DNA from: Oscillospiraceae bacterium | GTDB lineage: Bacteria > Bacillota > Clostridia > Oscillospirales > Acutalibacteraceae | Length of the DNA stretch: 64,000 bases | Assembly (NCBI GenBank): GCA_015066105.1 | Contig: SVOY01000001.1 | Coordinates: forward strand, 458,127-522,126 | Reading direction: 5' to 3' | In this document: piece after piece, positions 1-64,000 of the stretch | Layout: the number at the start of each line of letters is the position of its first letter | How positions within the stretch are numbered: position 1 is the stretch's first letter | Program-made: the position numbers and the translations under genes | The notes under the pieces: model-generated | What the model saw: the letters and a program-made list of their open reading frames with translations, nothing else | Told to the model about the DNA's origin: nothing | Database searches by the model: none

Positions 1-55
1 AAAGAGGGCAATGTTGAGCTTTTTGCCGTAATTCTCACATATTAAGGAGCGGCTT

Positions 56-730
56 ATGGGCAGAATGATAGTAATAGACGGCCTTGACGGAAGCGGTAAG
101 GCAACTCAGGCAGAGCTTCTTAAAAAGCGACTTAAGGAAAAGGGCTATGATATTTTTTCTCTTGACCTGCCGTATTACAGTGACCCGTCAAGCACACTTG
201 TAAAAATGTATCTTAGCGGTGAGCTCGGCGATAAGCCCGGTGATGTGAACTGCTATGCGGCCTCAAGCTTTTTTGCCGTTGACAGATATGCAAGCTTCAA
301 AAAGCATTGGGAAAAGGAATATAACAGCGATAAAATTGTTGTTGCCAACAGATACACAACCTCAAACGCCTGCCACCAGATGACAAAGCTCAGCGAAAGC
401 GAGTGGGATGCCTATATGGACTGGCTGTTTGATTTTGAATATAACAAGCTCGGTGTGCCTTCACCCGACTGCGTGATTTTTCTTGAAATGCCCGTTGAAA
501 TTTCTCAGAGGCTTCTTTCAAAAAGATACGGCGGCGATGAAAAGAAAAAGGACGTTCACGAAAGGGATACGTCATACCTTGCAAATTGCCACAAGGCGGC
601 GGTTTATGCCGCAGACAGACTCGGCTGGGAGACGGTTCACTGCTCAGACGGCAATGAGCCCAAGAGTGTTGAAGAAATTTCCGATGAGATTTTTCGCATA
701 GTTGAAAGGAAACTGCTTTTTAATGATTGA
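56..730 (+). CDS. thymidylate kinase-family nucleotide kinase
   Basis: 224-aa ORF preceded by AAGGAG; N-terminal P-loop IDGLDGSGKATQ typical of the dTMP-kinase fold. Confidence 0.7.
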   Translation: MGRMIVIDGLDGSGKATQAELLKKRLKEKGYDIFSLDLPYYSDPSSTLVKMYLSGELGDKPGDVNCYAASSFFAVDRYASFKKHWEKEYNSDKIVVANRYTTSNACHQMTKLSESEWDAYMDWLFDFEYNKLGVPSPDCVIFLEMPVEISQRLLSKRYGGDEKKKDVHERDTSYLANCHKAAVYAADRLGWETVHCSDGNEPKSVEEISDEIFRIVERKLLFND

Positions 731-1610
731 TTTTCACACGCCCACCCTTGAGGACAGGGAATGGATAAACAGAAAAATTGAAGAAACGGGAAGCCCCAGC
801 TGTGAGTACACCTTCGGTAATATTTTTGCCTACACGGCAAAAATGGAGCTTGAGGTTGCCGAGGCTTCATCCTGCCTTGTTACACGCTGCCGCTTTGACG
901 GCAAGCTGATGTATTGCTACCCCATTGGAAATGGAGACAGAAAAAAGGCAGTTGAAGCAATTATTGAGGATGCAAAGGAGCTTAAGAGCAACTTTACGCT
1001 TTTCGGTCTGACAAAGGAATTTGCAGACGAGCTTGAGGCAAATTTTCCCGAGTGCTTCAAAATCACCTTTGACCGTGACGGGTCCGATTACATTTACAGC
1101 CGCGAGGAGCTTGTAAGCCTTATCGGTAAAAAGTATCAGCCCAAGCGAAACCACATTTCCTTTTTCAGAAAGAATTTTGACTGGACCTACGAAACAATCA
1201 GCGAAAGCAACATTCCCGACTGCATAAGAATGAATGAAAAGTGGGTTGAGCAATCCCTTGAGGAAAGAAGGCAGGAGCTTTCGCAGGAGCTTGACATAAT
1301 AAAGCTTGTTTTTGAAAATTACAACGCACTCGGCTTTGTCGGCGGACTTATCCGTGTTGACGGCGAGGTTATCGCTTACACAATGGGTGAAAGAATGAAC
1401 GGTGACACCTTCTGCGTTCATTTTGAAAAGGCTTTTTCCTCTTACAGAGGCGCTTATCCCATGATTAACCGCGAATTCTGCGAGCGTGAGCTTTCCTCTT
1501 ATAAATACGTTGACCGCGAGGACGACCTCGGTGCCGACAATCTTCGAAAGGCCAAGCTTTCCTATTATCCCGTTTTAATAAAAGAGGAATACGAGGCAAA
1601 ATATTTATGA
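723..1610 (+). CDS. DUF2156-type protein (MprF/LysX C-terminal-like acyltransferase fold)
   Basis: ORF 702-1610; start placed at ATG 723, which overlaps the upstream stop (ATGATTGA). Family call rests on my recognition of the N-terminal sequence style. Confidence 0.55.
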   Translation: MIDFHTPTLEDREWINRKIEETGSPSCEYTFGNIFAYTAKMELEVAEASSCLVTRCRFDGKLMYCYPIGNGDRKKAVEAIIEDAKELKSNFTLFGLTKEFADELEANFPECFKITFDRDGSDYIYSREELVSLIGKKYQPKRNHISFFRKNFDWTYETISESNIPDCIRMNEKWVEQSLEERRQELSQELDIIKLVFENYNALGFVGGLIRVDGEVIAYTMGERMNGDTFCVHFEKAFSSYRGAYPMINREFCERELSSYKYVDREDDLGADNLRKAKLSYYPVLIKEEYEAKYL

Positions 1611-2431
1611 TGCTTAAGGATAAAAGCAGGCACAGATTATCTCTTATCAGCCTGTGGCAAACCGTTTTCGGTGATGAACCTGATTTTATAGATTTGATTT
1701 TCAAAAAGGAATATGAAAGCCCGGTTCTGTGCTTTGCTGAAATTATTGACGATAAAGCAGTTTCGGCCTTTTATCTGATTGAAAATACGCTTAAGTTTGA
1801 AAACAAGTATTATCACGGCTATTATCTTTACGCGGCGGCAACACTGCCCGAATACAGAAAAGCGGGCCTTATGTCAGGGCTTATAAATGAAGCTCTGACT
1901 TACTGTGAAAAAAACGGCGCAGATTTTGTTTCCCTTGTGCCGTCAGAGGAAAGCCTTTATTCCTATTATTCAAGGTTCGGCTTTTGCAAGGCAATGTACC
2001 GCTTTGTTTCGGCAAGGGCTTCTTCGGCTCAATGTGCAGACAGGAGCCTTGAGGCAATAACCGACAGTGAAAAAATACTCGAAATCCGCAACAGCCTTGA
2101 GGGTAATCTGATAAGCTTCAGCCCCTCATCCTTCGGCTATGCGGCTGATGTGCTTGCTTATTCGGGCTTCAGATTTAAAAAATTATCCGATGACGGCTAT
2201 CTTCTCTTTTCGCCCGGGGATAAATTTGCAGAGCTTTTTTCATCAGAAAGGAGCCTTGAAAAAAATCTTTTGATTGCAGGCAACAGCTTAAGTGCAGTTA
2301 CCTCTCCCTTTGCGCCTGCAGGCTTTGATGAATGTGAATGTGTACCCTTCGGTATGCTTTACCCCATAAACGCTTTACTGAAGCGTGACTGGAAATACAC
2401 CGATATTTATATGAACATTGCACTTGATTAG
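1607..2431 (+). CDS. GNAT-family N-acetyltransferase
   Basis: 274 aa; ATGA overlap with the upstream gene; acetyl-CoA-binding style motif LPEYRKAGLMSGLINEAL. Confidence 0.6.
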   Translation: MMLKDKSRHRLSLISLWQTVFGDEPDFIDLIFKKEYESPVLCFAEIIDDKAVSAFYLIENTLKFENKYYHGYYLYAAATLPEYRKAGLMSGLINEALTYCEKNGADFVSLVPSEESLYSYYSRFGFCKAMYRFVSARASSAQCADRSLEAITDSEKILEIRNSLEGNLISFSPSSFGYAADVLAYSGFRFKKLSDDGYLLFSPGDKFAELFSSERSLEKNLLIAGNSLSAVTSPFAPAGFDECECVPFGMLYPINALLKRDWKYTDIYMNIALD

Positions 2432-2442
2432 GAGGATGAAAA

Positions 2443-2985
2443 ATGGTTTACTGTTTTCTTGCAGACGGCTTTGAGGAGCTTGAAGCAACAGCTCCCGTTG
2501 ATATGCTCAGAAGAGCAGGTATTGACGTTGTAACCGTAGGTGTTACGGGCAAAAATGTTACGGGCTCTCACAATATTACTCTTACGGCCGACATCACTGC
2601 CGATGAAATAGTCCTTTCAGAGGATATTGAGGCTGTTATTCTTCCCGGCGGTATGCCCGGCACACTCAACCTTGAAAAAAGCTCTGCCGTTCAGGGTGCT
2701 TTAGATTACGCCGTTTCTCACAACAAGCTTGTATGCGCAATTTGTGCGGCACCGTCAATCCTCGGTCACAAGGGTCTGCTTAAGGGTAAAAACGCAACCG
2801 CCTTCCCCGGCTTTGAAAAGGATCTTGAGGGTGCGGCGATTTCAGAAAAATACGTTTGCCGTGACGGCAATTTCATCACCGCAAGGGGCGCGGGCGTTGC
2901 AGTAAAATTCGGCCTTGAAACAGTTGCCGCCCTTGCAGGCGAGGAAAAAAGCAAAGAAATTGAAAGAACGATACAGTCCTTATGA
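2443..2985 (+). CDS. DJ-1/PfpI (ThiJ) family protein
   Basis: 180 aa; nucleophile-elbow motif AICAAPSIL and overall DJ-1 pattern. Confidence 0.8.
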   Translation: MVYCFLADGFEELEATAPVDMLRRAGIDVVTVGVTGKNVTGSHNITLTADITADEIVLSEDIEAVILPGGMPGTLNLEKSSAVQGALDYAVSHNKLVCAICAAPSILGHKGLLKGKNATAFPGFEKDLEGAAISEKYVCRDGNFITARGAGVAVKFGLETVAALAGEEKSKEIERTIQSL

Positions 2986-3533
2986 AAAAGGCTTTGAGAA
3001 AAGAGCTCAGGGAGAAAAGAGCTTCACTTGAAAACAAAGAGGCACTGAGCCTCATTATTCAGCAGAGCTTTCTCAACTCAGAGCTTTATAACAGTGCACA
3101 GACCCTTCTCCTCTACAGCTCCACGGGCAGTGAGGTTTCAACAGATTTAATCTGCCGAAGGGCACTTGAGGATAAAAAGAAGGTTGCATTTCCCCTTTGT
3201 CTTGACGGCGGCGGGAAAATGAAATTCTTTTATATAAAGGATGAAAATGACCTTGTTGAGGGAATGTACGGAATAAAAGCCCCTGCAGATTATTGCAGTG
3301 AGTATGTGAGTGATGAAAATTCACTTTGTGTGGTGCCCGGCCTTGCTTTTGACAAAAGCGGCTACCGCATAGGCTACGGCAAGGGCTATTATGACCGCTT
3401 CCTTTCCGCCTTTGACGGTGTCAGCGTTGGTCTTTGCTTCGCTTCCATGGTGGCCGACAGACTGCCGACGGATGCCTACGATAAAAAAGTAAGCTGTCTT
3501 ATCACTGATAAGAAAACATATAAATTTCAGTAA
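2982..3533 (+). CDS. 5-formyltetrahydrofolate cyclo-ligase
   Basis: 183 aa; C-terminal GYGKGYYDR motif; ATGA-coupled to the upstream gene. Confidence 0.8.
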   Translation: MKKALRKELREKRASLENKEALSLIIQQSFLNSELYNSAQTLLLYSSTGSEVSTDLICRRALEDKKKVAFPLCLDGGGKMKFFYIKDENDLVEGMYGIKAPADYCSEYVSDENSLCVVPGLAFDKSGYRIGYGKGYYDRFLSAFDGVSVGLCFASMVADRLPTDAYDKKVSCLITDKKTYKFQ

Positions 3534-3549
3534 AAGGAGGATTTTAATT

Positions 3550-5226
3550 ATGGATGACAGACTTCGCCGCGATAACGCAGAAAACAACGACAAGTCAAAT
3601 TCAGATACATCCCGTGAGCGTGATTTTCAGCAGTGGGATTTTAACACCAATGCTGAGTCTGAAGCTTCTGATAAAAAAATCAATCCCTCTGTACAGATTC
3701 CGAAAAGATTTGAGGTACATATTCCCGAATCTGAGGATTTTCCAAGCTTTATGCCTCAGAGTGCAACCCGTGTACCTGCGCCCGAAAACAGACCCGCACC
3801 CGCGGCACCCGTCAGTAGGCCGACGTCTGCACCTGCCGCTTCCGCAAGGCCTGCGGCCCCCGGTGCTCAGCGTCCCACAAGACCCGTGCCCGTTTCCGGC
3901 TTAAGACAGCCTGCACCGGCTTCACGCCCAACGGCACAGAGGAAACCTGCAGCGGCAAAGCCCTCAGCTGCAGCCGGCAGACCCGCGGCAGCCAAGGCTC
4001 CCGATGCAAAAAAGGCTAAGCCCGAGGAAGCCAAAAAAGCACCGAAGCGTAAAAAGAACAAAGCCGATATGGCATATAACCTTGCAAAGGGTATTCTTAC
4101 GGCCTGCGTCTGCCTTATTTTTATCGCAACGCTTACAACCGTTGTTACCTCTGTTGCCTTCGGCTTCATTAACGATGTGCTTGTAATTGATGACGACAAC
4201 AGAGATTATTCCGTTGTTATCGAGGTTCCCGAAGGAGCCGACTATGAGACGATTTTTGATATTCTCACCGAAAACGGTCTCGTTACTCAACCCCTTCTTA
4301 CCGATTTCTTCCTCAAATTCAGACATTACGATTTTCAGGCGGCCTACGATGATGAAACGGGCGAGCTTCTTTATAACGAGGACGGCTCCGTAAAGCAGGA
4401 GGCTGTAAAATATCAGCCGGGTGTTTACTATGTATACGCCGACAGCGGCATTGAAAACATTTTTGACAGTATGCTTGTCAACAACAGTCTTAACAAGGGC
4501 ACCGTAAGGCTCACCTTCCCCGAGGGCTTCAGCATTGCCGAGGTTTTTGAAAAAATTGAGAAAAACGAGGTCTGCGAGGCTGAAAAGCTTTACGCCAACC
4601 TTGAAATTGTAGGCGAGCAGTACAGCTTTATCAAAAAGCTCGGCGACAGTGAGGGCCGTTTCCTTAAGGCGGAGGGCTATCTCTTCCCCGACACCTACGA
4701 TTTCTATATCGGCGAGAGTGCAAGCTCCGTGCTTGAAAAGCTTCTCAATAACTTTGAGGTAAGATGGGAAAAGGAATACGACGAGCGCCTTAAGGAGCTC
4801 GGTATGTCAATGAACGAGATAATAACCATTGCCTCTATAGTTCAGTGTGAGGCAAAGGACGGCTCGCAGATGGCGGATATTGCCGGTGTTATCCACAACC
4901 GTCTCAACAACTCCGCATCCTATCCCACTCTTGATATGGACTCAACCTCCGATTACGTCAACTCACTCAAGTCCTTCAACATTCTTTCGGATATTGAACA
5001 TTCGATTTATCTTGAATCATACAACACCTACAGTAAAACGGGGCTTCCTCCCGGACCTATCTGTAACCCCGGTGCCACTGCCATCAGGGCAGCCCTTTAT
5101 CCTACGGAAAGCACCTATTATTTCTTCTGCCACGGTAATGACGGCGAGGTTTACTACGCTTCAACCGCAACCGAGCACCAGGAGAATGTTCAGAAGGTTG
5201 TTTACGGAAGTGTCGGAGGAAACTGA
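3550..5226 (+). CDS. mltG: endolytic murein transglycosylase MltG (YceG-like) with a long Pro/Ala-rich N-terminal extension
   Basis: 558 aa; TM helix after residue about 185; YceG-type C-terminal domain (EGYLFPDTY, ASIVQCEA, NTYSKTGLPPGPICNPG). Confidence 0.85.
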   Translation: MDDRLRRDNAENNDKSNSDTSRERDFQQWDFNTNAESEASDKKINPSVQIPKRFEVHIPESEDFPSFMPQSATRVPAPENRPAPAAPVSRPTSAPAASARPAAPGAQRPTRPVPVSGLRQPAPASRPTAQRKPAAAKPSAAAGRPAAAKAPDAKKAKPEEAKKAPKRKKNKADMAYNLAKGILTACVCLIFIATLTTVVTSVAFGFINDVLVIDDDNRDYSVVIEVPEGADYETIFDILTENGLVTQPLLTDFFLKFRHYDFQAAYDDETGELLYNEDGSVKQEAVKYQPGVYYVYADSGIENIFDSMLVNNSLNKGTVRLTFPEGFSIAEVFEKIEKNEVCEAEKLYANLEIVGEQYSFIKKLGDSEGRFLKAEGYLFPDTYDFYIGESASSVLEKLLNNFEVRWEKEYDERLKELGMSMNEIITIASIVQCEAKDGSQMADIAGVIHNRLNNSASYPTLDMDSTSDYVNSLKSFNILSDIEHSIYLESYNTYSKTGLPPGPICNPGATAIRAALYPTESTYYFFCHGNDGEVYYASTATEHQENVQKVVYGSVGGN

Positions 5227-6482
5227 TGATAAAAAGCCTGAAAAAGCCGGAGCTTCTTGCCCCGGCAGGAGATATGGAAAGACTTGAGGCCGCCTGCAAA
5301 TACGGTGCAGATGCCGTATATATCGGCGGCAAGGTCTTCGGTATGAGAGCAGGTCCCGCCAATTTCAGCGACGAGGAGCTTCACACGGCTGTAAAATACG
5401 CCCACGAAAGAGGTGTTAAGGTTTACCTTACCTGCAACGTGCTTCCCCGTAACGATGAGCTTGAACAGCTGCCCGCATTTCTGCAGAATGCCGCAAGGGC
5501 AGGCGTTGATGCCTTTATAATTTCAGACCTGGGCGTGCTCGATTATGCAAAAAAATATGCACCCGATGTTGAAATTCACATTTCCACCCAGTCGGGCATT
5601 GTGAATTATGCGGCCGCAAATGCCTTTTACCGTATGGGCGCAAAGCGTGTTGTTACCGCACGCGAGCTTAAAATGAGCGAAATCCGCTCACTGCGTGAGA
5701 ATATTCCCGAGGATATGGACATTGAATGCTTTGTTCACGGAGCAATGTGTGTTTCCTTCTCGGGCAGATGCCTTATTTCAAATTACCTTGTCGGCAGAGA
5801 TGCAAACCGCGGCGAGTGTGCTCAGCCCTGCCGCTGGAATTACCGCCTTGTTGAAGAAAAAAGGCCGGGACAGTATTTCCCCATAGGCGAGGACGAGGGC
5901 GGCACCTACATTCTTAATTCAAAGGATATGTGTATGCTCGAGCATATTCCCGAAATGATTGATGCGGGAATTACAAGCTTCAAAATTGAAGGCAGAGCAA
6001 AATCGGCATATTACGTTGCCGTTGTAACAAATGCATACAGAATGGCTATTGATGCTTATTTTGAAAATCCCGTGCCCGATTACAGGCCCGAGCAGTGGAT
6101 ACTTGACGAAATGACAAAGGTAAGCTACAGAGACTACTGCACAGGCTTTTATTACGGTGATGTTGCCGATGATGCAAACATCAGCTACAAAGGCGGCTAT
6201 AACCGTGAATGGGACGTTATGGCCGTTGTTGAAAAATGGGAAAACGGTGTGGCCTACTGCTCACAGCGAAACCGCTTTTTTGAAGGCGACGAGCTTGAAG
6301 CAATGACGGCGGGTGAAAAGCCCGTAGCGGTCATTGCAAGGCAGCTGAGGGATGCCGACGGTGAGCTTATTTCCGACACAAGGCACCCTATGATGAAATT
6401 CAGCTTCAGCTGTGATATTCCGCTCAAGGCCGACACGGTTTTAAGAAAATGCCGTGAAGAGGCGGCAAGAGTGATAATTTAA
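5226..6482 (+). CDS. peptidase U32 family protein
   Basis: 418 aa; N-terminus PELLAPAGDMERLEAACKYGADAVYIGG and the Cys-rich GECAQPCRW motif typical of U32. Confidence 0.8.
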   Translation: MIKSLKKPELLAPAGDMERLEAACKYGADAVYIGGKVFGMRAGPANFSDEELHTAVKYAHERGVKVYLTCNVLPRNDELEQLPAFLQNAARAGVDAFIISDLGVLDYAKKYAPDVEIHISTQSGIVNYAAANAFYRMGAKRVVTARELKMSEIRSLRENIPEDMDIECFVHGAMCVSFSGRCLISNYLVGRDANRGECAQPCRWNYRLVEEKRPGQYFPIGEDEGGTYILNSKDMCMLEHIPEMIDAGITSFKIEGRAKSAYYVAVVTNAYRMAIDAYFENPVPDYRPEQWILDEMTKVSYRDYCTGFYYGDVADDANISYKGGYNREWDVMAVVEKWENGVAYCSQRNRFFEGDELEAMTAGEKPVAVIARQLRDADGELISDTRHPMMKFSFSCDIPLKADTVLRKCREEAARVII

Positions 6483-6506
6483 GGAAGGATTAAAGGAGGA
6501 ATAATA

Positions 6507-7472
6507 ATGGCGACTTATTCGGTTTCTCTTGCAAAAATCATAAAGGACCATCAGTTTGAGCCCTTATTCTTGCCGAAGGACCCGACGGAAATTTTTATAA
6601 CAACCCCCGATGTTCACAGACCCGGCCTTACAATAGCCGGCTATGACAGCTTTTTTGACTGTACGAGAATCAACTTCCTGGGCAAGGCGGAGATTGAATT
6701 TGTCAACAGCTTTTCTGATGAAGAGGGCAAGGTAAAGGTTGAAAAATATCTTTCCAAGCAGCCTGCCTGCATTATCATTTCACGAAATCTCGATTGTCCT
6801 AAATTTATCGCTGAGCTTGCACCCGTATACGGTGTGCCCGTGCTTAAAACCTCGGATTCAACCTCTCGCTCAATGGCGGCTCTTATTGCTTACCTCAATG
6901 TTGAGCTTGCAGAAAGAATCACCCGTCACGGCGTTTTTGTTGAGGTTTACGGTGAGGGTGTTCTCATCCTCGGCGACAGCGGCGTGGGTAAAAGTGAAAC
7001 TGCCGTTGAGCTTATCAAGCGCGGCCACAGACTCATTGCCGACGATGCCGTTGAAATCAAAAAAACGGGCGCAAAAACCATTGTTGGCTCTGCACCCGAC
7101 AACATCAGGCACTTTATTGAGCTTCGCGGCATCGGCATTATCAATGCAAGGCGGATTTTCGGTATGGGCTCTGTAAAGCTCAATGAAAAAATCGATATGG
7201 TAATTCAGCTTGAGCCCTGGGACAGCGAAAAGGTTTATGACAGAATGGGCATTGAAAACGAATATACGGATATTCTCGGTGTTCACGTGCCTTATACCGT
7301 TGTTCCCGTCAAGCCGGGACGAAATCTTGCAGTAATCATTGAGGTTGCCGCAATGAACAACAGACAGAAAAAGATGGGTTATAATGCTGCCAGAGAGCTT
7401 ATGCACAACCTTGGTATGGTGGACGATATCATCCCTCAGGATGATGAAATCAAGCTCTGGGGAAATTTTTAA
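6507..7472 (+). CDS. hprK: HPr kinase/phosphorylase
   Basis: 321 aa; Walker A GDSGVGKSETA followed by LIADD and the IELRGIGIIN signature. Confidence 0.9.
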   Translation: MATYSVSLAKIIKDHQFEPLFLPKDPTEIFITTPDVHRPGLTIAGYDSFFDCTRINFLGKAEIEFVNSFSDEEGKVKVEKYLSKQPACIIISRNLDCPKFIAELAPVYGVPVLKTSDSTSRSMAALIAYLNVELAERITRHGVFVEVYGEGVLILGDSGVGKSETAVELIKRGHRLIADDAVEIKKTGAKTIVGSAPDNIRHFIELRGIGIINARRIFGMGSVKLNEKIDMVIQLEPWDSEKVYDRMGIENEYTDILGVHVPYTVVPVKPGRNLAVIIEVAAMNNRQKKMGYNAARELMHNLGMVDDIIPQDDEIKLWGNF

Positions 7473-7484
7473 GAGGTGAAAATT

Positions 7485-8435
7485 ATGTTTAGAATTGGTG
7501 TAGATTTAGGCGGAACAAACATTGCGGTTGGTGTAATTGATGCCGAAAACAGAATTATCGGTATTTCGAAAAGAAAAACAAACACACCGAGACCCGCAAA
7601 GGAAATTTTTGACGATATTAACCTTTGCATTGCCGATGCAATAGCTGATGCAGGGCTTAAAACCGAGGATATCGTAAGCATCGGTGTCGGCACTCCCGGC
7701 TCCGTTGACCACGCAACGGGTATGATTCTTTATGCAAACAACCTTGATTTTTACAATGTTCCCGCAGTTGAATACATAAACGAAAAATTCCCCGGAATTA
7801 AGGTTTATATTGATAATGATGCAAACTGCGCCGCACTCGGTGAGGCACTTGCAGGCTGCGGCAAGGGCAAAAAGAGCTTTATTGCCGTTACACTCGGCAC
7901 GGGTGTAGGCGGCGGCATTGTGCTTGACGGCAAGCTTCTCGTCGGCTGTAACGATGCAGGCGGCGAAATCGGCCATATGGTAATAGCTCACGACGGCGAG
8001 CAGTGCAACTGCGACAGAATCGGCTGTTGGGAAAGATATGCCTCCGCAACTGCCCTTGTCAATCAGACAAAGGCCGCAATGCTTGAAAATAAAAGCAGCA
8101 GAATGTGGGAGCTTTGCGACGGTAAAATTGAAAACGCAGGCGGCAGAACTGCCTTTGACGCAATGCGCCTGGGCGACGAATGTGCCGCAAAGGTGTGCGA
8201 TGATTACATCAGATACATAGCAGTAGGTACCGTTAACCTTGTAAATATCTTCCAGCCCGAGCTTATCTGCTTCGGCGGCGGTATCTGCAACGAGGGCGAA
8301 ACCCTTCTTGCTCCCTTGAGAAAATATATTGCTATGTGGAGATACAGTAAGCAGCAGGAAAAGCAGACCGAAATCTGCCGTGCAACCCTCGGCAACGATG
8401 CAGGCATTATCGGTGCGGCTCTCTTAGAATACTAA
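7485..8435 (+). CDS. glcK: ROK-family glucokinase
   Basis: ORF from GTG 7476; ATG 7485 preferred (SD AGAGGTG). DLGGTN ATP motif and the ROK Cys cluster CNCDRIGCWE. Confidence 0.8.
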   Translation: MFRIGVDLGGTNIAVGVIDAENRIIGISKRKTNTPRPAKEIFDDINLCIADAIADAGLKTEDIVSIGVGTPGSVDHATGMILYANNLDFYNVPAVEYINEKFPGIKVYIDNDANCAALGEALAGCGKGKKSFIAVTLGTGVGGGIVLDGKLLVGCNDAGGEIGHMVIAHDGEQCNCDRIGCWERYASATALVNQTKAAMLENKSSRMWELCDGKIENAGGRTAFDAMRLGDECAAKVCDDYIRYIAVGTVNLVNIFQPELICFGGGICNEGETLLAPLRKYIAMWRYSKQQEKQTEICRATLGNDAGIIGAALLEY

Positions 8436-8449
8436 TTGGAGGTCTTTCC

Positions 8450-9352
8450 TTGAAGGAACTTATTTACGAACTTTCGCAAAAGGGTATCAGCTTTAAGGCC
8501 GATGAGCCGATGAAGGCTCACACCACCTTTAAAACGGGCGGCAACGCAAGTCTTTTCATCTGTCCCGAGGATGAAGACGAGCTTTCTCACGTGCTTAAGG
8601 CGGTTAAAAAATGCGGCCTCAGGCCCTTTATACTCGGCAACGGAAGTAATCTTCTTGTAAGCGATGACGGAATTAAGGATAAGCCCGTTGTTTTCCTCGG
8701 TGACGGCTTTGATGAAATAAAGCTGATTGATGAGGTGACAATTAAGGCGGGGGCAGGTGCATCACTTTCGGCACTTTGCCGCTTTGCCCTTGAAAACAGC
8801 CTTACGGGCCTTGAGTTTGCCTTCGGCATACCGGGGCTTTGCGGCGGTGCTGCCTTTATGAACGCAGGTGCCTACGGCGGCGAAATGAAGGATGTTACCG
8901 TAAGGTGCAACCACATTGATTTTGACGGCAACAGCGGTCACTTTGAGGGCTCCGAGCTTGATTTCGGCTACAGACACAGCGTTTATTCCGATAAGGACTG
9001 TGTTATCACAAGCCTTGTTCTTAAGCTTGAAAAGGGCAACAGAGACGAAATCAATGCAAAAATGAAGGAGCTTCTTCAGCGAAGAAGAGACAAGCAGCCC
9101 CTTGAATATCCCAGTGCAGGCAGTGTTTTCAAGCGCCCCGTGGGATATTTTGCAGGTGCGCTCATTGAGCAGTCGGGCCTTAAGGGCAAAAGAATCGGCG
9201 GCGCAATGGTAAGCGAAAAGCACGCAGGCTTTATTATAAATTACGACAACGCAACAACAAAGGACGTGCTTGACCTTATAAAATTCTGTCAGGATACAGT
9301 AAAGGAAAAGTTCGGCGTCAGGCTTGAACAGGAAATTAAAACAGTATTATAA
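8450..9352 (+). CDS. murB: UDP-N-acetylenolpyruvoylglucosamine reductase
   Basis: 300 aa; TTG start after GGAGG; FAD-binding N-domain (GNGSNLLV) and C-terminal PSAGSVFKRP motif. Confidence 0.9.
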   Translation: MKELIYELSQKGISFKADEPMKAHTTFKTGGNASLFICPEDEDELSHVLKAVKKCGLRPFILGNGSNLLVSDDGIKDKPVVFLGDGFDEIKLIDEVTIKAGAGASLSALCRFALENSLTGLEFAFGIPGLCGGAAFMNAGAYGGEMKDVTVRCNHIDFDGNSGHFEGSELDFGYRHSVYSDKDCVITSLVLKLEKGNRDEINAKMKELLQRRRDKQPLEYPSAGSVFKRPVGYFAGALIEQSGLKGKRIGGAMVSEKHAGFIINYDNATTKDVLDLIKFCQDTVKEKFGVRLEQEIKTVL

Positions 9353-9369
9353 CAGTTTTTTCCGCTTTT

Positions 9370-9401
9370 CATTCTGCATTCTGCATTCTGAATTCTGCAT
9401 T
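9370..9401. repeat. heptanucleotide tandem array (CATTCTG/AATTCTG, about 4.5 units)
   Basis: Read directly: cattctg cattctg cattctg aattctg catt. Same unit family as the arrays at 28016-28050, 28205-28236 and 36530-36554. Confidence 0.9.
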
Positions 9402-9451
9402 TTTATATAACTTTCAACCAATTTAACACTAAATTTTAAAGGAGGGCATAT

Positions 9452-10375
9452 ATGTCATTTTCCGCAGAAATTAAACAGGAGCTTATGAAAATTGAAGATA
9501 TGCCCGATTGCTGTGCTCACGCAATGGCCTACGGTATGCTTCTTTTCGGCAGAAGCTTTGACAGCGGCGATATTTCACTGCTTACGGATAATCCTTCGGT
9601 TGCCGATAAGTATGTTAAGCTTGTTGAAAGGGTTTGCGGCGTTACCTGCCTGAGAAATGTTTCCGAGGCGGGCAAGGTCACCTGCGAGGTGAAAAGCGAA
9701 GAGGACAGACTCAGGGTGCTTTCCTGCTTTTCAATGACGGGCAGGGAGCGCGTAAAGCGCGTTGAGCGCGGCAATCTTCTCAACGAAAGCGGAAATGTCC
9801 AGGAGAGCTTAAACTGCTGTAACGCGGCATTTTTAAGGGGTGCCTTTCTTTCCTGCGGCACTGCCAGCGACCCTAACAAGAGCTATCATATCGAATTTGT
9901 TGTGTCTTACAGAACGCTGAGCCTTGACCTGCTTAAAATCCTTACGGATTACGGCCTTAAGGCAAAGCATATGGTAAGGCGGTATATAAACGTCATTTAC
10001 ATAAAGGACAGTGAAAGCATTGAGGATTTGCTGACCATTATGGGTGCTCCCATTGCGGCACTTTCAATTATGAACATAAAAATATATAAGGATTTAAGAA
10101 ATCTTACAAACCGCAGAAATAATTTTGAAAACGCAAACCTTTCAAAAACCGCAACTGCGGCCTACGACCAGATAAATGCAATAAGAAGGCTCAAGGATAG
10201 CGGCGGCTTTGCTCTTCTGAGTGATGAGCTTAAAGTGATTGCAGACTTAAGGCTTGAAAACGAGGATGCAAGCCTGAGAGAAATAGGCGAAATGTGTTCG
10301 CCGCCCTTAAGCCGCTCGGCTGTAAATCACAGGCTGAAAAAGCTTATTGCACTTTCGGGTGCGGATAAATCTTGA
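9452..10375 (+). CDS. whiA: DNA-binding sporulation/cell-division regulator WhiA
   Basis: 307 aa; MSFSAEIKQEL start, LAGLIDADG-derived middle region, C-terminal HTH (LSRSAVNHRLKKL). Confidence 0.9.
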   Translation: MSFSAEIKQELMKIEDMPDCCAHAMAYGMLLFGRSFDSGDISLLTDNPSVADKYVKLVERVCGVTCLRNVSEAGKVTCEVKSEEDRLRVLSCFSMTGRERVKRVERGNLLNESGNVQESLNCCNAAFLRGAFLSCGTASDPNKSYHIEFVVSYRTLSLDLLKILTDYGLKAKHMVRRYINVIYIKDSESIEDLLTIMGAPIAALSIMNIKIYKDLRNLTNRRNNFENANLSKTATAAYDQINAIRRLKDSGGFALLSDELKVIADLRLENEDASLREIGEMCSPPLSRSAVNHRLKKLIALSGADKS

Positions 10376-10395
10376 CAAAGACAGAGGCTGAGGAA

Positions 10396-11811
10396 ATGCC
10401 AGACAGTAAATTTACGGTTCCCGAACAGGAGCTATTGAAACAAAAAGAATATAACGAGCTTGTAAAAACGGTGCTGAGCTCCCGCTTTTCTCCGGAAAAG
10501 CCCAAGGCCTTTGTGCACACCTACGGCTGTCAGGGTAATGTTGCCGACGGTGAAAAGCTTAAGGGTATGCTTTGGGAGATGGGCTTTGATTTTTGCCAAA
10601 GCCCCGAGAATGCTGACCTTGTGCTTTACAACACCTGCGCAATCCGCGAGCACGCTGAGGACAGAGTTTTCGGCAACGTGGGCGCACTCAAGCCCTTCAA
10701 AAAGAAAAATCCCGATATGCTTATTGTGCTTTGCGGCTGTATGACTCAGCAGCAGTGCGTTGCGGATAAATTCAAAAGCAGCTACCCCTTTGTGGATATT
10801 GTTTTCGGCACACACGTTGCGCACCGTCTGCCCGAATTTATTTACAGAAGGCTTTGCCTGGGTAAGCGCGTTTACGAAACCGCTGACAGCGACGGCAACA
10901 TTGTTGAGGGCCTGCCCGTAAAGCGTGACGGTGCCTTCAGAGCCTGGGTGCCCGTAATGTACGGCTGCAACAACTTCTGCTCATACTGCATTGTGCCCTA
11001 TGTAAGGGGCAGGGAGCGAAGCCGTGATTTTGACACGGTTGTAAATGAGGTCAGAGACCTTGTTGCCGCAGGCTATAAGGAGATAAACCTCCTCGGGCAG
11101 AATGTTAATTCCTATAACAAGGACCTTACAGGCGATAAGCAGTTCCCCGCACTTTTAAGGGCAATCAACAGCCTTGAGGGCGAATTCATCATCCGCTTTA
11201 TGACCTCTCATCCGAGAGACTGCACAAGAGAGCTCATTGAAGCAATGGCAGACTGCAAAAAGGTTGCAAAGCACCTGCACCTGCCCGTACAGTCGGGCAA
11301 CAACAGAGTGCTTAAGGAAATGAACCGTCACTATGACAGAGAAAAATACCTTTCGCTTATTGATTATGCTTATGAGCTTATGCCCGAGCTTTCAATAACG
11401 AGTGATATAATAGTCGGCTTCCCCGGCGAAACCTATGAGGAGTTCTGCGACACACTTTCTCTTATTGAAAAAGTGAAATACACATCTCTTTTCACCTTTA
11501 TTTTTTCACCGCGCAAGGGCACAAGGGCCTATGATATGCCCGACCCCGTTTCGCGGCAGGAAAAGGGAGTGTGGTTTAAGCAGCTTACCGACCTTCAGGA
11601 AAAAATTGCAGGAGAAAGAACTGCAGGAATGAAGGGCAGGGTATACCGCGTGCTTGTTGAGGAAAAGGCAAAGCCCGACGGCTTCCTTTCCGGCAGAACG
11701 CAGGGCAACGTAATTATTGAATTTGAAGGCGATGAAAGCCTTATCGGCGGCTTTGCCGACGTAATTGTGACCAATCCCAAAACCTGGGTGGTTTACGGTG
11801 AGCTTGTATAA
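10396..11811 (+). CDS. miaB: tRNA-2-methylthio-N6-dimethylallyladenosine synthase
   Basis: Radical-SAM CxxxCxxC (CNNFCSYC) plus N-terminal UPF0004 Cys triad and a TRAM end. ATG 10396 preferred; alternative TTG at 10372. Confidence 0.9.
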   Translation: MPDSKFTVPEQELLKQKEYNELVKTVLSSRFSPEKPKAFVHTYGCQGNVADGEKLKGMLWEMGFDFCQSPENADLVLYNTCAIREHAEDRVFGNVGALKPFKKKNPDMLIVLCGCMTQQQCVADKFKSSYPFVDIVFGTHVAHRLPEFIYRRLCLGKRVYETADSDGNIVEGLPVKRDGAFRAWVPVMYGCNNFCSYCIVPYVRGRERSRDFDTVVNEVRDLVAAGYKEINLLGQNVNSYNKDLTGDKQFPALLRAINSLEGEFIIRFMTSHPRDCTRELIEAMADCKKVAKHLHLPVQSGNNRVLKEMNRHYDREKYLSLIDYAYELMPELSITSDIIVGFPGETYEEFCDTLSLIEKVKYTSLFTFIFSPRKGTRAYDMPDPVSRQEKGVWFKQLTDLQEKIAGERTAGMKGRVYRVLVEEKAKPDGFLSGRTQGNVIIEFEGDESLIGGFADVIVTNPKTWVVYGELV

Positions 11812-11864
11812 ATTTACTTCATTCGAAGTAGTTATAAATATTATTTTTTAAGGAGCAAAAATCA

Positions 11865-12281
11865 ATGGACATCATCAAACTTACACGTGAGCTCGGTGCC
11901 GCAATTCAGCAGGACGAGCGTTACCTCAACTTTGCAAAGGCAAGAGAGGAAAATGAAAAGGATGCTGAGCTCAACGAGCTTATGGCACAGATTCAGATGG
12001 TTCAGATGAACTATCAGATGGAAGCATCAAAGGAAGCTCCCGATGCAGAAAAAATGCGCGCATATGAGGAGCAGTTCAACGATGTTTACACAAGGTTTAT
12101 GGACAGCGACAAGATGAAGAACTACGAGGCTGCAAGAGCTGAAATTGACAACCTTATGAACTACCTTATGCAGATTCTCGGCCTTTGCGTTAACGGTGCA
12201 GACCCTGCAACCTGCGAGCCCGAAGCTCCCGAGGAGCACAGCTGCGGCGGTTCATGCTCAAGCTGCAGCGGCTGCCACTAA
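11865..12281 (+). CDS. ymcA: YlbF/YmcA (RicA-like) family protein with a Cys-rich C-terminal tail
   Basis: 138 aa helical protein directly downstream of miaB, the same synteny as B. subtilis ymcB-ymcA; tail CGGSCSSCSGCH. Confidence 0.65.
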   Translation: MDIIKLTRELGAAIQQDERYLNFAKAREENEKDAELNELMAQIQMVQMNYQMEASKEAPDAEKMRAYEEQFNDVYTRFMDSDKMKNYEAARAEIDNLMNYLMQILGLCVNGADPATCEPEAPEEHSCGGSCSSCSGCH

Positions 12282-12323
12282 ACCACACTTGACTTAAGTA
12301 AAAAGCACAGGAGGAAAAACAAA

Positions 12324-14954
12324 ATGTCAGAAATGACGCCGATGATGGCACAATACTTTGAAATTAAAAAGGATTATCCGGATACGATACTGTTTTTCCG
12401 CCTGGGTGACTTTTACGAAATGTTTTTCGAGGATGCCAAAACCGCATCCTCGGTTCTTGAGCTTACCCTTACGGGCAGAGCCTGCGGCAACGGAGAAAGG
12501 GCACCCATGTGCGGTGTTCCTTTCCATTCTGCCGATAACTATATTGCGAAGCTTGTGAAAAACGGCTACAAGGTTGCAATCTGCGAGCAGGTTGAGGACC
12601 CTGCCACCGCTAAGGGCATTGTTAAAAGAGATGTTGTGAGAATTGTTACAAAGGGCAGTATTATCGAAAACAATATGCTCGACGAAAACAAGAACAACTA
12701 TCTTACCTCAATTTATACCGACGATACGGGCTCGGGCATCTGCTTTGTTGATGTTTCAACGGGCACGCTCAACCTCACCTGCTTTACGGCTGAGGATGAC
12801 ATTGAAAGCTCACTTGTAAACGAGCTCGGTGTTTATTTGCCCAGTGAAATTATCGTCAACAGAAAAACCGCCGCCCTTGACGGCGTGGCATCCTTTATTT
12901 CAAAAAAGCTCGAGGCCTCCTGTGAGCTTCCCGAGGATGACTATTTTGATTTTGAAAACTGCCGCATGGTCTGCTGTGACCATTTTACCGATGAAAAAAT
13001 TGCTTCACTCGGTCTTAACGCCCTGCCTGCCGCAATCATTTCCGTGGGCAGTGCAATAAAATATCTTAAAAACGTACAGAAAAACGAGCTTGAGAATATA
13101 AGAGAAATCAATCTTTATTCCGACAGCCAGTTTATGAAAATAGGCTACTCTACAAAAAGAGACCTTGAAATTACCGAAACTATGAGAAGCCGTGAGAAAA
13201 AGGGCTCGCTTTTGTGGGTGCTTGACAGCACGGGCACCTCAATGGGCAGGCGACTTCTCCGCTCCTGGCTTGAAAAGCCCCTTATAAATCTCGCACAGAT
13301 TTCACGCAGACACAACGCTGTTGACGAGCTTTATAATGATAATATGAAGCTTACAGAGCTTTCTTCCGCTCTTAAAAATATATTTGACATTGAACGTCTT
13401 CTTACAAGAATTATCTATGAAACCGCAAACGCAAAGGACCTTAACTCCTTAAAGCAGACAATTTCAATTCTGCCCTCAATCAAGGAGCTTCTTAAGGATG
13501 CAAAAAGCTCTTACCTTGTTTCGCAGTTTAACCGCATTGACTGCCTTGAGGACGTATATAACCTTATCGACTCCGCAATAAAGGAGGACGCTCCCTTTAC
13601 CCTTCGCGAGGGTGATATTATCCGCGAGGGCTTTAACGAGGAGCTTGACTACCTTGCCGACATCAAGAACAACGGCGAAAAATACATTGCCGAAATTGAA
13701 AGCCGTGAAAAGGAGCTTACGGGCATCCCCAAGCTTCGCATTGGCTACAACAGAGTTTTCGGCTATTACATTGAGGTTACCAACTCCTATAAGGAGCTTG
13801 TGCCCGAAACCTATATAAGAAAGCAGACCCTTTCAAACTGCGAAAGATATATCACCCAGGAACTGAAGGAGCTTGAAAGCAAGGTGCTCGGTGCACAGGA
13901 AAGAATGGTCAAGCTTGAATACGAAATCTTTTGCCAGGTAAGAAGAGCCGTTGCAAATGAATTTAACCGCATCAAGGGCACTGCCGATGCCGTTGCCGTA
14001 ACGGACGTGCTTTGCTCACTTGCAAATGCGGCACTTAAGAACAATTATGTTCGCCCCGTAATGAGGGACGATTCGTGCCTTAAGATAACCGACGGCAGAC
14101 ATCCCGTTGTTGAGCTTATGCTCGGTGACGCGCCCTTTGTGCCCAACGATACCAATATGGACTGCGACAGTAACCGCTGTGCCATTATCACGGGCCCTAA
14201 TATGGCGGGTAAATCCACCTATATGCGTCAGGTTGCCCTTATCTGCCTTATGGCTCAGGTGGGCTCCTTTGTGCCGGCAAGAAGTGCCGAGCTCGGCATT
14301 GTGGGCAGCATTTTCACCCGTGTGGGTGCATCTGATGACCTTGCAACGGGTCAGTCAACCTTTATGGTTGAAATGAGCGAGGTTTCCGATATTCTCAAAA
14401 ATGCGGATAAAAACAGCCTCATTATCCTTGACGAGGTGGGCAGAGGCACCTCAACCTTTGACGGAATGAGCATTGCAAGAGCCGTGCTTGAATATATTGC
14501 CGACAAGAGAAAAATCGGTGCAAAAACCCTTTTCTCAACCCATTATCACGAGCTGACGGAAATTGAAAATCAGCTTGAGGGTGTAAAGAATTACAACATC
14601 TCCGTAAAAAAGAGGGGAGAGGACGTAATTTTCCTTCGCCGTATTGTGCGCGGCCCTGCCGACGGCAGCTACGGTATTGAGGTTGCCAAGCTTGCAGACC
14701 TGCCTCAGAGTGTGCTTGCAAGGGCGAGAAAAATCCTCAAATACCTTGAAGCAAACCGCCCCGATGCCTCACAGCTGATGAAGGCTCTTCCCAAAAAAGA
14801 GGAAAAGGAAGAAAATCAGCTTTCACTTACGGGCAAATTCAACGGCGAGCTTGCACATAAATTAAAGGAAATTGACGTTAACACACTCACCCCCATTGAA
14901 GCACTGACAACACTGCATGAGCTTGTTGCCTTTGCAAAAAGCACAGACGTTTAA
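12324..14954 (+). CDS. mutS: DNA mismatch repair protein MutS
   Basis: 876 aa; MTPMMAQYFEIK N-terminus, Walker A GPNMAGKST, STFMVEM motif. Confidence 0.97.
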   Translation: MSEMTPMMAQYFEIKKDYPDTILFFRLGDFYEMFFEDAKTASSVLELTLTGRACGNGERAPMCGVPFHSADNYIAKLVKNGYKVAICEQVEDPATAKGIVKRDVVRIVTKGSIIENNMLDENKNNYLTSIYTDDTGSGICFVDVSTGTLNLTCFTAEDDIESSLVNELGVYLPSEIIVNRKTAALDGVASFISKKLEASCELPEDDYFDFENCRMVCCDHFTDEKIASLGLNALPAAIISVGSAIKYLKNVQKNELENIREINLYSDSQFMKIGYSTKRDLEITETMRSREKKGSLLWVLDSTGTSMGRRLLRSWLEKPLINLAQISRRHNAVDELYNDNMKLTELSSALKNIFDIERLLTRIIYETANAKDLNSLKQTISILPSIKELLKDAKSSYLVSQFNRIDCLEDVYNLIDSAIKEDAPFTLREGDIIREGFNEELDYLADIKNNGEKYIAEIESREKELTGIPKLRIGYNRVFGYYIEVTNSYKELVPETYIRKQTLSNCERYITQELKELESKVLGAQERMVKLEYEIFCQVRRAVANEFNRIKGTADAVAVTDVLCSLANAALKNNYVRPVMRDDSCLKITDGRHPVVELMLGDAPFVPNDTNMDCDSNRCAIITGPNMAGKSTYMRQVALICLMAQVGSFVPARSAELGIVGSIFTRVGASDDLATGQSTFMVEMSEVSDILKNADKNSLIILDEVGRGTSTFDGMSIARAVLEYIADKRKIGAKTLFSTHYHELTEIENQLEGVKNYNISVKKRGEDVIFLRRIVRGPADGSYGIEVAKLADLPQSVLARARKILKYLEANRPDASQLMKALPKKEEKEENQLSLTGKFNGELAHKLKEIDVNTLTPIEALTTLHELVAFAKSTDV

Positions 14955-14982
14955 ATAAAGTAATCATAAAGGAGGATGCACT

Positions 14983-16977
14983 ATGCCTAAAATCAATGTT
15001 CTTTCAAAGCACGTTGCCGAGCTTATTGCGGCAGGCGAGGTTGTTGAAAGACCCGCAAGCGTTGTTAAGGAGCTTATGGAAAATTCAATAGATGCAGGTG
15101 CAACCTCAATTACCCTTGAAATCCGTAACGGCGGTGTAACCTACATAAGAATCACCGATAACGGCTGCGGAATTGAGCACGACGACGTGCCAAAGGCCTT
15201 TATCAGCCACGCAACAAGCAAAATTGCCGACGAAAACGACCTTAATTCCATTTTCACCCTCGGCTTTCGCGGCGAGGCACTTGCTTCAATAGCCGCCGTT
15301 TCCCGCACGGAAATACTGACAAGGGCTGAAAATGAGCAGACGGGCACCTCCTATGCCGTTGAAGGCGGCGTTGAAACACGCTTTGAGCAGGCAGGCTGTC
15401 CTCAGGGCACAACAATCATTGTAAGGGACCTTTTCTTCAACACTCCCGCCCGTATGAAATTTTTAAAGCGTGACGTTTCCGAGGCCAATGCCGTTGCCGA
15501 AATTGTTGACCGGATTGCCCTTTCAAACCCCGGTGTCAGCATCCGCTTCATCCGTGAGGGCAAGCAGGCACTTATAACTCCCGGTGACGGGAAAACCCTT
15601 TCTGCAATTTACTCCGTTTTCGGCAGAGCCTTTGCAGATTCACTTGTTGAGGTAAATTACGAGCTTGAGGGCATAAGGGTTGAGGGCTACGTCTGTAAGC
15701 CCGCCTTTTCAAGGCCCTCACGCTCAATGCAGTATTTCTTCCTCAACGGCAGATATTTCAAGTCGCGCTCCTGTATGGCATCAATGGAAAATGCCTATAA
15801 GAATTCAATTATGGTGGGAAAATTCCCCTCATGCGTGCTTAATATTGTTATTGCACCCAATTTTGTTGACGTAAACGTACACCCTGCAAAAACTGAGGTG
15901 CGCTTCAGCGATGAAAGACGTGTTACCTCGGCGGTTTATTATGCGGTAAAAAGTGCCATTGAAGCTTCGGATACTCCCGTTGTGATGAATATTGCAAGGG
16001 TTGCGGAAAAAACAAGGGCGGCCTCAAGTCAGCTTTTGCTTGCAGTTGAGGATGAGCCCGTTTCCGTCATTAAGCCGCAGACGGCTGTTCCCGTGCAAAA
16101 GCCGGTGCAGAGCAAACCGGATGTGACCCTGCCCGTTAAAGAAGCACCCGTAGCCCAAAGGAAAAAGGATTTCCGGACAAATATTTCTTCCTCGGAATAT
16201 AAGGCGGCGGTTTCTTCACCGAAAAGTGAAAGCCCCGTTGCACAAAGCAAGCAGGAGCCTGACCTTATAGCCTCCTTCAAGGCTAAAAATCAACCGCCGA
16301 AGCCGTCTCAGCCGGCCTCAAGGCCTGCACCCGGTGAATATACTCCGCCCTCACACAGCTTTGTGCCCGTGAGGACTGAGCAGGAGCTTTCAGAAGCCGC
16401 ACCCAAGCCCTTGCGCCTTTTGGGCGAGGCCTTTAAAACCTATATCATCTGCGAATACGACAACAAGGTTTACTTTATCGATAAGCACGCCGCCCACGAA
16501 AGAGTGATTTACAACAAAATCAAAAAGGCGGCAGAAAACAAGGTTTCCTCGCAGGTGCTGCTTTCGCCCGTTACGGTCACGCTCAATAAAAATGACTACA
16601 ACACGGTGCTTGAAAATCTTGACGTTTTCTCAAAGGCGGGCTATCTTGTTGAGGATTTCGGCACGGGCGTTGTAATTGTGCGTGAGTGTCCGATGCTTAT
16701 TTCCGGCGACGATATTGAGGATACGGTTGTTGAAATTGCATCCTACCTTGTGCAGAACAGAACCAACGTTGAAAGCGAAAAAATTGACCGTATTCATCAC
16801 ACCTCGGCCTGCAAGGCGGCAATCAAGGCAGGCTACAAAAATTCCACCGCCGAAATGAAGGTGCTTGCAGAGCAGGTGCTTTACGATGATGAAATACGCT
16901 ATTGCCCCCACGGCCGTCCCGTGCTTATAGAAATGAGCCGCTACGACCTGGAAAAGCAGTTCGGCAGAATTCAGTAA
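14983..16977 (+). CDS. mutL: DNA mismatch repair protein MutL
   Basis: 664 aa; GHKL ATPase N-domain (IAAGEVVERPASVVKELMENSIDAG); endonuclease motif DKHAAHERV. Confidence 0.97.
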   Translation: MPKINVLSKHVAELIAAGEVVERPASVVKELMENSIDAGATSITLEIRNGGVTYIRITDNGCGIEHDDVPKAFISHATSKIADENDLNSIFTLGFRGEALASIAAVSRTEILTRAENEQTGTSYAVEGGVETRFEQAGCPQGTTIIVRDLFFNTPARMKFLKRDVSEANAVAEIVDRIALSNPGVSIRFIREGKQALITPGDGKTLSAIYSVFGRAFADSLVEVNYELEGIRVEGYVCKPAFSRPSRSMQYFFLNGRYFKSRSCMASMENAYKNSIMVGKFPSCVLNIVIAPNFVDVNVHPAKTEVRFSDERRVTSAVYYAVKSAIEASDTPVVMNIARVAEKTRAASSQLLLAVEDEPVSVIKPQTAVPVQKPVQSKPDVTLPVKEAPVAQRKKDFRTNISSSEYKAAVSSPKSESPVAQSKQEPDLIASFKAKNQPPKPSQPASRPAPGEYTPPSHSFVPVRTEQELSEAAPKPLRLLGEAFKTYIICEYDNKVYFIDKHAAHERVIYNKIKKAAENKVSSQVLLSPVTVTLNKNDYNTVLENLDVFSKAGYLVEDFGTGVVIVRECPMLISGDDIEDTVVEIASYLVQNRTNVESEKIDRIHHTSACKAAIKAGYKNSTAEMKVLAEQVLYDDEIRYCPHGRPVLIEMSRYDLEKQFGRIQ

Positions 16978-16995
16978 AACGGAGAACTATAAATT

Positions 16996-17925
16996 ATGAC
17001 TAAGCCTTTGGTTGCTGTTGTTGTGGGACCCACGGCATCGGGCAAAAGTGCCCTTGCCGTTGAAATTGCAAAAAAATACGGCGGAGAGGTTGTTTCGGCA
17101 GACTCAATGCAGATTTATAAGGGAATGGATATTGCCACGGCAAAGCCCGCACGGGAAGAAATGCAGGGCATACCTCATCACCTTATCAGTATTGTTGAGC
17201 CCACAGACAGCTTCAGCGTAAACGAATTTAAGATAAAGGCCACACAAGCGATTGAAGATATACTTTCAAGGGGGAAATTCCCCGTTGTTGCAGGCGGCAC
17301 GGGCTTTTACGTTGATACCCTTGTGAACAATACGGAGTTTCTTGACTATGAAAAGAACGATATTCGTGCAAGGCTTGAAGAAAAAGCAGGGCAGGAGGGT
17401 ATTGCCGTGCTTTACGGTGAGCTTAAGGCTATTGACCCCATTGCCGCCGAAAGGCTTCACGAAAACGACAGTAAGCGTATAATCCGCGCGCTTGAGGTTT
17501 ATTACAGCACGGGCAAAACAATCACCGAGCAGGAAAGGCTTTCACACCTTGAGGAAAGTCCCTACCGCTTTTGCATAATCGGCATAAATGCCCGTGACAG
17601 ACAGGTGCTTTACGACAGAATAAATCTGCGTGTTGACCTTATGCTTGAAGCCGGACTTATCAGTGAGGCACGGGAGTTTTTTTCAATGCCCGTTTCACTT
17701 ACGGCAAAGCAGGCAATAGGCTACAAGGAGCTGAAGCCTTATTTAGACGGGCATTGCAGCCTTGACGAAGCAGTTGAAAGGCTGAAAACGGAAACGCGCC
17801 GTTATGCAAAAAGGCAGCTCACATGGCTTCGCAAAAGGGAGAATATCAACTGGATTTATATTGACAGTAAAAGCAGAGATGAAATAATAAACGAAGCTTT
17901 TGAAATAATAAAAAGCTTTGAATAG
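16996..17925 (+). CDS. miaA: tRNA dimethylallyltransferase
   Basis: 309 aa; P-loop GPTASGKS and SADSMQIYKGMDI motif. Confidence 0.95.
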   Translation: MTKPLVAVVVGPTASGKSALAVEIAKKYGGEVVSADSMQIYKGMDIATAKPAREEMQGIPHHLISIVEPTDSFSVNEFKIKATQAIEDILSRGKFPVVAGGTGFYVDTLVNNTEFLDYEKNDIRARLEEKAGQEGIAVLYGELKAIDPIAAERLHENDSKRIIRALEVYYSTGKTITEQERLSHLEESPYRFCIIGINARDRQVLYDRINLRVDLMLEAGLISEAREFFSMPVSLTAKQAIGYKELKPYLDGHCSLDEAVERLKTETRRYAKRQLTWLRKRENINWIYIDSKSRDEIINEAFEIIKSFE

Positions 17926-17947
17926 CTTTTGAAAGGGGAAGGTTCAA

Positions 17948-18670
17948 ATGACAGATTTATCCGCAGAAAAGCGTTTTTCCGATATTGAGCATAATCTTGA
18001 TGCCATAAGAGAAAAAATATTTAAGGCCGCCACCGATGCCGGAAGAAATCCCGACGAGGTAAGGCTTATGGCGGTTACCAAAACCGTTGAGCCGATTTTT
18101 ATCAACCACGCGCTTAAAAACGGCATCAGCCTCATCGGCGAAAACAAGGTTCAGGAATTTCTTTCCAAAAAGCCCTATCTTGACCTTGAGGGCTGTGAGG
18201 CTCACCTTATCGGCCATCTGCAGACCAACAAGGTTAAGCAGATTGTTTCCGAGGTTTCTATGATTGAGTCGCTTGACAGCCTTAAGCTTGCAAGGGAAAT
18301 TTCAAAAAGAAGCACGGAAAAGGGGCTTGTTACACCCTGCCTTGTTGAGGTCAACATCGGTATGGAGGAAAGCAAAACAGGCCTTGAGCTTTCGGCTCTC
18401 GAGGAGCTTCTTTGTGCCGTGGCTGAGCTTGAGGGCATCAGGGTTGAGGGCCTTATGACAATTCCGCCCATTTGTGACGATGAAAAAGAGCTCAACAAAT
18501 ATTTTTCGCAAATGCACAAAATATTTGTTGACATTAAAGATAAAAAGTTAGATAATATAAATATGAATGTGCTCTCAATGGGTATGTCATCGGATTTTGA
18601 AGCGGCAGTAAGAAACGGCTCCACTCTTGTAAGAGTCGGCAGCAGCATTTTCGGGCCGAGAATATATTAA
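17948..18670 (+). CDS. yggS: YggS-family pyridoxal-phosphate homeostasis protein
   Basis: 240 aa; VTKT (PLP lysine) and HLIGHLQTNK motifs. Confidence 0.9.
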   Translation: MTDLSAEKRFSDIEHNLDAIREKIFKAATDAGRNPDEVRLMAVTKTVEPIFINHALKNGISLIGENKVQEFLSKKPYLDLEGCEAHLIGHLQTNKVKQIVSEVSMIESLDSLKLAREISKRSTEKGLVTPCLVEVNIGMEESKTGLELSALEELLCAVAELEGIRVEGLMTIPPICDDEKELNKYFSQMHKIFVDIKDKKLDNINMNVLSMGMSSDFEAAVRNGSTLVRVGSSIFGPRIY

Positions 18671-18687
18671 AAGTGAGGAATAAAAAA

Positions 18688-19311
18688 ATGGATTTTTTCA
18701 AGAATTTAAAGGATAAGGTCAACGATGTTCTTTTTGTAAGAGACGAGGAATACGATGAGGAGGAGGAAGTGAACGAGCAGGAATATTCCGCCGAGCCCGA
18801 GGCTCCCCTTTATGAGGAAATGACACCTCCGCCCTATAACAGCTACAGCTATTCACCCACGGGCGGCCTCAACGCTCCCGAATACGAATTTTCAAAGCCT
18901 GCCTCATCAGCACCCTCAGCTGAATTCAAGTTCACAAAGCCTGCCTCTGCACCTGCACCTCAGGCACCCGAATTCAAAATTCAGCCCGAAAAGAAAACCG
19001 CAAACATCTACAGCATGAACACCGTAAGACCCGCAAACAAGTTCAAGCTCAATTCAATCACCCTCAACGATATTTATGCCGCCAAGGACGTTGCACTCTG
19101 CATGATGGAAAAGGACACCATTCTCCTTGTCAACTTTTCACCCCTTTCCGAAAATCAGAAGCTTCGCGCAATGGATTTCCTCGACGGTGCAAGATGCGTT
19201 ACAAACGCCATTTTTGCAAGGCTTAACGAAAACATCATTGTTTTTGTTCCCGAAAATGTTGAGCTTCGCGGCGATTTTCAGAGCCAGGTTGACTTCGAAT
19301 CAATGAGATAA
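18688..19311 (+). CDS. sepF: cell division protein SepF
   Basis: ORF from GTG 18673; ATG 18688 preferred. Disordered middle region and a conserved C-terminal SepF domain; synteny with yggS. Confidence 0.8.
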   Translation: MDFFKNLKDKVNDVLFVRDEEYDEEEEVNEQEYSAEPEAPLYEEMTPPPYNSYSYSPTGGLNAPEYEFSKPASSAPSAEFKFTKPASAPAPQAPEFKIQPEKKTANIYSMNTVRPANKFKLNSITLNDIYAAKDVALCMMEKDTILLVNFSPLSENQKLRAMDFLDGARCVTNAIFARLNENIIVFVPENVELRGDFQSQVDFESMR

Positions 19312-19333
19312 AAAAACAAAGGACTGATAAATT

Positions 19334-20371
19334 ATGATGCTTCCCAATCAGATTACGTTACAGACTTTCACCCAGACGGCTAAAGGCGGCTACAAGGCTG
19401 TTGAGGTTGACGCCTTTATTCAGCGTGTGTATCAGAGCTACAACAAGCTTTATAACGATAACAAGGCTCTTTGCGAAAAGCTTGACGAGATTCTTCCCGT
19501 TATTGATGAATATAACAAGAGAAAGAGCTCCATTGCCGATGCGCTCATATGGGCAAAATCAACGGCCGAAAAGAACATAGAGGAGGCCAAAGGCATTGCC
19601 GATAAGCTTGTTTCTGAGGCTACCGAAAAGGCAGACAGGCTCTGTGAGGAGAAAAAGGCCGAGGCAGACGCTTATTACGAGGAAAAAACCTCCGAGGCCG
19701 AGAAAAAGGCCGCAACGGCCAAGGCTGAGCTTGAAAGCATTAAAAAGCAGGCTGACAGCTTCAGCGAGCAGTACACTCAAAAAATCAATGTTAAGGCTCA
19801 GCAGCTTGTTGAGCAGGCTAATGAAAAAGCCGCGGCTATTGTTGCCGATGCCTATGCCGATGCAAAGGCCGCAAAGGAAAAGGCAGAAAGCACCCTCAAT
19901 GAAGCCAACAGAGAGCTTAACGCCCTTAAGGCTGAGGCCGCAAAAATCAAAAACGAGCTTCTTGCCCTTGTCGGCCTTGCTCAGCAGGCGGCAGAGGAGG
20001 TTGCCAACCGAATTTTTGAGCCCGTTGAGGCCGATGAAGGCACTGAGGATGAGGCTGTTGAAGCTCCCGTTATTGACGTGAATGAAATTGAAGCCTTTAC
20101 ACTCGAGGGTATTGAGCCCGAGCTTCCTGCCGAAAATGAGGAAAAGCCCGTGCAGATAAGCGAGGAAGCACCCGGTCAGCCCGAATTTGTAAGATTTTTT
20201 GACACCAAGCTTCCCGAGGTCAACGATTTGCTTTCGGAGATTTTTACTGCCGTTAACGAGCAGAACCCTCAGAGAGCAAAGGGCGAAGAGGAAAACAGCT
20301 TCAGATTCACAAACATTTTTGACGACCCCGCCGACAGAGGCGATACAAGAATTTTTAACCCCAAAGCATAA
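19334..20371 (+). CDS. divIVA: DivIVA domain-containing coiled-coil protein
   Basis: 345 aa; N-terminal DivIVA lipid-binding motif (F..T.KGGYK..EVD.F) followed by a long Ala/Glu/Lys coiled coil. Confidence 0.8.
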   Translation: MMLPNQITLQTFTQTAKGGYKAVEVDAFIQRVYQSYNKLYNDNKALCEKLDEILPVIDEYNKRKSSIADALIWAKSTAEKNIEEAKGIADKLVSEATEKADRLCEEKKAEADAYYEEKTSEAEKKAATAKAELESIKKQADSFSEQYTQKINVKAQQLVEQANEKAAAIVADAYADAKAAKEKAESTLNEANRELNALKAEAAKIKNELLALVGLAQQAAEEVANRIFEPVEADEGTEDEAVEAPVIDVNEIEAFTLEGIEPELPAENEEKPVQISEEAPGQPEFVRFFDTKLPEVNDLLSEIFTAVNEQNPQRAKGEEENSFRFTNIFDDPADRGDTRIFNPKA

Positions 20372-20383
20372 TGACGAAAGACG

Positions 20384-20902
20384 GTGAGCACCACGGAGAA
20401 CAGAAAAATAAGTGTCAGGGTGCGTGTCATCAGCTTTTTTGCCGTGCTTGCTTTGCTTGGCATTGACCAGCTTATCAAATACTTTGTTGACCTTTGTCTT
20501 AAAAACAGGCCTGCCGTTACGGTAATCAGAAATGTGCTTCAGCTCAATTACCTTGAAAACGACGGCGCAATGATGGGCTTTATGGGCGGCAAAACCGCAC
20601 TTATGACCACCCTTGCCGTTATCTGCGTTGCAGTGATGCTTGTTGTGATTTTTTCGGGTCTTATAAAAGACAGGGTTGATTACTGGTGTTGCCTTTTTAT
20701 GATAGCGGGCGGTCTGGGCAACATCATCGACAGAGCCTTCCGCGGCTATGTGATTGATTATATCGAGGTGCTTTTTGTAGATTTTTATATTTTCAATTTT
20801 GCCGATTGTCTTATAACCGTTGCTGCATTTGTGCTCATATTTTATCAGCTGTTTTTAACGGCAAAGGAAAATAAAAGAAAAAAAGCAGGTGATAACCCTT
20901 GA
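20384..20902 (+). CDS. lspA: lipoprotein signal peptidase II
   Basis: 172 aa; GTG start; four TM helices; NDGA and IIDR..RGYVIDYI motifs. Confidence 0.85.
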   Translation: MSTTENRKISVRVRVISFFAVLALLGIDQLIKYFVDLCLKNRPAVTVIRNVLQLNYLENDGAMMGFMGGKTALMTTLAVICVAVMLVVIFSGLIKDRVDYWCCLFMIAGGLGNIIDRAFRGYVIDYIEVLFVDFYIFNFADCLITVAAFVLIFYQLFLTAKENKRKKAGDNP

Positions 20903-21813
20903 TAAGCTCATATATTTTTGCCGTTGAGGCTGACCTCGTCGGCGAAAGAATTGATAAGGCCGTAACGGAAAAATGCGCCCTTAACTCCCGTTCTGCGGCG
21001 CAGAAGCTGCTTGACGGCGGCGCTGTCAGGGTCAACGGCATTGCCGTTACAAAAAACTACAAGGTGAGGCTCGGGGATAAAATCACCGTGCAGGTGCCCG
21101 AGGCAAGGGAGCTTGAAATCAAGGCCGAAAACATTCCCCTTGATATAAGATACGAGGACAGCGACCTGCTTGTTGTAAACAAGCCAAAGGATATGGTTGT
21201 CCACCCCGCCGCAGGCAACTACGACGGCACCCTTGTCAACGCCCTTTTGTATCACTGTAAGGACAGTCTTTCGGGCATAAACGGCGTAATCCGCCCGGGC
21301 ATCGTTCACCGTATTGACAAGGATACAAGCGGTCTTATCATTGTTGCAAAAAACGATTTTGCCCACATTCACCTTGCCGGGCAGATTAAGGCTCACTCCT
21401 TCACAAGGCAGTATCAGAGCGTTGTTTACGGCAGAATTAAAAACGAAAGCGGCAAAATTGACGCGCCGATTGGCCGTCACCCCGTTGACCGCAAAAAAAT
21501 GACGGTCACCACAAAAAATTCAAAAAACGCGGTTACCCATTACGAGCTTGTTGAGCAGTTTGACAGCTTTGCTCACCTCAGGCTCACGCTTGAAACGGGC
21601 AGAACCCACCAGATAAGAGTGCATATGGCTTACATTGGCCACCCCGTTGCGGGCGACCCCGTATACGGGCCTAAAAAGGTTATAGAATATCTTGGCGGAC
21701 AGTGCCTTCATGCAGGCCTGATAGGCTTCAGGCATCCGCGCACAGGGAAATATATCGAGATAGAAAGTGAGCTTCCCGAATATTTCACGGACTTCATAAG
21801 GAGGATTAAGTGA
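20899..21813 (+). CDS. rluD: RluA/RluD-family 23S rRNA pseudouridine synthase
   Basis: 304 aa; S4 domain followed by the catalytic HRIDKDTSGL motif. Confidence 0.9.
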   Translation: MISSYIFAVEADLVGERIDKAVTEKCALNSRSAAQKLLDGGAVRVNGIAVTKNYKVRLGDKITVQVPEARELEIKAENIPLDIRYEDSDLLVVNKPKDMVVHPAAGNYDGTLVNALLYHCKDSLSGINGVIRPGIVHRIDKDTSGLIIVAKNDFAHIHLAGQIKAHSFTRQYQSVVYGRIKNESGKIDAPIGRHPVDRKKMTVTTKNSKNAVTHYELVEQFDSFAHLRLTLETGRTHQIRVHMAYIGHPVAGDPVYGPKKVIEYLGGQCLHAGLIGFRHPRTGKYIEIESELPEYFTDFIRRIK

Positions 21814-21814
21814 A

Positions 21815-22645
21815 ATGACAGAAATTAAAAAAAATCTATCCGACTGGCTTATTGCCTCAGATATAGACGGAACAATAAATAACAAGGCAAGAAAGCTCGT
21901 AAAGCGCAATTACGATGCAATTCACCGCTACATTGATGAATGTGGCGGCCACTTCACCCTTGCCTCGGGCAGAAGCCCCGATTCAATGCGCAAGCACTAC
22001 AAGCGCCTTGACATTGCCGACGGAAAGGCGATTGTAATAAACGGCGCAGGCATATACGACTTTGCAAAGGAGGAAATGGTCTGGTCAGACCCGCTTAACG
22101 AGCACTGCATTGACATTGTGCGCAAGACCGTGAAAAAATTTCCCTTCCTTGCCTTTCAGGTTATTTCAGATAAGGTTGTTTACCTTTTCAGACCCACACC
22201 CTCGGCGAGAATTCTTGCCGTCAATGCGCAGTATCCCATAAAGTATTTTTACAATTTTGAAAAAATCCCCAAGGAGAATTGGTATAAGGTTATTTTCACG
22301 GGTCTTCCGCCCGAAATGAAAATGACGGCAAAATTTGTTGAAAGCCTTTCAAGCACAACGGAAAACCTTATGTTTTCCTCTGCCTGGAGCTACGAAATGG
22401 TGAATGAAACCACCAACAAGGGCAAGGCGGTGTTGAAGCTTGCTCAAATGCTTGGCGTTGAAAAGGACCACACCGCCGCAATCGGCGATTATTTCAACGA
22501 TTATGAAATGCTTAAGCAGGTCGGACTTCCTGCCTGCTGCGGTCAGGCACCCAAGGGAATGAAGGATATTTCAAGGCTTGTTACCTGCCACTGCAACAAC
22601 GGTGCCGTTGCTGATTTGATTGAATATATTATTCACAACGGATAA
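21815..22645 (+). CDS. Cof-type HAD-IIB phosphatase
   Basis: 276 aa; nucleophile motif ASDIDGT, then NKG and GDYFND motifs. Confidence 0.75.
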   Translation: MTEIKKNLSDWLIASDIDGTINNKARKLVKRNYDAIHRYIDECGGHFTLASGRSPDSMRKHYKRLDIADGKAIVINGAGIYDFAKEEMVWSDPLNEHCIDIVRKTVKKFPFLAFQVISDKVVYLFRPTPSARILAVNAQYPIKYFYNFEKIPKENWYKVIFTGLPPEMKMTAKFVESLSSTTENLMFSSAWSYEMVNETTNKGKAVLKLAQMLGVEKDHTAAIGDYFNDYEMLKQVGLPACCGQAPKGMKDISRLVTCHCNNGAVADLIEYIIHNG

Positions 22646-22694
22646 TATAGCAATATAAAATTTAAAGATTAAAAATCTTTTTAAGGAGGATAAT

Positions 22695-23537
22695 ATGAAC
22701 GAAAACAGAAGAAAAGAACTCAAAAAAATTGCTTTGAATGTTCGTAAGGGTGTTATTGAAGGCACATTCAACGCAAAGTCGGGTCATCCCGGCGGTTCAC
22801 TTTCAATTACGGATATTATAACCTATCTGTACTTTGAAAAAATGAACGTTAACCCCGAAAAGCCTGATGACGAAAACAGAGACCGCTTTGTGCTTTCAAA
22901 GGGTCACACCGCACCTGCGCTTTATGCCGCACTTGCACACAGAGGCTTTTTTCCCGTGGAGCTGCTTAAAACTCTGCGTAAGCCCGATTCAATCCTTCAG
23001 GGTCACCCCAGTATGAGATATACTCCCGGTGTTGATATGAGCACGGGCTCACTCGGTCAGGGCATTTCCGTTGCCTGCGGTATGGCACTTGGTGCAAAGC
23101 TCAAGGGCAAGGACTTCAAGGTTTACGTGCCCCTCGGCGACGGTGAAATTGAAGAAGGTCAGGTATGGGAGGCCGCAATGTTTGCAGGCAACAGAAAGCT
23201 TGACAATCTTGTTGCAATCGTTGACTATAACAACCTTCAGATTGACGGCTCACTTGATGAGGTTAACTCACCTTATCCCATCAAGGAAAAGTTTGAGGCC
23301 TTTAACTGGAATGTAATTGAAATCAACGGTCACTGCTTTGACCAGATTGAGGATGCCTTCAACAAGGCTGACGAATGTAAGGGTAAGCCCACCTGTATTG
23401 TTGCAAAAACAGTCAAGGGTAAGGGTGTATCCTTTATGGAAGATAAGTGCGACTGGCACGGTTCGGCACCCAATGCCGAGCAGTACGAACAGGCAATGGC
23501 AGAGCTTGACGCTGCCCTCAACGAGCTGGAGGTGTAA
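22695..23537 (+). CDS. transketolase, N-terminal (TPP-binding) subunit
   Basis: 280 aa; GHPGGSLS and GDGEIEEGQVWEA motifs. Confidence 0.9.
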   Translation: MNENRRKELKKIALNVRKGVIEGTFNAKSGHPGGSLSITDIITYLYFEKMNVNPEKPDDENRDRFVLSKGHTAPALYAALAHRGFFPVELLKTLRKPDSILQGHPSMRYTPGVDMSTGSLGQGISVACGMALGAKLKGKDFKVYVPLGDGEIEEGQVWEAAMFAGNRKLDNLVAIVDYNNLQIDGSLDEVNSPYPIKEKFEAFNWNVIEINGHCFDQIEDAFNKADECKGKPTCIVAKTVKGKGVSFMEDKCDWHGSAPNAEQYEQAMAELDAALNELEV

Positions 23538-23539
23538 TT

Positions 23540-24496
23540 ATGGCTGATGTAATCAAATGTGCAACAAGAGACGCTTACGGTGCCGCCCTTAAGGAGCTTG
23601 GCAGCAGAGACGATATCCTTGTTCTTGACGCTGACCTTGCAAAGGCAACCAAAACAATCACCTTTAAAAAGGAATTCCCCGAAAAGTTTGTTGACTGCGG
23701 TATTGCAGAGGGAAATATGGTAGGCGTTGCCGCAGGCCTTGCAACAACGGGCTACACGGTATTTGCTTCATCCTTTGCAATGTTTGCCGCAGGCAGAGCC
23801 TTTGAGCAGGTAAGAAACTCCGTTGCTTATCCCAAGCTCAATGTTAAAATCGGTGCAACTCACGCAGGCATCTCCGTCGGTGAAGACGGTGCCTCACACC
23901 AGTGCTGTGAGGATATTGCCCTTATGAGAAGCATACCCAATATGGTTATCATCAACCCCGCTGACGATGTTGAAGCAAAGCAGGCCGTTTTTGCCGCTGT
24001 TGAGCATGAGGGTCCCGTTTATCTTCGCTTCGGCAGACTTGCAGTGCCCCGCGTAAATGCTGAGGATTACAAGTTTGAGCTTGGCAAGGGCGTGCTTTTA
24101 AGGGGCGGTAACGATGTGACAATCGTTGCAACGGGTCTTATGGTCAATGAGGCTCTTCTTGCCGCTGATGCGCTTGCAAAGGAAGGCATTGAAGCAAGAG
24201 TTATCAACATTCACACAATCAAGCCACTTGATAAGGGTATTATCGTAAAGGCGGCAAAGGAAACCGGCGCAATCGTTACTGCTGAGGAGCACAGCGTTAT
24301 CGGCGGTCTCGGCGGTGCTGTTACAGAGGCCCTTGCAGAAGAATGTCCCGTTCCCGTGCTTCGTCTCGGTGTTGAGGATACCTTCGGCAAGTCAGGCCCC
24401 GCATTGGAGCTTCTTAAAATCTTCGGCCTTGATGCTGAGCATATTGCAGAAAAAGCCAAAAAGGCTATTGATTTAAAGCACAAGCTTGCAAAATAA
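23540..24496 (+). CDS. transketolase, C-terminal (pyrimidine-binding) subunit
   Basis: 318 aa; adjacent to the N-subunit; GIAEGNMVGVAAGLA motif. Confidence 0.9.
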   Translation: MADVIKCATRDAYGAALKELGSRDDILVLDADLAKATKTITFKKEFPEKFVDCGIAEGNMVGVAAGLATTGYTVFASSFAMFAAGRAFEQVRNSVAYPKLNVKIGATHAGISVGEDGASHQCCEDIALMRSIPNMVIINPADDVEAKQAVFAAVEHEGPVYLRFGRLAVPRVNAEDYKFELGKGVLLRGGNDVTIVATGLMVNEALLAADALAKEGIEARVINIHTIKPLDKGIIVKAAKETGAIVTAEEHSVIGGLGGAVTEALAEECPVPVLRLGVEDTFGKSGPALELLKIFGLDAEHIAEKAKKAIDLKHKLAK

Positions 24497-24516
24497 ACTA
24501 AAGGTAGGTTTTTACA

Positions 24517-24720
24517 ATGAAGGAAATTACTAAGGATATGGTTATCGGCGACATTCTTGACGCTGATGCAGGAACTGCAATGTTCTTTTTTGAAATGGGT
24601 ATGCACTGCCTCGGCTGTCCTGCATCAAGGGGCGAAACCGTTGAAGAGGCTTGCTCCGTTCACGGTGTAAGCGTTGACGAGCTTATTGCAAGAATTAACG
24701 AATACCTTGCTTCCAAATAA
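24517..24720 (+). CDS. DUF1858 domain protein (hybrid-cluster-protein-associated redox disulfide domain)
   Basis: 67 aa; GMHCLGCP motif. Confidence 0.65.
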   Translation: MKEITKDMVIGDILDADAGTAMFFFEMGMHCLGCPASRGETVEEACSVHGVSVDELIARINEYLASK

Positions 24721-24732
24721 GTAAACGGATGG

Positions 24733-24770
24733 TGAGCCGCTCTTTCCATGGTAAAGGGTGGCTCATTTTT
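24733..24770 (+). terminator. rho-independent terminator
   Basis: About 13-bp stem (tgagccgctcttt / aaagggtggctca) followed by TTTTT. Confidence 0.7.
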
Positions 24771-24787
24771 GAAATATGAGGTAAACT

Positions 24788-25474
24788 ATGGGAAAAATCA
24801 GACTTGACAGCCGCCTTAATGAGGTTGCGGCCTTTGTGAGAAAAAACTCGGTTGTTGCCGATATAGGCACCGACCACGCCTACCTTCTTGCCTATCTTCT
24901 GCAGGAGGGGATTATAAGCAGGGGCATTGCGGCAGATTTAAGGCAGGGCCCCCTTGACAATGCAAAAAGAACGCTCATTGACTGCGGTCAGCTTGAAAGG
25001 GTAAGCCTTGTTTTGTCTGACGGCCTTGACAGGCTCAGGCAGGGCGACTGCGACGATATTGTTATTGCAGGTATGGGCGGCATACTTATAAGGGATATTC
25101 TTCAAAGAACGCCCTGGGTTTATAACAGTAAAATCCGCATAATTGCTCAGCCAATGAGCCACGCAGAGGTTTTACGCCGCTTTTTTGCGGAAAACGGCTT
25201 TAAAATTATCAAAGAGTCAGCCGCAACCGACGGCAGACACAGCTATTGCATCATCCTTGCGGAATTTGACGGTGTGAAGCGCACCGCCGAAGGCTGGTAC
25301 ACCTATATAGGCGAGCTTTACAAAAACAGCGATGAGGTATCGCGCACCTACATAAATAAGGTTGTCCTTGCCCTTGAAAAAAAGCTTGCTGCCTTGAAGG
25401 CGGCAGGCATCAATGACAGTGAGGGCCTTGAAACAACCGTAAACGAAATTAAAAAGAGAATTACAGAGGTATAA
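24788..25474 (+). CDS. trmK: tRNA (adenine22-N1)-methyltransferase
   Basis: 228 aa; VADIGTDHAYL SAM motif and AGMGG motif. Confidence 0.85.
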   Translation: MGKIRLDSRLNEVAAFVRKNSVVADIGTDHAYLLAYLLQEGIISRGIAADLRQGPLDNAKRTLIDCGQLERVSLVLSDGLDRLRQGDCDDIVIAGMGGILIRDILQRTPWVYNSKIRIIAQPMSHAEVLRRFFAENGFKIIKESAATDGRHSYCIILAEFDGVKRTAEGWYTYIGELYKNSDEVSRTYINKVVLALEKKLAALKAAGINDSEGLETTVNEIKKRITEV

Positions 25475-25475
25475 A

Positions 25476-26237
25476 ATGGTTAAGGTTAAAGATATTTCTG
25501 ATTATATAAACAGCTTTGCACCCTATGAAACCCGGTGCGATTGGGACAACTGCGGCTTGCTTGTGGGCGACGGTGAGCAGACGGTGAATAAGGTTGCCCT
25601 TTGCCTCGACCTTACAGAGGAAACCCTTGACGGGGCAATAAGCTCGGGCGCAGACCTTGTTGTTACCCATCACCCTGTTATTTTCACGCCGCAGAAAAGC
25701 TTTCTCAGGGGCGACAAGGCCTTTGAGCTTGCGGCAAGGGGAATAAGCCTTATTTCCGCGCACACCTGCTTTGACTGTGCAGAAGGCGGAGTTAACGATG
25801 TGCTTTGCAATGTGCTCGGCATAAGCGGTGCTGAAGCCGTTGCTTCCGCAGAGCTTGCCGTGCCTATGGTAAGAATAGGCGAGGTAAAAGAGCAGTCCAC
25901 CCTTGAGCTTGCCGCCCTTGTTGCTTCAAGGCTCGGCACAAAATGCCGTGTTGTTGATTGCGGCAACAGTGTTAAAAGGGTTGCCGTCTGCGGCGGTGCG
26001 GGTATGGATTTTTACCTTGATGCCGTAAAGGCAGGTGCCGATGCTTACGTTACGGGCGAAATCAAGCACCACGAAATGCTTTTTGCCAAGGAAACGGGCG
26101 TAACCGTAATTGAAGCAGGCCATTTTGAAACGGAAAATCCTGCAATGACCGCACTGAAAAATATGCTTGAAAAAAGGTTTTCACAGGTTGAATTTGTTCT
26201 TGTTGAGCAATCGGCTCCCGTGAAATTTATCGGATAA
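25476..26237 (+). CDS. Nif3-like dinuclear metal-centre protein
   Basis: 253 aa; VVTHHP and AGHFETE motifs; conserved pairing with trmK. Confidence 0.85.
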   Translation: MVKVKDISDYINSFAPYETRCDWDNCGLLVGDGEQTVNKVALCLDLTEETLDGAISSGADLVVTHHPVIFTPQKSFLRGDKAFELAARGISLISAHTCFDCAEGGVNDVLCNVLGISGAEAVASAELAVPMVRIGEVKEQSTLELAALVASRLGTKCRVVDCGNSVKRVAVCGGAGMDFYLDAVKAGADAYVTGEIKHHEMLFAKETGVTVIEAGHFETENPAMTALKNMLEKRFSQVEFVLVEQSAPVKFIG

Positions 26238-26261
26238 AAATATACAGATTACAGGTGAATT

Positions 26262-28010
26262 ATGGCACTTGACGGAATATTCCTTACAAAAATTAAAAAT
26301 GAGCTTAACGAAAAGGCTGTCGGCTTGCGCGTTGACCGTGTGAATCAGCCGACAAATGACGAAATTATACTCAATCTGCGCGGCAGGGGTGTCAGCTATA
26401 AGCTGCTTTTCTGTGTCCGTGCCGACAGTCCGCGCCTTCATTTTACAAGCCACAGCATTGATAATCCGCCCGTTCCGCCCATGTTCTGTATGCTTCTTCG
26501 CAAATATCTTACGGGTGCTCTCATCAAGGGCTTCAGACAGTTTGAAAGCGACAGAATTATTTTCGTTGACCTTGATGCAACCAACGAGATTGGCGACAGA
26601 ATTGAGGTCAGCCTCTGCATTGAGGTAATGAACAAGTATTCCAACCTCATTTTCCTGAAGGACGGCAAAATAATCGACGCCCTTAAGCGTGTTGACATCA
26701 CAACCTCCTCAGTAAGGCAGATACTGCCCGGTATGGAATATAAGCTGCCGCCCAAGCAGGATAAGCTCTGCCTTGAAAAATGCGAAACGGCAGAGCTTGT
26801 AAAAAGAATTATGACCTTTAGGGAAAAAAGCCTTTCGGGAGCAATTATGGCTTCTGTTCAGGGCGTTTCTCCCGTCATTGCAAGGGAAATATCACACAGA
26901 GTCTGCTTTGACGATTTGCAGGTAAAGGAGCTCGGCAGTGATAATACCGAAGCCCTTTTCAAGGAGCTTGAGGCCATAAAAACAGACCTTCCCTTAAGCG
27001 GTGAGGTTTATATGCTCACCGAGCAAAGCGGCAAGCCCAAGGATATGTCACACCTTGAGATAAGGCAGTACGGCGATGCGCTCTGCTGTAAAAAATATGA
27101 AAGCCCCTCAGAGCTTCTTGACGATTTTTACTTTGAGCGCGACAGAATTAACCGCATAAACCACCGCGGCAGAGAGCTTATAAGACTGCTTAACAAGCTG
27201 ATTGAAAGAACCTCGAGAAAAATTGCCCTGCAGCAGCAGGAGCTCAGGCGCTGTGAGGATAAGGACACTCTTAAGCTTTACGGTGAGCTTATTGTTGCAA
27301 ACCTTTACAGGCTTAAAAAGGGCACGGCCTACTATGAGGTTGAAAACTATTACGATAACTGCAGCTTAATCAGAATTCCCTGCAACCCTGCATTAAGCCC
27401 CCAGGAAAATCAGAAAAAATACTACAAGGATTACCGCAAGGCACAAACTGCCCAGAGGCTCCTTGTTGACCTTATAAAGCAGGGTGAGGAGGAGCTTATT
27501 TACCTTGAATCGGTGCTTGATGAGCTTTCACGCGCCGATACGGATGCTGAAATTTCACTCATCCGCCTTGAGCTTTCCTCGGCAGGCTACATCAGAAACA
27601 CAAAGGCGAAAAAGCAAAAGCCGCCAAAGGAGCTTCCGCCCTACGAGTTTATGACAAGCGACGGCTACAGAGTGCTTGTGGGCAGAAACAACATTCAGAA
27701 TGACAGACTTTCGCTCAAAACCGCAAGAAAAACCGATATGTGGCTTCACACGCAGAAAATTCCCGGCTCGCACGTAATAATCTGCGGTGACGGCAGAGAA
27801 ATCAGCGACAACGCCATTGAGGAGGCGGCGGTAATTGCCGCAGTTTACAGTAAGGCGGCGGATTCTTCGCTTGTGCCCGTTGACTATACCCCCGTAAAGC
27901 AGCTGAAAAAGCCCGTTGGCAGTAAGGCGGGTATGGTGATTTATCACGAATACTATACGATTATCGTTAATCCCGACAAGGATAAAGTCGAAGCGTTGAG
28001 GGTGAAGTAG
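26262..28010 (+). CDS. rqcH: ribosome quality-control factor RqcH (NFACT/FbpA family)
   Basis: 582 aa; NFACT-N start MALDGIFL, coiled coil, NFACT-R (GRNNIQND, GSHVII). Confidence 0.85.
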   Translation: MALDGIFLTKIKNELNEKAVGLRVDRVNQPTNDEIILNLRGRGVSYKLLFCVRADSPRLHFTSHSIDNPPVPPMFCMLLRKYLTGALIKGFRQFESDRIIFVDLDATNEIGDRIEVSLCIEVMNKYSNLIFLKDGKIIDALKRVDITTSSVRQILPGMEYKLPPKQDKLCLEKCETAELVKRIMTFREKSLSGAIMASVQGVSPVIAREISHRVCFDDLQVKELGSDNTEALFKELEAIKTDLPLSGEVYMLTEQSGKPKDMSHLEIRQYGDALCCKKYESPSELLDDFYFERDRINRINHRGRELIRLLNKLIERTSRKIALQQQELRRCEDKDTLKLYGELIVANLYRLKKGTAYYEVENYYDNCSLIRIPCNPALSPQENQKKYYKDYRKAQTAQRLLVDLIKQGEEELIYLESVLDELSRADTDAEISLIRLELSSAGYIRNTKAKKQKPPKELPPYEFMTSDGYRVLVGRNNIQNDRLSLKTARKTDMWLHTQKIPGSHVIICGDGREISDNAIEEAAVIAAVYSKAADSSLVPVDYTPVKQLKKPVGSKAGMVIYHEYYTIIVNPDKDKVEALRVK

Positions 28011-28014
28011 GGAA

Positions 28015-28236
28015 GAATTCGCAATTCGCAATTCGCAATGCGCAATTGCGGTCGCGGGATAAAATTCATATTCATTCAATAAGTGTCCGCATAGAAAAGT
28101 TTGGTAAAAACGGTAACATAGTAAATTTATATTTTTTCAAATTCCGGCGTCATATTAAAAACACTGAGCTTCTGCTCGGATATAATCGGAGCGAAGCGAC
28201 CCTTAATTGCGAATTGCGCATTGCGCATTGCGAATT
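28015..28236. repeat. composite element: inverted heptamer arrays bracketing an AT-rich core of about 150 bp
   Basis: Left array 28016-28050 is (AATTCGC)x3 AATGCGC AATTGCG. Right array 28205-28236 is AATTGCG AATTGCG CATTGCG CATTGCG AATT. They are mutual reverse complements. The 21-mer AATCGGAGCGAAGCGACCCTT lies at 28184-28204. Confidence 0.85.
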
Positions 28237-28256
28237 TAAAAAAAGGAGGACGGATT

Positions 28257-31200
28257 ATGGCATTCACACATTTGCATCTTCACACGGAATACAGCCTGCT
28301 TGACGGTGCCTGCAGAATAAACAAGCTTATGGACAGAGTCAGAGAGCTCGGGCAGACAAGCGTTGCAATCACTGACCACGGTGTGATGTACGGTGTTATA
28401 GATTTTTACAACGCCGCCAAGGAAAAGGGCGTAAAGCCGATTATCGGCTGTGAATGTTATGTTGCGGCAAGAAGCCGTCACGATAAGGTGCACGGTCTTG
28501 ACAGTAAAAGATATCATCTTGTTCTCCTTTGCGAAAACGAAACAGGCTACAAAAACCTCATTGCAATGGTCAGCAAGGCCTGGACAGAGGGCTTTTACAC
28601 CAAGCCGAGGATTGACCGTGAGCTGCTTATGAAGCACAGCGAGGGTCTTATTGCCCTTTCGGGCTGTCTTGCGGGCGAGGTTTCCTCAGCCCTTGCAAGA
28701 GGGGACTACGCAGGTGCACGTGACGTTGCATTGTGGTACCGTGACCTTTTCGGCAAGGACCGCTATTACCTTGAAATTCAGAATCACGGCCTTCGCGAGC
28801 AGCTTGAAATCAACCCCGACCTTGTGCGCCTTTCAAGAGAAACGGGCATACCCCTTGTTGCAACAAACGACTGCCACTACCTTGAACAGGCAGACTCCTC
28901 ACTTCAGCAGGTGCTTATCTGCATCCAGACCAACCACACCCTCGGCGAGGAAACGGGGCTTGAGTTTTCCACCGATGAGTTTTACGTAAAAAGCGAAGAG
29001 GAGATGCGCTCCCTTTTTTCACAGCTGCCCGAGGCGATTTCAAACACTCAGAAAATTGCCGATATGTGCAGCCTTGACTTTGAATTCGGCAACACTAAGC
29101 TGCCTCATTTTGAAGTGCCCAACGGAATGGACCACTTTGAATACTTTAAAAATCAGTGCTTTTACGGCCTTTGCAAGCACTTCGGCGACAATCCGCCCGA
29201 AAAATACGTTGAAAGGCTTAACTATGAGCTTGATGTTATAAACAAAATGGGCTATGTGGATTATTTCCTTATAGTTCACGATTTTATCCGCCACGCAAAA
29301 AGCCGCAATATTCCCGTCGGCCCCGGCAGAGGCTCGGGTGCAGGCTCGCTTGCGGCCTACTGTATCGGCATTACGGGCATTGACCCGCTTAAATACAATC
29401 TGCTTTTCGAACGCTTTCTCAACCCGGAAAGAGTCAGTATGCCCGACTTTGATATTGACTTCTGCTATGTAAGACGGCAGGAGGTAATCGACTATGTTAT
29501 TTCAAAATACGGCGCTGACCGCGTTGCGCAGATTGTCACCTTCGGCACAATGGCGGCAAGGGCGGCAGTGCGTGATGTAGGCCGTGCCCTCGGCATCCCC
29601 TACGCAACGGTTGACGAGGTTGCAAAGCTTATACCGAACGAGCTGAAAATCACCATTGACAAGGCCCTTAAAATGACCCCCGAATTAAGACAGCTTTACG
29701 GTGACGATGACAGGGTCAGAAGCCTTATTGACATTGCCCGTAAGGTTGAGGGTATGCCGAGACACGCCTCAACCCACGCGGCGGGCGTTGTTATCACCCG
29801 TGACCCCGTTTCAAGCTACGTGCCTCTTGCCGTTAACGACGAGGCGGCGGTTACTCAGTTTACAATGGTTACCCTTGAACGGTTGGGACTTCTCAAAATG
29901 GACTTTCTCGGCCTTCGCACGCTGACGGTTATTGACGATGCCGTGAAGCTCATTAAAAAGCATAATCCCGATTTTGACCTCAACAGCATTTCAACTGACG
30001 ATAAAAAGACCTTTGAAATGCTTTCTCAGGGCAGGACGGATGCCGTTTTCCAATATGAATCAGCAGGTATGAGGAGCGTGCTTTCACGCCTTAAGCCCGA
30101 AAGCCTTGAGGACCTTATTGCGGTCATTTCCCTTTACCGACCGGGCCCTGCCGATTCCATTGATACCTATATCCACAACCGCCACCACCCCGAGGATACA
30201 GTTTACAAGTCAGAAATACTTAAGGATATTCTTGATGTTACCTACGGCTGTATGGTCTATCAGGAGCAGGTGATGGAAATCTGCCGCAAGGTGGCAGGCT
30301 ACAGCTACGGCAGAGCCGACCTTGTGCGCCGTGCAATGAGCAAGAAAAAGCTTGACGTTATGGAAAAGGAAAGGCAGATATTCATTCACGGCATACCGGG
30401 CGATGAGGTGTGCACGGGCGCAATAGCACACGGCGTGAGCAAAAAGGCGGCAAACGAAATTTTTGACGAGATGAGCAACTTTGCAAAATACGCCTTCAAC
30501 AAATCCCACGCGGCGGCCTATGCTTACGTTTCCTATCAGACGGCCTGGCTCAAATGCCATTACCCCTGCGAGCTGCTTGCGGCCACGCTTACAAGCGTGC
30601 TTGATTCCTCAACCAAGGTTTCAACCTATATTTCAGAGTGCACACGTCTCGGCATAAGGGTGCTTGCGCCGAGCGTAAACAGCAGCTTTGAGGGCTTTAC
30701 GGTTAAAAACGGCGCAATCCGCTTCGGTCTTCTCGCAATCAAAAACCTCGGCAGAGGCTTCATCCGCACAATTATTGCCGAGCGTGAGGCGGCAGGCAGA
30801 TACACAAGCTTTTACACCTTCTGCAAGCGTGTTTATTCAAAGGAATTCAACCGCCGTGCCGTTGAAAGCCTGATAAAATGCGGCGCGCTTGACGGCCTTG
30901 ACCTCAACCGCCGTCAGATGCTTTATATGCTTCCGCTTATCGCTGCCGAGCTTGACGCCGATAAAAACAGAAACATTGCGGGTCAGATAGGCTTTTTTGA
31001 CGAGGGCTCACAGTTTGCGGATATGAACGATATGAAGGCACCCGACCTTGAGGAGCTGCCCTATAAGGAGCTGCTTGCCTTTGAAAAGGAGATAACGGGT
31101 CTTTACATTTCGGGTCATCCCATGGACGAATACCGCGAGGTTGCAAAGCGCATCAAGGCTGACACAATTGCCGAAATTGTTGAAAGCGACGGCTCCTTCG

Positions 31201-31721
31201 GCTCAAAATACAAGGATAACGGCAGAGTAAAAATTTACGGCATAATTTCACGCGTTGAAAAGAAAACCACCAAAAACAACTCAGTTATGTGCTTTGTTAC
31301 CCTTGAGGATATCAGTGCCTCGATTGAGTGCATTGTTTTTTCAAAGCTTTATGCCGACAGGGTGATACATCTGCAGGCGGGCAATGTAATTGTTGTCACG
31401 GGCAGGCTCAGCCTTCGCGAGGAAAAGGAGCCCACCGTTGTCTGCGACACCATTGAGCCCAATCCCTATAACACGCTCAGGCGTGATTTAAAGGAGAAAA
31501 AGCAGAGAAAGGGCGTATTCCTGCGTGTTGACAGCAGGTCCTCTTCACTTAAGCAGAGGCTTGACGGTATTTTCCGCTACAATGCGGGCACAACTGACCT
31601 TTACTACTATTATTGCGACAGCAAAAAGTATGAGCACGCAGGCACAATCAGCTGTGACGGTGCACTGCTTGAACAGCTTAAGGAGCTGCTTGGAGAGGAA
31701 AACGTTGTTATCAGAAAATGA
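28257..31721 (+). CDS. dnaE: DNA polymerase III alpha subunit (DnaE type)
   Basis: ORF from 28221; ATG 28257 preferred (SD AAAGGAGGA). PHP domain FTHLHLHTEYS, polymerase core, OB fold. Confidence 0.95.
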   Translation: MAFTHLHLHTEYSLLDGACRINKLMDRVRELGQTSVAITDHGVMYGVIDFYNAAKEKGVKPIIGCECYVAARSRHDKVHGLDSKRYHLVLLCENETGYKNLIAMVSKAWTEGFYTKPRIDRELLMKHSEGLIALSGCLAGEVSSALARGDYAGARDVALWYRDLFGKDRYYLEIQNHGLREQLEINPDLVRLSRETGIPLVATNDCHYLEQADSSLQQVLICIQTNHTLGEETGLEFSTDEFYVKSEEEMRSLFSQLPEAISNTQKIADMCSLDFEFGNTKLPHFEVPNGMDHFEYFKNQCFYGLCKHFGDNPPEKYVERLNYELDVINKMGYVDYFLIVHDFIRHAKSRNIPVGPGRGSGAGSLAAYCIGITGIDPLKYNLLFERFLNPERVSMPDFDIDFCYVRRQEVIDYVISKYGADRVAQIVTFGTMAARAAVRDVGRALGIPYATVDEVAKLIPNELKITIDKALKMTPELRQLYGDDDRVRSLIDIARKVEGMPRHASTHAAGVVITRDPVSSYVPLAVNDEAAVTQFTMVTLERLGLLKMDFLGLRTLTVIDDAVKLIKKHNPDFDLNSISTDDKKTFEMLSQGRTDAVFQYESAGMRSVLSRLKPESLEDLIAVISLYRPGPADSIDTYIHNRHHPEDTVYKSEILKDILDVTYGCMVYQEQVMEICRKVAGYSYGRADLVRRAMSKKKLDVMEKERQIFIHGIPGDEVCTGAIAHGVSKKAANEIFDEMSNFAKYAFNKSHAAAYAYVSYQTAWLKCHYPCELLAATLTSVLDSSTKVSTYISECTRLGIRVLAPSVNSSFEGFTVKNGAIRFGLLAIKNLGRGFIRTIIAEREAAGRYTSFYTFCKRVYSKEFNRRAVESLIKCGALDGLDLNRRQMLYMLPLIAAELDADKNRNIAGQIGFFDEGSQFADMNDMKAPDLEELPYKELLAFEKEITGLYISGHPMDEYREVAKRIKADTIAEIVESDGSFGSKYKDNGRVKIYGIISRVEKKTTKNNSVMCFVTLEDISASIECIVFSKLYADRVIHLQAGNVIVVTGRLSLREEKEPTVVCDTIEPNPYNTLRRDLKEKKQRKGVFLRVDSRSSSLKQRLDGIFRYNAGTTDLYYYYCDSKKYEHAGTISCDGALLEQLKELLGEENVVIRK

Positions 31722-31837
31722 TGTGTCAATAATTTAAAAATGATATATCAATAATTATAAAATTTGTTGAAATATTGGTTTCAATGTGTTATTATTACTT
31801 GAATAAAAATTAAAGTTATACTTTTGTGAGGTGCTTT

Positions 31838-34800
31838 ATGGACTTTAAGGACAAGAAAATTTATACTATTGCAACGGCTCACCTTGATACGGTATGGAAC
31901 TGGGATTTTGAGCACGTCATCAACGTCTGCCTTAAAAAGACCCTTGACGACAACTTTGCTCTTTTTGAAAAATACCCCGATTACCGCTTCAATTTCGAGG
32001 GTACCTACAGATATGAGCTTTTTGAGGAATACTATCCCGAAAGATTTGAAAGGCTTAAGGAATATGTTGCAAGCGGTCAGTGGAACGTAACGGGCAGTGC
32101 CTACGAAAACGGCGACGTTAACGTGCCCTCACCGGAAAGCCTTCTTCGTAACATTCTTTACGGCAACAAGTATTTTGAAAAAACCTTCGGCAAAAAGAGC
32201 AACGATATTTTCCTTCCCGACTGCTTCGGCTTCGGCTGGGCTTTGCCCTCAATTATGCGCCACGCAGGCCTTAAGGGCTTTTCAACACAGAAGCTTACCT
32301 GGGGCGGTGCCTACGGCAGACCCTTCGATATAGGTCTGTGGTACGGTGTTGACGGCAACGCAGTTTTTGCCTCTGTTGACGCAAGGTCATATTGCACCAC
32401 CTTCAGACACATCAGAGAAAAAAGAGATATCGCTGATAAGCTCAAGAACAATATTGCAAAATATAACTTCCCCTGGACCTTTGCTTATCACGGCGTAGGT
32501 GACGTGGGCGGCGCACCCAAGGAGGAGTCCGTAAAGACCGTTTCAAGAGAAATCGGCCTTAACGATATTTCAGAGGTAAAGGTTCTTTCCTCATCACCCA
32601 CAGAGTTCTTTGAGGATATGGCTCAGCTGAGCGACGACGATATTTCACGTCTTCCCACCTGGAACAATGAGCTTGTTATGACCGACCACGGCGTAGGCTC
32701 CTATGTTTCACGCTCCTTCAGCAAAAGATGCAACAGAAAGAATGAGGAGCTTGCAGATATGGCAGAAAGAGCCTCGGTTGCCGCTTCTGCGTTGTGTATG
32801 GCAGATTATCCCTCAGCCGAGCTTGAAAGAGGCTGGAAGAGAACCATTGCCCACACCTTCCACGATGATATTACGGGCACCTCGGTTCAGCGTGTATATC
32901 AGCGCTCCTGGAACGATTACATCCTCAGCGCAAATCAGCTCAACAATGTTTACGAGGCCTCAAGCGCCGAGCTTATCAAAAATCTTGACACCTCCTGGGT
33001 AAAGGGCTTCGCCGTTGTTCTCGGCAACAGCATTGAGCAGCCCAGATTTGCGGCGGCAGATATCGAAATCCCCAAGACAGAGGGCTATCAGTACGTTCGC
33101 GCCTTTGATAAGGCGGGCAGAGAGCTGCCCGCTCAGGTAAACTCCGTTACCTCAAAATCAATGAAGGTTTCCGTTGCCGCCTTTGTACCTGCAACGGGCT
33201 TCAAGGTTGTGGACCTGCTTTACAGCAAGGTGCCCTGTCAGCTCAACACGGGTCTTCGCGTTGGCACAAAGAGCATTGAAAACTTTAAATACATAGTAAC
33301 CGTCAACGATAACGGTGATATTTCTTCAATAGTTGACAAAACAATCGGCGAAACCGAGCTGCTTAACAAGCCCATAAGATATGAGCTTAACAAGTATAAC
33401 GGTGCCAAAGAATATCCCGCCTGGGAGCTTCGCTATAAGGAGCTCAACAGATATCCCTGGGAGTTTGCAAAGAAGGGCGTATGCACCGTTGTTGAAAACG
33501 GCCCCGTAAGAGTAAGCCTCAAGGTTGTTCAGAAGGCGGGCAAATCCACCTTTACCTATTACGTTTCACTTGCCGCAGGCTGTCCCTGGGTAAGCGTATA
33601 TAACGAGATTGAGTGGCGTGAATTCAGAAGAGCGCTTCACAACGGCTTCTGCTTCAACATTTCAAACGAATACGCAACCTTTGACCTCGGCCTCGGCGCA
33701 ATCAAGCGCGGCAACGCTAAAAAGAACCTTTACAGCGTGCCCGCACAGAAGTGGGCAGACCTTACGGATAAATCGGGAACAATCGGTGTTTCCGTCTTCA
33801 GTGACTGCAAGTATTCCTGGATTAAGAAGGACGACAGCACACTGCGCCTTACAGTGCTTCATTCACCCAAGAGATATTACAGAAATGACAGCGTTCAGGG
33901 TATGATGGACTTCGGCCTTAACCGCTACGGCTATGCCGTTTACTCACACACGGGTGATTTTGACAACGGCACTCAGCTTAACGCACGCTTCTATAATCAG
34001 CCCGTAACCGCCTTTGTCAGCGATAAGCATGAGGGTGCTCTCGGTGACGAATACAGCTTCTGCACGGTAAGCAACCCCGACGTTATCGTAAGAGCAATCA
34101 AAAAGGCAGAAGACAGCGACGAAATCATTGTCCGCGTAAACGAGGGTGCAAGCAAGGCCGCCTCTGCCGTTGAGCTTTCATTGGGCAAGGGTATTGTTTC
34201 TGCCTATGAGTGCAACGCCTGCGAGGAAAAAATCGGTGAAGCAGAGGTTGTTGACGGAAAGCTTGTATTCGATATGAGCCCCTTTGAAATCAGAAGCTTT
34301 GCCCTTAAGCTTGCCGATGCAAGCGTTGTTTCAGAGCCCTCACAGCAGGCAGTTATAGACCTTCCCTATAACAAAAAGATTACAACCTTCAACAGCAAGA
34401 GAGATGCCGCCGTAATTCCTTCAATCAACGTTTCCGTTCCCGCCGAAATCTTCCCCGAGGAAATTCAGTGCGCAGGAATCAGATTCAGAACCGGTGAGGT
34501 CGGTGAGGACAAGGCAGATGCACTTATCGCTCAGGGTCAGATACTTCCCGTATACGGCAAGAAGTTCTATTTTGTCGGTGCAAGCCTCAACGGCGACAAG
34601 GTGTTCACCTTCAGAGTCGGTGCTGACGATGTTAAGGTCAAGGTTCAGTCCGTCAACGAGAGAATCGGTATGTGGGACCTTTACGACCTTGGAGAAACCG
34701 CAAAAATCAAGACCGACAGACTTGCCTGGGAGTGCACACACTCTCACTCACTGTCTGAGGATATCGCAGCGGCTCAGCTCTACTTCTTTATGTATGAAAT

Positions 34801-35017
34801 CAATCTCGGCGAGGCCGACACGGTAACGCTTCCCGACGATTCAGACCTTCTTATTCTTGCAGCTGCTCAGAGCCGTGACGGCTCATTCGTCAGGCTTGAA
34901 ACCGAGCTTTATGACAGAGCAGAGGGTCGCACGTTTGACTACAGAATGTCTGCAAAAGAGCTGGCTTCCTACAAGTTTAACAAAACAATTTCAAAGAAAA
35001 CACCCAACAAATCATAA
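31838..35017 (+). CDS. glycoside hydrolase family 38 alpha-mannosidase (no signal peptide)
   Basis: About 1059 aa; N-terminal AHLDTVWNW metal-site motif characteristic of GH38. Confidence 0.85.
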   Translation: MDFKDKKIYTIATAHLDTVWNWDFEHVINVCLKKTLDDNFALFEKYPDYRFNFEGTYRYELFEEYYPERFERLKEYVASGQWNVTGSAYENGDVNVPSPESLLRNILYGNKYFEKTFGKKSNDIFLPDCFGFGWALPSIMRHAGLKGFSTQKLTWGGAYGRPFDIGLWYGVDGNAVFASVDARSYCTTFRHIREKRDIADKLKNNIAKYNFPWTFAYHGVGDVGGAPKEESVKTVSREIGLNDISEVKVLSSSPTEFFEDMAQLSDDDISRLPTWNNELVMTDHGVGSYVSRSFSKRCNRKNEELADMAERASVAASALCMADYPSAELERGWKRTIAHTFHDDITGTSVQRVYQRSWNDYILSANQLNNVYEASSAELIKNLDTSWVKGFAVVLGNSIEQPRFAAADIEIPKTEGYQYVRAFDKAGRELPAQVNSVTSKSMKVSVAAFVPATGFKVVDLLYSKVPCQLNTGLRVGTKSIENFKYIVTVNDNGDISSIVDKTIGETELLNKPIRYELNKYNGAKEYPAWELRYKELNRYPWEFAKKGVCTVVENGPVRVSLKVVQKAGKSTFTYYVSLAAGCPWVSVYNEIEWREFRRALHNGFCFNISNEYATFDLGLGAIKRGNAKKNLYSVPAQKWADLTDKSGTIGVSVFSDCKYSWIKKDDSTLRLTVLHSPKRYYRNDSVQGMMDFGLNRYGYAVYSHTGDFDNGTQLNARFYNQPVTAFVSDKHEGALGDEYSFCTVSNPDVIVRAIKKAEDSDEIIVRVNEGASKAASAVELSLGKGIVSAYECNACEEKIGEAEVVDGKLVFDMSPFEIRSFALKLADASVVSEPSQQAVIDLPYNKKITTFNSKRDAAVIPSINVSVPAEIFPEEIQCAGIRFRTGEVGEDKADALIAQGQILPVYGKKFYFVGASLNGDKVFTFRVGADDVKVKVQSVNERIGMWDLYDLGETAKIKTDRLAWECTHSHSLSEDIAAAQLYFFMYEINLGEADTVTLPDDSDLLILAAAQSRDGSFVRLETELYDRAEGRTFDYRMSAKELASYKFNKTISKKTPNKS

Positions 35018-35024
35018 AAAAACG

Positions 35025-35060
35025 AGCAATCCCCGTTTTCGGGGGTTGCTTCGGCTTGTT
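35025..35060 (+). terminator. stem-loop terminator after the GH38 gene
   Basis: 11-bp stem agcaatccccg / cgggggttgct with a TTTT loop; weak T tract. Confidence 0.5.
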
Positions 35061-35124
35061 AAAAAGAATTTTAAGAAAGGGCAGACCGTAAAGAGCATCC
35101 TTTGCCGCAGGTCTGTGTAACGCT

Positions 35125-35955
35125 ATGCTTAAATCAAATTGCCACACCCACACAACCTACTGTGACGGAAAAAACACCGCCCGTGAAATGGTTGAGGCCG
35201 CCGTTGCCAAGGGCTTTGTAAGCCTCGGCTTTTCGGGTCACAGCCCCATGAAGGATAAAAACAGCTGGACAATGTCACCCGATGACGTTGATAGCTACAA
35301 GGCTGAGATTGCGGCACTTAAAGAGGAATACAGGGATAAAATTGACATTCTCTGCGGCATTGAGCTTGATGCCGATTATGACGGCGTTGACCCCGAGGAT
35401 TTTGACTATGTAATCTCCTCCGTTCATCAGCTTAAAAAAGAGGGGAGAGCCTTTGACGTTGACCACACTGCCGCCATTTTGCAGAATATGGTTGACGGGC
35501 TTTACGGCGGCTCCTTTACAAAAATGAGCAGGTGCTACTTCGACCTTCTTGCTGATTTTGTTGCAGGCACAAAAACCGACGTTGTCGGCCACCTTGACCT
35601 TATAACTAAATTCAACGTTGACACTCCGCTTTTTGACGAGGGCGACCCTGAATACCGCAGGGCGGCAACCGATTGCGTTGACAGAATTCTTGCCGCAAGG
35701 CCCGACGTGCTTTTTGAGGTAAACACGGGTGCAATGTACCGTGTGGGCAAAAAGGTGCCCTATCCTGCTGAGTTCATACTCCGCCATATATATGAAAAGG
35801 GGGGCAAAATCACCCTCACCTCCGATTCTCACCGCACCGAGGCAATAGACTTCGGCTTTAAAGAGGCAACGGACTTCATTAAAAAATGCGGCTTTGAGGA
35901 GATATACTATCTCACCTCACAGGGCAGAAAAAAACACATAATTGACGGTGAATAA
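35125..35955 (+). CDS. PHP-domain histidinol-phosphatase (HisJ) family protein
   Basis: 276 aa; [11 protein letters not shown]-terminal metal motif and GHLD, SDSH motifs. No obvious SD. Confidence 0.75.
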
Positions 35956-35957
35956 AA

Positions 35958-36530
35958 ATGAGCTTGATTGAACTTTTTGTTATTGCGGCAGGCCTTTCAA
36001 TGGATGCCTTTGCCGTAGCTGTCTGCAAGGGACTTTCCGTGCAGAAATTAGAAAAAAAGCATATTTTCATAACGGGTCTCTGGTTTGGCGGCTTTCAGGG
36101 CCTTATGCCCTTGATAGGCTATTTTTTAGGCTCTGCCTTTGAGCGTTACATTACACCTGTTGACCATTGGGTTGCCTTTGTTCTTCTCGGCTTAATAGGC
36201 GCAAATATGATTAAGGAAAGCCTTTCAAAGGATGAGCAGTGCTGTGACGATGCCTCATTTTCGGTTAAAACAATGCTTGTTATGGCAGTTGCCACAAGCA
36301 TAGACGCCCTTGCCGTAGGCATTACCTTTGCGCTTTTGCCCGATGTAAACATAACCGCCGCGGTGCTTTTAATCGGCCTTATCACCTTTGCGTTTTCCTG
36401 CGCGGGCATAAAAATAGGCAACGCCTTCGGCTCAAAATTCAAAAGTAAGGCAGAGCTGGCAGGCGGTGTCATACTCATTCTTATGGGTACAAAAATTCTG
36501 CTTGAGCATCTGGGCGTGATTAATTTTTAA
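35958..36530 (+). CDS. mntP: manganese efflux pump MntP
   Basis: 190 aa; six TM helices; duplicated DAFAV/DALAVG motifs. Confidence 0.85.
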
Positions 36531-36575
36531 ATGCAGAATGCAGAATGCAGAATTAAGGGTCGCTTCGCTCCGATT
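36530..36575. repeat. heptamer array (AATGCAG)x3 plus the conserved 25-mer AATTAAGGGTCGCTTCGCTCCGATT
   Basis: The 25-mer is identical (25/25, reverse complement) to 28184-28208; the array starts at the mntP stop codon. Confidence 0.9.
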
Positions 36576-36599
36576 GTATTCTCTGATTGCTTTTTTCTC

Positions 36600-36628
36600 T
36601 TGACAAAGCAGAAAATATCCTCTAAAAT
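36600..36628 (+). promoter_or_regulatory. sigma-A-type promoter (TTGACA-17-TAAAAT)
   Basis: Consensus -35, 17-bp spacer, near-consensus -10, about 105 nt upstream of ATG 36733. Confidence 0.6.
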
Positions 36629-36732
36629 ATAATTACAGGAGAAACATTTGTTCGTCACAGAAATGCTTCTTCCTGTTTTTTCTTTTTTCCGCAAGAAAAG
36701 AAAAGCGATTATATTTTGAAAAGGATGATGCA

Positions 36733-37506
36733 ATGAAAACATTTTTACTGCCTCACGATATCGGAAATATTATGAAGCTGCTTACTGACAGCGAGGCGGG
36801 ACAGATAATCAAGGCCGTTTTTGACTATGAAATCAATTCAGTAGAGCCCGAATTCACTGACAGAACATTGAAGATAGTATTTTTTGACATTAAGCGCTTT
36901 CTTGATTCTAACAGAGAAAACTATGAGAAGCTTTGTAAAATACGCTCTGAAAGTGCAAAAAAGCGTTGGGAAAAATATTCACTGAGCAAAGCTGAAGATG
37001 CGACTGCGAAAAAGGATGCAGGTGCATACAACTGCATACATAAGGATGCTTCTAAAGGTAATAGTAATTGTAATAGTAATAGTAATTGTAATTGTAATAG
37101 TAGTTCTGATAGTAATAGTAACAGTAATTGTAACTGTAATAGTAACAGCAATACTGTGCAGACAGGTCTGCAAGGAGACTGTGACACACAAACAAATAAA
37201 AAAGCCTACGGTTTATTTGAAAATGTTTATCTCACAGACGAGGAATACAGCCTTGTGATAAGTCGCCTTGATAAGGGGCAGCAGAAGCTTGACTCATTTT
37301 CGGCTTATATGAGGTCGTCGGGCAAAGGCTACAATGACCATTACGCAAGGCTTTTAAGCTGGAATTGCTATGACGGCGAGCCTTATTCTGCACCTCACAC
37401 TGCAAAGGCAAAAAAGCAACCGGGTGAACGCCGCGAGCCCACCTTTGATGTGAGTGAATTCACCAAAAAGGCACTGAACATCAAATATGTTCCGCCGGAG
37501 GAATAG
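36733..37506 (+). CDS. phage-associated-type orphan protein (DUF6291-like N-terminus) with an internal Asn/Ser/Cys repeat
   Basis: 257 aa. The N-terminus (LLTDSEAGQIIKAVFDY...) and C-terminal block (VYLTDEEY...SAYMRSSGKGYNDHYARLLSW) resemble proteins I associate with Firmicutes prophage replication modules. Family name is from memory only. Confidence 0.55.
   Translation: MKTFLLPHDIGNIMKLLTDSEAGQIIKAVFDYEINSVEPEFTDRTLKIVFFDIKRFLDSNRENYEKLCKIRSESAKKRWEKYSLSKAEDATAKKDAGAYNCIHKDASKGNSNCNSNSNCNCNSSSDSNSNSNCNCNSNSNTVQTGLQGDCDTQTNKKAYGLFENVYLTDEEYSLVISRLDKGQQKLDSFSAYMRSSGKGYNDHYARLLSWNCYDGEPYSAPHTAKAKKQPGERREPTFDVSEFTKKALNIKYVPPEE
37058..37154 (+). repeat. in-frame tri/hexanucleotide microsatellite (AGTAAT/TGTAAT) encoding GNSNCNSNSNCNCNSSSDSNSNSNCNCNSNSNT
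   Basis: Read directly from the sequence; all three frames on both strands give low-complexity ORFs here. Confidence 0.9.
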
Positions 37507-37547
37507 AATACAAAAAAATAAACGGTGGCTTAAATATTTTTTTAGCA

Positions 37548-37576
37548 TTGACAAGCAAGAGCCTTTGTGCTATAAT
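37548..37576 (+). promoter_or_regulatory. consensus sigma-A promoter for tRNA-Val (TTGACA-17-TATAAT)
   Basis: Perfect hexamers with a 17-bp spacer, about 18 nt upstream of the tRNA. Confidence 0.8.
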
Positions 37577-37593
37577 CTCAAAGGTTGATAAAT

Positions 37594-37670
37594 GAGGGTG
37601 TAGCTCAGTTGGTCAGAGTACTTGCTTGACATGCAAGGGGTCGGTGGTTCGAGCCCACTCATCCTCACCA
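37594..37670 (+). tRNA. tRNA-Val (anticodon GAC), CCA encoded
   Basis: Hand-folded. The 7-bp acceptor stem is GAGGGTG/CATCCTC with one G-U. D loop AGCTCAGTTGGTCAGAGT, anticodon loop TTGACAT, T arm GGTTCGAGCC, 3' ACCA. Confidence 0.9.
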
Positions 37671-37674
37671 AAAA

Positions 37675-37706
37675 ATACCATTCGTGAAAACGAATGGTAT
37701 TTTTTT
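37675..37706 (+). terminator. rho-independent terminator after tRNA-Val
   Basis: 10-bp perfect stem ataccattcg / cgaatggtat, 6-nt loop, T6. Confidence 0.85.
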
Positions 37707-37726
37707 ATCCGTTGCGAAAGCAATGG

Positions 37727-37841
37727 TATATCATCGCCGTCAGGCGTATATCATCACACGAAGTGTGCATATCATCAGCCGTAGGCTGTATACTGGCTTT
37801 CGCAATGATGATATACAATTCCTTTAGGAATTGATGATATT
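37727..37841. promoter_or_regulatory. phased 9-mer repeats (TATATCATC x3 direct, x2 inverted) upstream of lrgAB
   Basis: Direct copies at 37727, 37747 and 37768 (20-21-bp period). Inverted copies at 37807-37815 and 37833-37841. Confidence 0.6.
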
Positions 37842-37854
37842 CAAGGCTTATACC

Positions 37855-37883
37855 TTGATTTTTTTGCTTCCTTGATATATAAT
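37855..37883 (+). promoter_or_regulatory. candidate lrgAB promoter (TTGATT-17-TATAAT)
   Basis: Hexamers and spacing read directly; about 29 nt upstream of ATG 37912. Confidence 0.5.
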
Positions 37884-37911
37884 CGTCAAAAAGCAAACGG
37901 AGGTGCGTTCT

Positions 37912-38283
37912 ATGAAAAAAGGCTTACATATTACTCTCGAGCTTGCAATAATCTTTTTTATCTGCTTTCTCGGTGAGGCGCTTGCAAGGCTTCTGCCCTT
38001 TAATTTTTCCGCAAGCGTTCTGAGTATGCTCATTCTTCTTCTGCTTCTTGCCGTGAGGGCGGTAAGGCTTGAAAGCATAAAGGCCTCGGCACAGTTTTTC
38101 ACCTCAAATATGGCGGTTCTTTTTATACCCTACGGTGTAAAGGTGCTGCAGTATGTTGATGTTATAAGAGAGAATATACTTCTTTTTCTTATCATTGTGC
38201 TTGTCACAACGCCCGTGGTTTACGGCGTAACGGCGCTTACGGCACAGCTTGTTATAAAATTACAGCATAAGGAGGGCGAATAA
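37912..38283 (+). CDS. lrgA: CidA/LrgA-family holin-like protein
   Basis: ORF from GTG 37903; ATG 37912 preferred (SD GGAGGTG). Four TM helices, about 123 aa; paired with lrgB. Confidence 0.8.
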   Translation: MKKGLHITLELAIIFFICFLGEALARLLPFNFSASVLSMLILLLLLAVRAVRLESIKASAQFFTSNMAVLFIPYGVKVLQYVDVIRENILLFLIIVLVTTPVVYGVTALTAQLVIKLQHKEGE

Positions 38284-38284
38284 A

Positions 38285-38965
38285 ATGGACGCAATTACCT
38301 CGTCGCCCTTGTTCGGGCTGTTTTTAAGCTTTCTTTTTTTCGGTGTGGGCACGCTTCTGTTCAATAAATTCAGAACACCCCTGCTCAACCCCTTGCTTTT
38401 TGCAATCATTTGCTGTATTGCCCTTGTTGAAGGGGGAGTGATATCCCTTGAAAAGTATATGAGCGACACGGCTATAATGCAAAGTCTTCTGCCTGTTGCG
38501 ACAACTCTGCTTGCCGTGAATATCTATAAGCAGCTTAAAACCGTAAAAGAATACGCCGCGGCAATACTTATAAGCTGCCTTGCAGGCTCTGCGACAAGTA
38601 TTCTTTGCGTTGTGGGCCTTTGCAGGCTTTTTGAGGCTGACAAGGCTATTGAGGCTTCCCTTATCGGCAAAAGCTGTACAACGCCCATTGCCCTTGATGT
38701 TTCGCTTATGAACGGCGGTATGGAGGGCCTTACGGTAATCGCCGTTATCTGCACGGGCATTGCGGGGGCAATTCTTGCGCCCCCCCTTGCAAAGCTTTTT
38801 AAGGTTAAATCGCCCGTTGCCGAGGGTCTTGCAATAGGCACAAGCAGTCACGTAATCGGCACCACAAGGGCCGTTGAAATCGGCGAAATCCAGTCGGCAC
38901 TCAGCGGTGTTGCCATTGGAATTTGCGGCCTTATAACCGTAATTCTTGTTACACTTTTCTATTGA
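38285..38965 (+). CDS. lrgB: LrgB-family membrane protein
   Basis: 226 aa polytopic membrane protein immediately after lrgA. Confidence 0.8.
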   Translation: MDAITSSPLFGLFLSFLFFGVGTLLFNKFRTPLLNPLLFAIICCIALVEGGVISLEKYMSDTAIMQSLLPVATTLLAVNIYKQLKTVKEYAAAILISCLAGSATSILCVVGLCRLFEADKAIEASLIGKSCTTPIALDVSLMNGGMEGLTVIAVICTGIAGAILAPPLAKLFKVKSPVAEGLAIGTSSHVIGTTRAVEIGEIQSALSGVAIGICGLITVILVTLFY

Positions 38966-39056
38966 ACGGCTTAACAAAATCAGATAAAATTACTATTGTA
39001 TTTTTTTCACAGCTATGTTATTATTAAGAAAATAATTGAGAAAGAAGGAGAAAACC

Positions 39057-39857
39057 ATGGGTTTCTTAACGGGAAAAACAGCTATTATCACAGGTGCGGG
39101 CTTTGCGGCACTTTCTGACGGAAGATGCGGCTCCATCGGCTACGGCATTGCCACGGCTTACGCAAAAGAGGGTGCTAACCTTGTAATTACGGGCCGTAAC
39201 GTTTCAAAGCTTGAAAAGGCAAAGCAGGAGCTTGAAAAGCTTTACGGCATCAAGGTGCTTGCACTTCAGGCAGATATCTCCGAGGGTGCCGACAACGAAA
39301 GCATTGCAAAGGGCGTTGCCGAAAAGGCAATGGCAGAATTCGGCAGAATTGACGTGCTTATCAACAACGCTCAGGCCTCCGCTTCGGGTGTTACAATTCA
39401 GGACCACACAACAGAGCAGTTTAACCTTGCAATGTACTCGGGTCTTTACGCAACCTTTTACTATATGAAGGCCTGCTATCCCTACCTTAAGGAAACAAAG
39501 GGCGCAATCATCAACTTCGCTTCGGGCGCAGGTCTTTTCGGCAACTACGGTCAGTGCTCTTATGCCGCCGCAAAGGAGGCTATCCGCGGCCTTTCAAGGG
39601 TTGCCGCAACAGAGTGGGCAAAGGACGGCATAAACACAAATGTTGTTTGTCCTCTTGCCTGGACGGCTCAGCTTGAGCAGTTCCAAACTGCATACCCCGA
39701 TGCCTTCAAGGCCAACGTAAAAATGCCTCCCGCAGGCCATTTCGGCGACTCGGAGCTTGAAATCGGCAGAGTGTGCGTTCAGCTTGCTTCACCCGATTTC
39801 AAATATATGAACGGTGAAACACTTACCCTTGAGGGCGGTATGGGTCTTCGTCCGTAA
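39057..39857 (+). CDS. short-chain dehydrogenase/reductase (SDR)
   Basis: ATG 39057 preferred (SD GAAGGAG). TGAG...G cofactor loop, NNAQ, and YxxxK (YAAAK). Confidence 0.8.
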   Translation: MGFLTGKTAIITGAGFAALSDGRCGSIGYGIATAYAKEGANLVITGRNVSKLEKAKQELEKLYGIKVLALQADISEGADNESIAKGVAEKAMAEFGRIDVLINNAQASASGVTIQDHTTEQFNLAMYSGLYATFYYMKACYPYLKETKGAIINFASGAGLFGNYGQCSYAAAKEAIRGLSRVAATEWAKDGINTNVVCPLAWTAQLEQFQTAYPDAFKANVKMPPAGHFGDSELEIGRVCVQLASPDFKYMNGETLTLEGGMGLRP

Positions 39858-39871
39858 AATTTAAAAATATT

Positions 39872-39906
39872 AAGGAGTAACACGGTTCGTATTACTCCTT
39901 TTTTAT
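39872..39906. terminator. bidirectional terminator between the SDR gene and pyk
   Basis: 9-bp stem aaggagtaa / ttactcctt flanked by A and T runs. Confidence 0.7.
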
Positions 39907-39917
39907 TCGCTTAAAAA

Positions 39918-41330
39918 TCAGATGCTTTCAATTTTGATAAGGTTTGTGCTGCCCGAGCGACCCATTGTAACGCCGCCGGTGATAATGATTCTGTCGCCGG
40001 GCTGAAGGTTAAGGGCGGCCCTTGTCAGCTTTTTTGCCGTGTAAAAAAGCACGTCGGTTGAGGGCAGCTCCTCGCACATAACGGGCTTTACACCCCAGGA
40101 AAGGGCAAGCTTGCGCCAGGTTTTTTCGTTGGTTGTAAGGCCCACAATATCAACGGGGGAGCGGAAGCGAGAAACCATTCTCACCGTTCTGCCCGAAAGT
40201 GAGCACACAGTCATTGCCTTTGCGCCCACGTCAATAGACATTCCGCAGGTTGCGTGGGAAATTGCATCAACGGTGTTTTTTATCACAAAATCCGTCTCTC
40301 TGAAGCGTTTTACGCGGTTTATATTTTTCTCTGTCTGCACGGCAATTCTTGACATTGTTTCAACTGCAAGCACCGGGTGCTCACCCACGGCGGTTTCACC
40401 CGAAAGCATAAGTGCGCTTGTGCCGTCGTAAACCGCGTTGGCAACGTCGGAGATTTCCGCCCTTGTGGGTCGCGGGTTTGTAATCATCGACTCAAGCATT
40501 TCTGTTGCGGTGATAACCCGTCTGCCGAAAAGGCGGCATTTTGTTATAAGGTGCTTCTGAATTGCGGGCAGCTCCTCAAAGGGAATTTCAACACCCATAT
40601 CGCCGCGGCCTATCATAACGCCCTCACAGTGCTTCAGTATTTCATCAATGTTGTCAATGCCCGACTGATTTTCAATTTTTGCAAGCAGGTCAATGTCGGT
40701 TATATTATTCTCGGCAAGAAAATTCTTAACGTCAATGAGGTCCTGCGCACAGGAGACAAAGGAGCAGGCGATAAAATCCACGCCGTTTTCCGCACCGAAA
40801 AGGATATCGCTTTTATCCTGGGGGCTGAGATAATCCTGCCTGAGAACCTTTCCCGGGAAGCTCATTGACTTTCTGTCTGAAAGCCTGCCGCCGTCAACAA
40901 CAATGCATTTTGCCTCTGTTGGCGTTACCTCTTCAACACGGAACTTCATAAGGCCGTTGTTGAGCAGTATAATGTTGCCGGGCTCAAGGTCCTTCATCAT
41001 ACCCTTATAGCTGACGCTTACACGCTCGCGGTTGCCGGTTATTTCTTCGGTTGTAAAGGTGAAGCGGTCGCCCGCCTTAAGGCTTACAGAGCCCTTTTCG
41101 AAGGTCTTTATTCTGTATTCGGGCCCCTTTGTGTCAAGCAGTATCGCCACGGGAATACCGAGGGCGGACCTTACCGCTTTTATCATTTCAATTTTTTCAA
41201 AGTGCTCCTCATGGGTGCCGTGGGAAAAGTTGAGCCTTGCAACATTGAGCCCTGCAAGGCACATATCTCTGAAGGTGCCCTCATCACTGCAGGCGGGGCC
41301 GATGGTTGCAACAATTTTTGTTTTTCTCAT
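39918..41330 (-). CDS. pyk: pyruvate kinase
   Basis: 470 aa; MRKTKIVATIGPA start and the MIGRGDMGVEIP motif. Confidence 0.95.
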   Translation of the reverse strand: MRKTKIVATIGPACSDEGTFRDMCLAGLNVARLNFSHGTHEEHFEKIEMIKAVRSALGIPVAILLDTKGPEYRIKTFEKGSVSLKAGDRFTFTTEEITGNRERVSVSYKGMMKDLEPGNIILLNNGLMKFRVEEVTPTEAKCIVVDGGRLSDRKSMSFPGKVLRQDYLSPQDKSDILFGAENGVDFIACSFVSCAQDLIDVKNFLAENNITDIDLLAKIENQSGIDNIDEILKHCEGVMIGRGDMGVEIPFEELPAIQKHLITKCRLFGRRVITATEMLESMITNPRPTRAEISDVANAVYDGTSALMLSGETAVGEHPVLAVETMSRIAVQTEKNINRVKRFRETDFVIKNTVDAISHATCGMSIDVGAKAMTVCSLSGRTVRMVSRFRSPVDIVGLTTNEKTWRKLALSWGVKPVMCEELPSTDVLFYTAKKLTRAALNLQPGDRIIITGGVTMGRSGSTNLIKIESI

Positions 41331-41448
41331 AGGAATACCTGTATAGCCTTTCAGTTTTTATCATTCTTAATACATTATGTGTAATTTTTACTGTTGTATT
41401 TTTATTGCCTTGATGGTATAATTTTGAAAAAAGCAAGGAGAAAGCATT

Positions 41449-42378
41449 ATGCCTTATTTATTTACACATTTTAAAGAAAAGCTTACCGTTGACGGTGAGC
41501 AGGTATATTTTGCTCTGAGCAGGGACGGCTTTAACTGGGAGCAGCTTAACGGCGGAAAGCCCGTGCTTGAAAGCACGATGAGCTCGGGCGGCTGCAGAGA
41601 CATTGAGATAACGCGCCTTAAGGACGGCTCCTTTGTTATTCTCACAACGGATGAATGTATTGTCAAGCGCTTTGATGAGAATTATAACGTTGATTGGAAA
41701 AACGTTAACCGCACGGGCAGTAAGGGCCTTTGTATGTGGAAAAGCAAGGACCTTGTTGAGTTTTCGGGTCAGAGGATTATACCCGTGGGCAGAGACGATT
41801 TCGGCTGTTTGTGGGCACCCGAGATTATTTATGACGATATAAATGATGAATATGTTATTCACTGGGGCTCAACGGTAAAGCAGGACGATTACAGCCATAT
41901 GTCGATTTATTACTGCACAACAAAGGATTTTGAAAGCTTTTCCCGACCTAAGCTCTTTTTCACAAAGCAGAACGAAATTCTTGACACCCACATAAGAAAA
42001 ATTGACGGGAAATATCATATGTTTTATAAAAATGCCGATAACCCGGGAATGAATATGCACGCCGTTTCCGAGGATTTGTACGGACCTTATCTGCACGATG
42101 AGGCCTTTGAAGAATATATGCGCGGCATTGAAAGGGCAAACTGCTACGAGGCCCCCACAACAACGGTGCTTCCCGACGGCCGCTGGTGCCTTATGCTTGA
42201 CTTTTTCGGCTGTGAAAAGTCTGAAATGGGCTACGTGCCCTTTGTGAGCGAAAAGCCGGGCGACACCGGCTTCAAAAGGTGTGACGGGGACTTTTCCTTC
42301 CCTTACGGCTTCAAGCACGGCGGTATAATTGAAATCACCGATGAGGAATACGAAAGGCTGAAAATGCATTATAATTAA
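41449..42378 (+). CDS. GH43-like five-bladed beta-propeller glycoside hydrolase
   Basis: 309 aa; no signal peptide; WAPE motif and repeated blade pattern. Family assignment is tentative. Confidence 0.5.
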   Translation: MPYLFTHFKEKLTVDGEQVYFALSRDGFNWEQLNGGKPVLESTMSSGGCRDIEITRLKDGSFVILTTDECIVKRFDENYNVDWKNVNRTGSKGLCMWKSKDLVEFSGQRIIPVGRDDFGCLWAPEIIYDDINDEYVIHWGSTVKQDDYSHMSIYYCTTKDFESFSRPKLFFTKQNEILDTHIRKIDGKYHMFYKNADNPGMNMHAVSEDLYGPYLHDEAFEEYMRGIERANCYEAPTTTVLPDGRWCLMLDFFGCEKSEMGYVPFVSEKPGDTGFKRCDGDFSFPYGFKHGGIIEITDEEYERLKMHYN

Positions 42379-42413
42379 GCGAATATGCTTGATTTCGCAT
42401 TGCCTTTACATAA

Positions 42414-42464
42414 CAAAAAAACAGGACCGATGGGCAGTTCAGCCCTTTCAGTCCTGTTTTCGTT
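42414..42464. terminator. bidirectional stem-loop terminator
   Basis: acaggac...gtcctgt stem with an inner gggc/gccc stem. A7 on the left gives U7 for the minus strand; TTTT on the right. Confidence 0.7.
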
Positions 42465-42477
42465 AAAAATAATAATC

Positions 42478-42660
42478 CCGCCGTGCCGTTTGTGATGTGT
42501 ATAACCTGCCTCAGTAGCAGGGTGGTGATAGCGAGACGGGTTCGCGCTCCCTTCGTCCGTTTAGTTGAAGTCCAAACGGGAGGTCTGCAATCCGCCGTCA
42601 AAGCATCTCTCCGTTTTATAACGTGTTGGGTTATAACGATCACAGATGTCGCACACAGCA
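42478..42660 (-). ncRNA. ssrS: candidate 6S-like regulatory RNA
   Basis: Hand fold. The interrupted closing stem pairs GUGC/GCAC, UGUGAU/AUCACA and UAUAACC/GGUUAUA. A large unpaired central bubble (about 28 nt per side) has a small 3'-side hairpin (CCUGC-N7-GCAGG). The apical stem pairs GACGG/CCGUC and CCGUUU/AAACGG. No ORF; a U7 terminator lies downstream. Confidence 0.45.
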
Positions 42661-42672
42661 GGAGTTATTTAA

Positions 42673-42990
42673 TTATTCTTCCTCGGCCTCGTATTTTTCC
42701 ATAAGTCTGTCCTCAAAAATGTTGCCGATTTCGTTGAATTCCTTTTCATCCTCAATCTGTACAAGGTAGGTTTCGCCGTTTTCCTCAATCACCTTGAGAA
42801 TGAAAGCGTCGCCGTCATCGTCAAGAATTTCGGCCGCATCGTCATAAATGGGTAAAAGGGCAACATATCTGTTACCGTCCTCGGTTTCAATTCTGTCAAT
42901 TTCTTCAAAAATATGCTCGGTGCCGTCGTCGTCAACAACGGATACGATATCAGAGGTGTCGTAATTAAGCTCTTCCATTTGTTCTTCCAA
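42673..42990 (-). CDS. DUF1292 domain protein
   Basis: 105-aa acidic protein with the DDDGTEHIFE...YVALLP pattern. Confidence 0.7.
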   Translation of the reverse strand: MEEQMEELNYDTSDIVSVVDDDGTEHIFEEIDRIETEDGNRYVALLPIYDDAAEILDDDGDAFILKVIEENGETYLVQIEDEKEFNEIGNIFEDRLMEKYEAEEE

Positions 42991-43208
42991 AAAAGGTCAG
43001 TGCCTTTATCCTTTCATTTTTTTACACTATTATTTTAATATCTCAGGACTATTATGTCAATATTTATTCGTAAATATTAAAAGTAAAAAAATAGAAGAAA
43101 ACTGTAGCATAAGCTTCAAATTTGTGTTATAATAATCATAATTGATTTTAAAGCGTAAGATTTAATAATCTGACCTGATATGATTATAATAAAGGATGTG
43201 AAAACATA

Positions 43209-44570
43209 ATGTCAAATTCCCTCAATCCGGTTTTCGGACAGTGGTATGTTGACCGTCAGCTGGGTAACGGCACCGACGGAAAGGTTTTTACTATTTATAA
43301 AGAGAAATATGACGGCACAAGAGAAACCGCTGTTATGAAAATGCTTCGTCTGGGTGAAAACCGCAACGAGAGAAAAACCTTCAACCTCAGCGGCGAAAAT
43401 GAGGAATACCCCTCTGAAGGCTTTGAAAAAATCATTGCAAGCATAAAAAAGAATATCGAAACCGTGAAAAAAGCCGATAACGGCAGATTTTTTATAAAAT
43501 ATGAGGACCTTGAGCTGAGAAAGGCAAGCGACGGAAAGGGTATACTCATCCTCATAAAGCTTGAGCAGGGAAAAAGCCTTGCAGAGGTGCTTAAGAATTT
43601 TACCTTCACCCTTGAGGAGACCTACCGCCTCGGCATAAACATCTGCCAGGCTTTGCAGAAATGCCGCACCTTCGGCTACGTTTATCCCAACCTCAAGCCC
43701 GAAAACATCCTTTTTGATAAAGAGGGCAGATGCAAAATCGGCGATTTCGGCTCCTTCAGCTGTCTTGAGCCTGCAAAAACCTCAATTTCCTATAAGCGTA
43801 CGCAGTATTATATGGCACCCGAGCTCATAAAAACGGGCAACATCAACTGCACCTGCGACACCTATTCTCTCGGCCTTATCCTTTATATGCTCACCAACAA
43901 AAACAGACTTCCCTTCACCGAGCCCTATCCCGAGCAGATTACGGTCAACTCCCTCAATGAGTCAACCGAAAGGCGCATACGCGGCGAAAGCTTTGAAAAG
44001 CCCGCCCACGCAAGTGAGGCACTGTGGAAAATCATCAAAAAGGCCTGCGCCCTTAAGCCTAACGACAGATACTTCACTCCCGAGCAGATGCTTTCCGACC
44101 TTAAAAACGCCATGAATAATCAGCCCTTTGAAAAGGCCGAGTATGACGATGTTTATTCCGAAAGCAAGGCTCTTGACGAAACGGATGAGCCGGTGGTTAT
44201 ACCCGAGGTTAAAAACATTTCTGCCGTAAAAGAGCAGGAGATTGACGTGCTTTCCATCAAGGAAGAAATCCACATTCCCGATATTATTCTTTCAAACTAT
44301 TCCGGCAGTGCCTTTACAAGCACCTCGGGCGACGGAAAAAAGTATGAAAAGCTTGTTGATACAAGGCCGAAGTCAAGGTATGATTTCCGCAGACTCAGAA
44401 AGCTTATGCTTTCAGCCTTTGTTGCAATCTGCTTTGTTCTGCTTTTCCTTTTCTCGGTCACGCTTGACGCGGATGCGGCCTTTTTCCCCGTGGGTTATGA
44501 CAGTGACCTTGCTGATACTGCCGATAATATGAATTTTTGTTTTAAAGGAGCGTTGCTTTATGGCAGCTGA
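43209..44570 (+). CDS. membrane-anchored Hanks-type Ser/Thr kinase homologue, predicted pseudokinase (catalytic loop YPNLKPEN)
   Basis: 453 aa. Gly loop LGNGTDGKV, AVMK, GDFG and MAPE are present, but HRD is replaced by YPN (Asn161, AAC at 43689-43691). One C-terminal TM helix. Confidence 0.8.
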   Translation: MSNSLNPVFGQWYVDRQLGNGTDGKVFTIYKEKYDGTRETAVMKMLRLGENRNERKTFNLSGENEEYPSEGFEKIIASIKKNIETVKKADNGRFFIKYEDLELRKASDGKGILILIKLEQGKSLAEVLKNFTFTLEETYRLGINICQALQKCRTFGYVYPNLKPENILFDKEGRCKIGDFGSFSCLEPAKTSISYKRTQYYMAPELIKTGNINCTCDTYSLGLILYMLTNKNRLPFTEPYPEQITVNSLNESTERRIRGESFEKPAHASEALWKIIKKACALKPNDRYFTPEQMLSDLKNAMNNQPFEKAEYDDVYSESKALDETDEPVVIPEVKNISAVKEQEIDVLSIKEEIHIPDIILSNYSGSAFTSTSGDGKKYEKLVDTRPKSRYDFRRLRKLMLSAFVAICFVLLFLFSVTLDADAAFFPVGYDSDLADTADNMNFCFKGALLYGS

Positions 44571-44871
44571 AATGATAAAAGAGATACTTAAAGCTGAAGC
44601 TCAGGCAAAGGAAGCTGAGAAGAAGGCTGAAAAAATCGGCGAAAAAATTATTCAGAATGCGAAAATTCAGGCGGATATCATCATAAAAAACGCCGTTGAC
44701 CAGGCCGTTAACCAGGCCAATATAATTATGAGCGACGCCGAATATTCCTCTGACGGCGTGATAAAGCAGGCAAACAAGCTTGCTCTTATGAGAGAAAAGA
44801 AATCCATTGCCGATACCGAAAAGCTTTATGACACAGCGATTAAAAAGGTTTTTGAAGAAATACTTAAATAA
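44560..44871 (+). CDS. V-type ATPase small coiled-coil subunit (G-like; E. hirae NtpF equivalent)
   Basis: 103 aa Ala/Glu/Lys-rich helix in first position of the ntp operon; SD AAGGAG; overlaps the kinase gene by 11 nt. Confidence 0.65.
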   Translation: MAAEMIKEILKAEAQAKEAEKKAEKIGEKIIQNAKIQADIIIKNAVDQAVNQANIIMSDAEYSSDGVIKQANKLALMREKKSIADTEKLYDTAIKKVFEEILK

Positions 44872-44945
44872 TAAGCCTTGATTATGAATTCACGGGCTCT
44901 TACGGGCTTTACGGTAATAAAATATTATAAAAAGGGGGTGTTCCT

Positions 44946-47401
<2,456 letters not shown>

Positions 47402-47440
47402 TCAAGGTTAAAAAATTATACCTTAAAAGGAGTTGAAGCA

Positions 47441-48031
47441 ATGACAGGACTTGAGAAAATACAAGAAAAAATCCTTGCCCGGGCAAAGGCTGACGGCGAC
47501 GTAATCATCGCAAAGGCCAATGAAGAAGCAAAGGAAATTCTGATAAACGCCCGTGTCAGAGCAGAAGAGCTTTCGCAAAAAATCATTTCCGATGCGGAAA
47601 AGCAGTCCGAAAAGAAAAAGCTGCTTGCCAAGGGTGCGGCAGAGTCTATAACCCGTAACCGCTACCTTGAAGTCAGAAATGCGATTATCAACGATATTAT
47701 TTCAGCGGCCTATGAGGAAATTGAAAGGCTCGGCGACGAAGAGTATTTTGACCTTCTCAGAAGGCTTTGCATTAAAAACATAACCCCGGGCGAATACGTT
47801 ATGCACCTTAACAGTGTTGACCTTTCACGTCTTCCCGAGGGCTTTGAGGACAGCATAAATGCAGAAATTTACGAAACTGCGGCCGTTTTTATCAGAAAAG
47901 AGGCGGCAGACATTGAAAACGGCTTTATTTTGAGCGGTGACGGTGTTGAAATCAACTGCACCTTCAGAGCTGTTTTTGACGAAAATATGGATAAGCTTAA
48001 GGATATGCTCAACATTGAGCTTTTTGGCTGA
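47441..48031 (+). CDS. ntpE: V-type ATPase subunit E
   Basis: 196 aa; N-terminal coiled coil; operon position. Confidence 0.8.
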   Translation: MTGLEKIQEKILARAKADGDVIIAKANEEAKEILINARVRAEELSQKIISDAEKQSEKKKLLAKGAAESITRNRYLEVRNAIINDIISAAYEEIERLGDEEYFDLLRRLCIKNITPGEYVMHLNSVDLSRLPEGFEDSINAEIYETAAVFIRKEAADIENGFILSGDGVEINCTFRAVFDENMDKLKDMLNIELFG

Positions 48032-48049
48032 GGAAAGAAGGTGAGGCAG

Positions 48050-49015
48050 ATGAGGGACACCGATTATGCTTTTTGCGTTGCTAAAATAAGGGCACTTGAA
48101 AACAAGCTGCTTTCAAAGCAGGATATAGCCGCGCTTATAGGGCAGAGGGATTTTGCGGCCGCTATGGGCTTTCTCAGCGAAAAAGGCTACGCCGCTCAGG
48201 ATGAGTCTTCTGCCGAGCTTATAAAAAGGCAGACCCTGCAGCTTAATGCCGTGCTCAACGAGAGCGTGCCAGACAAAAGGGTGCTTGATGCCCTTTATTT
48301 ACTTAACGATTATTTTAACCTTAAGGTTATGGTCAAATGTGCCGCCGAAAGAGAGGGTGCAGAGGGTCTTTTCCTTTTTCCCACAACGGCAGAGGTTGAG
48401 CACTTTGACGCCGATACCGAGGACGGAAGCTTCGTCTTCCTTAAAGAGCAGTACCGCAAGGCGGCAACGCAGGCCTATGCTATGGCAGTAAAAAGCGGTG
48501 ACGGCAGATATTCTGACGTGATAATCGATACCGCCGCAATCTGTGAGCTTTCACGTTATGCCAAAATGAAAAAAAGCGGACTTCTCGGTAAAATCTGCGG
48601 CTTCATTGCCGATACGGCCAACATTAAAATTGCCCTCAGATGCATTGCAACGGCCCGTGACGAGGATTATGTAAGGGCGGCCGTGGGCGACTGCTTTTTG
48701 CTTGATAAGCCGAGGCTTATTGCTTCGGTGCTTTCGGGCGGTGAGGCCCTTGAGGCTTATCTTGCTGACACGGAATATAAGCAAGGGCTTGCGGTTTACA
48801 AATCCAATCCCTCCGCTTTTGAAAAATGGTGTGACGACCGAGTTATGAAAATTGCCTCCGATGCCGTTTATACAAGCTTCGGCTTTGACCCGGTGGTATA
48901 TTACTATTACCGCAAAAATCTTGAAATCAAAACCGTGAGGATGATTTTGGCGGCAAAAAGGTCAGATATTGACACGGAGACTTTAAAGGAAAGGGTGAGA
49001 GAGCTTTATGCATAA
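48050..49015 (+). CDS. ntpC: V-type ATPase subunit C (d-type)
   Basis: ORF from GTG 48041; ATG 48050 preferred. About 321 aa; operon position. Confidence 0.8.
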   Translation: MRDTDYAFCVAKIRALENKLLSKQDIAALIGQRDFAAAMGFLSEKGYAAQDESSAELIKRQTLQLNAVLNESVPDKRVLDALYLLNDYFNLKVMVKCAAEREGAEGLFLFPTTAEVEHFDADTEDGSFVFLKEQYRKAATQAYAMAVKSGDGRYSDVIIDTAAICELSRYAKMKKSGLLGKICGFIADTANIKIALRCIATARDEDYVRAAVGDCFLLDKPRLIASVLSGGEALEAYLADTEYKQGLAVYKSNPSAFEKWCDDRVMKIASDAVYTSFGFDPVVYYYYRKNLEIKTVRMILAAKRSDIDTETLKERVRELYA

Positions 49016-49319
49016 GGTTGCGGCAATAGGGGACAGAGAAAGCGTTTCCGGCTTCAGAGCAATCGGTATGGAGGCCTTTTCTCCCTGCGGCAGGGAAGAA
49101 TGTCAGTCTCTTCTCAAAAAGCTTTGCACGGGCGATTACGCAATAATTTATATTACGGAGGAATTTGCACAGCACTGCAGGGATATCATAAAAAAATATG
49201 AGGATGTAATTTCTCCTGCAATAATACTTATTCCCGGTGTCAAAAACAATACGGGTGAGGGTATGCGACAGCTCAGCCTCAGCGTTGAAAGAGCCGTCGG
49301 CTCACAGCTGCCCGAATAA
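49008..49319 (+). CDS. V-type ATPase subunit F
   Basis: 103 aa; MHKVAAIGDRESVSGFRAIG start typical of subunit F; 8-nt overlap with the previous gene. Confidence 0.85.
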   Translation: MHKVAAIGDRESVSGFRAIGMEAFSPCGREECQSLLKKLCTGDYAIIYITEEFAQHCRDIIKKYEDVISPAIILIPGVKNNTGEGMRQLSLSVERAVGSQLPE

Positions 49320-49356
49320 AATGAGAACAATATTACACTGAAAAAGGTGAATAAAT

Positions 49357-51123
49357 ATGAATGACGGAATAATCAAAAAGATTTCTGGACCCCTTGTTGT
49401 TGCTTCGGGGATGAAAAATGCAAATATGTTTGACGTTGTCCGTGTAAGTGACGAAAGGCTTATCGGCGAAATTATCGAAATGCATGAGGACAGAGCCTCA
49501 ATCCAGGTTTATGAGGAAACCTCGGGCCTTAAGGTCGGCTCAAGGGTTGAGTCAACGGGTGAGCCGCTGAGCGTTGAGCTCGGCCCCGGTCTCATCGGCG
49601 GCATTTTTGACGGCATACAGAGACCGCTTGTTGAAATTATGAATCAGACGGGCAACAACCTTAAAAGAGGTACTGAAATCCCTGCCCTTGACAGAAGCAG
49701 ACAGTGGGTTTTTGAGCCCTCGGTCAGCGTTGGTGAGCAGGTTTACGGCGGTGACGTAATCGGCACCGTGCAGGAAACCGAGGTTGTAAGCCACAAAATT
49801 ATGCTGCCCGTAAACATTAACGGTATTATCAAGGAAATTACCGGCGGCACCTGCACCGTTGAGGATATTGTTGCCATTGTGCTTGACGAAAAGGGTCAGG
49901 AGCACGGAATCGGCATTGTTCAGCGTTGGCCCGTAAGAAAGCCGCGCCCCTACAAGAAAAAGCTCACACCCGATATGCCTCTGCTTACGGGTCAAAGAGT
50001 AATTGACGCCCTTTTTCCCATTGCAAAGGGCGGCGTCGGCGCAATTCCCGGCCCCTTCGGCAGCGGAAAAACCGTAACTCAGCACCAGGTGGCAAAGTGG
50101 GCGGATGCGGATATCGTTGTTTACATCGGCTGCGGTGAGCGCGGCAACGAAATGACGGATGTTCTCAACGAATTCCCCGAGCTTATTGATCCCCACACGG
50201 GCAAATCCCTTATGGAAAGAACGGTGCTTATTGCAAACACCTCAGATATGCCCGTTGCCGCCCGTGAGGCTTCAATTTACACGGGCATCACCATTGCGGA
50301 ATACTTCCGCGATATGGGCTACAGCGTGGCACTTATGGCAGACTCAACCTCGCGCTGGGCAGAGGCACTTCGTGAAATGTCCGGCAGACTTGAGGAAATG
50401 CCCGGTGAAGAGGGCTATCCCGCTTACCTTGCAAGCCGTCTTGCTCAGTTTTATGAAAGAGCAGGCCGTGTGCTTTCCCTGGGCAAAATTTCAAGAGAGG
50501 GCACCCTTTCCGTTATCGGTGCCGTTTCTCCTGCAGGCGGCGATATTTCAGAGCCCGTCAGCCAAGCAACCCTGCGTATTGTAAAGGTCTTCTGGGGCCT
50601 TGATTCGGCCCTTGCATATAAGCGTCATTTTCCTGCAATCAACTGGCTTACAAGCTATTCACTTTATGCCAACACCCTCGGCAAATGGTTTGACGAAAAC
50701 GTGGGCAGGGAGTGGTCAGGCTTACGCAGAGATATTATGAAGCTCCTTTCCGAGGAGGCTGAGCTGCTTGAAATGGTCAAGCTTGTGGGTATGGACTCAC
50801 TTTCACAGAAGGACCGCGTAAAAATGGAAATTGCACGCTCGGTAAGAGAGGACTTTCTCCATCAGCTTGCCTTCCATGAGGTGGACACCTTCACCTCGCC
50901 CAAAAAGCAGCTTATGATGATGAAGCTCATTATGGAGTTTTACGATAAATGCCTTTCAGTGCTCAGCGCGGAAATAAGCGTTGATGAAATGGCGGCTCTG
51001 CCCGTAAGAGAAAGAATAGGCCGCTTTAAATATATTCCCGAGGAAAGCATTGACGAAAGCTTTGCTCAGATTAAGGCTGAAATACACACACAGCTTAAAG
51101 AGCTTGCAGAAAGGGGAGAATAA
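49357..51123 (+). CDS. ntpA: V-type ATPase catalytic subunit A
   Basis: 588 aa; Walker A GPFGSGKT; non-homologous-region insert typical of A subunits. Confidence 0.97.
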
Positions 51124-51126
51124 CTT

Positions 51127-52500
51127 ATGCCAAAGGAATACAGAACCATAAGCGAGGTTGCAGGTCCCCTTATGCTTGTCAGGGGCGTCAGCGATGTTTC
51201 ATATAACGAGCTTGGTGAAATTGAGCTTAAAAACGGTGAAAAACGCCGTTGCAGAGTGCTTGAGGTAAACGAGGATAACGTGCTCGTTCAGCTTTTTGAG
51301 TCCTCGGCAGGCATAAACCTTGCAGAAAGCAAGGTGCGCTTTTTGGGCAGACAGATGGAGCTTGCAGTTTCAGAGGATATGCTCGGCAGAGTTTTTGACG
51401 GCCTCGGCAGACCCGTTGACGGCGGCCCCTCAATTCTTCCCGAAAAAAGGCTTGACGTAAACGGCCTTCCCATGAACCCTGCCGCCCGTAATTATCCCAG
51501 TGAATTCATTCAGACGGGCGTTTCCGCCATTGACGGACTCAACACCCTTGTAAGAGGCCAGAAGCTCCCCATTTTTTCAGCCTCGGGTCTTCCCCACGCC
51601 GAGCTTGCCGCACAGATTGCAAGGCAGGCAAAGGTAAGGGGCACCGACGAGAGCTTTGCCGTTGTTTTTGCCGCTATGGGCATTACCTTTGAGGAGTCGG
51701 AGTTTTTTACAAATTCCTTTAAGGAAACGGGTGCCATTGACAGAACGGTTATGTTCACAAACCTTGCAAACGACCCCGCCATTGAAAGAATTGCAACACC
51801 AAAAATGGCAATGACCGCCGCGGAATACCTTGCCTTTGACAAGGGTATGCACGTGCTTGTTATTATGACGGATATCACAAACTATGCCGATGCACTGCGT
51901 GAGGTCTCTGCCGCACGTAAGGAGGTGCCCGGCAGAAGAGGCTATCCCGGATATATGTACACCGACCTTGCTTCGATTTATGAGCGTGCCGGCAGACAGA
52001 AGGGCAAAAACGGCTCAATTACCCTTATTCCCATTCTCACAATGCCCGAGGACGACAAAACCCACCCCATTCCCGACCTTACGGGCTACATCACAGAGGG
52101 ACAGATTATCCTTTCACGTGAGCTTCACAGACGCTCCGTTACACCGCCCATTGACGTTCTTCCCTCACTTTCGCGCCTTAAGGATAAGGGTATCGGCGAG
52201 GGCAAGACCCGTGCCGACCATTCGGGCACAATGAATCAGCTTTTCTCCGCCTATGCAAGGGGCAAGGACTGCAAGGAGCTGATGATGATACTCGGTGAAT
52301 CCGCACTTACGGAAATTGACCGTATTTACGCAAAATTTGCCGAGGCCTTTGAGGAAAAATATGTTTCTCAGGGCAACGAAACCGACAGAAGCATTGAGGA
52401 TACGCTTTCAATCGGCTGGGAGCTGCTTTCCATTCTGCCCAGAAGTGAGCTCAAGAGAATATCCGACGAATTCCTTGACAAATATTACATTGAAAAGTAG
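51127..52500 (+). CDS. ntpB: V-type ATPase subunit B
   Basis: 457 aa; conserved B-subunit core ([14 protein letters not shown]). Confidence 0.97.
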
Positions 52501-52510
52501 GTGAAGCCCG

Positions 52511-53161
52511 ATGGCGGTGATGAATGTCAATCCAACAAGAATGGAGCTTACCACACTTAAGAAAAAGCTTGTTACCGCCCGCCGCGGGCATAAGCTTTTA
52601 AAGGATAAGCGTGACGAGCTTATGCGGCAGTTTTTGCTGCTTGTGAAGGAAAACAAGGCTCTTCGCAAAACCGTTGAGGAAAAAATGAAGCGCGCCAATG
52701 CCTTTATGGCTCTTGCCTCGGGTGAAATGAGCGACAGCGAAATCAACGTTGCTCTTATGCTTTCGGGTCAGAAGGTAGGCGTTGAGCTGAAAAAGAAAAA
52801 TGTTATGAGCGTATCCGTGCCCGAATATACGTTCAACCGCAGACTCGGCGAGGATGACGGCGGCTTTTCCTACGGCTTTGCCTTCACCTCGGGCGACCTT
52901 GACGAGGCAATAAGAATTTACACCTCACTTTCCGAGGATTTGCTCAGGCTTGCCGAGGTTGAAAAAACCTGTCAGCTGCTTGCAAGGGAGATTGAGGGCA
53001 CACGCAGAAGGGTAAACGCCCTTGAGCACGTGCTTATCACCGATTATGAGGATACGATTAAATATATCTCCGTAAAGCTTGAGGAAAACGACAGAAGCAA
53101 CATAACAAGGCTTATGAAGGTCAAGGATATGATGCTTGAAAAGGCACACAACTATAATTGA
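52511..53161 (+). CDS. ntpD: V-type ATPase subunit D
   Basis: 216 aa; N-terminal NPTRMEL..LK motif. Confidence 0.9.
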   Translation: MAVMNVNPTRMELTTLKKKLVTARRGHKLLKDKRDELMRQFLLLVKENKALRKTVEEKMKRANAFMALASGEMSDSEINVALMLSGQKVGVELKKKNVMSVSVPEYTFNRRLGEDDGGFSYGFAFTSGDLDEAIRIYTSLSEDLLRLAEVEKTCQLLAREIEGTRRRVNALEHVLITDYEDTIKYISVKLEENDRSNITRLMKVKDMMLEKAHNYN

Positions 53162-53165
53162 GATT

Positions 53166-53191
53166 AAAGGGATGTCACGGCATCCCTTTTT
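53166..53191 (+). terminator. rho-independent terminator of the ntp operon
   Basis: 9-bp stem aaagggatg / catcccttt followed by a T run. Confidence 0.8.
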
Positions 53192-53202
53192 AAGGTGAAA
53201 AA

Positions 53203-53985
53203 ATGACGGAAAAACAGGAGCTTATATCACACATACTTGATTTAAAGGAAAAATCCGCAACGGAAAGCATAATTACCTCAAGCTCATTTTTATCGGTTGA
53301 TGAGCTTTCAGACGTCATAAAGGAAGAAAAGGTCAACAACAGATATGTTGATGCCTTTTATTACGGCGGCTATGAGGATGCCGAGCGTAAAACGGCTGTT
53401 TTTGTGCCGACCTTTTACGGTGTCAACGAGGATAAAATTGAAAGCTTTCTTAACGAAAACGAGTGTAATCCCGTTTCCTTACTGCTTGTAAAAAAGGATA
53501 AATTCACTTCTCTTACCCACCGAGATTATCTCGGTGCCCTTATGGGGCTCGGCCTTAAGCGCGAGGTTATCGGCGACATTGTTGCAAGTGACGACGGCTG
53601 CAGTATATTCTGCCTTAAGTCGGTTGCCGCCTTTATTGCCGAAAATCTTAGACGGGCGGGCAGAGGCAGTCTCACGGTGACCGTTGCCGATAAAAGCAAA
53701 ATGAGCATCAGCACCGCCGCAACAGAAACGGTTTTTGTTTCCGTTGCTTCAATGAGGCTTGACTGCCTTGTTGCCGCAGTGTTCAGGCTTTCAAGGCCTG
53801 CCGCCGCCGAGGCGATAAAGCAGGGGCTTGTTTATGTAAACAGTGCACAGCTTTTAAAATGCGACCACAACCTTAAAAAGGGTGATAAGCTTGTTTTAAG
53901 GGGTAAGGGCAAGGCTCTCATCGGTGAAACGCAGGGTCACAGCAAAAAGGGCAGAATACACCTTAACATAAAAAGATACCTATGA
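53203..53985 (+). CDS. ylmH: YlmH-family S4-domain RNA-binding protein
   Basis: 260 aa; central RDYLGALMGLGLKRE motif and a C-terminal S4 domain. Confidence 0.75.
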   Translation: MTEKQELISHILDLKEKSATESIITSSSFLSVDELSDVIKEEKVNNRYVDAFYYGGYEDAERKTAVFVPTFYGVNEDKIESFLNENECNPVSLLLVKKDKFTSLTHRDYLGALMGLGLKREVIGDIVASDDGCSIFCLKSVAAFIAENLRRAGRGSLTVTVADKSKMSISTAATETVFVSVASMRLDCLVAAVFRLSRPAAAEAIKQGLVYVNSAQLLKCDHNLKKGDKLVLRGKGKALIGETQGHSKKGRIHLNIKRYL

Positions 53986-54016
53986 AGCCAAGGGCCCGTA
54001 GGTATCTTTATTTTTA
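53974..54016. terminator. bidirectional terminator between ylmH and dapA
   Basis: 9-bp stem agataccta / taggtatct flanked by A and T runs. Confidence 0.7.
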
Positions 54017-54919
54017 TAACTGTTTTTCGTTTTTTATCAGATAACCGTACCTGTCAAGCACATCTGAAATAAGGTTAAGGTTGCCCTCACTTGCGTTTGC
54101 AAGGGGCATTCTCATGCGTGCAGTGCACATACCGAGCATATTCATTGCCTCTTTTACGGGTATGGGGTTTACGTCGCAGAAAAGCTTCTGTGCAAGCTCC
54201 ATTACCTCATTCTGCATTTCAAGGCACTCTTTATTTTTGCCCTTAACGCCGTATTCTGCCATTTTGTGCGTAAAGGCGGGAAGAATGTTTGCCAGCACCG
54301 AAACAACGCCCTTACAGCCCACAGCGCAGGCTGAGGAAATCATATCGTCATTGCCGACGTAAAAATCAAGCCTATCCTCACAAAGATAAACCGCCCTTTG
54401 CAATTTGACAATATTTGTGTCAGCCTCCTTGACGCCCCTTATGTTTTCGTGGCACGAAAGCTCCCTGTAGGTTTCGGGTGTGATGTTCATTCCCGTGCGT
54501 GAGGGCACATTATAAACAATAACCGGCTTTTCAAGTCTGTCGGCAAGGTAAAAATAGTGCCTGATAAGGCCCTTTTGCGAGGTTTTGTTGTAGTAGGGCG
54601 TTACCATAAGGTGAGCATCGGCACCGCATTTTTCAGCCTCTTTTGCAACGTCAAGGGTAAAAAAAGTGCTATTACTGCCTGTGCCGCAGATAAGGGGAGC
54701 TCTGCCTCTTATTTTTTCTGCGGCAAAACGGAACAATGATAATCTTTCCTCAACTGAAAGTGTTGAACCCTCACCGGTTGTTCCGCAAACAATAATAGCA
54801 TCAGTATTATTTGCTGTTTGGAATTCTATAAGCTTTTCAAAAACGTCATAATCGATTTTTCCGTCCTTACTGAAGGGCGTTACAAGTGCAACACCGCTGC
54901 CTGTAAAGACACAGCTCAA
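54014..54919 (-). CDS. dapA: 4-hydroxy-tetrahydrodipicolinate synthase
   Basis: 301 aa; TTG start 8 nt after AAGGAGG; GSGVALVTPF, GTTGE and the Schiff-base Lys region. Confidence 0.9.
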   Translation of the reverse strand: MSCVFTGSGVALVTPFSKDGKIDYDVFEKLIEFQTANNTDAIIVCGTTGEGSTLSVEERLSLFRFAAEKIRGRAPLICGTGSNSTFFTLDVAKEAEKCGADAHLMVTPYYNKTSQKGLIRHYFYLADRLEKPVIVYNVPSRTGMNITPETYRELSCHENIRGVKEADTNIVKLQRAVYLCEDRLDFYVGNDDMISSACAVGCKGVVSVLANILPAFTHKMAEYGVKGKNKECLEMQNEVMELAQKLFCDVNPIPVKEAMNMLGMCTARMRMPLANASEGNLNLISDVLDRYGYLIKNEKQL

Positions 54920-54932
54920 AAGAAAACCTCCT

Positions 54933-55209
54933 TAGGGTGACGAGTGTAATCCGAAACTCGTTTTTTTCTGGCGGATTTCCGCCAATTCTTCGTTAAAATA
55001 CTCGCAAATCCGACAGGATTTGCTGTGTTTTGTGCCTTGATTTGCCAAAAATCCGCTTCGAAAAAAATCATTGACCTTAAAGTGCGAATTTTTGCAGGAT
55101 TTTTGGATGATGAGGATGACGAAAGGCTGCCGCCTTTCTAATCCGAATCGCCGAAAAGTCGTGAAAAATCACGCTTTAAGGCGAGATTCAGATTGCACTC
55201 GTCACCCTA
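54933..55209. mobile_element. MITE-like insertion (273 bp plus TA/TA) with 27-bp imperfect terminal inverted repeats
   Basis: The left end at 54935 is GGGTGACGAGTGTAATCCGAAACTCGT. The reverse complement of the right end (55181-55207) is GGGTGACGAGTGCAATCTGAATCTCGC, a 23/27 match with the first 12 bases perfect. TA dinucleotides flank both ends. The interior has at least four perfect hairpins and no ORF. Confidence 0.7.
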
Positions 55210-56295
55210 ATCAATATAACCCTCAGCGCAAAGCAGCTCTGCAAGTAAAACTGCACCGCCTGCCGCGCCTCTGAGTGTGTTGTGTGAAAGGCATACGAAT
55301 TTATAATCGTACTGGGTGTCCTCACGGAGTCTGCCCACGGAAACAGCCATACCGTTTTCAAGTGTACGGTTGAGCTTTGTCTGAGGCATATTATCCTCGG
55401 TGAAGTAATGAAGGAACTTTTTGGGGGCAGAGGGAAGCTCAAGCTCCTGAGCTCTGCCTGCAAAGCTGTTCCAGGCTTCGATAATTTCTTCCTTTGAAGG
55501 CTTTTTGCCGTCCTCAAATCTCATAAACACGGCACCCATGTGACCGTCTGAAACGGGAACTCTGATGCACTGAGCGGTGAAAGCGGGGGATGTGGCCTTT
55601 TTGATTTCGCCGTTTTCCACGCTGCCCCAGATTTTAAGGGGCTCCTGCTCGCTCTTTTCTTCCTCGCCGCCGATGTAGGGGATTACGTTATCAACCATTT
55701 CGGGCCAGCTTTCAAAGGTTTTGCCTGCGCCTGAAATTGCCTGATAGGTGCACACAAGCACCTCCTTAACGCCGTACTTTTTGTCAAGGGGATAGATGGC
55801 GGGAACATAGCTCTGAAGTGAGCAGTTTGACTTAACTGCAACAAAGCCTCTCTTTGTGCCGAGTCTCTTTCTCTGGTCGTCAATAACCCTGATGTGGTCA
55901 GCGTTGATTTCGGGAATTACCATAGGCACGTCGGGAGTGAAGCGGTGTGCACTGTTGTTTGAAATTACGGGGCACTCCTGCTTTGCATAAGCCTCCTCAA
56001 GGGCTCTGATTTCGTCCTTTTTCATATCAACCGCACAGAAAACAAAGTCAACTGCCGCTGCAATTTCCTCAATGTCATCTGTAGCATTTCTGATAATCAT
56101 ATTTTCCATTTTTTCGGGCATTGCATCAGCAATTCTCCATCTTTCGCCAACGGCCTCCTTGTAGGTTTTGCCTGCTGAACGTCCGCTTGCGGCAAGCACG
56201 GTTACATCAAACCAGGGATGATTTGCAAGGATTGTAGCAAATCTCTGGCCGACCATACCCGTTGCACCGATGATACCAACCTTATATTTTTTCAT
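55207..56295 (-). CDS. asd: aspartate-semialdehyde dehydrogenase
   Basis: ORF to 56304; ATG 56295 preferred (SD AGAGGTG). GATGMVGQ NAD motif and the catalytic-Cys motif SNCS. Confidence 0.92.
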   Translation of the reverse strand: MKKYKVGIIGATGMVGQRFATILANHPWFDVTVLAASGRSAGKTYKEAVGERWRIADAMPEKMENMIIRNATDDIEEIAAAVDFVFCAVDMKKDEIRALEEAYAKQECPVISNNSAHRFTPDVPMVIPEINADHIRVIDDQRKRLGTKRGFVAVKSNCSLQSYVPAIYPLDKKYGVKEVLVCTYQAISGAGKTFESWPEMVDNVIPYIGGEEEKSEQEPLKIWGSVENGEIKKATSPAFTAQCIRVPVSDGHMGAVFMRFEDGKKPSKEEIIEAWNSFAGRAQELELPSAPKKFLHYFTEDNMPQTKLNRTLENGMAVSVGRLREDTQYDYKFVCLSHNTLRGAAGGAVLLAELLCAEGYID

Positions 56296-56387
56296 AAATA
56301 ACACCTCTTTAGAATTTTACTTAATTATTTTTGCATAAACTGTTGCCTAATTCAGCATTATGCACTATAATATAAAATAACTTTTAT

Positions 56388-56416
56388 ATAATATCACTTA
56401 AACGGATATATGTCAA
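56388..56416 (-). promoter_or_regulatory. asd promoter (TTGACA-17-TATTAT)
   Basis: Hexamers read on the minus strand, about 90 nt upstream of the asd ATG. Confidence 0.6.
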
Positions 56417-56453
56417 TTTTATTTTACAATTTTTTTAAGCAAAGGAAAGAAAA

Positions 56454-57479
56454 ATGAAAAAATCTGACTTCTTTTATGATTTACCCGAGGAGCTTATCGC
56501 CCAGCACCCCATTGAGCCCCGTGACCATTCAAGGCTTATGACCGTTGACAGGGTAAGCGGAGAAATTGAGCATAAGCATTTTTATGATATTCTTGACGAG
56601 CTTAAGGCGGGTGACTGCCTTATTCTCAACAATACGAGGGTTCTGCCTGCAAGAATTTACGGTATAAAAGAGGATACGGGCGCAAGGGTTGAATTTCTGC
56701 TTCTTACCAACAGGGGCGACGACGTATGGGAATGTATCACCGGCCCCGGAAAAAGGGCAAAGCCGGGCACAAAATTCACCTTCGGCAACGGTATTTTAAG
56801 GGCTGAGGTGCTTGACGTGCTTGAAGGCGGCAACAGACTTGCAAAATTTTACTGCGAGGGTAATTTCTACAACAATCTCGAAAAAGTCGGTCAGATGCCT
56901 CTGCCGCCCTATATTACGGCAAGGCTTGAAAACCAGGAAAGATATCAGACCGTTTATTCAAAGGAAAGGGGCTCGGCGGCGGCACCTACGGCAGGGCTTC
57001 ATTTCACCAATGAGCTTATGGATAAAATCAAGGCCAAGGGTGTGAATATCGGCTACGTTACGCTTCACGTGGGCTTAGGCACCTTCAGACCCGTCAAGGC
57101 TGATGATATTACACAACATCATATGCATTCTGAGCATTATTGGTTACCGGCAGAAACGGCTGAGCTTATTAACACCGCAAAGAAAAACGGCGGCAGAGTT
57201 ATAGCTGTCGGCACAACAAGCTGCCGTACCCTTGAATCCGTTGCAAGCTTTGAGGGTGAGATAAAGGAGAGTGAGGGTTGGACGGATATTTTCATTTATC
57301 CCGGCTATGAATTCAAGTGCATTGATGCCCTCATCACCAACTTTCACCTGCCCGAAAGCACGCTTATAATGCTTGTAAGTGCTTTCTGCGGCTATGAGAA
57401 CACAATGAATTTTTACAAAAGGGCCGTTGAGGAAAAATACAGATTTTTCTCCTTCGGCGATGCGGTATTTATCGGTTGA
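56454..57479 (+). CDS. queA: S-adenosylmethionine:tRNA ribosyltransferase-isomerase
   Basis: 341 aa; [12 protein letters not shown] start and the C-terminal RFFSFGDA motif. Confidence 0.95.
57454..57470 (+). repeat. 17-bp direct repeat, copy 1 (TCGGCGATGCGGTATTT), inside the queA 3' end
   Basis: Identical 17/17 to 58203-58219. Confidence 0.95.
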
Positions 57480-57547
57480 ATTATATGTTACGCAGTTTAA
57501 TCGCATAATTGCAAAGGTATTTTATCTGAAAATATCAATCCTTTTTA

Positions 57548-57575
57548 TTGACTTTATCCGATAATATGATAAGAT
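57548..57575 (+). promoter_or_regulatory. cassette promoter (TTGACT, extended -10 TGATAAGAT)
   Basis: Read directly, about 40 nt upstream of the toxin ATG. Confidence 0.5.
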
Positions 57576-57615
57576 AGTTATAGAGAGTTTCATATATTGG
57601 TGACGGAGTGTTTTT

Positions 57616-57876
57616 ATGATTATCAGGTATTCAAAAGACGCGTTGAAATTTTTGGCCAAGCTGGATAAAAAGTCTGTTACAAGAATAAGAGAGGCTATTG
57701 CCGGCTTAACCCTTGTTCCGCCTGTAGGCGATATTAAACTGATGCAAGGCTATAACGATGAGAGAAAGAGACTCAGAGTAGGCTCCTGGCGGATTATTTA
57801 TAAGTACGGTACAGATAATAACATTGAGATACTTTTCATCATTGATATAGGAAACCGCGGAGATATTTATAAATAA
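57616..57876 (+). CDS. RelE/ParE-superfamily type II toxin
   Basis: 86 aa; RLRVGSWRIIY...ILFIIDIGNRGDIY pattern typical of RelE/ParE toxins. Confidence 0.75.
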   Translation: MIIRYSKDALKFLAKLDKKSVTRIREAIAGLTLVPPVGDIKLMQGYNDERKRLRVGSWRIIYKYGTDNNIEILFIIDIGNRGDIYK

Positions 57877-57888
57877 GGAGGAAAGTAT

Positions 57889-58110
57889 ATGTCTGATGTT
57901 GCAATAGATGCTGCAAGGCTTTTGGATATGCTGCCTGAAAGTGATAAACAGTTTGCTTATGAGTTTATAAAAAAACTTGTTCTTGCCTGGGACCCTGATT
58001 TCACAAAGGTTACCTCCGAGGAAGCAAAGCACATTGCTGCAGCAGAGAACAGCGGCTTTGTTGATGAAGCAGATATTGACTGGGATAATCTCAGCTCAAT
58101 AGCTCAGTAA
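57889..58110 (+). CDS. putative cognate antitoxin (acidic, helical, no recognisable DNA-binding fold)
   Basis: 73 aa; SD GGAGGAA; 12 nt downstream of the toxin; strongly acidic. Confidence 0.5.
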   Translation: MSDVAIDAARLLDMLPESDKQFAYEFIKKLVLAWDPDFTKVTSEEAKHIAAAENSGFVDEADIDWDNLSSIAQ

Positions 58111-58202
58111 GCTTGCAAAGTGACGCAGGGGATTTTATCTCTTGCGTTGTTTTTTGAAAATTATTATATAAAATATCGCTGATTATACTGATATTAAAAT
58201 TG

Positions 58203-58219
58203 TCGGCGATGCGGTATTT
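58203..58219 (+). repeat. 17-bp direct repeat, copy 2, immediately upstream of the tgt SD
   Basis: Identical to 57454-57470; followed by CTGAGGTGAAACTATG (the tgt start). Confidence 0.95.
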
Positions 58220-58223
58220 CTGA

Positions 58224-59363
<1,140 letters not shown>

Positions 59364-59381
59364 AATAAATCCATTAAACAC

Positions 59382-59410
59382 TTGATATTTTATCATTGTT
59401 TTGATATAAT
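59382..59410 (+). promoter_or_regulatory. candidate yajC promoter (TTGATA-17-TATAAT)
   Basis: Hexamers and spacing read directly. Confidence 0.45.
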
Positions 59411-59441
59411 AGCGAGGATATTATTTACGGAGGTTAAAATT

Positions 59442-59831
59442 ATGTACTTTTTAACACAGGAAGCATCACCCATGGGCAGCACCGGTATGATTGTTATGCT
59501 TGTAGGTATGTTCGCACTTATGTATTTCATGACAATCCGTCCTCAGAAGAAGAGACAGAAGGAAGAGCAGGAAATGCGTAACGCTGTTGAGGTTGGCGAC
59601 GAAATCACAACAATCGGCGGCATCTGCGGCAGAATCGTTACCGTTAAGGAAGACAGACTTATCATTGAAACAGGCAGCGATAAAAACAAGATGACGGTTA
59701 CCCGTTGGGCTGTTCAGGCTAACAACACTGCAAATGAAAGACTTGCCGCTCAGAGAGCTGCAGCTAAGGAAGCAGCTGAAAAGGCAAAGGCTGAAAAGAA
59801 AAAGAACAAGGAAAACAAAGACGTTCTTTAA
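59442..59831 (+). CDS. yajC: preprotein translocase subunit YajC with a Lys/Ala/Glu-rich C-terminal tail
   Basis: ATG 59442 (SD GGAGG). One TM helix followed by IRPQKKRQKE and the V.VGD.I.T.GG..G motif. Confidence 0.85.
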   Translation: MYFLTQEASPMGSTGMIVMLVGMFALMYFMTIRPQKKRQKEEQEMRNAVEVGDEITTIGGICGRIVTVKEDRLIIETGSDKNKMTVTRWAVQANNTANERLAAQRAAAKEAAEKAKAEKKKNKENKDVL

Positions 59832-59892
59832 TTTGCATAAAACACAAATCCTTCTCATATCCTTTACAAAAGGGTCTGAGGAGGATTTTTTC

Positions 59893-60333
59893 ATGCAGAA
59901 GCAATCTGTTAAAAACAAAACGGCAAAGCCCGACAGAGGCAAAATCAAGGCTGTTTTGTTGCCGATTTTATATTCCTTACTGCTGCAGAGCTGTTTTTTT
60001 GTTGCGGCTTGTATTCTGAGCCTTCTTATCGGCATCAGCCGCAGTGATTATTACCTTGCTTGCGTTGTTGCGCTCTCACTCGGCAGTGCCGCCGCAGGCT
60101 TTGCTTCGGGAAAAATAAAGGGCGAAAGGGGTATGCTTTACGGCACGTTATTCACCTTGCCCTCAAACGTAATATACATATTTTTATCGGTGGCACTCAA
60201 CGGCTTCAGCTTCGATTATAATCTGTTTCTCAGCTTCGCCGTGCTCGTTGTGTGCTCGGCCGTGGGCGGAATTGTTTCGGTCAACACACGCTCAAAGCCC
60301 CGTATAAAAAAGCCGAAGCGCAGTAAACGATGA
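59893..60333 (+). CDS. small polytopic membrane protein (YrzE/TIGR04086-like)
   Basis: ATG 59893 after GAGGAGG; four predicted TM helices; basic C-terminus. The longer ORF from 59734 overlaps yajC and was rejected. Confidence 0.55.
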   Translation: MQKQSVKNKTAKPDRGKIKAVLLPILYSLLLQSCFFVAACILSLLIGISRSDYYLACVVALSLGSAAAGFASGKIKGERGMLYGTLFTLPSNVIYIFLSVALNGFSFDYNLFLSFAVLVVCSAVGGIVSVNTRSKPRIKKPKRSKR

Positions 60334-60956
60334 AAGAAAAGGGCAACAGATTACTTTTAAGGCTGAATGTTGCAGAGCTTTTAAGGGACGGGGGATTGCT
60401 CTTTTCCTTTCTGTTTGTTTTTATCGGCCTTGTTATCGGTGCCGTGGCTCCGTTGCTTTCTGCTGACGGTACGGCAGGCGAAATACTTTCACTTTTTGTT
60501 TCGTTCAATACACAGCTTGCGGATAAGAGTAAAATTGAAATTTTTTCCGGTATTGCTTTAAGCGGCCTTTTATATTTCGGGCTGATGTTCCTTTTCGGCG
60601 GAAACATTTTCGGCAAGGAGCTACTGCTTTTTGTCACTGCAATCAAGGCCTCGGGAATTACGGCGGTGATTACCTTTTTGTATTCGCAGTACGCCTTGAA
60701 GGGCCTTGAGTATTGCCTTCTTGTTTTTATGCCGGGCAAGATAATTCTGATATTTGCCATGCTTTTTCTGACAAAAAGCTGTTATGATTTTTCAAAAAAA
60801 CTGAGAAAGGGCTTTGCGCAGGCCGAGGAAAACAAAACCGCCGTAAGGCTGTTTTCCCTCAAGGCGGTGATTTCACTTTTAATTTTAATGCTCTCATGGA
60901 CAGCGGATTTTCTGTGCATCCTTGTTTTTTCGGGCCTTTTTGACTTTAAACAGTAA
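60330..60956 (+). CDS. spoIIM: stage II sporulation protein M-like membrane protein
   Basis: 208 aa; about five TM helices; size, topology and adjacency to a xer-type recombinase resemble the spoIIM context in Firmicutes. Confidence 0.5.
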   Translation: MKEKGNRLLLRLNVAELLRDGGLLFSFLFVFIGLVIGAVAPLLSADGTAGEILSLFVSFNTQLADKSKIEIFSGIALSGLLYFGLMFLFGGNIFGKELLLFVTAIKASGITAVITFLYSQYALKGLEYCLLVFMPGKIILIFAMLFLTKSCYDFSKKLRKGFAQAEENKTAVRLFSLKAVISLLILMLSWTADFLCILVFSGLFDFKQ

Positions 60957-60968
60957 AAAAACCGACCC

Positions 60969-61964
60969 TTATTCGGTCGGCTTTTCTGATGAGAGGGGAT
61001 TATTCGATATTGCATCCTTGACCTGCTGATTTTCAATGTGGGTATAAATCTCCGTTGTTGCAAGATTTTCGTGCCCCAGAACCTCCTTTAGGGTGAGAAC
61101 GTCAACGTCACCGTGGCGGTACATCAGCGTTGCGGCTGTGTGGCGCAGCTTGTGCACCGAATAGTGCTGACCGTCAAGACCGATTTCCTTAAGATAATGC
61201 TGAACCATAAGCTGAACAGCCTGGCGGCCTATGCGTTTATTCAGCCTGCTTATAAACAGAGCCTTACGTGCATCGTCGTTGGCAAGTCCGTCGTGAGGTC
61301 TGACTCTGAGATATGCGTTAAGGGCAATAATACAGGATTTGTTAAGATAGACCATTCTTTCCTTGTTGCCCTTACCGGTTACAATAAGGGTCTGATTTTC
61401 AAAATTGACGTCGGTAATGTTGAGGGAAACCAGCTCAGCAAGACGAAGACCGCAGTTGAGAAAAAGGGTCAGAATACAATAGTCACGCTCCTTATTTTCG
61501 CCCTTGACGGCGCCAAGCAGTGCCTTGCTTTGCTCAAGGGTGAGGTAGCGGGGGAGTGTTTTTTTGGCTGAGGCTACCTCAAGCATTTCAAGCGGATTTT
61601 TGTCTATATAGTGCATTTTTACGGACAGATATTTAAAAAGGCCCCTTAAGGCTGAGGCTTTACGCATACGGCCTCTTGCCTCAATATTCCGCTCATTTTT
61701 GCAATATGTTAAGAAATTGTTAACATTTCTTAAGGTGACGCTGTTGAAGAAATCGCGGCCGAGGTATGACATATCAAAGTCAGCGGGCAAATCCTCGGGT
61801 GAATCAAGGCCGCGCTCAAGCGAAATCATATACCGCAAAAAAAGGCGGATATCTGAAACGTATTCATTTAAGGTTGCCTGGGAGCGGTCCTTGGAAACGG
61901 ACAAATCATCAATATATTCATTAACAAGCTCAGGCAAAAGATTTCTGTTAAGATAAGGAAGCAT
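60969..61964 (-). CDS. tyrosine site-specific recombinase (XerC/XerD family)
   Basis: 331 aa; the full R-K-H-R-H-Y set is readable (GLRLAEL, GKGNKER, HKLRHTAAT, LGHENL, EIYTH); SD AGAGGTG. Confidence 0.9.
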   Translation of the reverse strand: MLPYLNRNLLPELVNEYIDDLSVSKDRSQATLNEYVSDIRLFLRYMISLERGLDSPEDLPADFDMSYLGRDFFNSVTLRNVNNFLTYCKNERNIEARGRMRKASALRGLFKYLSVKMHYIDKNPLEMLEVASAKKTLPRYLTLEQSKALLGAVKGENKERDYCILTLFLNCGLRLAELVSLNITDVNFENQTLIVTGKGNKERMVYLNKSCIIALNAYLRVRPHDGLANDDARKALFISRLNKRIGRQAVQLMVQHYLKEIGLDGQHYSVHKLRHTAATLMYRHGDVDVLTLKEVLGHENLATTEIYTHIENQQVKDAISNNPLSSEKPTE

Positions 61965-62004
61965 TTTTTTAACACCTCTGTGATTAGCTGTATTTCACAT
62001 ATCA

Positions 62005-62033
62005 ACTATACAAAACTTTTTCAAATATGTCAA
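62005..62033 (-). promoter_or_regulatory. recombinase promoter (TTGACA-17-TATAGT) overlapping a recombinase-type half-site
   Basis: The minus-strand -35 is at 62033-62028 and the -10 at 62010-62005. The 11-mer ACTATACAAAA at 62005-62015 covers the -10. Confidence 0.6.
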
Positions 62034-62551
62034 GTAAAGGGACAAAATTCAGTTTTTTTACCAAGCAGGGCAAAAATCCCGTTTAATCAGTTTTTTTCAG
62101 ATGATACAAGTATCGTTTAAAAAATTTCCATCAAATGACATTTTGAGCAAAAAACGATGAAAACGCATTTTTTGAACAGAATTGCTTTGTTTTAAGAAAA
62201 AGACCTGTATTACGTAAGGTTCAGCAGACAGTAAGCTTTGATTAAATCGCTTCATTGAATTATAATGAATAAAACGATACAATATAAAGCTCATACAAAA
62301 ATATAAAACGTATAAGTCATTGTCCGTTTTAAAAAAATTACTTCATAAAGCAAATTGAACCGACATTTCAGATTACGGATGAAGCAGGTCTGAGGCTTAT
62401 TAAGTTTTACAACAGAAAATGCGCAATACATTATATATATTGAAATTAAAGTAATTGCTTTAGAGCGGATGCAGTTGCAAAGATGAGGAGCTTATAGGAA
62501 TTGAAGCTTTTTATTGCATAAAGGCTTATTTCGGCATTTTTACTCCCCTCT

Positions 62552-62579
62552 ACTATACAAAACATTTATTTTGTATAGT
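62552..62579. other. 28-bp dif-like core site: perfect 11-bp inverted arms with a 6-bp spacer (ACTATACAAAA CATTTA TTTTGTATAGT)
   Basis: Read directly; the arm sequence is identical to the half-site in the recombinase promoter. Confidence 0.75.
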
Positions 62580-62594
62580 TGTTTGTTTGTACTG

Positions 62595-62617
62595 CACAAT
62601 CACCCGTTTTCAACAAA
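62595..62617 (+). repeat. direct repeat, copy 1 (CACAATCACCCGTTTTCAACAAA)
   Basis: Matches 63332-63354 apart from the position of a single base in the poly-T and poly-A runs; weaker similarity extends about 25 bp to the left. Confidence 0.85.
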
Positions 62618-62729
62618 TTCGGCAGTCCAAGTATAATTTTACCATTATTGACTACAAATCAGACCAATGTTTTGTTCGTAGCATTGAAAATCAACAAAAG
62701 AAAAACAACGGCGTGTTAATTATATCCTA

Positions 62730-62757
62730 TTGACAATAATTACAAAATAATTATAAT
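62730..62757 (+). promoter_or_regulatory. brnTA promoter (TTGACA-16-TATAAT); the start codon lies at the expected TSS
   Basis: The -10 ends 6 nt before ATG 62764; no SD is present. Confidence 0.6.
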
Positions 62758-62763
62758 ATAATT

Positions 62764-63048
62764 ATGGGAACAATAAATTTTGAATGGGATGAAAACAAAA
62801 ACTCCATTAACAAAAGAAAACATAAAATATCCTTTGAGGAAGCTCAAGGTGTATTTTACGACCCGGATTCACTCTTAATCAATGACCCTGAGCATTCACA
62901 GGAGGAAGAAAGATTTATCATTTTAGGGCTTAGTTTAAAAGCAAATCTGCTTATTGTGTGCCATTACTACAGAGAGTCCGAAAGCGTAATAAGAATTATT
63001 TCGGCAAGAAAAGTAACCAGAACTGAAACTGAACAATATTATGATTGA
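62764..63048 (+). CDS. brnT: BrnT-family (DUF497) type II toxin
   Basis: 94 aa; FEWDE.K...N..KH.ISFEEA..VF.D start and a RIISARK end. Confidence 0.8.
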   Translation: MGTINFEWDENKNSINKRKHKISFEEAQGVFYDPDSLLINDPEHSQEEERFIILGLSLKANLLIVCHYYRESESVIRIISARKVTRTETEQYYD

Positions 63049-63057
63049 GGTGATAAA

Positions 63058-63267
63058 ATGAAAGACGAATACGATTTTTCAAAAGCAATTAAAAATCCTT
63101 ATGCAAAAAAGCTTAAAAAGCAAATTACAATTAACATTGACAACGAAACAATCGATTATTTCAAGTCGCAATCAGAATTTACCGGTGTCCCCTATCAGAC
63201 ATTGATTAATCTTTATCTTGCAGACTGCGCAAAAAATAAAAAACAGCTTCATATGTCATGGAACTGA
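63058..63267 (+). CDS. brnA: BrnA-family antitoxin
   Basis: 69 aa; EYDFSKA..NPYAKKLKKQITI..D pattern; directly downstream of brnT. Confidence 0.75.
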   Translation: MKDEYDFSKAIKNPYAKKLKKQITINIDNETIDYFKSQSEFTGVPYQTLINLYLADCAKNKKQLHMSWN

Positions 63268-63274
63268 ACAGACG

Positions 63275-63300
63275 ACCCGCCCTGAGGGGCGGGTTTAGTT
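63275..63300 (+). terminator. GC-rich stem-loop after brnA
   Basis: 8-bp stem acccgccc / gggcgggt with a 4-nt loop; weak T tract. Confidence 0.55.
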
Positions 63301-63331
63301 ATTAAAACAGTATAATCGCCTGTTTCAACCA

Positions 63332-63354
63332 CACAATCACCCGTTTCAAACAAA
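63332..63354 (+). repeat. direct repeat, copy 2 (CACAATCACCCGTTTCAAACAAA)
   Basis: See 62595-62617. Confidence 0.85.
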
Positions 63355-63425
63355 ACGCCGTTACCTATTGTTATATTTTCATTTTTATGATAAAATGTAT
63401 CAAACAAATTTTAAGGATGAATGAA

Positions 63426-64000
63426 ATGCAGATAAAAATTCAGGACGGTTGCGTTGACCTTTCCGGCGAACCGATTTTAAAAAGAATAAATATCGAAATA
63501 AATACTCAGAGTAAAATCGGCGTTGTAGGCCGTAACGGCTGCGGCAAAACCACGCTTCTGAGATTGCTTGCCGGTGAGCTTCAGCTTTCAAGGGATGACC
63601 CCGAAATGAAAAGCATTTTCACCGTATCGGGAAAGCCTGTTATAGGCACGCTCAGTCAGATTGCCTTTAAGGATAACTCGGTTTCGCTGGTTGATGAAAT
63701 CAGAAGTGCTTACGCTGATATTATCAGGCTTCGTGATGAAATTGAAAGGCTTCGCATAAAAATTGACCGCTCCCCTGCCGATGAGCTTATTGAAGAGTAT
63801 TCGGCAAAGCTTGATTTGTTTACAAATCTCGGCGGATACTATTTTGAAAAGGAATACGAGGCGGCAATCAAACGCTTCGGCTTCAGCGATGCGGATAAAA
63901 TCAAGCCGTTATCGGCATTTTCGGGCGGTCAGCGTACAAAAATCGCCTTTCTTAAGCTGATTTTGTCAAAGCCCGACCTTCTGCTTCTTGATGAGCCGAC
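63426..64000 (+). CDS. ABC-F family ATPase (partial; runs off the window end)
   Basis: Not in the ORF track because no stop falls in the window. Hand translation gives MQIKIQDG..., Walker A GRNGCGKTT, signature FSGGQRTKIAF and Walker B LLLLDEP. An alternative in-frame ATG is at 63417. Confidence 0.85.
   Translation, partial: MQIKIQDGCVDLSGEPILKRINIEINTQSKIGVVGRNGCGKTTLLRLLAGELQLSRDDPEMKSIFTVSGKPVIGTLSQIAFKDNSVSLVDEIRSAYADIIRLRDEIERLRIKIDRSPADELIEEYSAKLDLFTNLGGYYFEKEYEAAIKRFGFSDADKIKPLSAFSGGQRTKIAFLKLILSKPDLLLLDEP

Follow-up and report, generated by a model that had tools for sequence, protein, structure and literature searches.

The locus described here lies in a window of 64,000 nucleotides (the whole stretch of DNA that was analyzed) and holds a kinase-like gene that is followed directly by the genes of a V/A-type ATPase. 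The features of the locus are listed below with their coordinates in the window, their strand and what the call is based on.

42673..42990, minus strand: DUF1292 gene, the divergent upstream neighbor (Pfam PF06949, 1.3e-17)
42991..43208, plus strand: AT-rich divergent spacer with the likely operon promoter (consensus scan)
43209..44570, plus strand: pseudokinase ORF, 453 aa (ORF coordinates rechecked)
43248..44093, plus strand: kinase-fold domain, residues 14-295 (Pfam PF00069 Pkinase)
43275..43277, plus strand: Asp23 (GAC) at the G-loop aromatic position, G-x-G-T-D-G-K-V (family counts)
43338..43340, plus strand: Lys44 (AAA), the β3 (VAIK) lysine, kept (aligned to the RSK2 β3 Lys)
43452..43454, plus strand: Asn82 (AAT) at the αC-Glu position (gapless alignment column; inside AF2 helix 73-88)
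43683..43691, plus strand: Tyr159-Pro160-Asn161 in place of the catalytic-loop His-Arg-Asp (alignments, family counts)
43743..43745, plus strand: Asp179 (GAT) of DFG, kept (invariant in all three groups of sequences)
44256..44279, plus strand: linear motif I-K-E-E-I-H-I-P, residues 350-357, in the disordered linker (motif count)
44403..44465, plus strand: TM helix, residues 399-419, with an N-in/C-out signal (hydropathy over 79 orthologs; AF2 helix 393-423)
44545..44570, plus strand: translational-coupling junction, with SD AAGGAG at 44545-44550, ATG at 44560 and stop TGA at 44568-44570
44560..44871, plus strand: 103-aa coiled-coil protein, probably a G/NtpF/AhaH-like peripheral-stalk subunit (weak profile matches)
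44946..53161, plus strand: ntpI, K, E, C, F, A, B and D, a complete V/A-type ATPase (Pfam/NCBIfam, all eight)
53168..53191, plus strand: terminator-like hairpin AGGGATGTCACGGCATCCCT then TTTT (-10.9 kcal/mol)
53203..53985, plus strand: YlmH-like S4-domain gene (Pfam YlmH_RBD 4.3e-15 and S4)

In the product of the 43209..44570 gene, a Hanks-type kinase fold in the cytoplasm is joined through a disordered linker to a single TM helix, and a short acidic tail lies on the outside. The Pfam Pkinase profile (PF00069) matches the 453-aa ORF over the whole domain with 105.6 bits (cutoff 31.7) and an E-value of 3.7e-30. The AF2 model is of moderate confidence (mean pLDDT 63), and its best Foldseek matches are PknB/PknA, with E-values of 1e-14 to 1e-15 and a TM-score of ~0.72 (target-normalised). 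We found 806 homologs of the protein. The orthologs from 79 species are 443-464 aa long, share 45-80% identity and contain no frameshifts, and more than 100 columns across the kinase fold are invariant in these species, buried structural residues among them. Members of the family come only from Acutalibacteraceae and related Oscillospirales MAGs. Judged by its sequence, the product is a bitopic, C-terminally anchored Hanks-type pseudokinase.

An earlier note on this DNA had listed the kinase motifs (Gly loop GNGTDGKV, Lys44, GDFG and MAPE), and all of them, with their coordinates, were correct when we rechecked them. Its call of a pseudokinase is upheld as well, with more lesions than it had described (Asn82, Asp23 and Arg197). 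In the HMMER alignment to RSK2, the query YPNLKPENIL lies over YRDLKPENIL, and Asn161 (codon AAC, 43689-43691) sits on the catalytic Asp of HRD/YRD, which confirms the assignment of Asn to the catalytic-base position. We found Y-P-N in 79/79 species, Asn161 in 43/43 sequences of a sister clade and H-R-D in 121/121 canonical relatives; one of four basal ntp-linked representatives (P0125) has YPY, that is, Tyr at the catalytic-Asp position. Under the sequence definition of a pseudokinase, the loss of at least one of the VAIK Lys, the HRD Asp and the DFG Asp, this conserved replacement of the HRD Asp places the protein among the pseudokinases. Lys44 is unchanged in 79/79 species, 43/43 sister-clade sequences and 121/121 canonical relatives, and the catalytic-loop Lys163, the Mg-binding Asn166 and the Glu205-Arg287 pair (APE Glu) are invariant. 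The 'GT' of the P+1 loop has become 'RT', with Gly replaced by Arg197 and the P+1 Thr198 invariant.

The αC-Glu column holds Glu in 120/121 canonical relatives, Asn in 75/79 crown species and 4/4 basal representatives, and Ser/Thr in the sister clade. Since Asn82 stands at this position, the partner in the Lys-Glu salt bridge is lost. HMMER alignments to PDB kinases, whether run with the sequence alone or with a profile of the family, missed the αC region because of an N-lobe insertion, and we fixed the column by aligning the nearest sequence relatives, canonical HRD kinases of Clostridia that have the same insertion. One MAFFT run put Asp at the αC position of the sister clade; we rejected it for the Ser/Thr of a gapless alignment that matches the hydrophobic pattern, and we flag the column as ambiguous there. 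The G-loop aromatic column holds Asp in 83/83 ntp-linked members, Tyr/His in 43/43 sister-clade sequences and Phe/Tyr in 120/121 canonical relatives. Asp23 is the sole active-site change specific to ntp-linked members, and the G-loop glycines are kept. Because Lys44, Asn166 and Asp179 are invariant while the catalytic base is gone, ligand binding is favored; Asp23 together with the missing αC Glu could abolish ATP binding, which would weigh against a nucleotide-binding reading.

The same residues bear on whether the protein might be a weakly or unconventionally active kinase, in which Asn161 would allow slow phosphotransfer to a co-assembled partner (for example, a V-ATPase subunit) and proximity would offset a low kcat. 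Slow phosphotransfer has been reported for HER3 and JAK2 JH2 despite their catalytic Asn, and the invariant Lys44, Lys163, Asn166, Asp179, Glu205-Arg287 and Thr198 are the full set for holding Mg-ATP and a Ser/Thr substrate. However, the HRD Asp, the HRD Arg, the αC Glu and the P+1 Gly are all changed and fixed, the ntp-linked clade adds an acidic G-loop residue, and the operon lacks a PP2C phosphatase partner, which the nearest canonical relative (P0126) has. We consider a residual kinase activity of this kind improbable.

Between the kinase fold and the membrane, the AF2 model has pLDDT <50 across residues 311-391. A linker motif of the form [LIVM][KR][EDQ][EK][ILV]x[ILV]P is present in 70/79 crown species, where it lies 38-44 aa (~41) ahead of the TM helix, and in 1/4 basal ntp-linked representatives (P0124; the other three are without it). 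The motif was found in 0/135 canonical relatives and is missing from P0138, a member of the sister clade, which lacks ntp. The linker is also longer in the ntp-linked lineage, where Asp23 and the motif arose as well, and these changes suggest a functional shift. The maximum Kyte-Doolittle window at the TM helix averages 3.1 over the 79 orthologs; ~6 K/R are found in the 15 aa that precede the helix, and an acidic tail of ~33-34 aa lies beyond it. Searching for PASTA or another extracellular sensor, we found no PASTA match and only about 34 aa beyond the TM helix, which bears out the earlier description of one C-terminal TM helix (residues 399-419) with a short tail (34 aa) and no sensor repeats.

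Upstream of the pseudokinase gene, DUF1292 is found within 1.5 kb in 54/72 genome loci, and also in L084, L087, L107 and L109. Among the promoter-like sites in the spacer between the two genes is TTAATA-17-TATAAT at 43162-43190, and an SD, AAAGGA, lies ~11 nt ahead of ATG 43209. Within 250 nt ahead of the kinase gene, promoter-like sites (at least 10/12 matches) are present in 46/74 loci, compared with 4/74 for the final sixth of the coding region. No Rfam leader or riboswitch was found upstream of the operon. A candidate internal ntp promoter, a 10/12 match at 44356-44384, was rejected as not conserved (4/74 loci), and a terminator-like site at 44398-44413, in the TM-coding region, has a 6-bp stem and a poor T-run and was taken as chance.

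At the junction with the next gene, the SD of that gene sits inside the final pseudokinase codons, and the two genes overlap by 11 nt; overlap, ATG 44560 and SD AAGGAG are all where the earlier note had put them. We measured 80 such junctions (79 genome loci and the window) and found a spacing of -11 nt in 59, -16 in 11, -20 in 4 and 0 to +19 in 6, so that the genes overlap by 11-20 nt at 74/80 junctions and the largest gap is 19 nt. The statement that no terminator lies between the two genes is true, but trivially so, since the genes overlap. The proposal that co-transcription and coupling are likely gains support from the conserved overlap and from promoter-like sites that lie upstream of the kinase gene and not before ntp. 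These features support a reading of the pseudokinase gene as the predicted promoter-proximal, translationally coupled first cistron of a 10-gene ntp unit.

An overlap of this kind also constrains the C-terminal residues through the SD and start codon of the next gene, as would be expected if the gene were a decaying, functionless kinase remnant that survives as the carrier of the operon promoter and of the ribosome-binding site of the next gene. However, the ORF is full-length and free of frameshifts in 79 species with its invariant columns, the TM helix and the topology signals are conserved, and the sister clade conserves the gene independently. We regard decay as essentially refuted, already ruled out by this pattern of conservation, and give it a negligible chance.

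The 103-aa protein that follows matches TIGR02926 AhaH (E 0.0055), ATP-synt_B (E 0.007) and V/A-ATPase E/G stalks, with E-values of 0.005-0.2 overall, and the best PDB matches of its family profile are V/A-ATPase E, G and b stalks, which are weak (E 0.02-0.65). Its gene stands at what we take to be the operon position of E. hirae ntpF. The complete ntp operon reported downstream in the earlier note is confirmed by Pfam/NCBIfam matches to I, K(c), E, C(d), F, A, B and D. NtpK matches 2BL2 (c subunit) with an E-value of 4e-40, and the Na+-site residues of E. hirae are conserved, VETYA included. The 10-gene transcription unit probably ends, or is attenuated, at the hairpin at 53168..53191. Across 56 loci, the ntpD-ylmH spacer contains a hairpin of -7 kcal/mol or lower with a T-run in 24, window included, with sequences that differ from one another, and the spacer measures -10 to +4 nt in about 20. 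A YlmH-like gene comes after ntpD in 54/57 loci.

In a survey of kinase-ntp adjacency among relatives, the pseudokinase gene lies directly upstream of ntp in 96/96 informative loci of the main clade, window not counted (79/79 species genomes, three divergent representatives and 14/14 metagenomic loci). One of the three divergent representatives keeps the kinase-ntp pair despite an unrelated upstream neighborhood. Rearrangement removed the upstream DUF1292 in 18/72 loci and never separated kinase and ntp; the pairing is also kept in L082, where the upstream DUF1292 is lost. The arrangement with the pseudokinase as first gene spans about 100 gut Clostridia lineages. All ntp-linked members belong to one clade (97/100 bootstraps in a distance-based tree), so the ~100 loci amount to one origin and its persistence. 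Operons driven from one upstream promoter are apt to be retained in any case, which tempers the conserved linkage as evidence. We also examined the four closest relatives without Y-x-N (three have HRD and one, P0132, has HRN), and none of them is ntp-linked.

The sister clade (about 43 clusters, all with Asn161) has the gene order DUF1292(-), pseudokinase, YlmH-like, which we found in all four sister-clade loci examined. In the loci examined, no ntp genes lie within 10 kb of the pseudokinase gene, and its overlap with ylmH is 11 nt in L107 and 41 nt in L109. The sister clade thus retains the pseudokinase in the same position with no ATPase genes beside it. Because the sister clade is unlinked and the linked members form one clade, the ntp link traces to a single evolutionary event. 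Both the catalytic-Asp loss and the αC-Glu loss are common to the two clades and are therefore not tied to ntp linkage. The idea of an ATPase subunit or regulator draws support from the ntp adjacency in the main clade, but homologues that are not linked to ntp, which the earlier note had itself named as evidence against that idea, exist in the sister clade.

The sister-clade loci suggest another history, in which the pseudokinase comes from an older DUF1292/pseudokinase/YlmH module with an envelope, cell-division or ribosome-quality-control role unrelated to the ATPase; ntp would have inserted once before ylmH and would borrow the promoter, and co-expression would be a historical accident. The gene order in 4/4 sister-clade loci and the overlap with ylmH there are consistent with such a module, as are an ancestral origin of the Y-x-N loop and the αC-Glu loss in both clades. 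DUF1292 (54/72) and the YlmH-like gene (54/57) still flank the ntp-linked block, ylmH is tightly coupled to ntpD in about 20/56 loci, and B. subtilis YlmH has a role in ribosome-associated quality control (PMC11317155). However, a deletion of ntp in the sister clade would explain the difference equally well. In the 24/56 linked loci where a terminator-like hairpin parts ntp from ylmH, the window among them, the pseudokinase gene would be co-transcribed with ntp and, because of that hairpin, probably not with ylmH. The kinase-ntp pairing is intact in the 18/72 loci and in L082 where DUF1292 is lost, and the Asp23, longer linker and linker motif of the ntp-linked lineage suggest a functional shift. 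On balance, we think that an origin in an older module with no role at the ATPase is possible but doubtful.

Of the explanations considered, an accessory role at the V-ATPase is the strongest; it is plausible, not established, and we put it somewhat short of an even chance. Two features track ntp linkage, Asp23 (83/83 linked, 0/43 unlinked) and the linker motif (70/79 crown species). Under the accessory hypothesis, ribosomes that end the pseudokinase would re-initiate on the stalk-subunit gene, and through this proposed re-initiation at the overlap the two proteins would be made together. The pseudokinase would perform no phosphorylation, and its Lys/Asn/Asp pocket would hold a nucleotide or metal. 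A flexible linker of ~95 residues would serve as the membrane tether and would keep I-K-E-E-I-x-I-P at a fixed distance from the bilayer, and the protein would dock to a cytoplasmic portion of the Na+-V-ATPase close to the membrane, either the NtpI N-domain or the E/G stalk. The pseudokinase would then act as an assembly or regulatory accessory factor of the Na+-V-ATPase. The narrower version, in which a membrane-tethered, nucleotide-sensing pseudokinase is a co-translated, stoichiometric regulatory or assembly subunit of the rotary ATPase and Asp23 and I-K-E-E-I-x-I-P created the interface, is tentative and in our view rather unlikely.

Translational coupling to a stalk subunit of a Na+-V-ATPase provides a ready-made partner hypothesis for a family that is confined to uncultured gut Oscillospirales, a group under-sampled by curated databases. 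If the pseudokinase is truly a subunit, prokaryotic V/A-ATPases would gain their first component with a kinase fold. A physical link would represent a new way to regulate or assemble a prokaryotic rotary ATPase, and it would provide a tractable model for the path by which pseudokinases are built into membrane machines. Should the link be no more than historical, the locus would still offer a clean natural case of one large operon nested within a two-gene operon, with coupling rebuilt at the new junction.

Among known systems, the PknB/PrkC/PknA membrane kinases are closest in fold (Foldseek E ~1e-15) and share the arrangement of cytoplasmic kinase domain, linker and single TM helix. In contrast to them, the pseudokinase has no PASTA domains and no adjacent PP2C, and its catalytic Asp, HRD Arg, αC Glu and P+1 Gly are replaced; membership in the PASTA-kinase family (NF033483) was rejected at 96 bits against a cutoff of 450 and with no PASTA match. 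The E. hirae ntp operon (ntpFIKECGABD...) has the same order from the small stalk subunit on, and its Na+-site residues are kept here. To our knowledge, it contains no kinase-like gene. Our literature search for a kinase or pseudokinase tied to a prokaryotic V/A-ATPase found nothing relevant, in agreement with the earlier note, which knew of no kinase-like component for these enzymes. HER3 ('HRN') and JAK2 JH2 ('HGN') are able to bind ATP and work chiefly as allosteric partners. Like the Oscillospirales family, they have Asn for the catalytic base and keep the β3 Lys, the Mg-binding Asn and the DFG Asp; they are, however, eukaryotic and of an unrelated lineage, whereas the Oscillospirales family also loses the αC Glu and the HRD His/Arg and its ntp-linked clade has the G-loop Asp. 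Nucleotide binding in pseudokinases has been reviewed (PMC4718504). B. subtilis YabT resembles the pseudokinase in its Hanks fold, C-terminal TM anchor and lack of an extracellular sensor (PMC6333020), but YabT is catalytically active, has a juxtamembrane region that binds DNA and lacks an ATPase context.

Bacterial pseudokinases are barely explored, and the 2025 atlas and review describe seven STK pseudokinase families, ActPs1-3, GLW, CP1, DYD and DLHK, none with a known partner of the ATPase kind or described with a rotary ATPase (PMC12599244; bioRxiv 10.1101/2025.01.12.632604). Like the family described here, they are conserved, Hanks-derived and predicted to be non-catalytic, and some are membrane-associated or scaffolds; the VAIK Lys is substituted in all seven (only in part for CP1 and DYD), and several have lost the DFG Asp (PMC12599244; bioRxiv 10.1101/2025.01.12.632604). 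In contrast, the lesions here are in the HRD Asp and the αC Glu, with the Asn kept and Lys44 and Asp179 invariant, and the taxonomy is that of uncultured Oscillospirales MAGs, which sets the family apart from all seven by their descriptions. With the published families compared by description, we conclude from the sequences that this bacterial pseudokinase family is new, and so is its operon association. EssB/YukC of T7SSb (PMC3526858, PMC9600267) and the MviN pseudokinase of M. tuberculosis (PMC12599244) serve membrane machines as non-catalytic components with a structural or scaffolding role. All catalytic motifs of these proteins are degraded and their partners are proven, whereas here the pocket is kept and the partner is suggested by operon structure. 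As bitopic or membrane-linked pseudokinases that are encoded with a membrane machine, they offer a functional analogy for an accessory factor of the Na+-V-ATPase.

We found that the 453-aa ORF, for which the earlier note had claimed most Hanks-kinase landmarks, matches Pfam Pkinase over residues 14–295 (105.6 bits vs a cutoff of 31.7; E 3.7e-30), with the Gly loop, Lys44, GDFG and MAPE all present. In HMMER alignments to solved kinases, its YPNLKPENIL segment aligns on YRDLKPENIL of RSK2, which places Asn161 at the catalytic-base position and Pro160 at the HRD-Arg position, as had been read from the sequence. The features of the gene and its operon are as follows.

43209..44570, + strand: pseudokinase ORF, 453 aa
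43689-43691, + strand: Asn161 codon AAC, catalytic-base position
44545-44550, + strand: AAGGAG of the next gene, inside the pseudokinase coding sequence
44568-44570, + strand: pseudokinase stop codon, 11 nt past the next gene's ATG 44560
46925-47401, + strand: NtpK, duplicated 4-TM c subunit
53168-53187, + strand: hairpin (-10.9 kcal/mol), then TTTT (to 53191), terminator-like, after ntpD

An AlphaFold2 model (mean pLDDT 63, pTM 0.62) has a kinase fold, a disordered stretch at 311–391 and a helix at 393–423; its best Foldseek matches in the PDB are M. tuberculosis PknB and PknA (E ~1e-15 to 1e-14; TM-score ~0.72, normalised to target). The single TM helix and short tail described earlier are conserved across 79 orthologs, with a mean maximum hydropathy of 3.1, ~6 K/R just N-terminal of the helix and an acidic ~33-aa tail after it, a pattern that implies an N-in/C-out topology and would place the kinase fold in the cytoplasm. 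The linker motif [LIVM][KR][EDQ][EK][ILV]x[ILV]P (IKEEIHIP, residues 350–357, in the window pseudokinase) is present in 70/79 species, always 38–44 residues ahead of the TM helix, and in 0/135 canonical relatives.

We compared active-site columns in 79 pseudokinase species with the 121 closest canonical relatives, which have the N-lobe insertion too and can thus be aligned gap-free across the alphaC region.

Active-site positions in canonical relatives and pseudokinases
alphaC Glu (82): Glu in 120/121 canonical relatives; Asn82 in 75/79 species
H-R-D (159-161): 121/121 canonical relatives; Y-P-N in 79/79 species
P+1 'G-T' (197): Gly in 121/121 canonical relatives; Arg in 79/79 species
G-loop aromatic (23): Phe/Tyr in 120/121 canonical relatives; Asp23 in 79/79 species

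The pseudokinase is degraded beyond the earlier note's account, as the alphaC Glu, P+1 Gly and G-loop aromatic are also changed. Lys44, Lys163, Asn166, Asp179, Thr198, Glu205, Asp217 and Arg287 are invariant in the family, and the retention of Lys44, Asn166 and Asp179 without the catalytic base suggests that the pocket may still bind a ligand. A weakly active kinase, which would draw on the same retained residues and have to work with Asn161 as it stands, seems to us improbable.

At the junction, the 11-nt overlap and AAGGAG Shine-Dalgarno sequence proposed earlier were borne out, and the SD and start codon of the next gene, which overlap the 3' end of the pseudokinase gene, constrain its C-terminal residues. 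The complete ntp operon was likewise recovered, with V-ATPase I, K, E, C, F, A, B and D after the small subunit. The small coiled-coil subunit said to open it is in the position described; the stalk-subunit identity of this 103-aa protein is weak (AhaH E 0.0055, ATP-synt_B E 0.007), and its family profile has V/A-ATPase E, G and b as best PDB matches. NtpK matches E. hirae NtpK (2BL2; E 4e-40) and conserves a 12-residue segment and a VETYA segment, which we take to form the Na+ site; because these are kept, the ATPase probably pumps Na+ and not H+. The hairpin after ntpD was not among the sites of a consensus terminator scan. A similar hairpin and T-run, with differing stem sequences, lies between ntpD and the ylmH-like S4-domain gene in 24/56 related loci and ylmH abuts or overlaps ntpD in ~20/56, so the operon's 3' boundary varies by lineage. 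We are confident that the pseudokinase is the first, translationally coupled cistron of a Na+-V-ATPase operon in this genome.

Searching 5.8 billion proteins returned 806 matches, the best 120 of which are all ~450 aa and 55–99% identical, and a scan of 185,579 species genomes gave 80 loci, all of them from gut MAGs (human, ruminant, rabbit) of Acutalibacteraceae or elsewhere in Oscillospirales. Several of these MAGs (L009, L022, L046, L050, L058) are labelled 'uncultured Faecalibacterium sp.'; their loci are syntenic with, and 49–62% identical to, those of Acutalibacteraceae MAGs, so the labels are probably misassigned. In a profile search of 1.84 billion representatives, the Y-P-N clade comprises ~9 clusters at 50% identity, directly above canonical HRD kinases of 400–1100 aa.

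The kinase–ntp adjacency raised in the earlier note holds throughout this clade: the small subunit and ntpI-K-E-C-F-A-B-D directly follow the pseudokinase in 79/79 informative species loci (the 80th ends at a contig edge), in 14/14 metagenomic loci, and in three divergent representatives (P0124, P0131 and P0125, a 'YPY' variant with unrelated genes upstream). The junction overlap is 11 nt in 59 loci, 16 nt in 11 and 20 nt in 4, with a gap of 0–19 nt in the 6 remaining. Promoter-like sites occur in the 250 nt 5' of the kinase gene in 46/74 loci and in its last sixth in 4/74. The upstream gene is DUF1292 in 54/72 loci; rearrangements have therefore happened upstream, never between kinase and ntp. 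Directly downstream of DUF1292 on the minus strand is a 6S/SsrS RNA gene (42471-42667, -; Rfam RF00013, 51.1 bits vs a gathering score of 46.4), and mechanical ORFs over it (e.g. 42483..42704) are probably spurious. A 309-aa ORF (41449-42378, +) has a sub-threshold GH43 match (29.3 bits vs 32.2); many related loci have it upstream of DUF1292 too, with 67–87% identity, so it is a genuine gene, belonging to a divergent glycoside-hydrolase-like family. The window's only tRNA is tRNA-Val (GAC), 37594-37670 (+).

None of the four nearest relatives examined outside the Y-x-N group (three HRD, one HRN) is next to ntp; their contexts are a PP2C-kinase pair, an LRR kinase, a kinase-paralog array and a T7SS locus. 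The nearest canonical relatives (L085/P0126, L111/P0130, L112/P0132) often have two kinase-domain hits per protein, in kinase-paralog arrays (with DUF6273) or a T7SS locus (WXG100, FtsK/EssC-like), and look like a lineage-specific kinase expansion in Clostridia. P0132, with an HRN loop and GFG in place of DFG, may be another pseudokinase.

The adjacency does not extend to a sister clade of ~43 clusters (387–419 aa, typically ~392 aa), typified by P0138, which is 37% identical, has a Y-P-N loop, TM helix and short tail, and is flanked by DUF1292 and a YlmH-like gene, ntp genes being absent. The loops are Y-[TPSAC]-N, with one F-T-N (P0310); Asn161, Lys44 and Asp179 are invariant in 43/43 sequences. 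The order DUF1292(-)/pseudokinase/YlmH-like was found in 4/4 loci examined (L084, L087, L107/108 on a 69-kb contig, L109/110), and ntp genes are absent within 10 kb. In L107 the pseudokinase overlaps ylmH by 11 nt and in L109 by 41 nt, and it is translationally coupled to that gene. The sister clade makes up a further pseudokinase group not yet described, one that may be connected with ribosome quality control or cell division; YlmH acts in ribosome-associated quality control (PMC11317155).

Neighbour joining over 316 columns with 100 bootstraps recovers the Y-x-N superclade as monophyletic (support 100) and splits it into one ntp-linked clade (97) and its ntp-less sister (100). Together with the sister-clade loci, this indicates that the ntp association reflects one insertion or deletion event followed by persistence. 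The Asp-to-Asn change and alphaC Glu loss (Ser/Thr in the sister clade by gapless alignment) occur in both clades and therefore do not go with ntp linkage. Asp23 is the only feature that tracks linkage exactly (83/83 linked vs 0/43 unlinked); the ntp-linked members examined share a longer linker, and the linker motif hardly occurs outside the crown group. Since the sister clade has no adjacent ATPase genes, the pseudokinase is kept under selection without them, and a functionless remnant is extremely improbable.

Whether the pseudokinase serves the ATPase is a more tentative matter. An accessory role is proposed here from operon structure and is favoured by a strict operon membership of long standing, by the conserved coupling to the stalk-subunit gene and by derived features that arise along with ntp linkage; the ntp-less sister clade and single-event phylogeny count against it, and we put it somewhat short of even chances. 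A rival reading, in which the ancestral role relates to DUF1292/YlmH and ntp is a passenger, would fit the sister-clade loci but not Asp23 and is rather unlikely. The functional claim depends on a single evolutionary event, and the sister clade speaks partly against it; the locus is of moderate to clear interest to kinase and rotary-ATPase specialists.

Bacterial pseudokinases as such are already known; what is new is the family and a testable genomic association. In line with the earlier note, full-text literature searches turned up no relevant account of a kinase or pseudokinase encoded in a prokaryotic V-ATPase operon. Two recent surveys name seven bacterial pseudokinase families, all of which show VAIK-Lys substitution and none of which has a rotary-ATPase link (PMC12599244; bioRxiv 10.1101/2025.01.12.632604). 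Set against those descriptions, the window protein would, with good confidence, represent a new family of conserved membrane-anchored Hanks-type pseudokinases. Precedent for an ATPase role comes from EssB/YukC and MviN, in which pseudokinases are parts of membrane machines.

What the first reader, a model, noticed from the sequence alone, without database searches (positions are those of the whole stretch)
54933..55209. MITE-like, hairpin-rich 273-bp insertion that splits a compact asd-dapA junction
The termini are inverted repeats. The first 12 bp are perfect (GGGTGACGAGTG / CACTCGTCACCC), and similarity extends to 23/27. TA dinucleotides flank both ends (54933-54934 and 55208-55209). Removing the element and one TA restores, on the minus strand, ...GAT TAAGGAGG-N8-TTG. 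That is an asd TAA stop fused to the dapA Shine-Dalgarno, a typical coupled junction. Today the asd stop (TAG) is built from the TA plus the first G of the element. The interior has no ORF but contains several perfect hairpins: GGCGGA-tt-TCCGCC, GCAAATCC-gaca-GGATTTGC, GAAAGGC-tgcc-GCCTTTC and CGTGA-aaaa-TCACG. The motif AATCC/GGATT recurs about 10 times. A TA duplication is the hallmark of IS630/Tc1-mariner-type transposition. In the asd-dapA transcript the ends would form a 27-bp stem next to the dapA RBS.
Basis: partly seen in the sequence, partly recalled or inferred. Interest (0 to 1): 0.62.

Follow-up and report, generated by a model that had tools for sequence, protein, structure and literature searches.

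The report
Small jumping-DNA element between asd and dapA
A 273-base non-coding mobile element (a MITE) has landed in the TA of the asd stop codon, just ahead of the dapA ribosome-binding site, in an uncultured gut Clostridia bacterium; this is a familiar kind of selfish DNA, and relatives carry exactly the predicted empty site.

Summary

**The element.** Window 54935-55207 is 273 bp. Its terminal inverted repeats are 12/12 perfect and 23/27 overall. A TA flanks each end.

**Empty site.** Two relatives (Asd 94-95% identical) read GAT-TAA-GGAGGTTTTCTT-TTG at the same junction. It turned the asd stop from TAA into TAG (TA plus the element's first G) and left the dapA ribosome-binding site intact.

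**Other copies.** Four more full-length copies, 84-92% identical, plus one truncated and one internally deleted copy, lie at six unrelated loci in four Acutalibacteraceae/Clostridia MAGs. Every intact end is flanked by TA.

**Abundance.** In faecal metagenomes the element's most conserved 45 nt appears in about 45 contig variants. Their summed depth is about 90 times that of the host locus.

**Fold.** It folds as a closing stem plus two roughly 107-nt arms, with 95.6% of pairs kept and 7 pairs showing compensatory changes.

**Strain variant.** One strain with an identical Asd protein carries a 43-bp derivative whose hairpin is weakened by clustered substitutions.

**What was not found.** No Rfam, plasmid, phage or literature match was found, and no autonomous partner. 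Mobilisation by an IS630-type transposase is inferred from the TA duplication only.

**Verdict.** This is a new member of a known kind.

The parts
54933..54934 (.). TA, copy of the duplicated target on the dapA side (the TA of TAAGGAGG on the minus strand)
   Evidence: Sequence. The empty sites in L026 and L027 have a single TA here.
54935..54961 (.). Left terminal inverted repeat, GGGTGACGAGTGTAATCCGAAACTCGT
   Evidence: It is conserved in all copies.
54961..55067 (.). Arm A, a roughly 107-nt imperfect palindrome. It contains GGCGGA-TT-TCCGCC and the tip hairpin.
   Evidence: nhmmer matches positions 29-135 to themselves on the opposite strand.
54991..55032 (.). Most conserved core of the family. 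It is the tip of arm A, GCAAATCC-GACA-GGATTTGC (55004-55023), flanked by an A-tract and a T-tract, and looks like a terminator in both directions.
   Evidence: About 45 contig variants at 88% likeness or more, with summed depth about 1,900 against about 20 for the host locus. Terminator-like on both strands. One CG->UA compensatory pair.
55075..55182 (.). Arm B, a roughly 107-nt imperfect palindrome. It contains GAAAGGC-TGCC-GCCTTTC and CGTGA-AAAA-TCACG.
   Evidence: nhmmer matches positions 143-250 to themselves on the opposite strand. Three pairs show compensatory changes.
55181..55207 (.). Right terminal inverted repeat, ...GCGAGATTCAGATTGCACTCGTCACCC
55208..55209 (.). TA, copy of the duplicated target on the asd side. 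Together with 55207 it forms the present asd stop, TAG, on the minus strand.
   Evidence: Empty sites have TAA.
55207..56295 (-). asd (aspartate-semialdehyde dehydrogenase, 362 aa). Its stop codon was rebuilt by the insertion.
54014..54919 (-). dapA (4-hydroxy-tetrahydrodipicolinate synthase, 301 aa, TTG start). Its SD, GGAGG, lies at 54927-54931, 7 nt upstream of the start.
   Evidence: The TTG start and SD are conserved in relatives.
56388..56416 (-). Near-consensus promoter (TTGACA-17-TGnTATTAT) upstream of asd. It is the only good minus-strand promoter for the asd-dapA pair.
   Evidence: No minus-strand promoter-like site lies inside the element.

Best explanation
**What it is.** The 273-bp segment is one copy of a non-autonomous DNA transposon (a MITE). 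The family lives in uncultured gut and rumen Clostridia (Acutalibacteraceae and relatives).

**How it inserted (shown).**
- It integrated into the TA of ...GAT-TA-AGGAGG..., that is, into the TAA stop codon of asd where that codon abuts the dapA Shine-Dalgarno.
- It duplicated that TA.
- Because the element begins with G, the upstream copy became a TAG stop. The downstream copy restored TAAGGAGG. Both genes therefore stayed intact.

**How it moves (inferred).** It is moved in trans by a DDE transposase that makes 2-nt staggered cuts at TA. An IS630/Tc1-mariner-type enzyme is the most likely candidate, at about 55%. That enzyme would recognise the 27-bp ends and possibly the AATCCG words that recur in the ends and in both arms.

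**Effect on expression (inferred).**
- dapA has no promoter of its own, so it is still read from the asd promoter through the element.
- In that transcript the element folds on itself into a closing stem plus two arms.
- This leaves the SD exposed at the foot of the stem and keeps the asd stop and the dapA start physically close, which is why the insertion is tolerated in an essential operon.
- The long stem is a plausible RNase III substrate, as shown for Correia elements.

The confidence of 0.9 applies to the MITE insertion with TA duplication, not to the identity of the transposase or to the effects on expression.
For: **Empty and filled sites**
- L026 and L027 are empty: GAT TAA GGAGGTTTTCTT TTG. 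The window and L001 are filled: GAT TA[G...C]TA AGGAGG.
- A further relative shows an empty junction in metagenome contigs.

**Dispersed family**
- The family has 5 independent full copies at 84-92% identity, plus 1 truncated and 1 internally deleted copy. They lie at unrelated loci: the 3' end of an aroE/aroK fusion, parA/parB, methyltransferase/hsp33, tspO/GDPD, radC/ABC-2, and a surface-protein/membrane-protein spacer.
- TA flanks every intact end, and the flanks diverge immediately outside it.
- Two copies each occur in two MAGs.

**Abundance**
- There are many variants in faecal metagenomes, and contigs break inside the element.

**Non-coding and unmatched**
- The element has no coding capacity and no Rfam family.

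**Fold**
- Fold z-scores are -9.9 and -12.5.
- 95.6% of cells are paired, against 33-52% for slid controls. Seven pairs show compensatory changes.

**Stop codons and expression**
- The stop is rebuilt as TA+G at three sites (window, L006, L009). A TGA in GGGTGA closes parA in L007.
- The only good promoter is upstream of asd.
- The SD is not sequestered in the model.
- Metatranscriptome contigs identical to this locus span 54918-55158.
Against: - No autonomous element with these ends was found in the species-representative genomes (exact 20-mer only), in metagenome or viral contigs, or in plasmids or phages.
- Only one copy lies in the 64-kb window, and none was seen in about 120 kb of relatives' flanks.
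- The interior, especially the tip of arm A, is better conserved across the wider family than the ends. This is the reverse of the usual MITE pattern and hints at a constraint other than transposase binding at the ends.
- The RNA evidence is two contigs at depth about 2 with no strand information, and could be DNA carry-over.
Confidence: 0.9

Rival explanations
1. The element is a MITE, but its conserved three-armed fold and hyper-conserved arm-A tip serve a function. It would then be a mobile cis-acting RNA or DNA module, such as a bidirectional terminator or insulator, an RNase III processing or stabilising site, or a protein-binding palindrome, and hosts would keep it for that reason.
For: - The tip of arm A is much more abundant and better conserved than the ends in metagenomes.
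- That tip has the form of a terminator on both strands.
- Pairing is maintained by compensatory changes in all helices.
- Four of five copies fold 6-20 kcal/mol better on one strand.
- The insertion is retained in 23 of 23 contigs that carry the identical Asd protein.
- The short derivative shows a non-random cluster of stem-weakening substitutions.
Against: - Near relatives do well without it at this junction.
- Palindromy can be kept by the needs of transposition or by templated repair within hairpins.
- The compensatory events are few, and two of the five sequences come from one MAG.
- A working terminator between asd and dapA would be harmful, yet the copy sits inside an operon.
- No function was tested.
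Confidence: 0.15
2. The element is a MITE mobilised by a transposase that is not of the IS630 family. A member of the IS5 family (IS427/ISL2 groups) or the IS30 family could also produce 2-3-bp duplications.
For: - The only evidence for IS630 is the TA duplication.
- No IS630-type partner was found.
- From general knowledge of IS families, IS30 and some IS5 subgroups also give 2-3-bp duplications.
Against: An invariant TA at all seven sites is the signature of IS630/Tc1-mariner. The other families are not known for strict TA targeting.
Confidence: 0.2
3. The segment is a conserved regulatory leader or riboswitch for dapA (for example, lysine- or DAP-responsive) and is not mobile DNA.
For: It is highly structured and sits directly upstream of a lysine-pathway gene.
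Against: - It is absent from the same junction in relatives with 90-96% identical Asd.
- The same sequence lies at unrelated loci beside unrelated genes.
- There is no Rfam match.
Confidence: 0.02

Closest known systems
Correia elements (CREE/NEMIS) of Neisseria
   Same: - Non-coding, with terminal inverted repeats of about 24-27 bp and a TA duplication.
- Exist as long forms and internally deleted short forms.
- Often lie next to or inside operons.
- Transcripts fold into long stems that are proposed RNase III substrates (Delihas review, PMC2229807).
   Different: - Different phylum.
- Correia elements are 107-155 bp and fold as a single stem-loop. This element is 273 bp and folds as a closing stem plus two arms.
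- No IHF site or outward promoter was identified here.
- Sequence relatedness was not tested directly and is not expected.
RUP (repeat unit of pneumococcus), attributed to IS630-Spn1
   Same: A Firmicutes MITE that inserts at TA and has stop codons in its reading frames. It is thought to be moved in trans by an IS630-family transposase (PMC2229807).
   Different: - RUP is 107 bp with 9-bp contiguous inverted repeats, and a matching IS is known for it.
- Here no parent IS is known.
- Here the interior is more conserved than the ends.
IS630/Tc1-mariner transposons (e.g. ISY100)
   Same: Strict TA target and TA duplication, and terminal inverted repeats of a few tens of bp (PMC2170065, abstract listed).
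   Different: This element encodes no transposase. Similarity of its ends to any IS630 member was not established.

Membership tests
Bacterial MITE (non-autonomous TIR transposon) | Terminal inverted repeats | tested here: met
   12/12 perfect and 23/27 overall. The ends are conserved in all copies.
Bacterial MITE (non-autonomous TIR transposon) | Target-site duplication shown by comparing filled and empty sites | tested here: met
   L026 and L027 are empty (GAT TAAGGAGG). The window is filled (GAT TA[...]TA AGGAGG).
Bacterial MITE (non-autonomous TIR transposon) | Multiple dispersed copies at unrelated loci | tested here: met
   Seven loci in five genomes, plus about 45 contig variants per metagenome.
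Bacterial MITE (non-autonomous TIR transposon) | Small size and no coding capacity | tested here: met
   273 bp. The internal ORFs have no credible Pfam match or homologues and are not conserved between copies.
IS630/Tc1-mariner-derived MITE | TA target and 2-bp TA duplication | tested here: met
   TA flanks every intact end of all seven copies, and the empty site has a single TA.
IS630/Tc1-mariner-derived MITE | Ends match those of an autonomous IS630-family element (DDE_3 transposase) in the same or a related genome | tested here: inconclusive
   An exact 18-20-mer of the end found only MITE copies or chance hits in genome, metagenome and viral contigs. No protein-based search for the transposase was possible in the host genomes.
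Known RNA family (riboswitch, leader or sRNA in Rfam 15) | Covariance-model match at or near the gathering score | tested here: not met
   The best hits have E >= 0.2 and lie far below their thresholds. The whole-window gathering scan gives only a tRNA and 6S RNA elsewhere.
Intrinsic terminator | GC-rich hairpin directly followed by a U-tract, and termination in vivo | tested here: inconclusive
   The 8-bp, 4-GC hairpin at 55004-55023 passes a lax scan on both strands. It is weak, lies inside a longer arm, and sits within an essential operon. No stranded RNA data were available.

The most novel reading that the evidence does not exclude
The family may be more than a selfish repeat. Two readings remain open.

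1. **A functional interior.** A roughly 45-nt hairpin at the tip of one arm is the invariant, massively repeated part, while the terminal repeats drift. The unit under selection could therefore be a structured RNA or DNA module, such as a bidirectional terminator or insulator, a processing site, or a protein-binding palindrome. The TA-transposon chassis would merely carry it around.
2. **Stop-codon targeting.** The G-first, C-last ends may be adapted to land in the TA of TAA/TAG stop codons and rebuild a stop. That would allow copies to settle harmlessly at gene ends and inside operons.
Probability: 0.15. Interest if true: 0.6.

Novelty: new member of a known kind. Interest (0 to 1): 0.3.

Why it matters
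This is a clean case of a MITE insertion inside an essential biosynthetic operon that damages neither gene. The stop codon and the ribosome-binding site are both rebuilt from the duplicated TA. The case comes with an exact empty site, a full-length form and a decayed 43-bp form in natural populations.

It adds an undescribed MITE family to the little-studied mobilome of uncultured gut and rumen Clostridia. It also explains why assemblies of these organisms break at such sites.

Practically, annotators should not read the 273 bp as a leader or riboswitch, and should not call the 51-aa ORF inside it.

The open questions are which transposase moves the family and why the interior is better conserved than the ends. 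Both can be tested.

Tried and rejected
I could not count copies or search for a transposase in the window's own genome.

**Searches that found nothing useful**
- Rfam at a permissive E-value on the locus, and at gathering score on the whole window: nothing relevant.
- A metagenome-contig scan with the 18-mer end gave 11 loci, all chance matches. None resembles the element by blastn or nhmmer, and L015 lies in coding sequence.
- Viral contigs gave no hit with the end and one chance hit with the core.
- The full element found nothing in plasmids or phages, and the end found only one chance hit in plasmids.
- Searching the 5.8-billion-protein set with the 51-aa internal ORF, to fish out other copies, found only the ORF itself.
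- Exact-protein look-ups at the parA/parB, hsp33 and GDPD loci found no polymorphic empty sites there. All strains on record carry the element.
- A literature search for the terminal 12-mer, and for MITEs in these taxa, found nothing relevant.

**Readings rejected**
- A dapA leader or riboswitch, because empty sites exist and copies are dispersed.
- An IS200/IS605-type hairpin element, because this element has inverted ends and a duplication.
- A 3-bp duplication (TTA or TAA), because the left and right flanks do not agree with one.

**Left open**
- The orientation bias (5 of 6 copies point the same way relative to the upstream gene) and the excess of insertions into stop codons (3 of 7) rest on too few cases to be significant.

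Full report
**1. The observation**

- The element runs from 54935 to 55207 (273 bp). It starts GGGTGACGAGTG and ends CACTCGTCACCC.
- The ends are complementary at 12/12 and 23/27 positions. With the flanking TTA/TAA included, the repeat finder reports 29-nt arms at 90%.
- The 12-mer occurs nowhere else in the 64-kb window, even with one mismatch allowed. The chance expectation is 0.07.
- TA lies at 54933-54934 and at 55208-55209.

The neighbouring genes are on the minus strand.
- asd (55207-56295, ATG start) ends in TAG. That stop is made of the TA plus the element's terminal base.
- The other TA begins TAAGGAGG. It is followed by 7 nt (not 8) and the TTG start of dapA (54014-54919).
- Both gene identities are confirmed by Pfam.

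The interior matches the description, with one small correction.
- The four hairpins are present as described.
- AATCC/GGATT occurs 7 times exactly, plus two AGATT variants. The background predicts 0.47, and none of 10,000 shuffles reaches 7.
- These words come in palindromic pairs, so they represent about four independent motifs: one in the ends, two in arm A and one in arm B.

**2. The empty site**

I looked up contigs that encode close Asd homologues and read their asd-dapA junctions.

| Locus | Asd identity | Junction |
|---|---|---|
| L026 | 95% | GGTTATATTGAT TAA GGAGGTTTTCTT TTG AGCTGTGTC |
| L027 (GCA_045612205.1) | 94% | same architecture as L026 |
| L021-L025 and L028 | 96% and 90% | short spacers of 29 and 20 nt, no trace of the element |

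- The L026 junction is what remains when the element and one TA are removed from the window.
- A metagenome contig of yet another relative joins 54909 to 55211 through ...CTAAGGAGG....
- The insertion therefore duplicated exactly TA, changed the asd stop from TAA to TAG, and left the dapA SD and start untouched.

**3. A dispersed family**

A scan of one genome per species for the 20-mer end returned six loci in four Acutalibacteraceae/Clostridia MAGs.
- Four are full-length copies, 84-92% identical to the window's copy.
- One is truncated (L006) and one is internally deleted to about 111 bp (L009).
- Every intact end is followed by TA, and similarity stops at the TA.

The contexts are unrelated to one another:
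- the 3' end of an aroE-aroK fusion gene (L004)
- a spacer between a surface-protein gene and a membrane-protein gene (L005)
- methyltransferase/hsp33 (L006)
- parA/parB (L007)
- radC/ABC-2 permease, convergent (L008)
- tspO/GDPD (L009)

Two MAGs carry two copies each.

Laying the contigs of faecal and bovine-gut metagenomes on the locus shows two things.
- Assemblies break inside the element.
- The tip of arm A (54991-55032) is present in about 45 contig variants at 88% likeness or more. Their summed depth is about 1,900, against about 20 for the host's own contig. The left end reaches only about 5 times the host depth at 85% likeness or more.
- The sequence beside the core in these variants keeps the same motifs (CGGATTTCCGC before it, CCAAAAATCC after it). 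They are therefore diverged members of one larger family.

Earlier notes of this scan describe what seem to be the same family in other genomes. I treat those notes as leads only.

**4. Anatomy**

- nhmmer with a profile of the five full copies matches positions 29-135 and 143-250 to themselves on the opposite strand. The element is thus two palindromic arms of about 107 nt between the inverted ends.
- Both strands fold into a closing stem plus two arms: -116 kcal/mol (z = -9.9) on the mRNA strand and -128 kcal/mol (z = -12.5) on the other.
- On the five independent copies the consensus structure has 109 pairs.
  - 95.6% of cells are paired, against 33-52% when partners are slid.
  - 7 pairs show compensatory changes, spread over all helices.
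  - 12 cells have changes on both sides, against 5.0 +/- 1.7 in shuffles.
- Two of the five sequences come from one MAG, so the number of independent events is small.
- Four of five copies fold 6-20 kcal/mol better in the orientation that is antisense to asd-dapA here. This is suggestive and no more.
- The arm-A tip hairpin (GCAAATCC-GACA-GGATTTGC) lies between an A-tract and a T-tract and passes a lax terminator scan on both strands.

**5. Behaviour at gene ends**

- The terminal TAGGGTGA carries stops in two of three frames.
- At three of seven sites (window, L006, L009) the upstream gene's stop is TA + G.
- In L007, parA runs two codons into the element to the TGA.
- In L004 the third frame is used, and the protein gains 12 element-encoded residues.
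- An earlier first-reader note reports another copy that begins at the G of a TAG stop.
- Five of six copies with a co-directional upstream gene have the same orientation.
- Both trends rest on too few cases to be significant.

**6. A decayed copy in a sister strain**

Of 23 contigs that encode the identical Asd protein, one (L002) differs from the rest. Its spacer is 57 nt, of which 43 bp is the derivative: TAA-GTTGACGATTTCAATCTGAATCTCG|GATTACACTCGTCACCC-TAAGGAGG.
- It keeps the locus-specific variants of the window's asd-side end (CAATCTGAATCTCG). It is therefore an in-place internal deletion of about 230 bp, at a TCG microhomology.
- It also has 5 substitutions within 17 nt of that end and the stop codon, while asd and dapA differ at 0.4% and 0.9%. 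The expectation is about 0.1 substitutions, giving a Poisson P of about 1e-7.
- These changes raise the free energy of the remaining hairpin from -37 kcal/mol (deletion only, computed) to -18 kcal/mol.
- This fits selection against a strong, bare hairpin between the two genes. A single complex repair event is an alternative explanation. The deleted L009 copy has a similar GGG->AGT change at one end, which I cannot explain.

**7. Consequences for expression**

- The only good minus-strand promoter is upstream of asd (TTGACA-17-TATTAT with a TG, 11/12 matches).
- No promoter-like site lies in the element on that strand. dapA must therefore be read through the element.
- In partition-function folds, the SD is at least as exposed in the filled form (P unpaired 0.35-0.88) as in the empty form (0.13-0.47). 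This is because the element pairs with itself.
- A bovine-gut metatranscriptome holds two contigs identical to this locus, covering 54918-55158. They include the dapA start and SD. Their depth is about 2 and they carry no strand information. This is weak support that the junction is transcribed.
- RNase III processing of the 27-bp stem is proposed by analogy with Correia elements (PMC2229807). It was not tested.

**8. Comparison and verdict**

- The element meets every defining feature of a bacterial MITE that I could test.
- It works like Correia elements and RUP. It is not a member of either family: the host, size and fold differ, and there is no evidence of sequence relatedness.
- The IS630/Tc1-mariner attribution rests on the strict TA duplication.
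- No partner was found with exact-word scans of the ends or in plasmids or phages.
- No paper in the searchable library mentions the terminal sequence in this context, or MITEs in these taxa.
- It is a new member of a known kind. The insertion itself is ordinary but well documented.
- The unusual point, which deserves more copies and an experiment, is that the interior fold, and above all the arm-A tip, is better conserved than the ends.

Noticed in passing
window 57616-58110 (+): Two small genes lie between queA and tgt. One encodes an 86-aa protein with a weak ParE/RelE-toxin Pfam hit, and the other a 73-aa partner. The window and L001 have them. Sister strain L002 lacks them, and its queA and tgt are 4 nt apart. 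This looks like a toxin-antitoxin cassette that is polymorphic between strains.
   Followed up: partly
L002 4087-4103 (asd-side end of the 43-bp derivative): Five substitutions fall within 17 nt, while the flanking genes differ by less than 1%. All of them weaken the residual hairpin. The deleted copy L009 shows a similar GGG->AGT change at one end. It is unexplained: selection against a bare hairpin, or one complex repair event.
   Followed up: partly
L021-L025, asd-dapA spacer: In the lineage with 96% identical Asd, the junction reads TAA-AATATAAACATATT-TAAGGAGG. That is 17 extra nt between a TAA stop and the same TAAGGAGG. It may be a remnant of an older event at the same TA.
   Followed up: no
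L004 7721-7758: An aroE-aroK fusion ORF reads 12 codons into an element copy (…SRVTSIIQTRLKA*). The insertion has therefore replaced the protein's C-terminus.
   Followed up: no
L031/L032/L034 compared with L030, parA 3' end: A one-base difference in an A-run just before the element (AAAAGG or AAAAAGG) shifts the parA frame. The protein then ends either at the element's TGA (258 aa) or 5 codons further in (263 aa).
   Followed up: no
window 42471-42667 (-) and 37594-37667 (+): 6S RNA (51 bits) and a tRNA are the only Rfam gathering-level matches in the window.
   Followed up: no
metagenome runs X1, X2, X3 and X9, loose ends behind 54995: Some family members share the left part up to GGCGGATTTCCGCCAA and then switch to a different arm tip (CCTTGACAATCCGTCAAGG, with AATCCG in the loop). 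The family therefore seems modular or mosaic.
   Followed up: no

Follow-up and report, generated by a model that had tools for sequence, protein, structure and literature searches.

The window, a 64-kb stretch of DNA from a gut bacterium of the Acutalibacteraceae (Oscillospirales, Clostridia), carries a perfect 28-bp palindrome upstream of a tyrosine recombinase gene, and a further copy of the palindrome's arm directly in front of that gene. Which process uses this site, and is the recombinase part of the ordinary machinery of the chromosome or of something else? A sequence-only reading had proposed a self-contained module, other than (or not only) the housekeeping Xer/dif system. From comparisons with related loci we arrive at a different account, which we regard as probable as a whole: the palindrome would be the chromosomal dif site of this bacterium, the gene at 60969-61964 would encode its Xer recombinase, the lone arm would be a relic, and a neighboring BrnT/BrnA pair would be a later insertion.

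A perfectly symmetric site linked to a xer gene

The features that define the site and its gene are these:

60969..61964, minus strand: xer, encoding a tyrosine recombinase of the Xer family (331 aa) that is probably the cognate enzyme of dif
62544..62551, plus strand: the flank TCCCCTCT on the xer side of dif (family consensus TCCCCTNA)
62552..62579, no strand: dif, ACTATACAAAA-CATTTA-TTTTGTATAGT, a probable dimer resolution site and IMEX attachment site
62552-62562: left arm ACTATACAAAA, read from the sequence
62563-62568: spacer CATTTA, read from the sequence
62569-62579: right arm TTTTGTATAGT, read from the sequence

The sequence-only reading had described 62552-62579 as a Xer/dif-type core site with 11-6-11 geometry, and both the coordinates and the perfection of the arms were confirmed: the layout is 28 bp long, with perfect inverted arms of 11 bp on either side of a spacer of 6 bp. 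In the window each arm is the exact reverse complement of the other, which fits its suggestion that a single recombinase binds the site. The full palindrome has one copy in the 64-kb window, and the exact 11-mer arm is found in three places only. Compared with what we take to be the dif sequences of Escherichia coli and Bacillus subtilis, the arm matches the XerD arm of the former at 7/11 positions and the arm TTATGTAAACT of the latter at 8/11. A search of the literature for the 11-mer returned matches only to Gateway and GFP primer sequences.

The exact palindrome was found in 88 metagenome contigs, once per contig (single-site contigs include lengths of 0.3-0.5 Mb, up to 545 kb), and since these related sites were retrieved with the palindrome pattern, their arm symmetry is by construction. 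Together with the presence of the lone arm in eight related species, this recurrence rules out that the 11-mer is common AT-rich background. A Xer homologue 41-59% identical to that of the window adjoins the site, which usually lies just upstream of the gene; at many loci the xer start codon is 4-40 nt from dif. The proposal that palindrome and adjacent recombinase form a linked module is supported, and the linkage is kept across lineages with such divergent proteins. The link is not universal, because an Oscillospiraceae locus with a 47% identical Xer (L006) has no site within five mismatches in the 6 kb on either side of xer. In a base-by-base comparison, three distinct assemblies (L001-L003) showed no difference from the window from xer through the start of the ABC-F gene; a further 20 places with the same protein had been collapsed as sharing neighboring genes.

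With symmetric arms, orientation would be left to the spacer and the flanks. Across 41 distinct oriented sites the spacer has the consensus T-A-T-T-Y-A, in constant orientation relative to xer, and the TCCCCTNA flank is kept on the xer side only. Where xer abuts dif, this TCCCCT-type flank and the ribosome-binding site of xer are reverse complements; the flank is retained even where a comFC-like gene or a spacer lies between xer and dif.

The recombinase belongs to a housekeeping locus

The xer product matches Pfam Phage_integrase (1e-39) and has an N-terminal SAM-like domain. Its alignment to E. coli XerD (1a0p) keeps the catalytic R, K, H, R, H and Y motifs (GLRxxEL, GKGNKER, HxLRH, LGH and IYTH), so the earlier statement that all catalytic residues are retained stands. 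The protein is harder to place among named Xer families. It misses both the XerC and XerD equivalog cut-offs of NCBIfam by more than 120 bits (211.1 vs 335.15, and 190.7 vs 329.6). It also falls below the cut-offs of XerS (169.9 vs 267, the alignment being confined to residues 156-321, the C-terminal half), of the NF040815 model of archaeal XerA and integron integrases (182.5 vs 220), of the integron integrase models TIGR02249 (85.8 vs 265) and PRK15417 (62.4 vs 435), and of invertase models (51 and 42 vs about 222). The best match to a solved structure is XerD (1.7e-29); XerH (5jjv, E = 2.6e-14) is much weaker, and also much weaker than XerA, and the family-model search gave no XerH model among its matches. 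The NCBI name on xer orthologues is XerC.

The order queA-tgt-yajC-DUF3792-spoIIM-xer is conserved in every relative examined (67 to 100% identity), and orthologues at 67-92% identity hold the same synteny. Judged by this conservation, xer is a gene of a housekeeping locus and is not carried on a mobile element, which speaks against a module that would be more than housekeeping. Given the identical arms of the site, the recombinase probably acts alone.

The site lies at the replication terminus

The sequence-only reading had accepted that a terminus located here would make the palindrome simply dif, and this is where skew puts it. In 23/23 loci, GC skew on the left side of the site exceeds that on the right, changing from positive to negative (means +0.065 and -0.054; Wilcoxon p = 2e-7), and ORFs converge on the site across the loci of the family.

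The genome of the window is consistent with this pattern. GC skew is +0.030 left and -0.013 right of the site, AT skew is +0.048 and -0.041; in Firmicutes GC skew is confounded with gene orientation, and the effects of replication and transcription are inseparable here because minus-strand genes make up only 5/56 of those to the left. The other 51/56 long ORFs left of the site are on the plus strand, pointing towards it. The first 6 kb to the right have mixed gene orientation, and from 69.8 to 81.9 kb all called genes are on the minus strand except one 110-aa ORF, itself called in only some assemblies. The cumulative G-C curve climbs to about 62-63 kb, is flat to about 74 kb and then drops, so that the skew maximum extends as a plateau over 63-74 kb, with no sharp peak at the site. 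A search with a B. subtilis-type dif, in the form that we assume for it, found none in the window's 62 kb left of the site.

A lone arm in the predicted xer promoter

In the window, dif lies 587 nt upstream of xer and only a lone arm adjoins the gene:

62003..62015, plus strand: lone dif arm (CA)ACTATACAAAA, overlapping the -10 element and without a partner arm 6 nt away
62005..62033, minus strand: predicted xer promoter, with -35 TTGACA at 62028-62033, a 17-nt spacer and -10 TATAGT at 62005-62010
62016..62543, no strand: AT-rich spacer from the lone arm to the TCCCCT flank
62080-62137: conserved imperfect hairpin of about 58 nt within the AT-rich spacer

The 13-mer CAACTATACAAAA (62003-62015) recurs as its exact reverse complement at 62569-62581, and the third exact arm, at 62005-62015, does lie over TATAGT as had been reported. 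The promoter proposed to read into xer, TTGACA-17-TATAGT, was also recovered by a consensus scan, in which it scores 11/12 and is the second-best match in 2.6 kb; its predicted -10 falls inside the lone arm. The arm is invariant, at +26 to +43 upstream of xer, in eight species (the window, L004, L005 and L100-L104). The whole 13-mer is unchanged in 8/8, as are GTCAAG and the -10, and the rest of the promoter spacer varies. Such invariance fits selection beyond the -10 hexamer alone. Autoregulation of xer through an arm placed over its -10 would be a plausible role. At loci where xer abuts dif there is no recognizable -35 within the site, and for this reason the promoter role of the arm is clear only in the clade of the window.

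The lone arm probably comes from an older dif that adjoined the gene; it would be the arm nearer to xer, preserved as the promoter -10. The same layout (an arm, a spacer, then non-arm sequence beside xer) is seen at four loci with recent inserts (L086, L095, L098 and L039). The AT-rich spacer would then probably be an old, domesticated insertion. The start-to-start distance from the lone arm to the left arm of dif ranges from 371 to 577 nt between species, and the spacer is mostly unalignable except for the hairpin block, where RNAalifold predicts 23 pairs, five with compensatory changes. An Rfam search of the xer-dif spacer and of the BrnT/BrnA cassette matched no family.

Filamentous-phage-like elements at the site

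Three pairs of empty and occupied alleles have rolling-circle Rep or Zot elements of 4.4-6 kb exactly at the site. L086 differs from the empty L094 by 4.83 kb with Zot (7.9e-13) and Rep_OBD, L095 from the empty L036 and L096 by 5.96 kb with Rep_trans (6.9e-32), and L098 from the empty L096 by 4.36 kb with REP_ORF2-G2P. Within pairs the flanks share 96-99.8% identity, except for the right flank of L098 at 88%, and the breakpoints fall inside the site. The inserted elements duplicate the left arm and the spacer in the manner of Xer-exploiting elements (IMEX), rebuilding a full dif at one junction and leaving at the other a hybrid with one good arm. More broadly, 16/88 loci have Rep or Zot genes at a distance of 240-1750 nt from the site, as do 4/5 close relatives whose contigs extend past dif. 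These allele comparisons indicate that filamentous-phage-like elements integrate at the dif site.

The sequence-only reading had suggested looking for variable content to the right of the site, and the content does vary between species: the position is empty in L101, holds BrnT/BrnA in the window, and is occupied by inovirus-like prophages in L005, L102, L103 and L104. No free phage genome or circular form with a matching attachment site was found. In IMG/VR there were zero matches to the full palindrome or to the flank joined with arm and spacer, and no relative of the Rep protein of L005 turned up. A looser 18-mer gave 77, none with the CCCT flank or a Rep/Zot gene, and we attribute them to chance for that reason.

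The BrnT/BrnA cassette

To the right of dif, the window has the following features:

62573..62617, plus strand: copy 1 of the direct repeat, in which the right arm's last 7 nt are followed by 38 nt of flanking sequence, including ACAATCACCCGTTTTCAACAAA
62618..63309, plus strand: inserted cassette with brnT and brnA, with its own promoter and terminator (both predicted)
62764-63048, plus strand: brnT (Pfam BrnT_toxin, 5.5e-28)
63058-63267, plus strand: brnA (Pfam BrnA_antitoxin, 1.5e-7)
63289..63316, no strand: GCGGGTTTAGT-TATTAA-AACAGTATAAT, a degenerate dif-like junction at the distal end of the cassette
63310..63354, plus strand: copy 2 of the direct repeat, with the promoter region of ABC-F after it

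By alignment, the pair is a 737-bp insertion missing from the sister species L101, where dif is followed by about 120 nt and then by the ABC-F gene. The dif flank (62544-62610) matches this empty-site relative at 86.6%, and 63365-63480 aligns at 73.7% to the stretch of L101 that runs from just ahead of ABC-F into this gene (whose start in the window is 63417 or 63426). The predicted promoter of the cassette is TTGACA-16-TATAAT and its terminator is at 63274-63295. Copy 1 of the bounding repeat (family D1) is 78% identical to copy 2, and also matches the end of the L005 prophage. Through this repeat, the degenerate junction is in register with the right arm of dif; its arms match at 2/11 (left) and 6/11 (right), and TATTAA is one of the spacers in real dif sites of relatives. 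We infer that 63289..63316 is an old recombination junction. BrnT/BrnA next to dif was found in no other fetched locus, and the exact BrnA protein occurs solely in the window's own context.

Discussion

Our comparisons make resolution of joined sister chromosomes by the adjoining recombinase the most likely role of the palindrome. Xer protomers would bind both identical 11-12 bp arms, the two dif sites of a chromosome dimer would synapse at the closing septum, and strand exchange across the 6-bp spacer would resolve the dimer. Because the arms are identical, a single recombinase probably performs the full reaction, and directionality could come from the asymmetric spacer (TATTYA) and the one-sided TCCCCT flank. 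An ancient insertion would have shifted the working dif about 550 bp away from xer, the inserted DNA supplying the TTGACA -35. Serving the xer promoter as its -10, the TATAGT would be the reason why the lone arm was retained, and Xer bound to this arm could repress its own gene. The BrnT/BrnA cassette, a later 737-bp insertion beside dif between copies of an imperfect 45-nt repeat whose start is within the right arm, would probably have been captured by the same recombination. The function would be ordinary housekeeping; the form is so far undescribed.

Could the protein instead be the XerD (RipX-like) half of an ordinary XerC/XerD pair, with a canonical dif elsewhere and the palindrome serving as an operator for XerD or as a place where mobile elements land? 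Databases name its orthologues XerC, in the PDB it comes closest to E. coli XerD, the arm is similar to XerD arms (7/11 and 8/11 positions, against the E. coli and B. subtilis dif sequences that we assume), and xer adjoins spoIIM, as ripX presumably does in B. subtilis. Yet skew and gene orientation switch at the palindrome in 23/23 loci and in this genome, the protein is more than 120 bits under both equivalog cut-offs, and identical arms would leave a second protein without a distinct binding site. Moreover, the 62 kb to the left hold no B. subtilis-type dif, and elements integrate here as they do at true dif sites, so that we consider this alternative unlikely. It is hardly conceivable that an unrelated transcription factor controls xer and its neighbors with the palindrome and the lone arm as its operators, neither being a recombination site. 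AT-rich palindromes overlapping promoters are indeed typical operators, and the arm overlaps a -10, but mobile elements insert exactly in the palindrome and duplicate arm and spacer, and an operator would hardly explain the 11-6-11 geometry, the linkage to xer and the position at the terminus.

We judge two further alternatives very improbable. One is an invertible promoter switch: perfect 13-nt inverted repeats lie 553 nt apart beside a tyrosine recombinase gene, the 553-bp segment between them carries the -35, and its inversion, flipping the promoter from xer towards the BrnT/BrnA side, would rebuild TTGACA-17-TATAGT facing right. The inverted copy, however, is an automatic consequence of the palindromic dif; the lone arm and the left arm of dif point the same way, as expected at insertion junctions, and without a partner arm 6 nt away the lone arm makes no full core site. 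L001-L003 are identical over the region, the segment from lone arm to dif has the same orientation in all eight species, and most lineages, with xer abutting dif, have no segment to invert. We rejected the switch on this single orientation and on the invertase scores (51 and 42 vs about 222). The other alternative is a self-contained integrase and attachment module of a mobile element, or an integron-like platform, unrelated to segregation and with BrnT/BrnA as a captured cassette. The recombinase gene is divergent from the recombination site, with variable cassettes beyond, the toxin-antitoxin cassette is bounded by repeats, and BrnT/BrnA also occurs in an Acinetobacter plasmid dif module (PMC7530245). 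Against this stand the core-gene synteny of xer in all relatives (67 to 100% identity), the 86 bits on an integron-integrase model with a cut-off of 265, and a site at the terminus with no array of repeated sites; capture of a cassette at dif is in any case compatible with our main explanation. The integron version was rejected on TIGR02249 (85.8 vs 265), PRK15417 (62.4 vs 435) and the lack of an attC-like array.

How does a probable single-recombinase dif of this kind compare with known systems? The reviews and primary papers that we consulted give XerS, XerH and XerL as the only bacterial single-recombinase systems. XerS/difSL of streptococci and lactococci shares with the window a Firmicute host and one xer gene linked to its dif at the terminus. 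There dif is directly upstream of xer, as in many of the relatives studied here (gap 4-40 nt); in the window the distance is 587 nt. In that system dif was proposed to be part of the xer promoter, autoregulating it, and the arrangement was suggested to guard against insertions between gene and site (PMC1914069). Unlike what was suggested for XerS, elements do enter between xer and dif here; the protein scores 170 vs 267 on the XerS model, over its C-terminal half only, and the site has 28 bp and identical arms, whereas difSL is an atypical 31-bp site. XerL/dif of Legionellales is alike in site architecture, with a single recombinase and dif arms that form long uninterrupted inverted repeats, and was found through an IMEX mimicking dif (PMC9765430). 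Its hosts are of a different phylum and xerL of L. pneumophila is more than 400 kb from dif (PMC9765430), whereas xer and dif are adjacent here. XerH/difH of Helicobacter and Campylobacter likewise combines a single recombinase with a dif near xer, but other single-recombinase dif sites, difH included, have only partial dyad symmetry (PMC9765430), in contrast to the perfectly symmetric arms here, and the match to XerH is weak (5jjv, E = 2.6e-14).

The site also resembles those of E. coli XerC/XerD and B. subtilis CodV/RipX in its 28 bp, 11-6-11 layout, terminus position and XerD-like arm, and differs from them by its identical arms and by one linked gene instead of two genes far from dif. The catalytic residues, the fold family and the exploitation of the site by filamentous phages are as in XerC/XerD-dif; the protein is under both equivalog cut-offs. 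Integration of Rep/Zot elements at dif is as in IMEX of the CTXphi, VGJphi and TLC type, and a toxin-antitoxin pair beside dif recalls the dif modules of Acinetobacter, one of which, on a plasmid, holds BrnT/BrnA (PMC7530245). Unlike in either, the hosts here are Gram-positive anaerobes, and the BrnT/BrnA cassette has one full and one decayed site where the Acinetobacter modules have two working pdif sites.

A bolder reading, which we put forward tentatively and which may well prove wrong, is that of a fourth bacterial single-recombinase Xer/dif system, in wide use among gut, rumen and termite-gut Clostridia, in which the arm doubles as the -10 so that Xer sets its own level. Because crossover would occur in the spacer, an arm would always stay with xer upon integration, and a gene-linked dif would thereby tolerate inovirus-type insertions between gene and site. 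The clade of the window, with its lone arm, its acquired -35 and a dif relocated by about 550 bp, would be a fixed example.

If our main account is right, dimer resolution in gut Clostridia (a large, mostly uncultured group, here Acutalibacteraceae and other site-bearing relatives) relies on a system in which the xer gene is linked to a dif of perfect symmetry and one recombinase probably suffices. The 28-bp site would then mark the replication terminus in metagenome-assembled genomes of these taxa, and the attachment site of filamentous-phage-like elements in Gram-positive anaerobes would have been identified. These loci would also offer natural test cases for the ideas on autoregulation and insertion protection put forward in 2007 for XerS (PMC1914069). 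On the second of these, the comparison of alleles and layouts already shows that insertions do occur between xer and dif, and that the xer-proximal arm survives them.

Site, promoter and recombinase

The palindrome (dif) and the adjoining tyrosine recombinase gene (xer) comprise these features, the first four established by direct sequence reading:

62552-62562: left arm of dif, ACTATACAAAA
62563-62568: spacer of dif, CATTTA
62569-62579: right arm of dif, TTTTGTATAGT
62005-62015: lone arm, an exact third copy of the dif arm
60969-61964, minus strand: xer, 331-aa tyrosine recombinase (Phage_integrase, 1e-39)

The lone arm and its CA flank (62003-62015) are the exact reverse complement of 62569-62581, and the exact 11-mer has no copies beyond these three places in the 64-kb window. 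In a consensus scan, TTGACA-17-TATAGT (62033 to 62005, minus strand) scored 11/12, the second-best promoter-like match in 2.6 kb; it reads into xer, and the lone arm contains its -10. The 11-6-11 palindrome and the third arm over the xer -10, as proposed in the sequence-only reading, are thus borne out. So is the retention of the catalytic residues: the product aligns to E. coli XerD across GLRxxEL, GKGNKER, HxLRH, LGH and IYTH, the motifs to which the catalytic R, K, H, R, H and Y belong. The product falls under every curated cut-off for Xer equivalogs: XerC (211 vs 335), XerD (191 vs 330), XerA (182 vs 220) and XerS (170 vs 267, C-terminal half only). It is far under those of the integron-integrase and invertase models. 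Its best matches among solved structures are XerD and XerA, XerH being much weaker.

Position at the replication terminus

The same reading had taken the module for something more than a housekeeping dif, a view that the skew data contradict, since they place the terminus here, an outcome which that reading itself had said would reduce the palindrome to a simple dif. We compared the top strand of 23 distinct loci that extend 2.5 kb or more in both directions from the palindrome. GC skew was higher on the left than on the right in all 23 (means +0.065 vs -0.054; Wilcoxon p = 2e-7), 21 loci having positive skew on the left and 19 negative skew on the right, and long ORFs converge on the palindrome. 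This test is independent of contig orientation, and xer, which reads away from the palindrome, would oppose the pattern.

The window genome, extended to 81.9 kb by way of a BrnA look-up and an RsgA match at 100% identity, behaves likewise. GC skew is +0.030 left of dif and -0.013 right of it, AT skew +0.048 and -0.041, and cumulative G-C climbs to ~62-63 kb, stays flat until ~74 kb and then drops. On the left, 51 of 56 long ORFs lie on the plus strand; orientation is mixed from 63.4 to 69.8 kb, and from 69.8 to 81.9 kb all called genes are on the minus strand, except one 110-aa ORF called in some assemblies only. Because skew, cumulative G-C and gene orientation all change there, dif sits at the left edge of the region of skew shift. 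The flanking genes are:

left of xer: asd, queA, ParE-like pair, tgt, yajC, DUF3792, spoIIM
69.8-81.9 kb, minus strand: rsgA, 702-aa protein, PP2C, rlmN, rsmB, fmt, def, priA, rpoZ

Many metagenome assemblies of gut type contain the locus in identical form, and related genomes carry the Acutalibacteraceae label. The order queA-tgt-yajC-DUF3792-spoIIM left of xer is common to all relatives examined, down to 67% Xer identity, which indicates that xer is a core chromosomal gene rather than cargo of a mobile element. Between queA and tgt, ~4.5 kb left of dif, the window also has a second toxin-antitoxin-like pair (~57616-58110; a ParE-like protein of 86 aa with a partner of 73 aa), absent in the relatives L100-L104, where queA abuts tgt.

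Conservation of the site and its linkage to xer

Among public metagenome contigs, the exact 11-N6-11 pattern was found in 88, one site each, some of them 0.3-0.5 Mb long; these show that the pattern is widespread, their arm symmetry following by construction from the symmetric pattern used for retrieval. In loci with enough sequence, a homologue of the window Xer (41-59% identical) adjoins the site and reads away from it, its start codon often just 4-40 nt from the palindrome. When 41 distinct sites were oriented by xer, the arms extended to 12 nt (A-arm ... arm-T), the spacer consensus was directional (T-A-T-T-C/T-A), and a TCCCCT motif, confined to the xer side, appeared at -8 to -3 (62544-62549 in the window, 2 nt outside the left arm). 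Where xer abuts dif, TCCCCT matches the xer ribosome-binding site read in reverse complement. It may nevertheless belong to the functional site, because it is retained in loci with a comFC-like gene or a spacer between xer and dif, in which it cannot serve that role; it may be the element that gives an otherwise symmetric dif its asymmetry.

The intervening comFC-like phosphoribosyltransferase gene (214-224 aa) was seen in L069, L021, L056 and L059, and also in L046 and L097, lineages whose Xer is 41-59% identical to that of the window. They have a different palindrome, GTGAAACTGTTTCAC, just upstream of the xer ribosome-binding site, which may be a separate xer operator.

Given one linked xer gene, the identical arms of the window and the wide occurrence of the pattern (88 contigs), we infer that xer and dif probably form a single-recombinase system. 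Gene-site linkage is shared with XerS/difSL and XerH/difH (PMC1914069, PMC9765430), and uninterrupted inverted arms with XerL (PMC9765430). Bearing on the question of one recombinase, seven loci of one lineage in which xer abuts dif (L018, L026, L032, L047, L051, L057 and L083) have a second, distant tyrosine recombinase gene (~24% identical to the window Xer) 2-3 kb from xer.

Mobile elements inserted at dif

Three pairs of empty and occupied loci differ by recent insertions placed exactly at dif. Compared with the empty L094, L086 has 4.83 kb more between xer and dif, encoding Zot (7.9e-13) and a Rep_OBD protein; L095 has 5.96 kb more than the empty L036 and L096, with Rep_trans (6.9e-32) and an HTH repressor; and L098 has a 4.36-kb insert with a REP_ORF2-G2P protein. 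Flanks of empty and occupied loci are 96-99.8% identical (88% for the right flank of L098). Their alignments share an overlap of ~26 nt that takes in flank, left arm and spacer, so that each insert is bounded by arm-spacer-non-arm at xer and by a full dif at its far end. Such boundaries are the signature of Xer-exploiting elements (IMEX), such as CTXphi-type phages (PMC5357621). More broadly, 16 of the 88 loci have rolling-circle Rep or Zot genes 240-1750 nt from the palindrome.

The sequence-only reading had also proposed looking for variable content right of dif, and this was found: the window has a brnT/brnA toxin-antitoxin cassette that L101 lacks, and among the close relatives (L004, L005, L100-L104), four of the five whose contigs extend past dif (L005, L102, L103 and L104) have prophage-like Rep, P-loop and small membrane proteins there. 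Within the xer-dif spacer, the L004 contig stops 176 nt and the L100 contig 277 nt upstream of xer, which fits assembly trouble from a repeated or variable element at dif.

Origin of the lone arm

We compared eight species, the window and these seven relatives (Xer identity 67-100%). Each has (T)CAACTATACAAAA at 26-43 nt upstream of the start of xer, then a variable T-rich stretch of 12-13 nt and an invariant GTCAAG (-35). The full dif lies ~370-580 nt further upstream in the six species with long enough contigs, those of L004 and L100 stopping short of it. The same succession of arm at xer, foreign DNA and full dif is found in other lineages, in the recent inserts of L086, L095 and L098 and around a 77-nt insert remnant in L039.

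Probably an older dif once adjoined xer, with the lone arm as its xer-proximal arm. An ancient insertion would have parted this arm from the working dif and given the xer promoter its consensus -35, and the arm would have been retained because its TATAGT is the -10 of that promoter. In the eight species its TTTTG and CA/TG flank are also invariant, more than a -10 hexamer requires, which would fit Xer still binding the lone arm, the autoregulation raised in the sequence-only reading. Regulation of xer through dif was suggested for XerS in 2007 (PMC1914069).

L104 has ACTATACAAAA-N30-TTTTGTATAGT 43-94 nt upstream of xer, an arm and an inverted arm with the -35 between them, and ~580 nt beyond it a full dif with one mismatch, ACTATAGAAAA; this resembles an intermediate in the splitting of an older gene-adjacent dif. 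The xer-dif spacer also contains an imperfect hairpin of ~58 nt (62080-62137; CCGTTTAATCAG ... GATGAT-acaagt-ATCGTT ... CCATCAAATGAC), present in all eight species, with 23 pairs in RNAalifold, five showing compensatory changes, and no match in Rfam. It may serve regulation, or it may be left over from a filamentous phage, as a remnant of the folded attachment site or origin. In L011 (GCA_054297585.1) this spacer has a ~27-nt deletion at window ~62322-62348 and scattered substitutions, dif and the lone arm being intact.

Alternative explanations and significance

We consider it quite probable that the palindrome at 62552-62579 is the chromosomal dif, serving chromosome dimer resolution. A XerC/XerD system with a canonical dif elsewhere is unlikely, given the terminus position of the palindrome, its identical arms and the scores of the xer product under the cut-offs. 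Much less credible is an invertible promoter between the inverted 13-mers: a palindromic dif automatically entails their inversion, no partner arm accompanies the lone arm, base-by-base comparison shows three assemblies equal to the window over the region, and all eight species show a single orientation. Conserved core synteny and the model scores make an integron-like or element-borne module just as improbable, and a plain operator, which would leave insertions breaking within dif unexplained, is the least plausible of all.

The function of this dif would be ordinary, its form apparently undescribed. The arm sequence had no match as a dif in the literature searched; papers up to 2022 name only XerS, XerH and XerL as bacterial single-recombinase systems (PMC9765430, PMC5357621), and the Firmicutes profile of a 2011 genome-wide dif prediction was seeded from B. 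subtilis (PMC3025954). Such a site would provide, in a large set of gut Clostridia, a marker of the terminus, and would identify where their filamentous-phage-like elements attach. It also supplies naturally occurring test cases of a gene-linked dif exposed to insertions and reduces the old autoregulation idea to a simple test.

BrnTA cassette and other features of the window

In L101 (Xer 87% identical) an ABC-F gene follows ~120 nt after dif; the window has 737 bp more, which carry brnT and brnA together with a promoter and a terminator for the pair. Copies of a 45-nt imperfect direct repeat (62573-62617 and 63310-63354, 78% identical) flank the insertion, the first copy starting within the right arm of dif. 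Just ahead of the second is GCGGGTTTAGT-TATTAA-AACAGTATAAT, in which a spacer-like hexamer precedes a decayed arm. Matching flank sequence occurs at the dif-proximal prophage end in L005, where the 3' end of the small terminal prophage ORF runs into it, and in diverged form in L103. We infer that the cassette may have arrived by recombination at dif, bringing a dif-proximal flank from another genome; insertion through another route followed by duplication is the alternative. A dif module containing BrnT/BrnA is already known from an Acinetobacter plasmid (PMC7530245).

Two RNA genes of the window are unrelated to dif: a tRNA gene (37594-37667, plus strand) and a 6S RNA (42471-42667, minus strand; 51 bits, above the gathering score).
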